Shown here: one piece after another, positions 1 through 40,763 of the stretch
Layout: each line of letters begins with the position of its first letter
How positions within the stretch are numbered: the first letter of the stretch is position 1
NCBI GenBank assembly: GCA_044233495.1
Contig: JBIIJX010000003.1
Coordinates: 1 to 40,763 of the forward strand
Source: Candidatus Nanopelagicales bacterium
Lineage (GTDB): Bacteria; Actinomycetota; Actinomycetes; S36-B12
Length of the DNA stretch: 40,763 bases
Direction: 5' to 3'
The notes under the pieces: generated by a model
Databases searched by the model: none
What the model was told of the DNA's origin: nothing
What the model saw: only the letters and a program-made list of their open reading frames with translations
Position numbers and translations under genes: made by a program

Positions 1-40
1 CCCTGGCGCGACTCTCCGGGCGCCGGCTGCTCCCCCGCTC

Positions 41-874
41 CTAGGGGTGCGGGTGATCGGGGGAGGTCGAGTGGTGGGGGATGCTCGGGGGCCGCGAGTG
101 CTCAAGACGCCGGGCCCGGCGACTCACCTCGGCGGCCGCAGCCCGGGTGGCCCACCGCACGGGGCGCTCCCAGAGCCACGCGACTCGACGGGCGCCCGGG
201 GCCAGCGACTGCCGTCGCGCTCGCTCCGACTCCTCCAGGCTCGCCGTGCGGTCGCTCACGGTGAGCGAATCCGGGTGCCAGCGGAAGCTCGACACCACCC
301 GCCCCACATCGATGAGCCCGCCCTGACGGCGGAGCTTCAGCAGGAGATCCAGGTCGAAGGCGAACCGGTACGAACCGTCGACTCCGCCCACGGCGCGCCA
401 GGCGGACGCACGGACGAGCATGCCGGGCTGGGGGATGAGATCCGGGCCCCAGGACAGGATGCGCGGGGCCCACTTCCCGGCCCGGCTGATCCACAGTTCC
501 CGCCCCTGCTCGTCGATGTAGCGACATGCCCCGTAGGCGAGGACGGCTGAAGGATCCGCGTCCAGGGCAGCCACCGTGGCTGCCAGGGACCCCGGCTCGA
601 GCAGGTCGTCATCACCGAGCCAGTTCAGGTACTCGTGGTGGTCCTGAGCGCACTGCGCACCCAGATTGATCGCGTCGGCCAGACTCCCCGGATCGTCGAC
701 CAGAGCAGCACCGAACTCGGTGGCGAGCGCGACTACCGCGTCGTTGCCAGCGGGGGCGACGACGACTATGTCTGCGGCCGAAGCCTGCATCGCGATGGAC
801 TCCAGGCACTCACGCAGGAGTGACGGTCGGGAACCCAGGGTCGGCACGATCATCAGCACGCGCGGGTGTCCCAC
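41..874 (-). CDS. Family 2 glycosyltransferase (WfgS-like)
   Basis: IVPTLGSR N-terminal strand, WLGDDDLL DxD motif, FAFDLDLLLKL. Start moved to GTG 874, which lies 6 nt after a TACAGT -10 box and avoids overlap with the divergent gene. Confidence 0.85.
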   Translation of the reverse strand: MGHPRVLMIVPTLGSRPSLLRECLESIAMQASAADIVVVAPAGNDAVVALATEFGAALVDDPGSLADAINLGAQCAQDHHEYLNWLGDDDLLEPGSLAATVAALDADPSAVLAYGACRYIDEQGRELWISRAGKWAPRILSWGPDLIPQPGMLVRASAWRAVGGVDGSYRFAFDLDLLLKLRRQGGLIDVGRVVSSFRWHPDSLTVSDRTASLEESERARRQSLAPGARRVAWLWERPVRWATRAAAAEVSRRARRLEHSRPPSIPHHSTSPDHPHP

Positions 875-880
875 GCGTGG

Positions 881-890
881 ACTGTAGCGT
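881..890. promoter_or_regulatory. Overlapping bidirectional -10 boxes for two leaderless genes
   Basis: ACTGTAGCGT: TAGCGT (+, 885-890) is 6 nt before ATG 897; TACAGT (-, 886-881) is 6 nt before GTG 874. Confidence 0.65.
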
Positions 891-896
891 GGAGGA

Positions 897-1853
897 ATGG
901 GTGCACCGGAGAGCCTGGAGCAGGTCGTCCTGGTGCCGCGCAACGGTCTTGGAAACCGCCTGCAGGCGTGGGCGAGTGCAGCGATCGTCGCGGCCCAGTT
1001 GGATGTCCCGCTGAGGGTGATGTGGGAGCCCGAGCCCCCGGCTCCGGCGGCAGCGGATGATCTCTTCACTCCCGAGGCACTTCGACGCTCCTTCGTCGAT
1101 CGAGAGTGGCTGGACGGGCTGCTCGACTGCAGGCACGAGGATCTGCCCCGCTACCTGACGGTCGATGCATCCCGCCGTGCCGTCATCCTCGCCGGGCACG
1201 ATCGGGGCGAGCAGGTCTTCATGCCCGACCTGCCCGGCGCTCTCGCCCATGCCAGCCAGCCTCGCTCGCTGGTCATCATCGCCGGAGGCCTGTTCCATCT
1301 GCCCTCGTCGGAGGACTTCCCGCGGCAGCGGTCGTACTTCTACCGTGCGCTGCCGTGGCACGCCGCCCTCGTCGCGGCCGCATCGGAGCAGTCGACGCCT
1401 CACCAGCCCTACGCGGCCCTGCACATCCGCCAGACCGACCGCTCGATCGAGGCGCCCACGGCTGGAGCCCTGCGGCGCGGCCTCGACCGACTGGCCCGCG
1501 CAGTGCCCGAGCGCAGCCTGTTCATCGCCGCCGACACGCCCGCAGCCCGCGATCGGTGGATGAAGGAGTCACGTGAGCGCGGCTTCCAACCCTGGCATGC
1601 CCGCGACACGGTCTTCGAGCGCACGGTAACGTCGGGGGCCCTCAGTGCGGCCGTCGACTGGATGCTCCTCGCCGGAGCGACAGCGCTCGTCTATCCCGCA
1701 GCCTCGACGTTCTCCGCGGAGGCGGCTGTGGCGACCGGTGTCACCGATGCGTCCGTGCCGATCACCGCATCGCCCGCACGCCAGCGTTCCCGCATGTGGA
1801 GTGGGCACGTGCGCAACGCGCTGACGTACCCGGCCCGTCACCTGAGGGCATGA
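897..1853 (+). CDS. Fucosyltransferase-superfamily (GT11/GT23/O-FucT-like) GDP-sugar glycosyltransferase
   Basis: GLGNRL N-terminal motif, ALHIRQTD (HxRxxD), LFIAADT, VDWMLL...STFS motif. Confidence 0.7.
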   Translation: MGAPESLEQVVLVPRNGLGNRLQAWASAAIVAAQLDVPLRVMWEPEPPAPAAADDLFTPEALRRSFVDREWLDGLLDCRHEDLPRYLTVDASRRAVILAGHDRGEQVFMPDLPGALAHASQPRSLVIIAGGLFHLPSSEDFPRQRSYFYRALPWHAALVAAASEQSTPHQPYAALHIRQTDRSIEAPTAGALRRGLDRLARAVPERSLFIAADTPAARDRWMKESRERGFQPWHARDTVFERTVTSGALSAAVDWMLLAGATALVYPAASTFSAEAAVATGVTDASVPITASPARQRSRMWSGHVRNALTYPARHLRA

Positions 1854-1912
1854 GACCGAAGCCCCGCACTTGCTCCAATGCTTTCGGGGCACGGGCGTAG
1901 GCTTCCGTCCTG

Positions 1913-3253
1913 ATGATGAGTGATCCCAACGTCCCGGTGACGCTCGACGGTGCGGGGATGCACGCCCTCGCTCGGCGGCTGTGGCCCCTGCACCGCTCGC
2001 TCACGGGTGACGGGACCCGCCAGACACTGCGCATCATCCAGGAGGTGCTGCCGGGCCTGACCCTGCACGAGGTCCCCAGTGGCACGGAGGTCTTCGACTG
2101 GACGATCCCGGATGAATGGACCATTCGGAGTGCGACCCTCACCGGCCCGGGCGGCGAGATCGTGGTCGACTACGCCGACAGCAACCTGCACGTCGTCGGC
2201 TACTCGATCCCCGTCGACGTCACCATCGATCTCGAGGAGCTGCAGGAGCACCTGTACTCGATTCCCGAGCAGCCGGATGCGGTGCCCTATGTGACCAGCT
2301 ACTACAACCCACGCTGGGGCTTCTGCCTCAGCCACGAAGAGCGCCTGCAGCTCAAGGCCGGCGAGTACCGCGCGCGCATCGACAGCACCCTCGAGCCCGG
2401 CAGCCTCACCTACGGCGAGCTCATCCTCCCGGGGGAGTCCGCGGACGAGATCTTCATCACCACGTACGTCTGCCACCCGAGCCTGGCGAACAACGAGCTC
2501 TCCGGCCCCGTGGTGGCGGCAGCCCTGGCCGCCTACATCTCCTCACTGCCTCACCACCACTACACGTATCGATTCGCCTTCACACCGGAGTCCATCGGTG
2601 CAATCACGTACGCCGATCGCAACCTCGAAGCGCTGCAGCGCAACGTGGTCGCAGCGATCAACCTCAGCTGCATCGGGGACGACCGCGCCTACACCTACCT
2701 CGCCTCCCGCCACGGCAACCTGCGCATCGACCGCGCTGCCAAGCGCGCCCTCAGGGCCCGCGATAACGCGCGCGAGTACTCCTACCTCGGCCGTGGCAGC
2801 GACGAGCGGCACTATGGCGCACCGGGCGTCGACCTGCCGATGATCTCCCTCATGCGCAGCCGCTACGCGGACTATCCCGAGTACCACACCAGCCTCGACG
2901 ACCTGGAGAACGTCGTCACTCCCACGGGCCTTCAGGGCGGCTTCGACTTCGTCCGCGAAGTACTCGACGCCATGGAGACTGAGCCAGTCCTGGTCACGAC
3001 GGTGCGCGGAGAGCCACGGCTTGGCAAGCGCGGCCTCTACCACACAGTGCAGAAGAAGAGCACACCTGAGGATGTCATGATGCGCACGAACGTCCTCGCC
3101 TACGCCGACGGCCACCACACGATCAGCGACATGGTCGAGTTGTTCGACACCTCGCTCTCCACCCTGCGCCCCATGGTCGATGAGCTCATCGCCCATGGCC
3201 TGCTCTACGAGACACATGAGTCATCCCACGTCCGCCCAGGCGTGCCCGCCTGA
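1913..3253 (+). CDS. DUF4910 aminopeptidase-like polysaccharide biosynthesis protein
   Basis: RSLTGDG, FDWTIPDEW, VTSYY..WGFC, CHPSLANNELSG, GSDER, YHTSLD, C-terminal wHTH with LGKRGLY. Confidence 0.88.
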   Translation: MMSDPNVPVTLDGAGMHALARRLWPLHRSLTGDGTRQTLRIIQEVLPGLTLHEVPSGTEVFDWTIPDEWTIRSATLTGPGGEIVVDYADSNLHVVGYSIPVDVTIDLEELQEHLYSIPEQPDAVPYVTSYYNPRWGFCLSHEERLQLKAGEYRARIDSTLEPGSLTYGELILPGESADEIFITTYVCHPSLANNELSGPVVAAALAAYISSLPHHHYTYRFAFTPESIGAITYADRNLEALQRNVVAAINLSCIGDDRAYTYLASRHGNLRIDRAAKRALRARDNAREYSYLGRGSDERHYGAPGVDLPMISLMRSRYADYPEYHTSLDDLENVVTPTGLQGGFDFVREVLDAMETEPVLVTTVRGEPRLGKRGLYHTVQKKSTPEDVMMRTNVLAYADGHHTISDMVELFDTSLSTLRPMVDELIAHGLLYETHESSHVRPGVPA

Positions 3254-3281
3254 GCGACGCTGACTCCTGCCGGATCAGCGC

Positions 3282-4409
3282 CTACCGGGGCAATTGGCCC
3301 GCCCACGCGTCCAACGCGGCTTCATATCGCTCGCGCTCACCCGCCACCCACTCGCGGTAGGGCTCCTGATCCCTTGCTGCCTGGTCCGGATCGTCCAGGA
3401 CGCGACGTACTGCCGCGGCTGCCTCCTGCGGCCAACCCTCGCGGAACGGCACGCGGTACTGCACGGGAAGCGGGAAGTCCTCCCAGCAGTAGCCGGCACC
3501 GCGCGCCAGGATGACAACAGGGGTTCCGTAGTGGGCGGCCTCGCGGGACATTCTGTCACGTCCGGGGAGGTGGCCGAGCTCGAGGTAGACCGTGCCCTCA
3601 CTCAAGGCCTGGGCCACTTCAGCGAAGGAGATCCCCTCGATCGGGCAGAACTCCACATCGGGCAGCAACTCCTGAACGGCGCCCACCATCGTCCCGCTCT
3701 TGACCACGTTGTAGAGCACCACATTCCGGCGACGCGGACTCGGGCGCACAGGTACCTGGCGGATGGGGTCGGTGATGATCATCGCCTCACGGTGCAGCAC
3801 CTCGCGCACGAACCCGCGGGCGAAGTACGACTGCGCGAAGAAGTTCGTGCGAGGATCATCGATCACGCGCGCCGCGAAGTGCATCGACACGGTGTCGACG
3901 ACCGTTGCCCGAAGCGCGGCCATCGACGGGCCTGGCGCGCGGCGACGTGCCTCACGCCACCTGCGGAAGGGCCCCGACGCGATCGGGCGACCCAGCCCTA
4001 GGTCCGCGGTCACCGGGGGGATGCTCGGCACATAGCCGGGCGGGTAGGTGGAGCAGCATGCCTCGCTGGGCCGGTAATAGCGGGCGCGCGGGTCCGGGCA
4101 GTTGCTGACGCTGAACCAGCCCAGCCAGGTGTTCTCGCGTGCCACGCGACTCAGTTCCCGATGCGACTCGATCGGGCTGACCTCCGACATCACCAGGATC
4201 GCCCGATCCGGTTCACGAATCTGCGTGGCGACCTCGAAGTCGTAGATGTCGTACTCCGGATCATTGCGATTGCCCCGATACGTCCTCATGGGGATCAGGT
4301 ACGACTCGATGCCACGTCGGCGCATCGCGTCGACGAACTGCGTCAGTGCCTCCGGGCCAGCGGTCCGCTGACCGAGAGGCGAGGACACGTAGACGACAGG
4401 GGGCGGCAT
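3282..4409 (-). CDS. Putative GT-B glycosyltransferase-like protein
   Basis: AGPEALTQ at the N-terminus and GHLPGRDRMSREAAHYG near the C-terminus; last gene of a glycan operon. Confidence 0.55.
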   Translation of the reverse strand: MPPPVVYVSSPLGQRTAGPEALTQFVDAMRRRGIESYLIPMRTYRGNRNDPEYDIYDFEVATQIREPDRAILVMSEVSPIESHRELSRVARENTWLGWFSVSNCPDPRARYYRPSEACCSTYPPGYVPSIPPVTADLGLGRPIASGPFRRWREARRRAPGPSMAALRATVVDTVSMHFAARVIDDPRTNFFAQSYFARGFVREVLHREAMIITDPIRQVPVRPSPRRRNVVLYNVVKSGTMVGAVQELLPDVEFCPIEGISFAEVAQALSEGTVYLELGHLPGRDRMSREAAHYGTPVVILARGAGYCWEDFPLPVQYRVPFREGWPQEAAAAVRRVLDDPDQAARDQEPYREWVAGERERYEAALDAWAGQLPR

Positions 4410-4418
4410 CCGACCAGA

Positions 4419-6134
4419 TTACGGGAGGTAGCCGGACTGGATGCCATCACCGATCAGGCGCAGCGTGCCGCGCATCTGCGGAGAGCAGGTCGGGAATGCC
4501 AACCAGCACTGCTCCCCCGTTCGCGGGACGCGGATCTCGAGTCCGGCCTCATTGTCCGACACCAGCACCTCACCCGGCGGTGGAGGGCTGATCGCGTAGG
4601 GCACCGTGATGCCGACGCGCCATTCACGCTCGTCATCGATCAAGCCATAGTCGACGCGTGCCGTAGCCGTCAGGACGGCGATCGCGACCATGGTCACGCC
4701 GCCGACGCTGATCGCCAGCGATGGCAGGGCCCGATGCTGCGCGACGGAGAGCCGCCAGAGTGCCCACCCGAGGGGCACCGTGGCCACCGTGAAGACCAGA
4801 CCCCACGCGAAGCGGAAGGACGGAGGCGTGAAGGCCCACCAGAACACGACAGCGGCGGCGCTCGGAAGCAGCGTCAACGCCAGTCTCCTGCCCTGCAGAT
4901 CGGCCCGTCGGGCTGCCAGGACAGCGAGGGTCGCCGATGCGATCACGAGCAGGAGCAGTGCGTACGTCTCCCACTGGAACGGCAGCCGGGCGAACCACGC
5001 CGGGATCCACTGCCAGCTCTCGGCGGCCGACCACAGGTTGTCGGGGTCACGCGCTGCACCGAGAGTCGCCGCACGCGCGTCGCTCGGATCGGGCGCCAGC
5101 CAGGGGACGTCGAAGGACAGCACGGACAGCGGGTACTGCAGCCACCCGCTGAGCACGTAGTCGCGAGCCGCAGACGTCGCTGCCGCGCACACCACCGCCG
5201 CCCCACCCACCACCGCAAGAGGCACGGTCTCTGCCGCCGCACTCCTGCGTCGAGCGGCCACCAGGCCGACGACCACGACGACCCCCGCGGCGAACACCAC
5301 CATCGTCGGGCGAAGCAGCACCAGCAGCGCACTGAGCGCGATGACGACTCCTGCAGGCGGCACCCACCTCCTGACCGACACGACGTCGGCCAGGTATGCG
5401 GTGGCCACCACCGTCACCGTGAAGACAGCGGAGTCCTGGCTGGGGCTGGTGACCCAATAGTCCGCGAGCGGCAGCATCGTGATCACCACGACCGTCATCC
5501 CGGTGAGGAGGACGAAGAACCCTGCTCCCCTCTGCTTGGCACGTTGGCGGACTACCAGGTCCACCAGCGCCAGAACGATGATCAAGCCGTTGAGCAGGCG
5601 GTAGCCGTCGAGCCCCCACGGGCCGAGCCCCATCAGCGCCGCAAGCGGGAACTCAGCATTGCCGTAGCCGAGGGGGAAGAAGACGTTCGCCAGCCCGGGC
5701 ACCGTCGCGAACTCAGCCGCGTAGCGAATGGCCTGCAGGTGGTACAGGCCCGAGTCGTAATTGGTCACGGGACCGAGGGCAGCAACAGCCAGGACGAGGG
5801 CGCAGGCCAGCAGGGCGGCCGTGAGGCCGGGCCGGACACCCGGGCCGGAGCCTCGCAACCGCGCCCAGAGCCACCACCCCGGAACGCCGAGAAGAGCCAC
5901 GGCCACCACGAGCCACCACGCCGCTGTTGCCGAGTGCAGCGGCGCCGTGAGGTTGATGACATAGGCGAGCATGGCGGTGGCGAGCAGGCCCCACCAGAGC
6001 GCGCCCCGGAAGGCGTCAGAGCGCGTGGAGCGACGGCCTGTGACCGCTGCCGCGAGCATTCCGAGACTGGCGACCACCGCACCGGCGACCAGCCACGTGA
6101 GGAGCACCAGCAGCACTCCACTGACGATGAGCAC
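4419..6134 (-). CDS. Polytopic membrane protein, putative GT-C glycosyltransferase (LIC_10190-like)
   Basis: More than 12 hydrophobic segments; loop motif NYDSGLYHLQAIRY...PGLANV; SGWLQYP. Confidence 0.6.
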   Translation of the reverse strand: MLIVSGVLLVLLTWLVAGAVVASLGMLAAAVTGRRSTRSDAFRGALWWGLLATAMLAYVINLTAPLHSATAAWWLVVAVALLGVPGWWLWARLRGSGPGVRPGLTAALLACALVLAVAALGPVTNYDSGLYHLQAIRYAAEFATVPGLANVFFPLGYGNAEFPLAALMGLGPWGLDGYRLLNGLIIVLALVDLVVRQRAKQRGAGFFVLLTGMTVVVITMLPLADYWVTSPSQDSAVFTVTVVATAYLADVVSVRRWVPPAGVVIALSALLVLLRPTMVVFAAGVVVVVGLVAARRRSAAAETVPLAVVGGAAVVCAAATSAARDYVLSGWLQYPLSVLSFDVPWLAPDPSDARAATLGAARDPDNLWSAAESWQWIPAWFARLPFQWETYALLLLVIASATLAVLAARRADLQGRRLALTLLPSAAAVVFWWAFTPPSFRFAWGLVFTVATVPLGWALWRLSVAQHRALPSLAISVGGVTMVAIAVLTATARVDYGLIDDEREWRVGITVPYAISPPPPGEVLVSDNEAGLEIRVPRTGEQCWLAFPTCSPQMRGTLRLIGDGIQSGYLP

Positions 6135-6141
6135 CCGGGAG

Positions 6142-7089
6142 TCAGCCCAGCGACTCGCGGAAGTAGGCGATCGTCCGCTCGAGTCCCTGCGCCAGCGGGA
6201 TGGTCGGCTCCCACCCGAGCAGGGCCTTGGCTCGCGAGATGTCCGGCTGGCGCCGGACGGGATCGTCCTGGGGGAGGGGCAGGTACTCCACGCCTGCTGT
6301 GGTGCCCGTCTGCGCGATCACGAGTTCAGCCAGTTCCGCGATGGTGAACTCTCCGGGATTGCCGAGATTCAGCGGCCCGGTGACGTCGTCCGGTGAGGCC
6401 ATCAGGGCGACCAGTCCCTCGATGAGATCGTCGATGTACTGGAACGACCTCGTCTGCGAGCCGTCGCCGTAGACGGTGAGCGGGCGACCCTCGAGGGCGG
6501 CGACCACGAAGTTCGACACGACTCTCCCGTCGTGGGGATGCATCCGCGGGCCGTAGGTGTTGAACAGCCGAGCCACCTTGATCCGCAGGCCATGCTGCCG
6601 GTGGTAGTCGAAGAACAGGGTCTCGGCCGCACGCTTGCCCTCGTCGTAGCAGGCCCGAGGTCCTATGGGATTCACATTGCCCCAGTAGTCCTCGTTCTGA
6701 GGGTGCACGGCCGGATCCCCGTAGACCTCGCTCGTGGAGGTGGTGAGGATTCGGGCTCCTGTCCGCTTCGCCAGCCCGAGCATGTTGATGGATCCGTGGA
6801 CCGCCGTCTTCGTCGTCTGGACAGGGTCGCGCTGGTAGTGGACAGGACTCGCCGGACAGGCAAGGTGGTAGATCTCATCCACCTCGACGTAGAGGGGAAA
6901 GGTGACGTCGTGGCGGATGACCTCGAAGCGAGGATGATTGACCAGGTGGGTGATGTTGTCCTTCGTGGACGAGTAGTAGTTGTCCACGCAGAGGACGTCG
7001 TAGCCGTCGGACAGAAGGCGCTCGCACAGGTGGGAACCGATGAATCCCGCTCCACCGGTCACCAGCGCCCGACCCTTGGCAATGGTCAT
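6142..7089 (-). CDS. uxs: UDP-glucuronate decarboxylase (UDP-xylose synthase)
   Basis: [64 protein letters not shown]. Confidence 0.92.
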
Positions 7090-8009
7090 GCCGACCTCCT
7101 GAATTTCCTGGATGCGTAGTTGAACGTCTGATGGGCGATTCCCGGAAGTGTCACCTGGAAGTGGTGCTCGCGCGTCCAGGCATCGGCCTTCTCGTCCGCA
7201 CGCACGGGCACCGGCTCCGTCGGCAGGACCACTGACCCCACCGGCAGTGTGTCGACATCAACCAGCGTATGTGTCGCATCCCCGCCGAACCCGATGTTCG
7301 CCACGAGGTTCGTGTTGCACGTGGCGATCAACTGATCCTGTCGCATCGCTGCGAACACCAGCTGGGCGTCCCAGGTGTCGACCTGCTTGCGAGCCATGAG
7401 CTCGAAGGTCATGGCCCAGAAGAGTGCTCCGGAGAGCGTCGAGCCTCCGCTGGTCCACAGCTTCCTTGCCGGCAGATCACGTCGCCAGCCAGCGATGTCG
7501 AGCCGATAGGTGTCCCAAGACCGTCGCCAGGTTGCCCATCCCCAGATATGGGCCACCCTGCTGAAGCGGTATGCGGCCTCCGGGTTCGTCTGCCCCTCGA
7601 TGGGCACGAAGTTGCAGCCCGTCACCGCGAATACGCGCGGGTCGCTCTCATACCGATCGAGGAGTTCGGAGCAGAAGCCGAAGAAGCTCGGATCGGGAAT
7701 GATGTCGTCCTCGAGGATGATTCCGCGATCGACCCGGGAGAAGAACCACGAGATCGCCGTGCTGACACCACGCCCGCATCCGAGATTCGCCTCCTGAGCC
7801 AGAGTCTCCACCTCGCAGGGCCAGTCGATGGTGTCGACGAGGTCCCGGCACTCCTGGACCTTGCGGTCCTCTCCAACCCTCGTCGCGCGAGGTCCGTCGA
7901 TGGCGACGAAGACACGGGTCGCACTGACGTCGCGCAGTCGCTGTAGGACCTGGGCGAGCAGATCAGGTCGATTGAAGGCGATGACCAGGATCGGCTCAGT
8001 GACCGTCAC
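7086..8009 (-). CDS. GT-A nucleotide-diphospho-sugar transferase (HlpA-like)
   Basis: [45 protein letters not shown]. Confidence 0.8.
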
Positions 8010-8352
8010 CCTGGCTCCTCAGGTCCTTGACTTCCTGATCGAGCAAGGCCACTTCCTCGGCCAGTCGTCGGATTCGCGCCTCGTGTCGACTGAGCTCATA
8101 GCTCAACTGAATGGCAACCAGGATGAGCAGGACGATGGTGACGAAGAAGAGCAGGTTGGCCGGTGTCTCGACGCCGATCAGGTCACTCACGCCGCGCAGG
8201 GCTCCCGGGACGACGGAGAAGAACAGGGCCGCACCGCTGAACAGCAGCCAGAGCACGGCGTACTTCTCGCGCAGGACGCCGCGGCGCATCAGCCAGAACA
8301 CGAAGATGAAAGTGATGATCGAGGCGACTGCCCCGAGGACATTGGCGATCAC
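7996..8352 (-). CDS. DUF2304 family membrane protein (GacJ-like partner of a polyprenyl-P GT)
   Basis: Three TM helices, LREKYAVLWL, IGVETPANLLF, C-terminal coil RIRRLAEEVAL; coupled to the upstream GT2. Confidence 0.88.
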   Translation of the reverse strand: MIANVLGAVASIITFIFVFWLMRRGVLREKYAVLWLLFSGAALFFSVVPGALRGVSDLIGVETPANLLFFVTIVLLILVAIQLSYELSRHEARIRRLAEEVALLDQEVKDLRSQGDGH

Positions 8353-9101
8353 GCGGCATCACCCCGCGGTGTAGCACCCTTCTTGAGACTCGTGGCGATG
8401 ATGGCGAGCGTGGCCCGGCCAAGGTAGAGGGCGGACCACAGGGCGTTCTTGCTCGGGCGCCCCGCCTGCCGGAAGTACATGGTCACGGGTGCCTCGTGGA
8501 TGACGAGCCCGCGACGCGTGGCGATCGCCAGGGAGCCCACGGTGTCGCCGAGGTAGTCGGCGGGATAGTCCACAGCGAACAGGGCGATGGCTCGGCGCCC
8601 CGCCGAGCGGAATCCGCTCGTGGGATCCGAGATCGTTCCCCGATTCATGCGGCTCAGCGCCTTGGACAGCATGACCATCGCCCAGCGGCGGGGGCCACCC
8701 ACGAAGTAGGTGGAGTTCGGATGGAAACGCGTGCCCACGACGATGTCCGCGTTCTGGAGTCCGTCGATGAGTTGGTCCAGATCCACCGGATCGTGTTGGC
8801 CATCAGCATCGACCTGCACGAGTGCCGCGTAGGCATGACGCCTGGCGTAGAGGAAGGCCGTGCGCATAGCGCCACCCACTCCGACGTTGAACGGGAGCGC
8901 CACGACAGTGGCACCGGCCGCCTCCGCCAGCTCGGCCGTGCGATCGGTCGACCCGTCACTCACCACGAGGATGTCGACGTCTGGTCGATGCTCCCTCACC
9001 TTGGCGATCACGTCGACGATCGAACCCTCCTCGTTCCAGGCAGGGATCGCCACGAGGACACCATCGGGCTGAGGGCCTGAGGCACCGGTGTCGTCAGCCA
9101 C
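8349..9101 (-). CDS. Polyprenyl-phosphate glycosyltransferase, GT2 (DPM/DPG-synthase-like)
   Basis: IPAWNEE, DGSTDRT, NVGVGGA, QVDADGQHDP, DPTSGFR. Confidence 0.88.
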   Translation of the reverse strand: MADDTGASGPQPDGVLVAIPAWNEEGSIVDVIAKVREHRPDVDILVVSDGSTDRTAELAEAAGATVVALPFNVGVGGAMRTAFLYARRHAYAALVQVDADGQHDPVDLDQLIDGLQNADIVVGTRFHPNSTYFVGGPRRWAMVMLSKALSRMNRGTISDPTSGFRSAGRRAIALFAVDYPADYLGDTVGSLAIATRRGLVIHEAPVTMYFRQAGRPSKNALWSALYLGRATLAIIATSLKKGATPRGDAA

Positions 9102-9107
9102 CTCGGC

Positions 9108-9113
9108 AGTCTA
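9108..9113 (-). promoter_or_regulatory. -10 box (TAGACT), leaderless start at GTG 9101
   Basis: TAGACT-N6-GTG on the minus strand. Confidence 0.6.
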
Positions 9114-9183
9114 CTGAGGGGGCCGTGAGCATTCGGGGATGTCGAGGCGGGCTGCTCTCCTGGAAGGTCCCTCGCTCCTCGGA

Positions 9184-10170
9184 TCAGAGTTCGGGTTGGG
9201 CGATCAACGCGCGGAGGTCGTCTATCGACAGCCAGAGGTCGTTGGTATCGGAGGTGTAGGAGAAGCCGTCCGGTACCGGCTCACCCGCCGGCACTCGGTA
9301 CGTCCATTCCGCGAGCGTAGGGCCCACGATGTAGCGGTGCGGCTGACGAATCGTCCGCAAGGAGTCCTCCGAGGAGATCATCTCCTCATGGAGCTTCTCC
9401 CCGGGACGGATGCCCACCTCGACCAGTTCCGCATCCGGGGCTATCGCGCGGGCCAGATCCGTCACGCGCATGCTCGGGATACGCGGTACGAAGAGTTCGC
9501 CACCGTCCAAATCCATGAAGGCCTGGACGACGAAGTCGACCGCCTGCGGAAGCGTGATCCAGAAGCGGGTCATGCGCATGTCCGTGATCGGCAGAGGCTC
9601 CCCCTCCTCGGCCAGACGCCTGAAGAAGGGGATCACGCTCCCGCGACTGCCCATGACGTTGCCGTACCTCACGACCGCGAACTTCGTTCCGCGGGCGTAC
9701 GAGTAGTGGTTGCCCGAGATGAAGAGCTTGTCCGCCGTGAGCTTCGTTGCGCCATACAGGTTGATGGGCGAGGAGGCCTTGTCAGTCGAGAGGGCAACGA
9801 CCTTCTTCACACCGGCGTCGATGCTGGCCAGCATGACGTTCTCCGAGCCGAGGATGTTCGTCTTGACGTACTCCATCGGGTTGTACTCGGCAGTGTCGAC
9901 TTGCTTGAGGGCCGCCGCATGGACCACGTAGTCCACACCGTGCAGGGCCATCGCCAGGCGATCCCGGTCACGGATGTCTCCGAGGAAGAAGCGGACTCGT
10001 GGGTCGTCTCCGTAGGTGAGCTTCATCTCGTACTGCTTGAGCTCATCCCTGGAGTAGACGGCGACGCGGGCGGGATTCCCGGAATCCAGGACGTGGGCGA
10101 GAAAGGCCTTGCCGAACGAACCCGTTCCACCCGTGATGAGGATCGATGACCCGTCGAAGATCTCCATCAA
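9184..10170 (-). CDS. pseB: UDP-N-acetylglucosamine 4,6-dehydratase (inverting)
   Basis: TGGTGSFG, SRDELKQ, HAAALKQV, LSTDKA, NLYGATKL, RYGNVMGSRGSVIP, MTRFWITL, GIRPGEKLHEEM. Confidence 0.92.
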   Translation of the reverse strand: MMEIFDGSSILITGGTGSFGKAFLAHVLDSGNPARVAVYSRDELKQYEMKLTYGDDPRVRFFLGDIRDRDRLAMALHGVDYVVHAAALKQVDTAEYNPMEYVKTNILGSENVMLASIDAGVKKVVALSTDKASSPINLYGATKLTADKLFISGNHYSYARGTKFAVVRYGNVMGSRGSVIPFFRRLAEEGEPLPITDMRMTRFWITLPQAVDFVVQAFMDLDGGELFVPRIPSMRVTDLARAIAPDAELVEVGIRPGEKLHEEMISSEDSLRTIRQPHRYIVGPTLAEWTYRVPAGEPVPDGFSYTSDTNDLWLSIDDLRALIAQPEL

Positions 10171-10210
10171 TTCCCGCTCCTCATGATCGTCAGCAGCCGA
10201 GACTATCCGG

Positions 10211-11365
10211 TCAGGCCGACCGGACGGCTTCGGCTACCTGTCGCGCGAACTCGGTCCACGTAGGGACGGCCTGCGGCTCGATTTCGCCTCGCAGGCCGTC
10301 GAGGGCCTGTGTGGCCGCCCAGGCACGGAAGGAGTCGGTGAGGCCGGCGCTGCTCATCCCCTCGATGCGCTTGGCACCGTGACCCTGCATGAGATCCGCA
10401 GCAGGCTGTACACCGTCGTACAGCACGGGCGTGCCGAGCCGGATGGCCTCCAGCACAGGTATGCCGTAGCCCTCGACGCCGATCGAGAGGAATGCCGTGC
10501 CCTCGTGCACCAGATCGTGCACCTGGGCATCACTGGCGCCCTGGATCCAGCGAACAGAACCGCGGGCCACCTGGTCGGCGATCGCCACGTTGATGCCGTC
10601 ATCGGACGCCGACGGGCCGCCGATGAAGACGAGCTCGGCGTCCACCCCGTGATCGTCGACGGCGGCGCGGAAGGCCTCGGCGATCTCGACGGGGCGCTTG
10701 CGGGCCTCCATGGTCCCGAGCCGGACGAAGGTCGCGCGCTGCTGAGTTCGGGGTGACCGGATCGGCAGGTGGTCACCACCGGGGTGCGCCACCGAGATGG
10801 GCAGCTGCGGATCACGGCGCAGACGGCCGAGGATGCTGTCGCGCGACCATGCGGAGATGCACACCACCGAGTCCGCAGTCGCCAGGTGCCGGAAGTACTC
10901 GCTCACCCGCGCGCTGGTGCCGGGGGCGAAGCGATAGTTGGCCGGCTCCGTCATCGGCAGCGTGTCGTAGCCGATCATGACTGTCGGCATCACGCGCGAG
11001 AACAGTTCGAAGCGGCTCAGCACGCTCGGCAGGTACGACACCTCAGGCAGCAGCCACGCGTCGTAGAGCGCGAGAAGATCTCCGTCCTTCACGCGGATGA
11101 TGTCGGCTGCGGCCAGCCTGACCTCGATCCACTCCTCGACGGCGGTGCGCAGGTCTGCACCCGGCTCGCGTGGGGTGAAGGGCAAAGTCAGCAGCTCGCC
11201 CGCCTGCTGCGGGGAAAGCAGACCGTGCCCCCCGCGCACTGGGATGACGAAGTCGGCCTGCACGTCTCCTGCCGGCCACTCCAGGGCGAGGTACTGCAGA
11301 ACGCGCTGGATGCCCGATGCGTAGGGGTCGCAGACGAACTGCTCGATGTCGATGCCGACGTGCAT
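10211..11365 (-). CDS. GT4-family glycosyltransferase
   Basis: SGIQRVL, GTMEARKR, EGYGIPVLEA; ATG 11365 overlaps the upstream TGA. Confidence 0.82.
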   Translation of the reverse strand: MHVGIDIEQFVCDPYASGIQRVLQYLALEWPAGDVQADFVIPVRGGHGLLSPQQAGELLTLPFTPREPGADLRTAVEEWIEVRLAAADIIRVKDGDLLALYDAWLLPEVSYLPSVLSRFELFSRVMPTVMIGYDTLPMTEPANYRFAPGTSARVSEYFRHLATADSVVCISAWSRDSILGRLRRDPQLPISVAHPGGDHLPIRSPRTQQRATFVRLGTMEARKRPVEIAEAFRAAVDDHGVDAELVFIGGPSASDDGINVAIADQVARGSVRWIQGASDAQVHDLVHEGTAFLSIGVEGYGIPVLEAIRLGTPVLYDGVQPAADLMQGHGAKRIEGMSSAGLTDSFRAWAATQALDGLRGEIEPQAVPTWTEFARQVAEAVRSA

Positions 11366-14300
11366 CAGGACTCCCCTCGCTGCGCAACGGTCTCCAGCAG
11401 TTCCAGCAGCTGGGCCGCATATCGAGAGGGGTGCTTCGCCGCGAGGTACTCCACGCGCATGCGCTCGACGAACGATGGATCCCATGGATTTCCGAGGCGC
11501 CTGTCGATGGCCTCCGCGACCATGACGGGGCTGACGTCGTCGGGAAGCCGGTCGATGAAGTCCGGAGTGTCGACATCGGTGCAGATCCCGCGGTTGGCGA
11601 CAGCGGGGGTGCCGTAGGCCGCCATATCGCTCAGCGGCCCGCTCACACCCAGCAGCGGGCTCACCCGCAACTGGATGCCCAGGTCGATGCCCAGCACGTA
11701 GTCGCGGAAGCGGTCATCGTCGACGAACCCGGTGATATCGAACTCCTCGATCCCAGCCTCTGCTGCCCGAACTGTCAGCTCCTCGCGCAGGGACTCGGGG
11801 GCGGAGCCGACGAGATGCAGGCTCACGCGCCGACCCCATTGGCTGAGCCAGGCGGCTGCCTCGACCACGACGTCGGACTGCTTGGTTCGCGTGTCGATGA
11901 ATCCGAACGAGGCGAGGTGAACGAGACCGTCGTCGAACCCCAGCCGGGTGCGTGCAGCACGTCGCATCTCGTCGGTGATGACGTCGTCCTGCGGACGCCG
12001 GTAGTTCGCGAAGGGCAGCAGGGTCAGCGGCACTCCCGTGTCGGCGTGCATGAACTCGGCAGCTGTAGGGGTGTGTCCGATGAGCAGTTGCGACCGTCGT
12101 GCAACCTCCCAGAAGGCCGTGCTCTGCAGCAGGCGCATGTCCTCGATCTGATCGTCGAGTGACGGTGTGAGTACACGTCGGTCCTTGCCGCGCAGCATCA
12201 CCTGCTGCAGGCCGCCGCGGTCACGCAGGGCGAGGTAGAGCTCGACGAGGCGGGTGTCGTGGGTGATGACCACGCAGTCGTGCTGCTGCACCAGCTGGAT
12301 GAAGGGCAGGTGGAAGTGGCTGTTGCCCACCACCGAGACGAGGACGTCATGGTCGTGCCCCCCGGCCATGAGCTCGTCGACTCGGCGCTGTTCGATCCTG
12401 ACGTCAGCAGGCAGGCCGGCAGCGACATCGGCATCGGCCGTCGTGTAGACGGTGACGTCGGCCAGACGTGCCAGCTCGATGACTGTGGCGGCGGTGAAGT
12501 CGGCCACCCCGGTGCGCTGGGGAGGCCACGGCGCCGCCACCCCGACGCTGAGGCGCAGGCCCTCGGGGGCCGAGGGGCGGTCGGGCCAAGCCAAGGGCGT
12601 GGAGGGGGCAGCGAGGCCCCTCAGAGGCCTCGTGACGGCCTCCTCGAGGGCCTCGTGGCTGTGGCGCGTCAGGTGGCCCAACTGCCGGCTTCGAGTGCGA
12701 GTGCTGCCCCGGGTGGTGCGCACAGCCCTCGCCAGGTCCCTGGGGCTGGCCGGGTCGGCCAGGAAGGAGCCGGAGCCCAGCAGTTCCCGATGGGCGGGGA
12801 TGTCGGACGCGACCACCGGAGCCCCCGCACGAAGGGCCTCGATGACGGGCAGCGAGAGGCCCTCGTCGAAGGACGGCACCACCACCACGCTGGCGTGGGC
12901 CAGCAGCTCGGCCATCTCCTCCTCGCTGAGGTGCTCCGCGAGCCGGGCCTCCCCCGGGCGCATCGCCGCGGCGATCGACCAGTGATGCACGCGATCGCCG
13001 GTTCCAGCCATGCCGATGACGACGACGTCACGGGTGGGCTCACCCGCAGTTGCGGCAGCGATACCGGCGAGCCCGCCGAACGTGTTCTTGCGGGCATCGT
13101 CACCGGTCATCAGCACGATCGGCCCATCAGCCCGACCGGCATCGCGGAGCGCACCTCCCGGCAGCGTGTCGCGTGGCCAAGCCACGCTGGCCACGGCCTC
13201 ACTGCCGTGCTTGCTCACGAGCTCCAGCACCTGCCGTCGGGTGAGATCGGAGATGCACACGTACTCGTCGTAGAGCATCAGCGCATCGAGGGCCGCCGCG
13301 TACTCCACCCGAGCTGCCACGTCGGCGAGATACACCTGAGGGTGATGCAGGGGGATGAAGTCGAACACCACGGCGATCTTTCGCGCGGCGCTCTGCAGCA
13401 GCGGCACGAGCGGTGACGACGATGACGTCATCGGCGACAACTGCAGAAGTGCAGAGAAGGCAGCAACGTCCTGCTCGCTTACGCGCACGATCTGGCGGCA
13501 GGTGCCGGCGAGTTCCTCCGGAAGCTCTTCCAAGCCGCGATCGACCAGCAGCACGACACGGTCGTCTCCGAGTTCGTCGCGCACAGCGAGCAGAGCGGCG
13601 CGGGCGAAGCGTCCGATGCCACGCCTGCCGAACGCTGCCGTCTGCAGGGCACGAGCGTCGACGAGGACTCGGCCCCCGTGGGCGTCAGCGGACGCCTCGG
13701 GGCGATCGGAGAGGGCAAGACGCAATCGCAGGGCGGCCCGCACCCGACCCAACTCGTCGTCGTGGTTGTCGACGCGCCGCTCGAGCAGCGCATCGCTGTC
13801 ATGCGGATCCGCCAGCCAGGCCCGCACGGCAACGGCGTCCTGTGCGGTGAATGACGTGAGGTCCAGCCCGAACGTGGGAGCCGGGGGGAGGCCTTCGGGA
13901 GAGATCCAGTCGACGGATGCCGCGGGCACGGGGCCGAGGAACGGCGCGGGTGTGAGGTGGCCCATGTTGACGGTGACGTGCTTCAGGTGCCTGTGCTGGA
14001 CCACCCTGCGCTGCACCGGCCCGGGCAGGTGCTGCAGCGCCACACGCGCTCGGTGCACGAGTGCCTTGACAGGGCGCCCTGCCTTGCGGGCGTAGCGCCA
14101 GGTGCGCGAGCCCTCCACCTGCACCAGTGCCGAGCGCAGTTCGTGGATCTGCTTCTCGTACTCCTCTACGGCAACCTCACCCCGGATGTCGTTGAGGATG
14201 AGCTCCCGCTGCCACGCCCGGCGGATATTCGCGCGATCCGCCCGGCCCCGCACCGCTGCCGCGTCCGAGGTGATCCATCCGTCTGCCCCTGCGTCGATGG

Positions 14301-14964
14301 CGTTGAACGGCACAGCAACGGCTGCAACGAGACCAGCGTGCTCATCGGCGACGTACCAGCGATTCACCCCATCGAATGCTGCAAGACTGTAGCCGCTGGC
14401 GAGGATGCGCGGCTCCCAGACCTCGTGGCTCGGTGTAGTCGTGCCTGGCAGCACCGCCTCGACGCACAGCACCCACGGCCTTAGGCGCTCAAGGCTGAGC
14501 CCCGCGAGCACGTCGGCCTCAGCTCCCTCCACGTCGACGGACATGAAGTGGACGGTGCTGACGTCGTGCGCTGCGAGGATGGCATCGAGGGAGTCCGTGG
14601 CGACGGTGACGTCCTCGACGGCGAACCCACGGCTGCGCGCGGCCTCGGCTTCACGAGGGTCAAGGGTGCCCAACCCGGTGCCCGGGACGCGATGGAACGT
14701 CAGAGTTCCCGCGCCCGTCGCGGCAGCCATCTGCACCACGGTGTCGCCCGGGCGATGGACGCGCAGATCTTCGGCGAGGTCGGGATCCGCCTCGATCAGC
14801 AGGCCGCGCCACCCGGAGTCGTACAGGCTCGCCGTGATCGACAGGTGCCGCGGCTCATTGGCGCCTACGTCGACGTAGGTCAGAGTGCGTGGGTCGAGAT
14901 CGCGAAAGGCCCGCCACACGCGGACGTCCTCCGCATTCTGGGCGTACGAGACCCGCCTATGCAC
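11365..14964 (-). CDS. FkbM methyltransferase - coiled coil - GT4 - GT4 multidomain glycan polymerase/terminator
   Basis: SYAQNAED, YVDVGAN, MSVDVEGAE, FDGVNRWYV (FkbM); RGIGRF and EGLSLPVIEA (GT4); PWPPQRTGVADFT and GNSHFH (second GT4). Confidence 0.85.
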   Translation of the reverse strand: MHRRVSYAQNAEDVRVWRAFRDLDPRTLTYVDVGANEPRHLSITASLYDSGWRGLLIEADPDLAEDLRVHRPGDTVVQMAAATGAGTLTFHRVPGTGLGTLDPREAEAARSRGFAVEDVTVATDSLDAILAAHDVSTVHFMSVDVEGAEADVLAGLSLERLRPWVLCVEAVLPGTTTPSHEVWEPRILASGYSLAAFDGVNRWYVADEHAGLVAAVAVPFNAIDAGADGWITSDAAAVRGRADRANIRRAWQRELILNDIRGEVAVEEYEKQIHELRSALVQVEGSRTWRYARKAGRPVKALVHRARVALQHLPGPVQRRVVQHRHLKHVTVNMGHLTPAPFLGPVPAASVDWISPEGLPPAPTFGLDLTSFTAQDAVAVRAWLADPHDSDALLERRVDNHDDELGRVRAALRLRLALSDRPEASADAHGGRVLVDARALQTAAFGRRGIGRFARAALLAVRDELGDDRVVLLVDRGLEELPEELAGTCRQIVRVSEQDVAAFSALLQLSPMTSSSSPLVPLLQSAARKIAVVFDFIPLHHPQVYLADVAARVEYAAALDALMLYDEYVCISDLTRRQVLELVSKHGSEAVASVAWPRDTLPGGALRDAGRADGPIVLMTGDDARKNTFGGLAGIAAATAGEPTRDVVVIGMAGTGDRVHHWSIAAAMRPGEARLAEHLSEEEMAELLAHASVVVVPSFDEGLSLPVIEALRAGAPVVASDIPAHRELLGSGSFLADPASPRDLARAVRTTRGSTRTRSRQLGHLTRHSHEALEEAVTRPLRGLAAPSTPLAWPDRPSAPEGLRLSVGVAAPWPPQRTGVADFTAATVIELARLADVTVYTTADADVAAGLPADVRIEQRRVDELMAGGHDHDVLVSVVGNSHFHLPFIQLVQQHDCVVITHDTRLVELYLALRDRGGLQQVMLRGKDRRVLTPSLDDQIEDMRLLQSTAFWEVARRSQLLIGHTPTAAEFMHADTGVPLTLLPFANYRRPQDDVITDEMRRAARTRLGFDDGLVHLASFGFIDTRTKQSDVVVEAAAWLSQWGRRVSLHLVGSAPESLREELTVRAAEAGIEEFDITGFVDDDRFRDYVLGIDLGIQLRVSPLLGVSGPLSDMAAYGTPAVANRGICTDVDTPDFIDRLPDDVSPVMVAEAIDRRLGNPWDPSFVERMRVEYLAAKHPSRYAAQLLELLETVAQRGES

Positions 14965-14970
14965 CCCACA

Positions 14971-14976
14971 AGGCTA
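14971..14976 (-). promoter_or_regulatory. -10 box (TAGCCT), leaderless start at GTG 14964
   Basis: TAGCCT-N6-GTG. Confidence 0.6.
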
Positions 14977-15049
14977 GGGGCGGGTGGTCGCTGTCCACTG
15001 TGCGGCTCGCGAAAGGAGCGACGTCGCCGCTTTGGGTCCTGCATCGATG

Positions 15050-15120
15050 GGGAGAAGTGAGCCAAGAACCGCAGTTTCGATGGCGCTTACCTCGTTTGTC
15101 CCGCGTCACGGGACAAACGA
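15050..15120. repeat. Solo copy of composite palindromic (REP-like) element
   Basis: GGGAGAAGTGAGCCAA-N21-TTACCTCGTTTGTCCC-GCGTCAC-GGGACAAACGA; contains a perfect 12-bp stem 15092-15103/15109-15120; aligns without gaps to 28410-28480. Confidence 0.85.
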
Positions 15121-15121
15121 C

Positions 15122-16108
15122 TCAGGGGATCTGCCACAGGGCGTGCGGATCGTCCAGCAGCGCCCTGTCGTGCCCGACCATCGCCCGGGCCATGGAGTCG
15201 AAGTCGACCGAGTGCCGCCACCCGAGCTGGGAGTAGGCCGCGCGACTGTCGCCCACGAGGATGTTGGTGTCGACGGGCCGGCCCTCGGAGATGTCAGCCA
15301 CCACGTGGTCGCCCCAGTTCATGATGCCGGCCGCCTCGAAGGCCTTCCTGATGAAGAACGAGAGTCGATGGGAGATCCCCGTGGCAAGGATGTAGTCACG
15401 AGGTTCGTCCGCCCTGAGCATGAGTGTCATCCCGGTGACGTAGTCGGGGGCCCAGCCCCAGTCCCTGGCCACCTCGATGTTTCCGAGTTCCACGGTGTCC
15501 TGGAGCCCCGCCGCAATGCGGGCGACGGCTCGGGTGATCTTGCGCGTGACGAAGTTCTGGCCGCGCAGCGGCGACTCGTGGTTGTAGAGGATTGCGGACG
15601 TGGCGAAGAGGCCGCCCTGCCGCGCCTCGCGCAACAACTCGATGGCAGCCGCCTTGGAGCGCGCATACGGAGTCTGGGGAGAGAACTCCGAAGTCTCGGT
15701 CTGGGGTGATCGATCCGCGCCCTCGAAGACCGTGCCTGACGCGGCTTCGAGCAGCCGGGGTTGGCCGTTGCCGGACCTGATCACACTCAGCGCCCCGGAA
15801 ACCAGAGCCCGAACGGCATCGACATTGACCTGCAGGGTGAGCTCGGGGTTGTTCACCGACTCCATGATGGAACTGATGCCACCGAGGTTGTAGATCTCAT
15901 CAGGTTCTGCTTCGACGACGAGCCGGCGAAGGGCATCGGAGTCGGCGAGATCGCAATCCACAACCGTCGCACCGGGCACGTAGCGGAGGTACTCCGCAAC
16001 GTCGGTGCCCGGCTTGACCACCGCCACAACCTCATGACCGGCGCGGCAGAGGCGGGCACTGAGGATCGTGCCGTCCTGACCGGCGGCTCCGGTGACGAGG
16101 GCACGCAT
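15122..16108 (-). CDS. GMD-like SDR, possibly GDP-4-keto-6-deoxymannose reductase
   Basis: TGAAGQDG, YARSK, NHESPLRG..FVTRKI, RDWGWAPDY; the GMD TSE motif is replaced by SGT. Confidence 0.75.
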   Translation of the reverse strand: MRALVTGAAGQDGTILSARLCRAGHEVVAVVKPGTDVAEYLRYVPGATVVDCDLADSDALRRLVVEAEPDEIYNLGGISSIMESVNNPELTLQVNVDAVRALVSGALSVIRSGNGQPRLLEAASGTVFEGADRSPQTETSEFSPQTPYARSKAAAIELLREARQGGLFATSAILYNHESPLRGQNFVTRKITRAVARIAAGLQDTVELGNIEVARDWGWAPDYVTGMTLMLRADEPRDYILATGISHRLSFFIRKAFEAAGIMNWGDHVVADISEGRPVDTNILVGDSRAAYSQLGWRHSVDFDSMARAMVGHDRALLDDPHALWQIP

Positions 16109-16132
16109 CCGTGTGACCTGCGAATCGCAGGA

Positions 16133-17137
16133 CTAGAACTTGCCCTCGGGGGCGCCCTCGAGCCGCGCGATGTCGGCGTCGACCATGATGCGCGCGAGTT
16201 CCGGAGGCAGGACCTTCGCCTCCCAGCCGAGCTTGGACTTGGCCTTGCCGGCGTCGCCGATGAGCTCGTCGACCTCGGTGGGGCGCAGGAACTTCGGGTC
16301 GAACTTCACGAAGTCCTCCCACTCCAGGCCCACATGCTCGAACGACAGCTGCAGGAAGTCGCGGATCGTGTAGGCGGTGCCGGTGGCCAGGACGAAGTCC
16401 TCCGGCTCGTCGGCCTGCAGCATCCGCCACATGCCGTCGGTGTACTCCGGCGCGTAGCCCCAGTCGCGAATGGCGTCGAGGTTGCCCATCCAGACCTCTG
16501 TCTGATTGCCCTTGACGATGTTGGCCACGGCGAGGGAGATCTTGCGGGTCACGAAGGTCTCACCGCGGCGGGGCGACTCGTGGTTGAACAGCTGACCGTT
16601 CACCGCGAACATGTCGTAGGCCTCGCGGTAGTTCTTGGTGATCCAGTAGGAGTAGACCTTCGCGGCGCCGTAGGGCGAGCGCGGGTAGAACGGGGTGTCC
16701 TCGTTCTGCGGCGGCGGAGACGCGCCGAACATCTCGCTGGTGGAGGCCTGGTAGAAGCGGATCGACGTGTCCGTCGTGCGGATCGCCTCGAGCATGTTCA
16801 GCGTGCTCACGCCCGTGGCCTCAGCCGTGTAGCCGGGCTCGTCGAACGAGACCCGCACATGCGACTGCGCGGCCAGGTTGTAGACCTCATGCGGGTGGAT
16901 CTCGCGCACCAGCTGCTGCATGCGGGCCGCGTCGGTGACGTCGCCGTAGTGCAGGTGGAGGTTCTTGCCGGGGATGTGCTCGTCGTGGTGCAGGTGGTCG
17001 ATGCGGGAGCGGTTGAACGTGCTCGAGCGGCGGACGACGCCGTGCACCTCGTAGCCCTTGTCCAGCAGCTGCTGGGCCATGTACGAGCCGTCCTGCCCGG
17101 TCACGCCCGTGATGAGCGCACGCTTCGCCTCAGACAC
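16133..17137 (-). CDS. gmd: GDP-mannose 4,6-dehydratase
   Basis: TGVTGQDGSY, YNLAAQSHV, QASTSEMFG, PRSPYGAAK, FNHESPRRG; GTG 17137 follows an AGGAGGA RBS. Confidence 0.95.
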   Translation of the reverse strand: MSEAKRALITGVTGQDGSYMAQQLLDKGYEVHGVVRRSSTFNRSRIDHLHHDEHIPGKNLHLHYGDVTDAARMQQLVREIHPHEVYNLAAQSHVRVSFDEPGYTAEATGVSTLNMLEAIRTTDTSIRFYQASTSEMFGASPPPQNEDTPFYPRSPYGAAKVYSYWITKNYREAYDMFAVNGQLFNHESPRRGETFVTRKISLAVANIVKGNQTEVWMGNLDAIRDWGYAPEYTDGMWRMLQADEPEDFVLATGTAYTIRDFLQLSFEHVGLEWEDFVKFDPKFLRPTEVDELIGDAGKAKSKLGWEAKVLPPELARIMVDADIARLEGAPEGKF

Positions 17138-17146
17138 CGTTCCTCC

Positions 17147-17155
17147 TGTGGATAA
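17147..17155 (-). promoter_or_regulatory. Consensus DnaA box (TTATCCACA) in the gmd leader
   Basis: Exact match, lying between a TAGGCT -10 (17169-17164) and the RBS; function not shown. Confidence 0.35.
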
Positions 17156-17190
17156 CTCGGGCAAGCCTATCCCCTGCCTACGATGGGTCC

Positions 17191-18018
17191 GTGCCCTCTG
17201 AGGTCGTGGCGGTGGTTCCGGGCTACCAGCCCGAGATCACCGACATCACCGGCCTCGTCTCCGCTCTGCTGTCATCGCAGGTGCCGGTCCTCGTCGTCGA
17301 CGACGGCTCCGCGGATCCGTCCTATCTCGACTCGTGCAGCGCACTGGGTGCGTCCGTCCTGCGTCACGAGGGCAACGAGGGGATCGCACGCAGCCTCAAC
17401 GACGGACTCGAGTTCGCGCGGACCTCGGGTGCGACGTGGCTGCTCACCGTCGACCAGGACACCGTCCTGCCCACCGGATACGTCGACTCGCTGCTGGCCT
17501 TCGCCGATCCGCGGGCGGGGGTGGTCGGAGCGGAGACCATCGGCGATGCCTCCGGCGACCTGCGCTACCCGACACGACAAGTGGCCGGCCATCTCGTCAC
17601 CGACGAGGTGTTCCAGACCGGCTCGCTGTGGCGGGTGGACGCCCTCGCGGGCCTCGGCGGATTCGACGAGGCTCTCGGCATCGATGCCGTGGACGCAGAG
17701 GCGTGCCTGAAACTGCGCGAAGCGGGCCTCGCGGTGGTGCTGGCCCGCGGGGTGCGGCTCGAGCACCGCTACGGATCCGGGCACGCGGTGCAACTGCTCG
17801 GCCGCTCGGTCGTGGCCACGGGCCACTCCCCGGCGCGCCGGGAGACGATGGTGCGCAACCGGCTGCGCCTGTTCCCGCGCGAGTTCCGGCAGTCCCCCAC
17901 CCACGCCCTGCGCACGCTGCGCCGCGTTGGCGTCAACGTCGTGCTCGGGGCCACCGTTGAAGACGACCGCTGGGCGAAGGCCAAGGGGAGCCTGCGCGGA
18001 CTGCTGCCGCGCGGCTAG
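17191..18018 (+). CDS. Rhamnosyltransferase-like GT2 (RfbF family)
   Basis: [38 protein letters not shown]; TACGAT-N6-GTG leaderless start. Confidence 0.85.
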
Positions 18019-18028
18019 GGTCGGCCGC

Positions 18029-18892
18029 GTGAAGGGGATCATCCTGGCCGGTGGGACCGGCAGTCGCCTGTGGCCGATCACCAAGGGCGTGAGCAAGCAA
18101 CTGCTGCCCGTCTACGACAAGCCGATGGTCCACTACCCGCTGTCGACACTGATGGCGGCCGGGCTGCGCGAGATCCTCGTCATCACCACGCCTGAAGATT
18201 CGGAGTCCTTCTCCAGACTGCTGGGCGACGGGTCGCCGTGGGGAATGTCCATCCAGTACGCCGTGCAGCCGCGGCCGGAGGGCCTGGCGCAGGCATTCAT
18301 CATCGCCGAGACGTTCCTCGCCGGTGATCAGGCGGCGCTGATCCTCGGCGACAACCTCTTCTACGGCCCGCGCCTCGGTCGCCACCTGGCCGAGCTCACC
18401 TCCCAGGTCGGTGCGCACGTGTTCGCGTACGAGGTCGCGAATCCGACGGAGTACGGCGTGGTGGAGTTCGACGATGCAGGCGTCGCCCTCTCAGTGGAGG
18501 AGAAGCCCGCGCAGCCCAAGAGCAACTACGCGATCCCGGGCCTGTACTTCTACGACGAGACGGTCGTCGATGTCGCGAAGTCGATCAAGCCCAGCGCCCG
18601 CGGCGAGCTCGAGATCACGGCGGTCAACGACCACTACCTGCAGCAGGGCTCGCTCACCGTCACCGTGCTCGAGCGCGGCACCGCGTGGCTCGACACCGGG
18701 ACCTTCCGGTCCCTGCAGGACGCCGGCGAGTTCGTCCGCGTCATGGAGGACCGCACCGGAACCAAGGTCGGCTGCGTCGAGGAAATCGCATGGCGCAACG
18801 GGTGGATCACCTCCGACCAGCTCGTGGCGCTGGCGGAACCGCTGCTCAAGAGCGGGTACGGGGAGTACCTGATGCGGATCGCTGGGCGCTGA
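18029..18892 (+). CDS. rmlA: Glucose-1-phosphate thymidylyltransferase
   Basis: [47 protein letters not shown]; GTG 18029 lies 7 nt after TAGGGT. Confidence 0.96.
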
Positions 18893-18909
18893 CAACTCAG
18901 CACGCCACA

Positions 18910-18928
18910 GGTGTATGCTTGGTGTATG
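18910..18928 (+). promoter_or_regulatory. vapB promoter/operator: GGTGTATG direct repeat spanning the TATGCT -10 and the start codon
   Basis: GGTGTATG at 18910 and 18921 (11-bp period); TATGCT-N6-ATG. Confidence 0.6.
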
Positions 18929-19129
18929 TCACGCACCAACATCGATCTTGACGACTCTGCCGTGGACATCGTCATGTCCCGCTTCAACTTCGCGACCAAG
19001 CGTGAGGCGGTGAACTTCGCCCTGCGAGCCCTGGCGGCCGAGCCCCTGTCCCTCGAGCAGGCGCGCAGCCTCCGGGGCTCCGGTTGGGAAGGCGATCTCG
19101 ACGCGATGCGAGAGTCGCGTACCGCGTGA
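18926..19129 (+). CDS. vapB: VapB antitoxin (VapB11-like)
   Basis: SRTNIDLDD...TKREAVNFALR...GSGWEGDLDAMR; GTGA overlap with vapC. Confidence 0.9.
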   Translation: MSRTNIDLDDSAVDIVMSRFNFATKREAVNFALRALAAEPLSLEQARSLRGSGWEGDLDAMRESRTA

Positions 19130-19518
19130 TCCTGCTCGACACATCAGCGTGGATCGAATTCCTTCGCGACACCGGAAGTCCGGTGTGCCGTCGCGTTGAC
19201 CACCTGCTTGGGTCCGAAATCGCCTCGTGCGATCCGGTGCGCATGGAAGTCCTCGCAGGGGCACGTTCAGAGTCGCATGTGCGTGATCTTCGGGGACTGC
19301 TCGCGCGGACCGTGACTTTGGAGGTCACGTCCGCGCACTACGAACTGGCCGCAACCCTCTATCGATCCGCACGACAGCAGGGCCTCACTGTTCGAAGGTT
19401 GACCGACTGCCTCATCGCGGCCGTGGCCATCACCCACGGAGTCCCGGTCCTTCACGCTGATCGTGACTTCGACGCGCTGGCGCAGGTCAGCGATCTGGTG
19501 ATTGACCCCGCCGAGTGA
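19126..19518 (+). CDS. vapC: VapC PIN-domain ribonuclease toxin
   Basis: LLDTSAWI, MEVLAG, DCLIAAVA, LHADRDF: full acidic tetrad. Confidence 0.92.
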   Translation: MILLDTSAWIEFLRDTGSPVCRRVDHLLGSEIASCDPVRMEVLAGARSESHVRDLRGLLARTVTLEVTSAHYELAATLYRSARQQGLTVRRLTDCLIAAVAITHGVPVLHADRDFDALAQVSDLVIDPAE

Positions 19519-19522
19519 CGCG

Positions 19523-21199
19523 TCAGCGCCGAATCACCCTCCGCAGTTTCTCTGCCGCGCGGTAGCTGCGGCTCGACAGCACGGCAGCGAGGGCAGCGGC
19601 GTCAGCACCTGACTCCGCCGCGAGGCTGCTGGTCGGCACCTCAGGCATCAGCGTGATGCGGCGGAAGAAGTCGGTGAGGTGCCCTGCGAAGCCGTCCCAC
19701 GTCTGGCGCTCGATCGCTTGGGTCAAGGCCGCAACTCGGGCGGTGCGGGCATCCTCGCTGGCGAGCAGCGCAGTGAGGTCGGCGGCGTGCGCCTCGACCG
19801 ACCAGGTAGCGGGCAGTCCGGGAGCCTGCGCCACCTCCTTCAGCGGACCGAAGTCGGTGAAGACGGTTGGCGTTCCCAGTGCCGCGGCCTCGTAGGGCAC
19901 GAAGCCGAAGCCCTCGGCGCTGCTGGGGTAGAGCGCCGCAGTGGCGTTCGCGAGCAGCCACGCGCGACTGGGCGACGACACGTGGCCGACCGTGTGGATG
20001 GTGCCGCGCAGGTCAAGGTGCCGCGCGCGGAGTTCGTCCTCGGCCTCCTTGCTGGAGCTCGACTTCACGTGCAGGCCGGCGAGGACGAGATCGCACGGCT
20101 CACCCGCCTGCAGGGCACGCTGCCACACCTTGATCGCGAAGTCGCGGTTCTTGTGCTGGAAGTCGTTACCGAGGACCACGACGAAGCGCTTGCCCTTCAG
20201 CGCCTTGATCAGGTCGGCGAGGTCCTCGCCGGGCTGTTCGGGGGCACTCGCCGCGGTGATGTGGTCAAGGCCCAGGACGATCGGCTCGACGCGCTCGGGG
20301 TCCAGTCGCGGAACCTCGTCGATGAGCCGCTGGGCGACGTCAGCGCTGATCGTGGTGATGCCGTCGACACTGAGCGCGACCTTGCGCTGGAGGGCACGGT
20401 AGGCGTGCCAGGCCTCCGCGGACGCGTGATAGCGGGGAATGTCGTAGGCGATGAGGTCCAGGTAGGTCGTCACGACGCGGGCCCCGAGCCGACGGGCCTG
20501 GCCGATGGTGCCGCGGCCGTCGATCTGGTTCGGGTACCAGACGACGTCCGAGCGCTTCGCTTCATCGACGGGAACGAGCTGCACCTTCTCCTGATCGGTG
20601 AGGTGCTGGGCGTAGGGCGGCAGCTCGTCGAGGCCGACGACCCGGATGGCGGTGATCTCGTCCTGTCGTGCGAGACCGGCGATGGCGGCCGTCGTGAGCA
20701 CCTGGGCGCCGGTCTCGTGCGGGCCGAGCCAGGTGACGTCGACCGTGACGGTCATCCTTCCCGGCTTCGGCGCATAGGCCCGCAGGACGTGGTGGCGGGA
20801 GCTGGCCGGATCATCGGCCTCCACGATGTCGACGTCCTGCGGATGTCGTGACGCATCGGCGTGGGCGACGTCAGCGTCCTTCGTCATCCACCAGTCGTGC
20901 CACAGGCCCCGCTCGCTCGCACGGGTGAGCCAGCTGTGGACTGCCTCGGGATCGTCAGGGTCGAGCGGTCCGACGAGGTCCTCGAGGTCGGTGGCGGCGG
21001 CGGTGAGGGGACCAGCCGGGCCGGCGGCGCGCAGCCACTGCCCGTTGCTGGTGGGCACAGCAACAAGGGACAGGCTTGCGATACGGGGGTCAGCGTCGAT
21101 CCGGCTGGTGAACTCCGCCAGGCGGTCCATGGTGAGCAGGGCCGGGTCGCCGATGACGACAAGGGTGCGGCCTCGGCGCGTGCGGATCGGCTCGGTCAC
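19523..21199 (-). CDS. GT4-family glycosyltransferase with N-terminal extension
   Basis: ETGAQV, LGNDFQHKNR, YPSSAEGFGFVPYEAA; C-terminal SSRSYRAAEKLRR. Confidence 0.82.
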   Translation of the reverse strand: MTEPIRTRRGRTLVVIGDPALLTMDRLAEFTSRIDADPRIASLSLVAVPTSNGQWLRAAGPAGPLTAAATDLEDLVGPLDPDDPEAVHSWLTRASERGLWHDWWMTKDADVAHADASRHPQDVDIVEADDPASSRHHVLRAYAPKPGRMTVTVDVTWLGPHETGAQVLTTAAIAGLARQDEITAIRVVGLDELPPYAQHLTDQEKVQLVPVDEAKRSDVVWYPNQIDGRGTIGQARRLGARVVTTYLDLIAYDIPRYHASAEAWHAYRALQRKVALSVDGITTISADVAQRLIDEVPRLDPERVEPIVLGLDHITAASAPEQPGEDLADLIKALKGKRFVVVLGNDFQHKNRDFAIKVWQRALQAGEPCDLVLAGLHVKSSSSKEAEDELRARHLDLRGTIHTVGHVSSPSRAWLLANATAALYPSSAEGFGFVPYEAAALGTPTVFTDFGPLKEVAQAPGLPATWSVEAHAADLTALLASEDARTARVAALTQAIERQTWDGFAGHLTDFFRRITLMPEVPTSSLAAESGADAAALAAVLSSRSYRAAEKLRRVIRR

Positions 21200-21277
21200 T
21201 GCACCATCCTGACAGGCGCGGGGGGCTGGCTGCGGCGGCAGCGCGGCATCAGATCGAGCCGCACGAGGATGCTGTCA

Positions 21278-21712
21278 TCAGCGAACGTCCGCGGGATCGA
21301 TCCACATCAACTCACTGAAACGGGCAAACCCCCGGTCGTACGAGTACCACGTCACTCCGGCACGGATGGCCGACGCGGCAAGCAAGGCATCGGTGACATC
21401 CGCTCCCCGCAGCCCGTAGCGGGTGAGCAAGGAGCGGAGATCGGGCCAGAGATCGGCGCTTCCCTCGCTGCAACGCACGTGCGATGGCGTCAGGAGAGCA
21501 TCCAGGAAGGCCGTGGCCTCCGCTGGTGACGCCGGGTTCTGGAGGATCCGCCGATCCGTGACCACGCGGACGAATCCCGCCGCGACCGATGGAAAGATCA
21601 GCGCGACCTCCGGCCCCGCCATGACGCGAGCCAACAGCGCCGCAGCGCCGTCATGGTGGGCACTGTCTGCATCGAAGCCGTAGATCAGGACATTGACGTC
21701 AACGGACAGCAT
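21278..21712 (-). CDS. vapC: VapC PIN toxin (mycobacterial PIN family)
   Basis: MLSVDVNVLIY, GFVRVVT, VTDALLAA, SYDRGFARF. Confidence 0.9.
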   Translation of the reverse strand: MLSVDVNVLIYGFDADSAHHDGAAALLARVMAGPEVALIFPSVAAGFVRVVTDRRILQNPASPAEATAFLDALLTPSHVRCSEGSADLWPDLRSLLTRYGLRGADVTDALLAASAIRAGVTWYSYDRGFARFSELMWIDPADVR

Positions 21713-21959
21713 CGATGGGCTCGTGCTCGTCGAGGATCTCCCGGACCGTGGACATGTCGTCGAGATCGATTCCCGGACGAGCCCCACCGGAGCGCATCGT
21801 CGGCAAGGGGGGCGCCGTGACCGGAGCCGGTGCAGCCGCGTCGAGGAGGTAGACGCGCACCGCTTCCTCGATCACCGAGCTCACCGACCTGCCCAGCTGG
21901 GCTGCCCTGACCCGCACGTCGTCGTAGACGAGGTCGGGAAGAGTCACGGTCGTCCGCAT
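21699..21959 (-). CDS. vapB: RHH/CopG-type antitoxin (VapB)
   Basis: MRTTVTLPD...SVSSVIEEAVR...PGIDLDD; overlaps the toxin start. Confidence 0.88.
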   Translation of the reverse strand: MRTTVTLPDLVYDDVRVRAAQLGRSVSSVIEEAVRVYLLDAAAPAPVTAPPLPTMRSGGARPGIDLDDMSTVREILDEHEPIDAVR

Positions 21960-21965
21960 GCCTGC

Positions 21966-21996
21966 ACCATAGCATCAATGTGATGCATCATGATGC
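21966..21996 (-). promoter_or_regulatory. vapBC promoter with palindromic operator array
   Basis: TGC-TATGGT-N6-ATG; GCATCA/TGATGC half-sites at 21972, 21981, 21985 and 21991; perfect palindrome GCATCATGATGC at 21985-21996. Confidence 0.7.
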
Positions 21997-22082
21997 GTCA
22001 CTGTCCCCAGTTGGCGGGGCCGTTCACCGGATTGGACGGGACCTCCGGCGGACGCTGAGCGTCGAACGTCAGGCAGGGTCCG

Positions 22083-23819
22083 CTACAGCGCCTCGTAGAT
22101 GCGCTCGAGGGCCGGGTTGAGGGCCGGGGAGTAGTACGGGTCCTCGGGGTAGCTGCTGCCCCAGCGCTCCGCGAACATGGCGGACTCCCGCGGATCGGCC
22201 TTGCGGCGCGCCATGCTGGCGCCCTCGTGGTGGGTCAAGTGGGCGTAGGGGGTCCAGGCGATGCGATGCCCGGAGCGGTGCGCCCGCAGGCAGAAGTCGA
22301 CGTCGTTGAAGTCGCGGGCGAAGGCCTCGTCGAACCCACCGAGCTCGTCGAAGACGCTCGTTCGGACGAGCATTGCGGCCGCCGTGACCGCGAGGTAGTT
22401 GCGGGGAGTGAGGGTCGAGCCGAAGTAGCCGGGCTCCTTCGCCAGCCTGCCGATCCATGCGTGCGTCGGGCCGCTGGGCAGCAGCACCAGGCCGACGTGC
22501 TGGAGTCGGGTGTCGGGGTAGGTGAGCTTGCAGCCCACGATGCCGACTCCGTCGATCTGGCCGATCTCGAGCATCCGCGTGACGGGGTTCGGCTCGGCCA
22601 CCGTGGTGTCGTCGTTGAGGATGAGCAGCCAGTCACCCGACGCTGCACGCCGGCCGAGGTTGATCGCCGCGGCGAAGTTGAACTGGCTCGTCTCGTACAC
22701 GACGCGGCGGAGAGTGTGGCGGCCGGTGTCGGCGGTCACCTCGGGGATGACGCCGGTGGTGACGATGACGAACTCGAGCTCGACGTTCTGCTCGTTGGCC
22801 GCAAGCGAGGCGACGGCGTCATCGACGAACCGGCCACCGCCCGAGGCGTTGGGTGTGCCGATCGTCGGGATGATCACCGACACCCGGGGGGTGTCGGTCA
22901 GCCGCGGATGCACCTCATTGAGGCCCGGGACGCGGCTCGGTGTCACGTCACCGCCGCCGAACGTGCGCTGCAGGTGCTCGCGCTGCACGCGGGCCGCTGC
23001 CTCCTGCGCCCAGGGCTTGGCATCGATCGTGAGCGCGGTCGACTCGCTCCACGCACGCCAGTGGTAGTACGGCCGGGGCAGGTGGACGACGTCGACGAGC
23101 TGCGGCAGCAGGCGCAGGGCGAGGTCGAAGTCCTGGGCGCCGTCCATCTCGCTGCGCAGGCCGCCGACCACCTTGACGCTCTCCGTGCGGAAGACCGTGA
23201 AGTGGCACAGGTACATCTGCGTGAGGAGCAACTCGGGCGAGAAGTCCGGCTTGCAGTAGAGCTCGAAGTGCTCGCCCTTCGCATCGACCTTGTCCTCGTC
23301 GGAGTAGACCGCGTCGGGGCGGCCGTGCTGCTCGATGGCCTGCGAGAACGCGTCGATGCACCGGCGGTCCAGGACGTCGTCGTGGTCGAGCATGCCGACA
23401 TACTCGCCCGTCGCGCGCTCGAGCGCGACGTTCAGCGCTGACGAGATGCCGCCGTTGGCCTTCGTGACGACCTCGATCCGCGGGTCGTCTGCATGGGCCT
23501 CGAGGAACTCGTCGAGGTAGTCGATCACGTCGGGCTTGGTCGAACCATCGTTCGCGACCACGAGCTGCCAGTTCCTGGCCTGCTGCTCGATGACCGAGTC
23601 GAGGCACTCGCGCAGGAAGGCCACCGGCGGGTTGTAGACCGGGACGATGATGCTGATCGTGAACCCGTGGTCGGTGGATCCAGGTTCGACGGTGGCTGCC
23701 TCGGCCAGCCAGGCCTTGTACTGCTTGCCGATATTGCGCTCGTAAACCTTGCGCTTCACGTAGCGCTTGACGCGGCCCGCGCGGCGCTTGGCGCGAATGA
23801 TCGGATTCGACTCCTGCAT
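22083..23819 (-). CDS. Dual-domain GT2 glycosyltransferase (RfbC-like)
   Basis: IIVPVYNPP, LDHDD, YSDEDK, KPDFSP, GAQDFDL; second domain FNFAAAINLG, LNDDT, AVTAAAML, FNDVDFCLR. Confidence 0.88.
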   Translation of the reverse strand: MQESNPIIRAKRRAGRVKRYVKRKVYERNIGKQYKAWLAEAATVEPGSTDHGFTISIIVPVYNPPVAFLRECLDSVIEQQARNWQLVVANDGSTKPDVIDYLDEFLEAHADDPRIEVVTKANGGISSALNVALERATGEYVGMLDHDDVLDRRCIDAFSQAIEQHGRPDAVYSDEDKVDAKGEHFELYCKPDFSPELLLTQMYLCHFTVFRTESVKVVGGLRSEMDGAQDFDLALRLLPQLVDVVHLPRPYYHWRAWSESTALTIDAKPWAQEAAARVQREHLQRTFGGGDVTPSRVPGLNEVHPRLTDTPRVSVIIPTIGTPNASGGGRFVDDAVASLAANEQNVELEFVIVTTGVIPEVTADTGRHTLRRVVYETSQFNFAAAINLGRRAASGDWLLILNDDTTVAEPNPVTRMLEIGQIDGVGIVGCKLTYPDTRLQHVGLVLLPSGPTHAWIGRLAKEPGYFGSTLTPRNYLAVTAAAMLVRTSVFDELGGFDEAFARDFNDVDFCLRAHRSGHRIAWTPYAHLTHHEGASMARRKADPRESAMFAERWGSSYPEDPYYSPALNPALERIYEAL

Positions 23820-23833
23820 GATGATCGGCCGGC

Positions 23834-25057
23834 CTAGTCGAAGTGGAACTCGGGCTCGAGCTCGATCAGGCCCTGGCCCATCTCGCCACGGGGGCTGCGC
23901 ACGGCGAACTCCAGGGCGTCGTTCCAGGAGTCGACCAGGCGGGATCCGGTGTAGTCGAAGACGTCGATGTGGACCCTGTATCGGCCCGGGAGCAGGGGAT
24001 TGCGGGGCAGGGTCATCGTCACGGTGTGATCGCCGACGATGGTGCCGAAGTCGAAGCCCCATCGGTGGTTGCTGAGCATCGTCACGAGAGTGCCGGAGTC
24101 GTGCTGCAGGGCGATCCGGATGTTCGGGCCGAGGATCTCCTGCGGGACCGAGAACCTCACCCGCACGGCCAGCGGAGCGCCCGTCTCGCCGTGCGTGAGC
24201 TGGTTGCCATCGGCGTCGACGATCTCCGCCGATGTCACGCGCACGGAACCGTCGCCGGCTCGGTGCTCACCCGACTCACCGTCGCGCGTCGCCGCCACCA
24301 TCGGCATGCGCGCAGCCTCGTCGGAGTTCACCTTGCGCAGGTAGGAGGCGATCGTCTCGACGGCCGGACCGTGCTCCTGCATGCGGCCATGGTCGAGCCA
24401 CGCGACCTCGTCGCAGAGCCCCTCCAGCTGCCCCAGACCATGGCTGACGACGATGATCGTCTTGCCCGCCTTGCGCAGGCCGTACAGGTGGTCGAAGCAC
24501 TTGCGCTGGAACTCCTCATCGCCGACCGCGAGCACCTCGTCGACGAGCAGCACGTCGGGCTTCATGTGCACGGCAACGGAGAAGCCCAGACGTACGTACA
24601 TGCCACTGGAGTAGTGCTTCACCGGATCGTTGATGAACTCCGTCAGCCCGCTGAACTCGATGATCTCGTCGGTGACGGCCGCGATCTCCTTGCGCGACAG
24701 CCCCAGAATCGAGCCGTTGAGGGCGATGTTCTCGCGGCCCGTCATGTCCGGGTGGAATCCGGCGCCAAGCTCGATCAGGGCGGCCACCCGGCCCTGCGCA
24801 TTGATCGACCCCTCCGTCGGCCGGTAGATGCCGCCGATCATCTTCAGCAGGGTTGACTTGCCCGAGCCGTTGTGGCCGATGAGGCCGTAGACGCTGCCCT
24901 TGGGAATCTGCAGCGAGACGTCACGCACCGCCCAGAAGTCCTGCGCGTTCTTCGCCCTGCCGCGAACGATGCGCTCCTTCAGGGAGCTGCGACGGTCGGG
25001 GTGGCGCAGGAAGCGCTTGCCCACGTGCTGCACGTCGACCGCGAAGTTCTCAGCCAT
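23834..25057 (-). CDS. wzt: Polysaccharide ABC transporter ATP-binding protein with Wzt_C domain
   Basis: GHNGSGKST, YSSGMYVRLGF, VDEVLAVGD, VSH; C-terminal beta domain with LLPGRY; ATG overlaps the wzm TGA. Confidence 0.92.
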   Translation of the reverse strand: MAENFAVDVQHVGKRFLRHPDRRSSLKERIVRGRAKNAQDFWAVRDVSLQIPKGSVYGLIGHNGSGKSTLLKMIGGIYRPTEGSINAQGRVAALIELGAGFHPDMTGRENIALNGSILGLSRKEIAAVTDEIIEFSGLTEFINDPVKHYSSGMYVRLGFSVAVHMKPDVLLVDEVLAVGDEEFQRKCFDHLYGLRKAGKTIIVVSHGLGQLEGLCDEVAWLDHGRMQEHGPAVETIASYLRKVNSDEAARMPMVAATRDGESGEHRAGDGSVRVTSAEIVDADGNQLTHGETGAPLAVRVRFSVPQEILGPNIRIALQHDSGTLVTMLSNHRWGFDFGTIVGDHTVTMTLPRNPLLPGRYRVHIDVFDYTGSRLVDSWNDALEFAVRSPRGEMGQGLIELEPEFHFD

Positions 25058-25854
25058 CAGAGCAGCTCCCCGATGTCCTCGCTGCTGCGGTCGAACACCG
25101 CAAGGCCGAGCCAGAAGGTGAGGAACCCTCCACCGAGCAGCGCGACGATCACCCACCAGGCGGGCGCGACGAGCGAGTACATGACGTCGTGCATGCTCTC
25201 GACGAACCACGTCATCGGGTTGAGCTTGATCACCCAGGCGAGGAGGTCGCTCTGCCCCTCGATCATGTCGAGCGGGTACAGGATCGGAGTCAGGAAGTAC
25301 AGGGCTCCGAGTGCGACCGCGACGATGTACTGCACGTCGCCGTATCGCGCGTTCAGGATCGAGAGCATCAGTCCGATCCCCTGGGCGAACAGCAGCAGCC
25401 CGACGAGGATCGGCAACGCGAGGATCCACGTCCAGCCCACGTTGAGCAGGAACAGGAACATCGCGATGAGGACGATGAGCTCGAGCACCACCTGGATGAG
25501 CTGCACGATCGACGCCCCGAGAATGGGCGCCCACGCCGGGAACTGCACCTTCTTCAGCAGTTCGCCGTTTGACTTCAACTGGGTCATCGACAGGTTGAGG
25601 ATCCCCGAGAACATCCCCCACGTGACGATGCCCGTGAACAGGAACGCCGCGTAGGACGTGCCGTTGCCGGAGCCCAGGGTTGGGGCCTGGATACGGAACA
25701 CGATGCTGAACACCGCGGCGAACACCACCAGCGTGGCCAGCGGCTGCAGGAGGGACCACGCCCAGCCCAGCACGCTGGAGCGGTAGCGGGTGGCGAAGTC
25801 GCGATTGGCGAAGGCCAGGATCAGCGCTCGCTGCGAGTAGAGGCTGGTCAGCAC
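25057..25854 (-). CDS. wzm: Polysaccharide ABC transporter permease
   Basis: RYRSSVLGWAWSLLQPL, FLTPILYP, LNPMT; six TM helices. Confidence 0.92.
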   Translation of the reverse strand: MLTSLYSQRALILAFANRDFATRYRSSVLGWAWSLLQPLATLVVFAAVFSIVFRIQAPTLGSGNGTSYAAFLFTGIVTWGMFSGILNLSMTQLKSNGELLKKVQFPAWAPILGASIVQLIQVVLELIVLIAMFLFLLNVGWTWILALPILVGLLLFAQGIGLMLSILNARYGDVQYIVAVALGALYFLTPILYPLDMIEGQSDLLAWVIKLNPMTWFVESMHDVMYSLVAPAWWVIVALLGGGFLTFWLGLAVFDRSSEDIGELL

Positions 25855-25997
25855 GACGCACCGCCCCTTCCACCCATGACGCAGGCAGCCTACCGGCCGT
25901 CCTCGTGACCGATGTGCGGCGAAATGCCCGGTGGCGTGGGTACCCTTCAAGGGAAACGACGGCTCTGCTGCCCTGACGGGCGCCGCGAGGAGGATCC

Positions 25998-27260
25998 ATG
26001 TCACGCCCAACCACCCGCCTGACGCGCGGACTGCTGTCCGCCGCCCTCGTCCTCGGCATGACTGCAGGCGGTGCGCTCGCCTTCGGCGCGCCCGCCGCCG
26101 CGGCCGCGAAGGGCTTCATCGCCGCGCCCAACAGCATGGTCGGGATCGAGACCCAGATCGTCATCAGTGCACCCCAGGCGGTCGGGCAGACCGTCACGAT
26201 CGGAGCGCAGGTCGGCGGGTTCTCCAGCACCATGCAGACCACGATCGGGTCCAACGGCTACGGATCCGTGACGTGGACCCCCGGAGCCCCCGGCACGTGG
26301 GTGTTCAACGGCTTGGGCACTATCGCCAGCCTCGGCTCCACCAGCGCAACCGTCGTTCCCATGCCCACCTACACAGTGCTGATGGCGCAGAACAACGTGC
26401 AGCAGAACGCCAGCAACACCCTCGAGGCGATCGTCGTCGCACCCCTCGGCAACCTCAACCCCACCGGCACCGTCAACCTGCAGTACGGCAGCGGGGTGGC
26501 CATCTCGACGGCTCCCCTGACGGGTGGGATCGGCAACTCGAGCTCCACGGCGCTGCTGCCGTGGACGCCGACCCAGTCAGGCAACATCAACATCCAGGCC
26601 ACCTACACCTCCGACAACGGTGCCTTCACCGGGTCCACGAGTCCGATCTCGAACCCCAACTCCACCTCGGCATCTACGCCCCTCGCGATTCGGTGGCCCG
26701 CCAACCTGTACGTCGGGGAGCCCACCGTCCTCCAGGGCGTGATCGGCAACGGGTTCCCGCCGGGCACCGTCGCTTTCACCTTCAACACCACGGGGATCAG
26801 CGGATCCATCCCGACGACGAACGGCGTGGCCAGCTTCCAGTGGGCACCGCCCGCAGGCGGGATCAACACCATCTCCGCGTCCTACACGGGTGCCACTGGC
26901 TCTCCCGGCAGCCTCGTCTGGTCGAATGGCACCTCCAGCCAGCTCGTGACGGTGAACCCGACTCGCCCGACCGACAACATCACGGTCGATCCGCCCGGCC
27001 AGCCAGTCTGGAACATCGCGCAGCCCATCACCATGCAGGCCGGCTCGACGGTGACACTCGCGGGCACCAGCCAGTCGGGCACGACGGTCATCTTTAGCGA
27101 GCAGGGCAACTGCGTGATCGCCGGTGCCGTGCTCACGGCCCTGTCGCCCGGCCAGTGCCAGGTGACGGCGCAGAGCCCGGGAACCGCAGCGATCAAGCCC
27201 GGCAGTGAGACCTACACGATCACTGTGACGGCACCGCCGCGTCGCCCCGCGCGTCGCTAG
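25998..27260 (+). CDS. Secreted Ser/Thr/Gly-rich Ig-like repeat surface protein
   Basis: GAGGAGG RBS; signal peptide ending in poly-Ala; beta-strand repeats (PTGTV..., ATYTSD, ASYTG); C..G.C.VTA last domain. Confidence 0.7.
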   Translation: MSRPTTRLTRGLLSAALVLGMTAGGALAFGAPAAAAAKGFIAAPNSMVGIETQIVISAPQAVGQTVTIGAQVGGFSSTMQTTIGSNGYGSVTWTPGAPGTWVFNGLGTIASLGSTSATVVPMPTYTVLMAQNNVQQNASNTLEAIVVAPLGNLNPTGTVNLQYGSGVAISTAPLTGGIGNSSSTALLPWTPTQSGNINIQATYTSDNGAFTGSTSPISNPNSTSASTPLAIRWPANLYVGEPTVLQGVIGNGFPPGTVAFTFNTTGISGSIPTTNGVASFQWAPPAGGINTISASYTGATGSPGSLVWSNGTSSQLVTVNPTRPTDNITVDPPGQPVWNIAQPITMQAGSTVTLAGTSQSGTTVIFSEQGNCVIAGAVLTALSPGQCQVTAQSPGTAAIKPGSETYTITVTAPPRRPARR

Positions 27261-27262
27261 TC

Positions 27263-27338
27263 CGTTAGTCCCGCGACACGGGAGAGGTGAGCCAATTCGA
27301 CCCCTCATGGGTCCACTTGGTTCACCTCTCCCGTCTCG
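27263..27338. repeat. Composite palindromic element, left flank of the nuclease gene (inverted orientation)
   Basis: CGTTAGTCCC-GCGACAC-GGGAGAGGTGAGCCAA-N21-TTGGTTCACCTCTCCC; arms 27278-27295 and 27317-27334 are complementary at 17 of 18 positions. Confidence 0.85.
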
Positions 27339-27353
27339 GTCACCTGTCATGAC

Positions 27354-28361
27354 CTACGAGGATCGTCTGACGCGGCTGTAGGACGAGGCTCTCCGGATCT
27401 CGTCCGCCACTCCGCGCATCGAACCCTGGGCAGCCGACCAATCCCACCTCACCACGGGGAATCCCAGGCTTCTGATCCGATCCTCGCGCCTCTTCTCCCT
27501 CACAAGATCCTCACGACGGACGTACTTCTCCACGCCATCGGCCTCTCCGACGACGCCGTAAGCCTCGAACAGCATGTCCACGATGCCCACGAGCCCCCGA
27601 GCGTCATGCAGTGGTACCTGCAAGCGCGGCTCCGGCATACCCGCTCGGACGAGACGCACACGAGACAGGGACTCCAAGGGGCTCTGCGATCCAGTGCGGG
27701 CGTGGCCCAGAGCCTGGCGCGCGATCCCTGATCCGGCCAGGTGCGTCCATCGACCGCTGTACTCCGCGATGGCAGCCAGCACTTCCGGTGCCTGCCAGGC
27801 CACAGCGTCGAGTGTCACCACTCCCCAGTCGACGTCACCCGCCATGGCGGCCGTCCAGGCTGCCAGATTCCGGCCCGTGGTCGGAAGGCCAGCGTGCACC
27901 GTCAGATCGGCGTCATCGATATCCAGAATGTGAATGGTGGCAGCCGGCAAGTGCTCCGGCTTGCATATCCGCCTGCGAAGTGCACGGCTGTCGCGACCGA
28001 TAGGGCGAACCAGCTCGATGTGACCCAGGAGTCGACTGTCGACGGGAATCCCCTGGAGCAGAGCTGCCGTCACCCCGAAGCAGGCGACCGGGCCCTCGAT
28101 CGCTGCGCAAGCCGCTGCAGCGAGGAGCAGGTGCCGAGCCTGAGGGGTTACGGCGCCTTCGACCACGTGACGATCCGCGTAGACACCGTGGTGAAGACGC
28201 ACCCAGGTGCCGTTGCGACGCATGGTCAGAACTGCCGTGGGTTCGAGTCCCCACGCTGCAAGGTCGCTGCGGCGGAAGACCCCTCCCTGCGCTCCCGCCC
28301 GGACGCGTACGCGTTCACGCAGGATCTCCAGCTCGGCAGAGCTTCGTCGTGGGGCGGGCAT
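27354..28361 (-). CDS. AbiEi-type HTH + DUF559/Vsr-like PD-(D/E)XK nuclease domain protein
   Basis: QGGVFRRSDL...WVRLHHGVY N-terminus; SQSPLES, LQV, IVD, GEADGVEKY, EKRREDRIRSLGFPVVRW C-terminus. Confidence 0.8.
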   Translation of the reverse strand: MPAPRRSSAELEILRERVRVRAGAQGGVFRRSDLAAWGLEPTAVLTMRRNGTWVRLHHGVYADRHVVEGAVTPQARHLLLAAAACAAIEGPVACFGVTAALLQGIPVDSRLLGHIELVRPIGRDSRALRRRICKPEHLPAATIHILDIDDADLTVHAGLPTTGRNLAAWTAAMAGDVDWGVVTLDAVAWQAPEVLAAIAEYSGRWTHLAGSGIARQALGHARTGSQSPLESLSRVRLVRAGMPEPRLQVPLHDARGLVGIVDMLFEAYGVVGEADGVEKYVRREDLVREKRREDRIRSLGFPVVRWDWSAAQGSMRGVADEIRRASSYSRVRRSS

Positions 28362-28367
28362 AAGCGC

Positions 28368-28396
28368 ACTGTGCAGACACTTCCGCGGAGAGCCAA
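28368..28396 (-). promoter_or_regulatory. Putative promoter of the nuclease gene (leaderless)
   Basis: TTGGCT-N17-CACAGT-N6-ATG with an extended TG. Confidence 0.5.
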
Positions 28397-28409
28397 ACCG
28401 CTATCCACA

Positions 28410-28480
28410 GGGACGAGTGAGCCAAAAATCCCGGAAACGCACCTACCTTGCTCGTTTGTCCCACGTCGCGGGAGAAACGA
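28410..28480. repeat. Composite palindromic element, right flank of the nuclease gene
   Basis: GGGACGAGTGAGCCAA-N21-CTTGCTCGTTTGTCCC-ACGTCGC-GGGAGAAACGA. Confidence 0.85.
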
Positions 28481-28487
28481 CGAGAGG

Positions 28488-29792
28488 TCAGGTCAGGCGG
28501 GCGAAACCCGACTGAGCCGGCCCGTCGGGCAGAACCGCAGCAAGGCCAGCGTCATCGAGGGAGGCGAGCTCGGCATAGATCGGGGCCAGGGCCGCGAGGT
28601 AGCGCTCAGTGAGCTCAGGAGTGTGCGCGATCGAGGCGTAGAACACCGGACCGCCGAGGAACCCGGCCTGCAGGAGCCGAGTGGTGAGGAAGGTCTTCGC
28701 CAGCAGCGGGTCGCGTCCGTCGACGCTGTAGGTCGACAGTGCCGGCAATTCACCCATGGTGAGCGTCAGGCCGGCGTCCGCGGCGAGGCGGCGCCAGTGC
28801 GCCTGCATGTGCTCGCCGATCACGTGCACCCTCGCTGGTGCGTCCTCCTCCTGCATCACGTCGAGGGTGGCGAGGGCCGCCGTGGGGCCGATGCGCTCCG
28901 TCCAGAAGGTGCTGGAGATGAAGGTCGACTGCGCGGCCTGCATGACCTCCTCGCGGCCGATCACGGCGGTGATCGCGTAGCCGTTGCCGAGGGTCTTGCC
29001 GAACGTGGCGAGGTCTGGCTCGATCCCGTAGTGCAGGTGCAGGCCACCGAGCGTGCGACGGAAGCCCGATGTGCACTCGTCGAAGATCAGCACGGCCCCG
29101 TGCTTGGTTGCGAGCTCACGAACACCCTCGAGAAAGCCCGGTGCGGGCGGCGTGCTGCGCTGCACCTCCATGTAGATGGCACCGACCTGAGAATCACTCT
29201 CGAGGATCGAGCGCAGGGCGTCGAGGTCGTTGTAGCGGAACGGGATCGCGCTGCCCGCAAGAACCCGCGGCACGCCCTTGGGCTCCAGGCCCGGCAGTAG
29301 GTGACCGTCGAGGGAGTCGTCGGCACCGAGGTTCGCGGCGAGGTACCAGTCGTGCCAGCCGTGATACCCGCAGAACGCGACCTTGTCGCGGCCCGAGGCC
29401 GCTCGGGCGATGCGCACCGCGATCGCGCAGATCTCGCCGCCACTTCGGGCGTAGCGGACCATGTCGGCCCATGGGTGCAGCTCGACGAGCCGATCGGCGA
29501 GCCACACCTCCTCAGGGGCGTTCAACGTCGAGAGGTTTCCCTTGGCAACCGTGCGCTGCACGGCCTCGTCAACCTTCGGATGGGAGTAGCCGAGGATGTT
29601 CGTGCCGATCCCCATGAAGCCGAAGTCGAGGTATTCGACTCCGTCGAGATCCCAGATGCTGACGCCGCTCGTGCGGTCGAAGTAGGCGGGCCAGCCAGCG
29701 GGCAGCTGCAGCTCCGCGCGCTTGCTCAGCAGCATCGACCCCCCCGGTATCCGCTGCTTGGCGTGCTTCCAGAGTTCGGCGCCGGTGCTCAT
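28488..29792 (-). CDS. Class-III PLP aminotransferase (GSA-aminomutase-like, glycan-cluster type)
   Basis: IPGGSMLLSKR, ARSGGE, CGYHGWHDW, IFDECTSGFR, DLATFGKTLGNG, SSTFWTER; ATGA overlap with the upstream gene. Confidence 0.88.
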   Translation of the reverse strand: MSTGAELWKHAKQRIPGGSMLLSKRAELQLPAGWPAYFDRTSGVSIWDLDGVEYLDFGFMGIGTNILGYSHPKVDEAVQRTVAKGNLSTLNAPEEVWLADRLVELHPWADMVRYARSGGEICAIAVRIARAASGRDKVAFCGYHGWHDWYLAANLGADDSLDGHLLPGLEPKGVPRVLAGSAIPFRYNDLDALRSILESDSQVGAIYMEVQRSTPPAPGFLEGVRELATKHGAVLIFDECTSGFRRTLGGLHLHYGIEPDLATFGKTLGNGYAITAVIGREEVMQAAQSTFISSTFWTERIGPTAALATLDVMQEEDAPARVHVIGEHMQAHWRRLAADAGLTLTMGELPALSTYSVDGRDPLLAKTFLTTRLLQAGFLGGPVFYASIAHTPELTERYLAALAPIYAELASLDDAGLAAVLPDGPAQSGFARLT

Positions 29793-31642
29793 GCGCCCCG
29801 GCCCTTCCAGCGCCTCAACGGCGCCGTCACCTTCCACGATCGTGTGTTGCTCATGAAGTCGAGTTCCTGGCGCAGTGCCTCAGCCGCGGACCTGTGCGCG
29901 ATCACCTCGGCCCGGAGGTCGTCCGCATTCAGCACGACGAAGGAACGGATGCCGAGGAATCCCTCGATGGAGTCGTGCGCATCAACGACGGTGAGCGACA
30001 CCTGCGCCGGCTCACCCGCCCTGCCGTCGCCGAGGGGCAGGGAGATCACCGAGCCCAAGTAGACGTCCTGGCGCACCGGACCTCCAGGACCGACAGCCTC
30101 GATGGTGGCAACGCCCGGCATCGAGCGGGTGGAGACCAGAAGGGTGAGCGGTCCGTCGACCGGACGCCGCACGCGGAAGTCGACCCGACGACCGGGGCGG
30201 ATCTCGTTGCCCCACACCTGCGGTGCGCCGAAGGTGCCGATCACCGCCGCGTCCACGATCTCGTGGTCGCGCTCACCCCGTGGCTGGCGCAGCATCGGGG
30301 TGAGGCCCTCGGACTGCAGGTGTGCCATGAACTGGTCGGCATGCCCGCCGTCGGGCGCGGGCTGGCCCACGGCCAGCATGTACTCGCGGCCGAGCTCGAT
30401 GTCGGGGATCACGGGTTCCCTGCCTTCCGCTGCGACGGCCGCAGCAACCTCCTGGCCGATGATGCCAGCCACCGAGGCCCAGGTGATGCCGTCACTCGTG
30501 TCGCCCGCGATGGCCTGCTCAGCCAGACGCCGGGCCTGCGGGTCGAGAGCCCGCGCGCGGAGCACCCGCACGAGGTCGTCGACGTCATCGGTGCGGAAGT
30601 AGGCCGCCAGATCGCGACCTGCCTCCGGCAGGGAGGAGTTGTGGGCGACCACGGGCAGTCTGCCGAAGGCAAGGCTCTCGCTGACGGGAAGCCCCCAGCC
30701 TTCGTACCGGGATGGGTAGACCGTGAAGTCGGCATGGGCGTAGAAGCGCGCGAGGTCGGCGTCGGGGACGCTGCTGGTGAGCACGCTCACCCGGCCACCC
30801 AGCCCGTTCGTCGTGATGTACTCGCGCAGGAACTCGTCGGCGTGCCAGCCGAGCCGGCCGATGCACACGAGATCGGGAAATTCGTCGGCACCGTCGTCCA
30901 TGAGCCGCTGCCACGCGCGCAGGGCGAGGATGTGGTTCTTTCGTGATTCAACGGTGCCGACGAAGAGCGCGTAGGGCCGCGGCCACGGCGACTCGCCGAG
31001 ATCGAATCTCTCCGGGGTGAGCCCGCACGGCAGTCCCGTGGCAGCACCACCCGGCGCCCGCCAGCCTCGTTGAGCGCAGTACTGCTCGTAGTCACGTCGA
31101 CTGGACTCCGATATCGCCGGGATACGGCTCGCGGTCTGGGTGATCAGGCCGAGGTAGCGGTCGAACAGCTTGTTGACGGCTGCGGTGTGGCCGGTCTCGA
31201 GCACCGGTGTGAGGTCGTACAGCAGGTAGACACACCGCGCGCCCTGCGCGTGCGCATCACGCGCGGCGAGCATCAGGGCGTCGTTGATCCACACCGCACC
31301 GAGGAAGACCATGACGGATTCAGCGGTGATCACGATCGGGGTGGCCGCGTGCGCGCGAGCGAGGCACGCATCCGCCGCTTGGGCGAGGGAATCCCGACTC
31401 AGGGTCGACGTCGACTGCACACCCTGCCGCAGGAGCACCTGCGCCTCGGACTCCGACAGGCCCACGAAGACGCCCCGGGGCCGGTCGAGCACGACGGGCG
31501 TGATCCCGGGGTCGGCGGTCATGAGCAGCGGTGCCGTCTCGGCGATGACGCGCTGCACACCCGACACCGACTCCTGACGCTGCAGAAATTCGACGAGGTC
31601 GGTGACGTCGAGAAGGACGGTCTCGGAGCGGGTCGACGGCAC
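29789..31642 (-). CDS. GT4 glycosyltransferase with C-terminal domain and SWKVTAPLR tail
   Basis: LLDVTDL, SGVQRV, VGTVESRKNH, YPSRYEGWGLPVSESL; TACCCT-N6-GTG start. Confidence 0.85.
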   Translation of the reverse strand: MPSTRSETVLLDVTDLVEFLQRQESVSGVQRVIAETAPLLMTADPGITPVVLDRPRGVFVGLSESEAQVLLRQGVQSTSTLSRDSLAQAADACLARAHAATPIVITAESVMVFLGAVWINDALMLAARDAHAQGARCVYLLYDLTPVLETGHTAAVNKLFDRYLGLITQTASRIPAISESSRRDYEQYCAQRGWRAPGGAATGLPCGLTPERFDLGESPWPRPYALFVGTVESRKNHILALRAWQRLMDDGADEFPDLVCIGRLGWHADEFLREYITTNGLGGRVSVLTSSVPDADLARFYAHADFTVYPSRYEGWGLPVSESLAFGRLPVVAHNSSLPEAGRDLAAYFRTDDVDDLVRVLRARALDPQARRLAEQAIAGDTSDGITWASVAGIIGQEVAAAVAAEGREPVIPDIELGREYMLAVGQPAPDGGHADQFMAHLQSEGLTPMLRQPRGERDHEIVDAAVIGTFGAPQVWGNEIRPGRRVDFRVRRPVDGPLTLLVSTRSMPGVATIEAVGPGGPVRQDVYLGSVISLPLGDGRAGEPAQVSLTVVDAHDSIEGFLGIRSFVVLNADDLRAEVIAHRSAAEALRQELDFMSNTRSWKVTAPLRRWKGRGA

Positions 31643-31662
31643 GACTACAGGGTAGAGGTCAC

Positions 31663-32940
31663 CTACCGGGACGGGGTGAACCCGACAGGAACCTTCTCCT
31701 CGAACGGCGAGTACCACACCCACGTTGGGGAGAGGACCAAGAGTTCCTTGCCACCATCGAGGCCGACCACGATGTAGCCATTGGGCAACTGGGCAAGACT
31801 GCGAGCCCTAGCCCCGATGTAGAGGCCCTCGTATCCGCGTACGGCACCCTTCGAGACGATCATCCGGTACAGCCAGCGGGCACCCAGACCAGCGACGATG
31901 ACGTTCGCCGTGGCCTTGCCGCCCTGAGTGCCCCACCAACGATCGAAGGCCGGGCCCTGAACCTGCATCATGGTCGAGAGCCCAACTGAGGGAGTCCAAT
32001 CGAACAGCGGCTCGTCGTACCCGCGCAGCGTGCCTTCCACATCGGGACGATCGGGAGCATCCTCCGAGACGTAGGACGTCCCGTAGGAACGATGGGGCCA
32101 TCCGTAGTTCGCACCCTTGCGGGCGACATAGAACTGATCACCCCCACGGGGACCCTGGCTGGTGCCCAGGAGTTCACGCTTTCCATCAACACGACCGGCG
32201 ACAAGCCCCTGCGGGTTGCGCACTCCCTCGGTCCACACCTCGTAGGTGCCGGGAGCGGCGATGCGAACGACCGTGGACAGCAAGGCGCGTGCCTGCTTGC
32301 TCATCTTGAGGTCATAGGGCTTGGCGATCCGGAAGTCCCCTACTCCCAGGAAGAACTCAGGCTTGGCCGGGTTCGCCCGCATGTCCTTCGGTGCCAGCGC
32401 CATACGCCCACCGGACTGGGCGAGGATGTACGGACTTTCCACAGGTCGGGGGAAGCACGGGGAGCTGAACCAGATGCGTCCGAGTGAGTGGGCACCGGCA
32501 CCAGAGGAGTCAACCGTCGCCTCGCGCAGGACCAGGCGATTGCATCGGGTCTGCTCCTCGACATATGAGTACGAGACGAATACGGGAACAGCCGAGGATG
32601 TCGCCTTCCACTCTGGGAAGTACTGGAAGTCCAGAACACGGGCACCCGCGGGCAGCGCCAGAGATCCCAGCGACCTGGAGGTCCGTTGGATGACGTCCGT
32701 GACGGCCACCTCGAAGTCCCAGTCGAGCGAGAGGACCGACGTGGCATCGAGCGTCGTCACGTAGGGCGTGCCGACAGCGGTAGGCACCTTGGTGACATCC
32801 ACGTTGTAGAAGTGCGTGTCCACCATGGCTGGGATGGCGTAGTCGGTCTCGGTCTCGTAGGCCGCGTAGGCGGGAGATGCCGAGAGAGTGACGAACATGG
32901 CCAGCGCCCCCACACCGGCAAGTACGTGGCGCGTATGCAC
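31663..32940 (-). CDS. Secreted glucose/sorbosone-dehydrogenase-like (PQQ-type) beta-propeller
   Basis: Signal peptide (AYA); GGRM, GVRNPQGL, GPRGGD, GANYGWP, WTPSVG. Confidence 0.7.
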   Translation of the reverse strand: MHTRHVLAGVGALAMFVTLSASPAYAAYETETDYAIPAMVDTHFYNVDVTKVPTAVGTPYVTTLDATSVLSLDWDFEVAVTDVIQRTSRSLGSLALPAGARVLDFQYFPEWKATSSAVPVFVSYSYVEEQTRCNRLVLREATVDSSGAGAHSLGRIWFSSPCFPRPVESPYILAQSGGRMALAPKDMRANPAKPEFFLGVGDFRIAKPYDLKMSKQARALLSTVVRIAAPGTYEVWTEGVRNPQGLVAGRVDGKRELLGTSQGPRGGDQFYVARKGANYGWPHRSYGTSYVSEDAPDRPDVEGTLRGYDEPLFDWTPSVGLSTMMQVQGPAFDRWWGTQGGKATANVIVAGLGARWLYRMIVSKGAVRGYEGLYIGARARSLAQLPNGYIVVGLDGGKELLVLSPTWVWYSPFEEKVPVGFTPSR

Positions 32941-33020
32941 GGACTGCCCCTGACTTCAGAATCGAGAATAGGTGAGCACACTAGCGGTCACGTCCGGAGT
33001 CAGGTCGGTAGCGTGGCGGG

Positions 33021-34739
33021 GTGAGCGCCCTGAGTCCCACCAGCCGATGGCACACGTGGCGCGATGGGGTCGTGATCCTCGCCATCAGTGCGCTCATCGC
33101 CCGGTTCTCCGGCGCCGAGCGCTGGACCGGCTTCAACTCCCCCGACTCGGAGTTCTACGCCTCGCTGGCCCTCTTCGGCGACGAGGTCACCTCGCGGTCT
33201 GAGCCCGCCTACACCTGGACACGCCTAGGCTACATCGCGCCGGTGCGCTTCCTCGTCACCACCGTCGATCCGTGGCTGGGGTTCGAGATCTGGCGGATAC
33301 TGCTGCTGGTCGTGATCGTGGGCTCGGTCTATGCACTGGTTCGCATGCAGTCCACCTGGCAGTGGGCGACGCTCATGGGGGCCTTCGCCGGTCTGAACAC
33401 CATGGTGCTGAGCTTCGCCGGCAACTCCTACCTCACTGGCACGGTCATGGCAGGAGTGCTGCTGCTGGTGCTGCTGGGTGCCTGGCCGGTGGTCGGCTCG
33501 CCGAAGTGGCCGTGGCTGACGGTGCTGCTGTCGGGCATGGTCGCCGCCTGGCTGGTGATGACGAATCCGTACGGACTCCTGCTGGGGCTGGCGATCTGGA
33601 TCCCGCTGCGGATCATGCGGCTCGTGGTCGACGGCGTCGGCCGGTGGCGGCACCTGCTGCTGGATGTCGTCATCGCGGCGACCGGGTTCGCCGCGGTGTT
33701 CGTCATGTTCCTCATCGCCGGGTTCGCGATCTTCAATGGCCGCAACTGGTTCGACACGTATCTGACGTGGAACGCGCAGCTCGACTACTCCTCGTTCATC
33801 GGCGATGCCACCACGTGGCAGCGTGACATAGCCCTGCTCGTGCCGCTGGTGGCGGTGGTGATCGCCGTCATCGTCGTCGTGACCACACGCGGCTCTCGCG
33901 GGGCGACCGCCGCACTCATCGTGTCGAGCCTGAGCATCGCCTTCACCGTCGTCTACTACGTGCTCGTCCCCGGACCATGGCTGGAGGCGCCGACGTATGT
34001 GGCGAAGCTCTGGCCAGGTGCGCTGGCTGCGCTGGCACTGGGCTTCGGCGCGATGGTCGGCCGCCGCGGCCTCGGCTGGCCCGGGTTCATCCTCGGACTG
34101 GCGTTCATTCCCCTGATCGTCTGGAGCGGTCACTGGTCGACGGACGTGCCGTACCCGATCGGCGTCCTGATCGCACTGCTCGTCACCGTCCTCGCTCTCG
34201 TCGCTGCCGTGGCCTTGCGCAGGAGCCGTGTCGTAGCGGGGGGCCTCGCTGCAGCACTGGCCCTCGGGTCCCTGGCCGTGGGCGCCCAGATCCTGCAGAA
34301 CGGCCGCGGGCTCCTCGGCACCTACGGGCAGTTCCCGTTCCGGGCCGCCTACGAGGACTTCAGCAACGAGATGCTCATGCGCTCCAAGGTGGCCGCAGAG
34401 GAGTTCGTGCTCGCCAACACCACCCGTGGCGAGAAGGTCATGATCTGGACGGATCCCGATCGCCTCACTGCCGGTATCGCCGGGATGCAGCTGTGGGGCT
34501 GGTACAACAACGTGCCCGAGGAGGCCGTCCTGTCACCGAATGGGGTGAACACCCTCTCGGAGGCCCGACCGGCTGCGATCGTCATGTATGCGCCGCAGCG
34601 GGCCCAGATCGACGCGTTCTACGCCTCATTGCCGCCATGGTCGCAGCCCTCGCCTCCGTCGTGCACCACGGTGCCCTTCCTCGGCATCGGCTCGCCCGAG
34701 GCGCATGTGTGCGTGACGAACCTGCAATGGGTCGACTGA
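33021..34739 (+). CDS. Polytopic membrane protein, putative GT-C glycosyltransferase
   Basis: About 13 TM helices, first loop NSPDSEFY, soluble C-terminal domain; TAGCGT-N6-GTG start. Confidence 0.55.
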   Translation: MSALSPTSRWHTWRDGVVILAISALIARFSGAERWTGFNSPDSEFYASLALFGDEVTSRSEPAYTWTRLGYIAPVRFLVTTVDPWLGFEIWRILLLVVIVGSVYALVRMQSTWQWATLMGAFAGLNTMVLSFAGNSYLTGTVMAGVLLLVLLGAWPVVGSPKWPWLTVLLSGMVAAWLVMTNPYGLLLGLAIWIPLRIMRLVVDGVGRWRHLLLDVVIAATGFAAVFVMFLIAGFAIFNGRNWFDTYLTWNAQLDYSSFIGDATTWQRDIALLVPLVAVVIAVIVVVTTRGSRGATAALIVSSLSIAFTVVYYVLVPGPWLEAPTYVAKLWPGALAALALGFGAMVGRRGLGWPGFILGLAFIPLIVWSGHWSTDVPYPIGVLIALLVTVLALVAAVALRRSRVVAGGLAAALALGSLAVGAQILQNGRGLLGTYGQFPFRAAYEDFSNEMLMRSKVAAEEFVLANTTRGEKVMIWTDPDRLTAGIAGMQLWGWYNNVPEEAVLSPNGVNTLSEARPAAIVMYAPQRAQIDAFYASLPPWSQPSPPSCTTVPFLGIGSPEAHVCVTNLQWVD

Positions 34740-35576
34740 CTACATCAGGGTGCGCAGCAGGCGGCTCCCCGCGAACTCCGCGGACGTGCTCGGGGTGGCG
34801 TAGCGACTCAGACCCTGCAGGTCGCGAATCCGGCTCATCGTGCTGCCGGCCGACGCCAGTCCGGTCCGCAGCCGCTGCACGGCACTGCGCGCCTGGTGTC
34901 CCCGATCCAGGCCCACCTCCTGCTCAGGTGAGACCCGGTAGTCGATGACGGCATCGACGTCGACGCGCAGCGACCCCCGAGCCGCCGCGACGAGGCTCCA
35001 CCACCGGTCGTGCAGCCAGCCCGGCGGGATCTCGACGTCCGCGAAGGCCTCCGGCCGCACCGCGCTGGCCCCGCCGGTGGCGACACTTCGTCGGATGACT
35101 GTGCGCACCTGCAGCGCCGGAGACATCTCGTTGAAATCCGCCGGAACGGGGAACGCCGTGCGCAGCGATCCGGGAACCGGTGCGCCGTCGACGTCGACGA
35201 GCCGGCCATCAGAGGCCAGCAGCTCGATGTCACGCCACACATCGAGCACCTCGACCTGATGGGCAATTCGTTGCGGGTGCCAGACGTCGTCATGGTCTCC
35301 GAGCACCGCGATTCCGCAGTCGCGCACCTCCTGCAGTCCCTGACGGAAGTTCGCGGCGATGCGCGAGGTTTTGTCCGTCGACCGCGCCCGGGACGCCACA
35401 ACACGCGCGCGCTGACCCAGCACCCGGTCGATGACGGCGCCAGTGCCGTCGCTTGAGGCGTCGTCGACGATGACGATCTCGTCGGCCGGGCGGGCCTGGT
35501 CGCGCACGCTGGCCAGCGTCTGCTCGAGCCACCGCTCGGAGTTCGACGTCACGAGCACGGCCGCCACGCGGGTCAA
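34740..35576 (-). CDS. Family 2 glycosyltransferase
   Basis: VDDASSDGT, LGDHDDVWHP, ATGG, WLHDRW; TTGA overlap and AAGGAAGG RBS. Confidence 0.85.
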   Translation of the reverse strand: MTRVAAVLVTSNSERWLEQTLASVRDQARPADEIVIVDDASSDGTGAVIDRVLGQRARVVASRARSTDKTSRIAANFRQGLQEVRDCGIAVLGDHDDVWHPQRIAHQVEVLDVWRDIELLASDGRLVDVDGAPVPGSLRTAFPVPADFNEMSPALQVRTVIRRSVATGGASAVRPEAFADVEIPPGWLHDRWWSLVAAARGSLRVDVDAVIDYRVSPEQEVGLDRGHQARSAVQRLRTGLASAGSTMSRIRDLQGLSRYATPSTSAEFAGSRLLRTLM

Positions 35577-36691
35577 CGCCGGGCCTTCCTTCGTCGTGCG
35601 GCGAGGCGCTGGATCAGGGCCTCGTAGTCGTCCGTGACCTGCTCCCACTGGTAGGCCTCGAGAATGCGCTGGCGTCCAGCGGTCGCGAAGGCGCCCAGCT
35701 CCGAGGTGAACTCGCCGTCGCCGATCGCGTCGAGGAAGTGCGTGAGCATCGGCGCATCGCGCCAGAACAGGGCTTGGTCGGCGGTGACCTCGTGGCTGAA
35801 CTCCACGTCATAGGCAAGGACCGGAGCACCGGCCCCCATGGCCCGCAGCAGGGAGGGATTCGTGCCCCCGACGGAGTGGCCGTGGATGTAGGTGATGCAG
35901 TTCGCGTAGAGCTGGTCGAGCACCTGCTGGTCGTAGATCCCCCCGGTGAAGCGGACCCGGGGATCGTTGCGTGCAGCGCTGTGGACCTTGTCGACGTACC
36001 ACTGCGAGTAGGGGGCGCTGCCGACGACGACGAGCGGGCGCGTCTCACGGCTCGCGCAGTAGGCATGAACGGCATCGAGCACGTGGTTCTCCGGCTCGAA
36101 GCGGGCGACGATGAGGTGGTAGCCGTGCGGGGCGAGATCCAGTTCGGACAGTCGGTCAAGGCCCGGATCGATGACCTCGGCGCCGTAGGGGATGACGGTG
36201 CAGGTGCGCCCGTACGTGCGTCGCACGTGGTCGGCGATCGCCTGGGCGTCGGCGATCACTTCATCGCCCCACTTGACCGAAGCCCGCTCCGCCCAGCGGT
36301 AGTACTTCGCCCCGGTGCCGCGCCACTTCTCGCGCCTGGACTCCAGGCCGTCGAGGTGAATGGCAGTCGGGATGCCCGCGAGCCTGAGCGGCTGCAGGAG
36401 CGGGGCGTTGCCGGCGTTGAGGAGCAGGACGACATCGGGGTGATCGCGCACGATCGCGTGCGCGGTACTGGCGGTGGTGTGGCTGAGCGTCTCCGCCATG
36501 CGGTGCCGCAGCGCCGGGGCATTCACCAGTCGCATGCCCTCGAACTCGGTGATCGTCTGTCCAGGGTTGCGGCAGTACACCGTGACGTCGTAGCCGCGAG
36601 CTGCCAGGCGCTTGCCGATCTCCTCGACCGCCGTCTCGAAGCCGCCGTACGACGCAGGCACCCCGCGGGTACCCATCAAGGCGACCTTCAC
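35573..36691 (-). CDS. GT4 rhamnosyltransferase-like (DUF1972, RgpA/Cps2T-type)
   Basis: GTRGVPASYGGFET, DGLE...KW, ARFEPENH, HGHSVGGTNPSLL. Confidence 0.88.
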   Translation of the reverse strand: MKVALMGTRGVPASYGGFETAVEEIGKRLAARGYDVTVYCRNPGQTITEFEGMRLVNAPALRHRMAETLSHTTASTAHAIVRDHPDVVLLLNAGNAPLLQPLRLAGIPTAIHLDGLESRREKWRGTGAKYYRWAERASVKWGDEVIADAQAIADHVRRTYGRTCTVIPYGAEVIDPGLDRLSELDLAPHGYHLIVARFEPENHVLDAVHAYCASRETRPLVVVGSAPYSQWYVDKVHSAARNDPRVRFTGGIYDQQVLDQLYANCITYIHGHSVGGTNPSLLRAMGAGAPVLAYDVEFSHEVTADQALFWRDAPMLTHFLDAIGDGEFTSELGAFATAGRQRILEAYQWEQVTDDYEALIQRLAARRRKARR

Positions 36692-36697
36692 ATCGCA

Positions 36698-36724
36698 ACC
36701 GTACCGACTGCCGGCTGATAGCCT
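36698..36724. promoter_or_regulatory. Back-to-back leaderless -10 boxes
   Basis: TACGGT-N6-GTG (-, 36703-36698) and TAGCCT-N7-GTG (+, 36719-36724). Confidence 0.6.
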
Positions 36725-36731
36725 CCGCGAC

Positions 36732-37331
36732 GTGGAGGCGCGGCCGCTGTCGATCGAGGGGTCGTGGCTGTTCACGCCCGTTCTCCGACCCGATGATCGC
36801 GGGGTCTTCCTCGAGTCGTACAAGGCCTCCGTCATCGAGCCCGCCATCGGTCATGCGTTCTCGCTGCAGCAGATGAACATCAGCCAGTCCCGCCTCGGCA
36901 CCGTGCGCGGCATCCACTTCGCCGACGTGCCTCCCGGGCAGGCCAAGTACGTGCAGTGCTTCTCGGGCCGGATCCTCGACATCGTCGTCGACATCCGCAT
37001 GGGCTCACCCACCTTCGGCCAATGGGAGGCCGTCGAGCTCGATGACGAGTCGCGTCAGGGGCTGTACATCTCGGAGGGTCTCGGTCACGCCTTCTGCGCG
37101 CTGACCGACTCCGTCACCGTCGGCTACCTGTGCTCCGAGCCCTATGCGCCCACCCGCGAGCACGGCATCCACCCGCTGGACGCCCAGCTCGCCCTGCCAT
37201 GGCCGACCGACATGGAGATCCTTCTGTCACCGAAGGATGAGGCGGCTCCGACGCTCGCCGACGCCGTCGCGTCGGGTCTGCTGCCGATGTACGACTCCTG
37301 CCTCGCCTTCCGCGCTGCCCTGCCTCGCTGA
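36732..37331 (+). CDS. rmlC: dTDP-4-dehydrorhamnose 3,5-epimerase
   Basis: DDRGVFLE, RGIHF, GQAKYV, VDIRMGSPTFGQW, GLGHAF, LSPKD. Confidence 0.93.
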   Translation: MEARPLSIEGSWLFTPVLRPDDRGVFLESYKASVIEPAIGHAFSLQQMNISQSRLGTVRGIHFADVPPGQAKYVQCFSGRILDIVVDIRMGSPTFGQWEAVELDDESRQGLYISEGLGHAFCALTDSVTVGYLCSEPYAPTREHGIHPLDAQLALPWPTDMEILLSPKDEAAPTLADAVASGLLPMYDSCLAFRAALPR

Positions 37332-37335
37332 TCGA

Positions 37336-39279
37336 TCAGCTCGTGCACTCCGGGCAGAGCAGGTTCGACGGCATGGGCACCTGCACCGGCGTGATGCGTT
37401 CGTCGCCGCGCTCCTGCACCCATGCGCGCATGAGCTCCCCGGTGGAGGGACGGAACCACAGCGCGACGATGTCCATGTCGGGGTTGAGCTGCAGTGCGAG
37501 GTCGACGTAGCCGGTGTCGTCCTCCTCGTACGGGAAGGGCGGCAGGTCGCGGTAGAAACGCTGCTGCGTCTTGCTCATCACCCCGTGCAGGGTCGCGACC
37601 CACAGATTCGGCAGGGTGCCGGCCCCGTCCCAGATCAAGGTGGTGTCGTCTGGATAGTCGACGGCCGCCTGCTGCGCGCGGATGATGGACTCCCCGATCA
37701 GCGGGTCTTCGATCCCCTTCATGCGCTCGACACCAGCCTGCACACCCGGGGCAGCACGGAATCCCTCGGAGAACTGGGTGGAGGCTCCTACGTAGCCGAG
37801 CAGGCCGAGGACGATCGCACCACCCAGCGCGACACTGATGCCGGACGTCGCGCGGGATGTGCCCTGGAGTGCACGGGTCAGCGCGACGGCGAGCAGTGCT
37901 GCGATCACGGGTGCGATGGCAAGCAGCATGGCGTCCAGCGGCTTGAGCACGTAGTAGGCCTGCAGGCGCGAGACCTCTGCCGCGTCCGCTCCGCCGACGA
38001 AGATGAGCGCGACGATGCCCGGTCCGGCGACCGGTCCGGCGATCGCGACAGCGAGAGGCCACCGGCCACTGCGGATGAGCAGGATCATGGTGAGGGCGGC
38101 GATGACGGGCGAGGCGAGCGCGAGCCCGATGTTGAACGGCACCATGCCGGTGCCGACTGCGCCGAGGTTCGCGGTGAAGTCTCCCGTGCTCTGCCCGGGC
38201 TCCACGCCGAGGATCGCGCTGGCCTGCGTGAGCGCCATGAACGCGGCGAGCGCAGCGGAGCCGACCAGCCACGCAACCCCGAGCGGCCAGCGATACCGCA
38301 TGAGCGCGTAGGCCACCACGACCGCCGACGGCAGCAGCCCGAGAGCGAGCGGCGTCCACAGTCCGATGGCCGCGAGCCCGGCGAGTGGCACCAGGAACCA
38401 GCCGAGGGTGCGCGCTGAGCGCAGGCTTCTGCCGCCCACGTAGGCCGCGACGATGACGACGGTCACGCCCATCAGGAAGTTCGTGAAGCCCGCGTTGTAG
38501 AGAAACGCCGGGCTGCCGAGCACGGCGAAGAGCGCGAACGCCCCGAAGGCGATCGGGCGTGTCCAGGAGGCACGATCGCGACCGCCGATGCGCGCAGCGA
38601 GATCGCCCGCCACCCACGCGAGGGCGACCAGGCACGCAGCGAACGACAGGGCGTTCCACTGCACGTACGGCCACAGCAGCTCCGGACGCGTGACGTCACC
38701 GGAGTCGACGACCTTCTCCAGCAGGGCCCAGAGAGTCGAGTGCAGGGACGGATACCACTGGTTCCACGCGACGGCACCGTCGACCGTCGGCCATGTCGTG
38801 CTCTGCGACGTGAACGTGTTGGCGAACGACGTGTAGTGCGCCTGGTTGTCCCATCCGCTGAAGAACAGGCTGCTGACCATCTCCACGCTCGACCGGCCGA
38901 CATAGGCGGCCATCAGCCACGCGGCACTGACAACGGCCAGGACGGCGGCCAGCCCGTCGGTGACCGACGGTCGCGGGATGCGCACTGCACGCAGGGAGGG
39001 CGCCAGGCGCAGGGCCATCAGCCCGATGAGGAGGAGACTGAACAGCACCTTCGCGCTCACGCTCGTGACCGGCACCGAGCCCGCGCGGGGGATCACGAGG
39101 GCGATGACGCCGAGCAGGACGACGCCGGAGATCACCGCACGCTCGGTGAGCGAGCGACCCCACGGCGGCAGGAGCACCATCATGACGGCGACGGCCACCA
39201 GGCCGACCGGTGGCACCACCCACAGCGCGAGGATCGTCGCGAGCGTGGCAGCCCCGAGAGCTCCGACGTACCTGCTCAT
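37336..39279 (-). CDS. Polytopic membrane protein, putative GT-C glycosyltransferase/ligase
   Basis: About 14 TM helices, loop motif GWDNQAHY...WYP, YYVLK; ATGA overlap with the upstream gene. Confidence 0.55.
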   Translation of the reverse strand: MSRYVGALGAATLATILALWVVPPVGLVAVAVMMVLLPPWGRSLTERAVISGVVLLGVIALVIPRAGSVPVTSVSAKVLFSLLLIGLMALRLAPSLRAVRIPRPSVTDGLAAVLAVVSAAWLMAAYVGRSSVEMVSSLFFSGWDNQAHYTSFANTFTSQSTTWPTVDGAVAWNQWYPSLHSTLWALLEKVVDSGDVTRPELLWPYVQWNALSFAACLVALAWVAGDLAARIGGRDRASWTRPIAFGAFALFAVLGSPAFLYNAGFTNFLMGVTVVIVAAYVGGRSLRSARTLGWFLVPLAGLAAIGLWTPLALGLLPSAVVVAYALMRYRWPLGVAWLVGSAALAAFMALTQASAILGVEPGQSTGDFTANLGAVGTGMVPFNIGLALASPVIAALTMILLIRSGRWPLAVAIAGPVAGPGIVALIFVGGADAAEVSRLQAYYVLKPLDAMLLAIAPVIAALLAVALTRALQGTSRATSGISVALGGAIVLGLLGYVGASTQFSEGFRAAPGVQAGVERMKGIEDPLIGESIIRAQQAAVDYPDDTTLIWDGAGTLPNLWVATLHGVMSKTQQRFYRDLPPFPYEEDDTGYVDLALQLNPDMDIVALWFRPSTGELMRAWVQERGDERITPVQVPMPSNLLCPECTS

Positions 39280-40763
39280 CGGGTGAACCGCATCGTGACG
39301 TCGACGGGGGCGGTCTGCACGGCACTGACGGTAGCGGTCGACCCCTGCTGGATCTGGCCACCAGCCTCGATGGGTGTCCAGCCCGGCGGGGGCGTGACCG
39401 TGACCGACAGCGTCGACGGCACGAAGAGTGACTGGGGCTCGGCATGCAGGCGGTAGGTGAGCTCGCCGTCGACGACCGCGAACGTGCCCGCCGGCAGCGA
39501 GTAGCTGACCGACACCGCATTCGTGCCTCCCGGAGGCGTCCAGCCCACCATGCGGATCATGCGATGCCCGAACCCGTCGTCGACCCAGCCCCCACCCAGC
39601 TGCGGATGGTTCTTGAACGGTCGGACGGCGAATCCGCTCGGGTAGTCGGCGCGGAAGTCGGTGGCCGTATCGGGCACATAGAGGATGTAGGCGTTCTTCA
39701 GCCACGACGTCTCGTAGCCCACGCGCTCCGGCGGACCCTCCGGGCGATCCTGAGGTGTGGCGTTGGTCAGCGTGACCGTCTGCGTCACCCGCGCGGATCC
39801 GTCCTCGGCCATGGCGACGGTGACGAGCACATTGCGCTGCTGGAAGACGTCGACCTTGCTCTGATTGCCGTTCTGCGTGTAGACGGCGGACCAGTCACCG
39901 ACACCGGGATCGTTGACCTCCCCTGATGCGCCCGAGCGCGTCGACAGGCGCTGCAGCTCGGGGTTGCGCATCCACGCCTGGAAGTGCCGACCGGGTGCGG
40001 TAGAGGTGATCGCACTCGCGGCATTGACGAGGTCGTCGCCCCCGAGGAGCCGCTCGAGGAGAGTGTTCAGCAGGGCCTGGTTGGCGTTCTGCCTGTCGAG
40101 CGCGCCCTCCTGCCCGAACTCCTGATACGCGTCGATGAGCAGGATCTGCCCGAGCCGCTCGCCGTCGACCGTGCCGTAGACGTCCGACTCGATCGGGCCG
40201 GTCGCATCCAGCACCGCCGCGATCGCCGTCAGATCGAGGGTGATGACGCCGTCGACGCGCGGATAGTTGCCGCCCGTCCACGCCTCCGCCATCTCGCGTG
40301 CGGAGAACAGCAGGTTCGGATGCGTGTTCGTGACGACGAACGGAGCGTTGCGCGGATTCGTGGCGAAGAACGGGTTCGCGCCCGGCCCCCACCACAGCAC
40401 AGGTGCGTTCAGCGGCGGGAAGAGCTGGGTGCTCGTCGGACCCTTGATCGGAATGGAGATCCGACCTTCGTTGAACTCCACCATGATCAGTGTCAGCGGG
40501 GCACCGCCGGCGGCACGCATCTCGGCCTGGTTCCCGATGGCGATCAGGTAGCGGCGCGGCCCGTTGGCGCCGAGTGCATCGGGCAGCACCGGGGCGATGG
40601 TGCTGAGGGACTCCAGTGCCTCCTCGACGGGCCGCATCTCCTCGAGGGCTCTGTCGCGCACCTCGGCGAGGGCGGTCGAGGGCGCGGTGGTGGCCCGGAT
40701 GCCCGTCAGGTCCTCATGGGCGGCGGTGAGCTGCGCGTCCGTGGTCGCCACGCGATCAGGCAG
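39276..40763 (-). CDS. DUF4012 domain protein (5' end lies outside the window)
   Basis: LGANGPRRYL..NQAEMRAAGG, VDGVI, N.NQSKVD, YRLHAEPQ; typical of actinobacterial polysaccharide loci. Confidence 0.82.
   Translation of the reverse strand: MPDRVATTDAQLTAAHEDLTGIRATTAPSTALAEVRDRALEEMRPVEEALESLSTIAPVLPDALGANGPRRYLIAIGNQAEMRAAGGAPLTLIMVEFNEGRISIPIKGPTSTQLFPPLNAPVLWWGPGANPFFATNPRNAPFVVTNTHPNLLFSAREMAEAWTGGNYPRVDGVITLDLTAIAAVLDATGPIESDVYGTVDGERLGQILLIDAYQEFGQEGALDRQNANQALLNTLLERLLGGDDLVNAASAITSTAPGRHFQAWMRNPELQRLSTRSGASGEVNDPGVGDWSAVYTQNGNQSKVDVFQQRNVLVTVAMAEDGSARVTQTVTLTNATPQDRPEGPPERVGYETSWLKNAYILYVPDTATDFRADYPSGFAVRPFKNHPQLGGGWVDDGFGHRMIRMVGWTPPGGTNAVSVSYSLPAGTFAVVDGELTYRLHAEPQSLFVPSTLSVTVTPPPGWTPIEAGGQIQQGSTATVSAVQTAPVDVTMRFTR

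Follow-up and report, generated by a model that had tools for sequence, protein, structure and literature searches.

The question raised by this locus is why a gene for a predicted nuclease should stand between two inverted composite palindromes. REP-type palindromes are among the commonest bacterial repeats and, to our knowledge, the RAYT tyrosine transposase is the only enzyme class that has been tied to them. The locus lies in a 40,763-nt stretch of DNA, referred to here as the window, from a Candidatus Nanopelagicales bacterium (GenBank assembly GCA_044233495.1; contig JBIIJX010000003.1, positions 1 to 40,763), in which the following features were found.

15050-15119, reverse strand: third composite copy, without a gene (nhmmer E 2.4e-17)
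27263-27332, forward strand: left arm, on the 3' side of the nuclease gene (nhmmer E 2.9e-15)
27354-28361, reverse strand: nuclease gene encoding the 335-aa protein P0001 (AbiEi_4 E 3.5e-9, and fold matches)
28362-28400, reverse strand: promoter-like stretch within the cassette, conserved among 13 aligned clade-1 upstream regions
28401-28409, forward strand: DnaA-box-like 9-mer CTATCCACA (TGTGGATAG toward the gene), by comparison with the consensus in PMC4285127, Table 1
28410-28479, reverse strand: right arm, on the 5' side of the nuclease gene and inverted relative to the left arm (nhmmer E 4.1e-17)

Palindromic arms around the nuclease gene

The initial annotation had described inverted composite palindromes of ~70 nt on both flanks of the gene, and this geometry was confirmed from the sequence, with an inverted pair of 30 nt and 73% complementarity (27263-27292 and 28450-28479) found by a repeat search of the window. 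The left arm reads CGTTAGTCCC-GCGACAC-GGGAGAGGTGAGCCAA-N21-TTGGTTCACCTCTCCC on the forward strand and the right arm GGGACGAGTGAGCCAA-N21-CTTGCTCGTTTGTCCC-ACGTCGC-GGGAGAAACG. This is the layout originally proposed, although its details are better read as palindromic units of 27 nt separated by spacers of 33 nt: what was described as a 16-bp arm is the 3' half of one 27-nt unit plus AGCCAA, and the partial arm corresponds to the remaining half of the outer unit. In the left arm, the outer 27-nt unit (27263-27289) is degenerate and is followed by a spacer hairpin of 21 nt and then by the inner half-unit (27317-27332), which ends in TCCC; the right arm starts with its inner half-unit (28410-28425) and continues through a spacer of 21 nt to the outer 27-nt unit (28453-28479). 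A perfect 27-nt unit is present in the third copy (coordinates 15093-15119).

Each copy adjoins the end of a neighbouring gene. The left arm begins 2 nt past the TAG stop codon (27258-27260) of a forward-strand gene for an Ig-like protein (Big_3_5 in Pfam), 8 nt separate the end of the right arm from the stop codon (28488-28490) of a reverse-strand class-III aminotransferase gene, and the third copy lies 2 nt past the stop codon of a reverse-strand GDP-sugar dehydratase/epimerase gene (15122-16108).

In an ungapped flank test (+1/-2), in which the arms alone are weakly alike, the window locus scored 9, equal to the random-gene median of 9. However, a search of the 2.55-Mb genome with a profile of the three window copies recovered them all with the E values listed above, together with further copies on two other contigs of that genome (C147, E 8.7e-7; C111, E 0.0026), and the arms clearly belong to a repeat family despite their weak mutual likeness. 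When folded as single-stranded DNA, the left arm gave -24 kcal/mol (z -6.1), the third copy (15047-15122) -18.3 kcal/mol (z -3.8) and the right arm -9.7 kcal/mol (z 0.08), the last value indicating that the long hairpin has decayed there, leaving the outer 27-nt unit alone. No Rfam family reached its gathering score in the window, where matches around the locus were at chance level (E up to 10), and a scan of 27200-28520 found no E. coli-type terminator. Contigs from three studies, which bridge the whole locus and can miss rare forms, contained no joint at it, and hence ongoing excision was not seen. A 171-nt contig from an RNA library maps to 27347-27517, which is not proof of transcription. 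The species itself occurs in a large number of freshwater metagenomes.

The encoded protein and its upstream region

P0001 is predicted to consist of an AbiEi-like winged-helix N-terminus and middle domain followed by a C-terminal nuclease domain of the Vsr/DUF559 fold (~residues 225-310). The match to AbiEi_4 (PF13338) is above the cut-off and was found in 15 of 15 subfamily members. The only other Pfam match, to DUF559 (PF04480), falls below the 20.6-bit cut-off in P0001 itself (E 0.069, 13.5 bits); 11 of the 15 subfamily members match this family at E 0.1 or better (best 2.2e-6), and the subfamily profile matches 3hrl in the PDB at E 0.036. With the structure model (pLDDT 88.1), Foldseek retrieved the AbiEi structure 6y8q (E 3.4e-4), Rv2827c (1zel), the homing endonuclease I-Bth0305I (3r3p; probability 0.99-1.00, target-normalised TM 0.58-0.68), Vsr (1cw0 and 1vsr) and the DUF559 protein 3hrl (target-normalised TM 0.68). 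The residues D262, E273, D275 and K279 are invariant in all 15 aligned members, and the subfamily shares the nuclease motif GEADGxxKY. On the model, P0001 is thus a protein of Vsr-type fold with conserved acidic and basic residues of active-site type.

PADLOC labels proteins of this type AbiEi, and relatives retrieved by protein search are named 'AbiEi family antitoxin domain-containing protein' by NCBI, while NCBIfam has no family for P0001 or for its paralogue on contig C18. The claim that an AbiEii partner is missing held: the neighbours of the gene encode the Ig-like protein and the aminotransferase, with no AbiEii gene beside it, and the AbiEii toxin family (PF08843/DUF1814) had no match in the window's genome, which is 89% complete, the positive control matching in 3 of 14 genomes.

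The promoter-like stretch has the conserved order TTG (-35-like), ~18 nt, CAnnGT (-10-like), 6-7 nt and ATG, the CACAGT at 28368-28373 on the forward strand corresponding to the -10-like element. As a scan of 27200-28520 found no E. coli-type promoters, the stretch is read as a putative promoter from its conservation, and the arrangement suggests that the mRNA may be leaderless. The DnaA-box-like 9-mer adjoins the inner end of the upstream arm. Its counterpart CCTGTGGA was found in 13 of 13 clade-1 loci at about -48, and TTATCCACA/TTGTCCACA is fixed in position in most Kribbella-type loci; DnaA may have a role at the cassette.

Repeat families, gene clades and chromosomal sites

The core of the arms is a 27-nt palindrome, CGTTTSTCCC-N7-GGGASAAACG (the family-1 unit). 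Allowing up to 2 mismatches, 0-39 units per genome were counted in 33 genomes of the genus and none in 16 genomes outside it, with counts of 0 throughout for the reversed-pattern controls. The expected dispersal of the motif between genes was borne out, the window's genome (G000) having few copies, at 5 loci, and its congeners up to 39 units. Units dispersed in this way, with no gene between them, also lie after stop codons and tRNA genes. A crude ORF-based test placed 15 of 19 repeat clusters of G000 in intergenic regions, but it was not relied on, since the ORF caller misplaced the window copies in spurious high-GC ORFs.

Where no gene is present, family-1 units form doublets and triplets with a 60-nt period (27 + 33), in which neighbouring units are inverted and the spacers vary between copies yet have a palindromic consensus. 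The triplets have a 7-nt loop at the place where the gene sits in the cassette, that is, between TCCC and GGGA, and the gene-less composites are equivalent to arm plus arm. A CRISPR array, which the period of 60-61 nt might recall, was rejected because neighbouring units are inverted, spacers are conserved and palindromic, and 1-3 units are found per locus at dozens of loci. Integron attC sites were likewise set aside, as the RYYYAAC/GTTRRRY cores are not visible in the locus sequence.

Of 17 close homologues in the genus (identity at least 43%), 14 have the 27-nt unit on both flanks, two have it on one side and one (L041) has a different long palindrome; the upstream unit starts ~118-137 nt before the start codon, at fixed distances. 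Each of the 17 genomes with a clade-1 gene carries 4-39 family-1 units, whereas the 16 genomes without it carry 0 (nine genomes), 1, 1, 2, 2, 3, 17 (G007) and 28 (G047). The two exceptions are a genome that is 53% complete (G007) and one with a decayed gene copy (G047).

A second pair is found in the window's genome, where the C18 paralogue, with 38% identity to P0001, is flanked by a 29-nt palindrome, AGATTTGATCCG-N5-CGGATCAAATCT (family 2), that recurs at 13 further loci on 12 other contigs, where it is mostly paired at a distance of 61 nt. Eleven genomes contain family-2 units, ten with a clade-2 gene and one (G021) with an unclassified split homologue; the other 22 have none. Nine genomes have pair 1 only, and four (G011, G014, G015 and G020) have pair 2, no clade-1 gene and at most 2 family-1 units. 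Over the 33 genomes, the distribution of each repeat family therefore follows that of its own gene clade, a co-occurrence that among kin amounts to only ~4-5 independent contrasts and in which linked DNA is co-inherited in any case. In the gltA tree, G000 and G012, which have both pairs, are sisters of G016 and G041, which have no gene, indicating that the pattern of genes and repeats is not the effect of a single clade. G016 has none of either pair's units and G041 has two of family 1, and repeat copy number between sister species ranges from 0 to 66.

In the wider family, inverted repeats scoring at least 18 flank 68 of 101 loci, the remaining 33 having no strong flank repeat; among the controls, the same threshold was reached by 3 mismatched pairs out of 101 and by a single ORF out of 300 drawn at random from G000, which was the C18 paralogue itself. 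Distant homologues, in Kribbella and others, have flanking inverted repeats of their own sequence. A BLAST search with the arm from Kribbella hippodromi found 86 matches in the genome of origin and 27 in a record titled Streptomyces sp., against 0-3 in three other Kribbella records. That homologues should be flanked by their own cognate palindromes, as had been predicted, is thus seen in the genus, in the C18 paralogue of the same genome and in other Actinobacteria. Gene copies number 1-2 per clade per genome in the genus, and 4-11 divergent homologues were found in three Kribbella genomes; many homologues retrieved by protein search are on contigs of 1.1-1.7 kb.

The close homologues occupy at least four chromosomal sites, and the empty sites in relatives that had been anticipated exist at three of them. 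Site A lies between dapD and gltA, where at least 12 species have the gene next to gltA in conserved synteny, and is empty of both gene and repeat in G000, G016, G011 and G044. Site B is that of the window, and has an ordinary hairpin instead in G016, G011, G001 and G041. Site C contains neither gene nor repeat in G000. The G023 copy at site C is the sister of the window's site-B copy (91/89) and falls within a 100/100 site-B clade, a nesting that suggests relocation of the cassette of gene plus arms. At its own site B, G023 has no gene and retains two arms around a 100-nt filler. That this filler is a gene remnant is not supported, as blastn and translation matched the arms only, the interior remaining unaligned. 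Inspection of the junctions at sites A, B and C revealed neither a target-site duplication nor a clean point of insertion; where a site is filled, the former spacer has been replaced and not split. No gene-less simple composite was found at any of the three.

Interpretation and relation to known systems

The explanation that we favour, with moderate confidence, is that the locus belongs to a system of the REPIN/RAYT kind in which the enzyme is a Vsr-fold nuclease. Its observed basis comprises the anatomy of the locus, the cognate pairing and co-occurrence of genes and repeats, their presence or absence at several sites and, for the protein, the fold as predicted and the conserved residues of catalytic type, while binding, cutting and the direction of causation are presumed. 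One part would be a low-copy, mostly vertical gene, with its own promoter and DnaA-box-like site, for a protein that joins a sequence reader of AbiEi type to a nuclease of Vsr fold (DUF559); the other would be the family of palindromic units, 27 nt long in this case, which form inverted doublets or triplets of 60-nt period that bracket the gene and are also dispersed without it. The N-terminal and middle domains may read the cognate palindrome, which would give a specificity that differs between clades, and the nuclease may nick or cut the unit as duplex, cruciform or hairpin. Through such a cut, doublets could be copied, moved or maintained in trans, and on rare occasions the entire cassette could be relocated. 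The repeats probably double as 3'-end hairpins of the host, replacing ordinary terminators. The initial annotation had likewise proposed a REP/RAYT-like element with a Vsr/DUF559-type nuclease, a reading that the analysis supports, and it is from the genomic pattern that we infer an action of the protein on the repeats. Several observations weigh against this explanation: the lack of target-site duplications and of gene-less simple composites at sites A, B and C, the contigs that cross the locus with no joint, the decay of the window's arms, the small number of family-1 loci in this genome, the few independent contrasts behind the co-occurrence, the DUF559 score of P0001 below the cut-off and the 33 of 101 distant loci with no strong flank repeat.

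A homing-endonuclease-type selfish gene was also considered, for which the repeats would have an independent origin, as host terminators or moved otherwise, and the nuclease would cut the centre of a unit so that repair copies the gene in. The position of the gene exactly between two halves of a unit, with the 7-nt loop at that point in gene-less triplets, fits this reading, as does the likeness of the fold to I-Bth0305I and the EDxHD (Vsr-like) homing endonucleases, which are also multidomain proteins with an N-terminal DNA reader; the 3r3p match is to the catalytic domain of I-Bth0305I, described as a homodimer centred on a pseudopalindromic target (PMC3239194). However, the present gene is outside any intron or intein, its long inverted arms are also dispersed without it, and its nuclease motif reads GEADGxxKY. 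The orthologous empty sites A, B and C carry no unit, hence no presumed target, indicating that the arms arrive together with the gene and not earlier. The scarcity of units (no more than 3) in genomes without the cognate gene, G007 and G047 apart, is unexpected for independent repeats, and spacers that differ between copies leave little homology for ectopic repair. Homing is thus an unlikely account. Rather less likely is an ordinary IS-like transposon, in which the gene and its ~70-nt terminal inverted repeats copy themselves and the gene-less composites are MITEs formed by internal deletion. The existence of terminal inverted repeats, the presence or absence of the whole unit at three sites, the arms around a filler in G023 and the composites equal to arm plus arm are as in IS and MITE families, and homologues on short contigs are expected if assemblies break at repeated arms. 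Against this, there is no DDE, serine or tyrosine transposase, the gene is low-copy with divergent copies and is syntenic beside gltA, target-site duplications were not seen at the junctions inspected, and no alignment was obtained between the gene and the filler in G023. The difference from the favoured explanation is mainly one of degree, between an active selfish copy and a domesticated single copy.

Two readings involve no mobility of the gene. The protein could be a regulator or a nucleoid- or terminator-binding factor, the dispersed palindromes being the sites of its regulon and the flanks autoregulatory; the N-terminal part is AbiEi-like, AbiEi antitoxins autoregulate via inverted repeats (as described in PMC7319586), and the repeats stand at gene ends. 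This is nevertheless very unlikely, given that the nuclease-type residues are invariant, that repeats on both sides travel with the gene between chromosomal sites, that sister species differ so widely in copy number and that two pairs in one genome do not cross-react. Least credible, and scarcely to be expected, is that the arms are the 3'-end hairpins of two convergent neighbours with the gene between them by chance. It is true that each of the three window copies lies 2-8 nt past the stop codon of a neighbouring gene and has the same orientation with respect to it, and that relatives have plain hairpins at corresponding places. The bracketing is nonetheless found again at no fewer than four unrelated sites and, with other sequences, in other genera, against a single case among 300 random genes and 3 among 101 mismatched pairs in the flank-repeat controls.

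The REPIN/RAYT-like reading rests on several shared traits. As in REP/RAYT systems, a low-copy, mostly vertical gene lies between inverted palindromes, copies of the repeat are also scattered downstream of genes as inverted doublets, every clade of the gene is matched by a cognate repeat family of its own, and one genome may contain two such pairs. RAYT genes have been described as low-copy, largely vertical, flanked by inverted cognate repeats and associated with clade-specific families (PMC3733652; bioRxiv 10.1101/119735 and 10.1101/2021.07.10.451892). The enzyme here is instead an AbiEi-like binder with a Vsr-fold nuclease and not of the HUH/Y1 type: in agreement with the proposal of a RAYT-like layout lacking a RAYT, the Y1/RAYT transposase family (PF01797) was matched in 0 of the 33 genus genomes, its positive control matching in 6 of 14. 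The present units also lack the GTAG tag, and the hosts are Actinobacteria, a group that is not mentioned in the text of PMC3733652.

The winged-helix N-terminus and middle domain are shared with AbiE (type IV) toxin-antitoxin proteins and Rv2827c, as judged by AbiEi_4, PADLOC and the 6y8q and 1zel matches, but a fused nuclease domain takes the place of AbiEii/DUF1814, which is missing from the locus and the window's genome. The nuclease domain is shared with the small Vsr-fold proteins of the DUF559/YcjD type, from which P0001 differs in being three times longer because a DNA-reading module has been added. E. coli K-12 ycjD has a GC-rich inverted pair at or after its 3' end only, and is not bracketed as the present cassette is. 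The ends of Tn5/IS50 have a DnaA box, and the cassette resembles them in having a host DnaA-type site next to the element end.

An unrelated enzyme, combining an AbiEi-type reader with a Vsr-fold nuclease, thus has the genomic signature of REP/RAYT systems, including two non-overlapping cognate pairs in one genus. According to a survey from 2013, other REP super-families 'apparently lack a dedicated transposase' (PMC3733652), and no published description of AbiEi-DUF559 genes with cognate repeats was found in the literature, supplementary files aside. We tentatively suggest, as a possibility that we hold with some doubt, that such genes and their cognate doublets make up an undescribed and widespread class of mobile or semi-domesticated actinobacterial DNA, in which a Vsr-fold nuclease would serve as the specificity-giving 'transposase' for REPIN-like repeats and its expression or action would be coupled to DnaA via the conserved box that adjoins the upstream arm on its inner side. 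That box is a further handle on the system, which is directly testable, as cultured Kribbella species share the layout. If the nuclease does act on the repeats, this would give a function to the very large family annotated as 'AbiEi antitoxin domain-containing' or 'DUF559' proteins, would explain the origin of palindromic repeats in high-GC Gram-positives and would represent a new chemistry for mobile DNA.

Anatomy and setting of the composite palindromes

The gene for P0001, a 335-aa protein with an AbiEi-like part and a Vsr-fold/DUF559 domain, was described in the initial annotation as bracketed by two composite palindromes, and the arrangement was found to be exactly as stated. The gene with its two arms (the cassette) and further features are as follows.

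27354-28361 (-), gene for P0001
27263-27332, left arm
28410-28479, right arm
28401-28409, DnaA-box-like site, window form CTATCCACA
15050-15119, third copy of the composite, without a gene

All three copies begin 2-8 nt past the stop codon of a neighbouring gene (encoding an Ig-like protein, a class-III aminotransferase and a GDP-sugar epimerase) and have the same orientation relative to it. From additional copies in this genome (G000), located at C147:4820-4906 and at C111:8863 and 8924, the basic element is seen to be a 27-nt palindrome, CGTTTSTCCC-N7-GGGASAAACG (the family-1 unit). In a congener with many copies, G023, these units recur every 60 nt (27 + 33), forming doublets and triplets that each amount to one long palindrome, and the 33-nt spacers follow a loose palindromic consensus of AGCYAA, a short GC stem with a GAAA-like loop, and TTRGCT. 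In the layout first proposed, the 16-nt arm is thus a half unit plus AGCCAA, and the partial arm is the remaining half of the outer 27-nt unit. In gene-bearing copies, the gene exactly splits the would-be central unit (...CACTTGTCCC / TGTGGA... gene ... / GGGAGAAGTG...).

Folded as single strands, the left arm (z -6.1) and the C147 doublet (z -12.1) are far more stable than their shuffles, and the long hairpin is decayed in the right arm (z 0.08). At loci with short spacers, the stop codons of convergent neighbours extend the palindrome (TGACC...GGTCA, TGATC...GATCA). No Rfam family matches the repeat. The left arm has five differences at 27316-27338 in two other metagenome studies; among these differences is T27321C, by which a G-T wobble in the long hairpin becomes a G-C pair.

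The window has a high G+C content (68%) and belongs to contig C206 of a 2.55 Mb assembly (294 contigs, 89% complete), and its closest public relatives are labelled as uncultured freshwater/groundwater actinobacterial MAGs, several of them Candidatus Nanopelagicales. A glycan-synthesis cluster encoding a Wzt-type ABC transporter, GT2 and GT4 glycosyltransferases and GDP-sugar dehydratases surrounds the cassette. This cell-envelope cluster (window 11365-31723) also holds the gene-less copy, and includes genes for a 1199-aa FkbM-methyltransferase/GT4 fusion, GDP-mannose 4,6-dehydratase-type enzymes and a Wzt-type ABC ATPase with a Wzt_C domain. The species was found in many lake, river and groundwater metagenomes, and contigs of three studies span the locus from end to end at ≥99% identity with no joints, rare excised forms not being visible in contigs; the locus is thus stable in today's populations.

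Two repeat families and their cognate genes

Of 33 genus genomes, 24 contain the family-1 unit (≤2 mismatches), with 1 to 39 copies each, confirming the dispersal that the initial annotation had put forward for checking, and the unit was found in none of 16 sampled genomes from other genera of the order; a reversed-pattern control gave 0 in all genomes. P0001 homologues are encoded in 32 of the 33 genomes. Among the 17 loci of close homologues (L031-L047, 43-100% identity; clade 1), searched with ≤4 mismatches, the unit is present on both sides in 14, on one side in two (L035, whose contig ends 58 nt after the stop codon, and L043), and in L041 both flanks bear another long palindrome. The upstream unit begins 118-137 nt ahead of the start codon in 12 of the 14 two-sided loci. 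In the other two, L044 and L047, the alignment does not set in until residue 28 or 53, and the unit begins ~270-280 nt ahead of the aligned region. An inner half-unit is found ~61 nt ahead of the start codon and a downstream half-unit 11-48 nt past the stop codon. The 27-nt unit is absent from all 13 more distant homologues in the genus (L048-L060), of which 12 have other inverted repeats between their flanks, with scores of 18-46 (ungapped inverted-repeat score), so the expectation that homologues are flanked by their own palindromes was borne out. A third, more distant clade (L053-L059, 31-35% identity; G008, G007, G003, G013, G043 and G001) has shorter inverted repeats of the type CGCCGAGACCAGCACCTGGCGTCG, scoring 18-25.

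The 17 genomes with a clade-1 gene have 4-39 family-1 units. Of the 16 without it, nine have none and five have 1, 1, 2, 2 and 3, the exceptions being G007 (53% complete; 17 units) and G047 (28 units), which retains a decayed clade-1 copy beside gltA.

When the flanks of 300 random long ORFs of G000 were scored as a control (median 9, 95th percentile 12), a single one reached ≥18, with a score of 27, and this was a paralogue of P0001 (38% identity).

G000 C18:3162-4175 (-), second AbiEi-DUF559 paralogue

It is flanked by a 29-nt palindrome, AGATTTGATCCG-N5-CGGATCAAATCT (family 2), found at 13 further loci on 12 other contigs of G000 (C2, C43, C48, C75, C90, C132, C137, C147, C172, C196, C207 and C246), mostly as inverted pairs 61 nt apart. 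When the two paralogues are aligned, conservation is visibly higher across the nuclease part than across the N-terminal and middle parts, as would be expected from a changed DNA specificity with the chemistry kept.

With ≤3 mismatches (control 0), family-2 units were found in 11 of the 33 genomes (G000 24, G042 46, G011 16, G014 21, G012 14, G024 1, G021 3, G047 41, G015 3, G020 66, G010 62) and in none of the other 22. Ten of the 11 carry a clade-2 gene (37-42% identity to P0001), and the eleventh, G021, has a split homologue of unassigned clade. G011, G014, G015 and G020 carry pair 2 with no clade-1 gene and ≤2 family-1 units, and only pair 1 is present in nine genomes (G023, G022, G019, G045, G046, G018, G009, G002 and G005, among others). 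Across the 33 genomes each repeat family tracks its own gene clade, in a sample where kin are not independent and independent contrasts number ~4-5. In a gltA tree (1.3 kb; deep part poorly resolved, 15 of 27 inner branches open), G000 and G012, which carry both pairs, group as sisters of two genomes lacking the gene, G016 with no units and G041 with two family-1 units (99/92), and G010, with 12 family-1 units, is the sister of G020, with two (100/100).

In all 13 aligned clade-1 upstream regions, TGTGGAYR directly follows the inner half-unit and is itself followed by TTG, ~18 nt, CAnnGT, 6-7 nt and ATG, a promoter-like layout that suggests a leaderless mRNA; an E. coli-type promoter scan of the window locus found nothing. 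In most family members (L031-L060, L094-L173) the interval from the upstream arm to the start codon contains a DnaA-box-like motif. Over 104 loci, RTCCACA occurs ≤150 nt upstream in fixed places, forward at 52 and reverse at 36, and inside the genes themselves there are 16 occurrences in 95.5 kb. It is reversed at about -37 to -54, most often -48, in genus clades 1 and 2, and in most Kribbella-type loci it is forward at about -21, as TTATCCACA or TTGTCCACA, opposite in orientation to the TGTGGAYR form of the genus loci. Such 9-mers are given as high-affinity DnaA boxes of E. coli and M. tuberculosis/S. coelicolor in Table 1 of PMC4285127. The site may be read by DnaA or by the protein's own winged helix.

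Filled and empty chromosomal sites

Judged by their flanks, the close homologues occupy at least four chromosomal sites.

Site A, next to the stop codon of the citrate synthase gene gltA; 12 intact copies in 12 genomes
Site B, the window's own, after the Ig-like gene; filled in G000, G024:C36 and G042:C18
Site C, G023:C68
Other site, L041

At site A, one cassette (L090, G022:C295) is reversed relative to the other 11 intact copies, which could reflect either an inversion between the inverted arms or a separate insertion. The decayed copy in G047 and a G010 copy with another gene between cassette and gltA also belong here. At L067 (G001:C63), beside gltA, the expected cassette stretch is a run of N, masked or withheld.

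Empty sites, sought in relatives as the initial annotation had advised, were found for A, B and C, with neither gene nor repeat. At site A, dapD and gltA are separated in G000 by a 38-nt spacer, and the site is empty also in G016, G011 and G044. At site B, G016 and G011 have an ordinary hairpin separating the same two convergent genes, and a plain hairpin follows the Ig-like gene in G001 and G041; site C in G000 is a plain 10-bp hairpin. The arms are thus present or absent together with the gene. In G023, the two arms at site B enclose 100 nt with no alignment to the gene, and the site-C gene is the sister of the window's site-B gene (91/89) inside a 100/100 site-B clade. The cassette is interpreted as having moved from B to C, the interior being lost at B; this order of events is inferred. 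No target-site duplication and no resolved insertion junction were seen at the junctions inspected.

The protein, the wider family and the proposed system

All 15 subfamily members match AbiEi_4 and 11 match DUF559 (Pfam), P0001 itself falling under the DUF559 cut-off; its PADLOC match is AbiEi only, and NCBIfam has no family for it. An AlphaFold2 model built on 15 sequences (pLDDT 88.1, pTM 0.83) matched AbiEi (6y8q, E 3.4e-4) and Rv2827c (1zel) in Foldseek searches of the PDB, and its C-terminal domain resembles the catalytic domain of the homing endonuclease I-Bth0305I (3r3p), Vsr (1cw0, 1vsr) and the DUF559 protein 3hrl. D262, E273, D275, K279 and an EKxREDRxR helix are invariant in the 15 sequences. 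No AbiEii was found in the 89% complete genome, and all 33 genus genomes were negative for a Y1/RAYT transposase.

Outside the genus, a scan with one genome per species gave 544 relatives, the best 80 of which were combined with 30 genus loci (110 in total, 101 with enough flank for scoring). Flank repeats scoring ≥18 were found at 68 of 101 loci (genus 25/28, elsewhere 43/73), compared with 3 of 101 for mismatched pairs made from flanks of different loci, and coincidence is hardly credible. The repeat sequence varies by group (Kribbella, Jiangellales, Marmoricola, Aeromicrobium, some Arthrobacter). BLAST with the 93-nt arm of the Kribbella hippodromi locus gave 86 matches within that 8-Mb genome (counting both strands; often in clusters). 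Three further Kribbella records gave 0-3, and a fifth record, with the title Streptomyces sp., gave 27. Many P0001 homologues in public assemblies lie on contigs of 1.1-1.7 kb, about the cassette length, as expected if assemblies break at repeated arms. In E. coli K-12 (L200), ycjD (7408-7761, -) encodes DUF559 only; a GC-rich inverted pair (7217-7241/7396-7420, 25 nt, 80%) lies at and after its 3' end, not on both sides, and the upstream spacer has a perfect 17-nt hairpin.

The anatomy and distribution match REPIN/RAYT systems point for point: a low-copy gene is flanked by inverted cognate palindromes, gene-less doublets stand after genes, each gene clade has a separate repeat family, and descent is mostly vertical with rare moves. 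The enzyme, however, is unrelated. A palindrome-reading and -cutting system is therefore favoured, and is predicted with somewhat better than even confidence. A homing-type gene merely targeting the repeats is an unlikely reading; the I-Bth0305I-like domain speaks for it, and the empty sites that lack repeat and gene alike speak against it. An ordinary insertion sequence with MITEs, which the dispersed gene-less copies might recall, is also unlikely; in contrast to an active insertion sequence, the AbiEi-DUF559 gene is low copy in Kribbella, where three genomes have 4-11 divergent homologues each. Improbable, too, is a non-mobile regulator with its sites.

In the literature searched, no paper was found that ties AbiEi-DUF559 proteins to cognate repeats, and none of the papers listed names both 'DUF559' and 'AbiEi'. 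A 2013 REP survey (PMC3733652) notes REP families without a known transposase and makes no mention of Actinobacteria. In the favoured palindrome-reading and -cutting system, the AbiEi-like part would read the cognate palindrome and the Vsr-fold domain would cut it, and the cut would spread or maintain doublets in trans. As the repeats stand where relatives have plain hairpins, they may double as 3'-end hairpins of the host.
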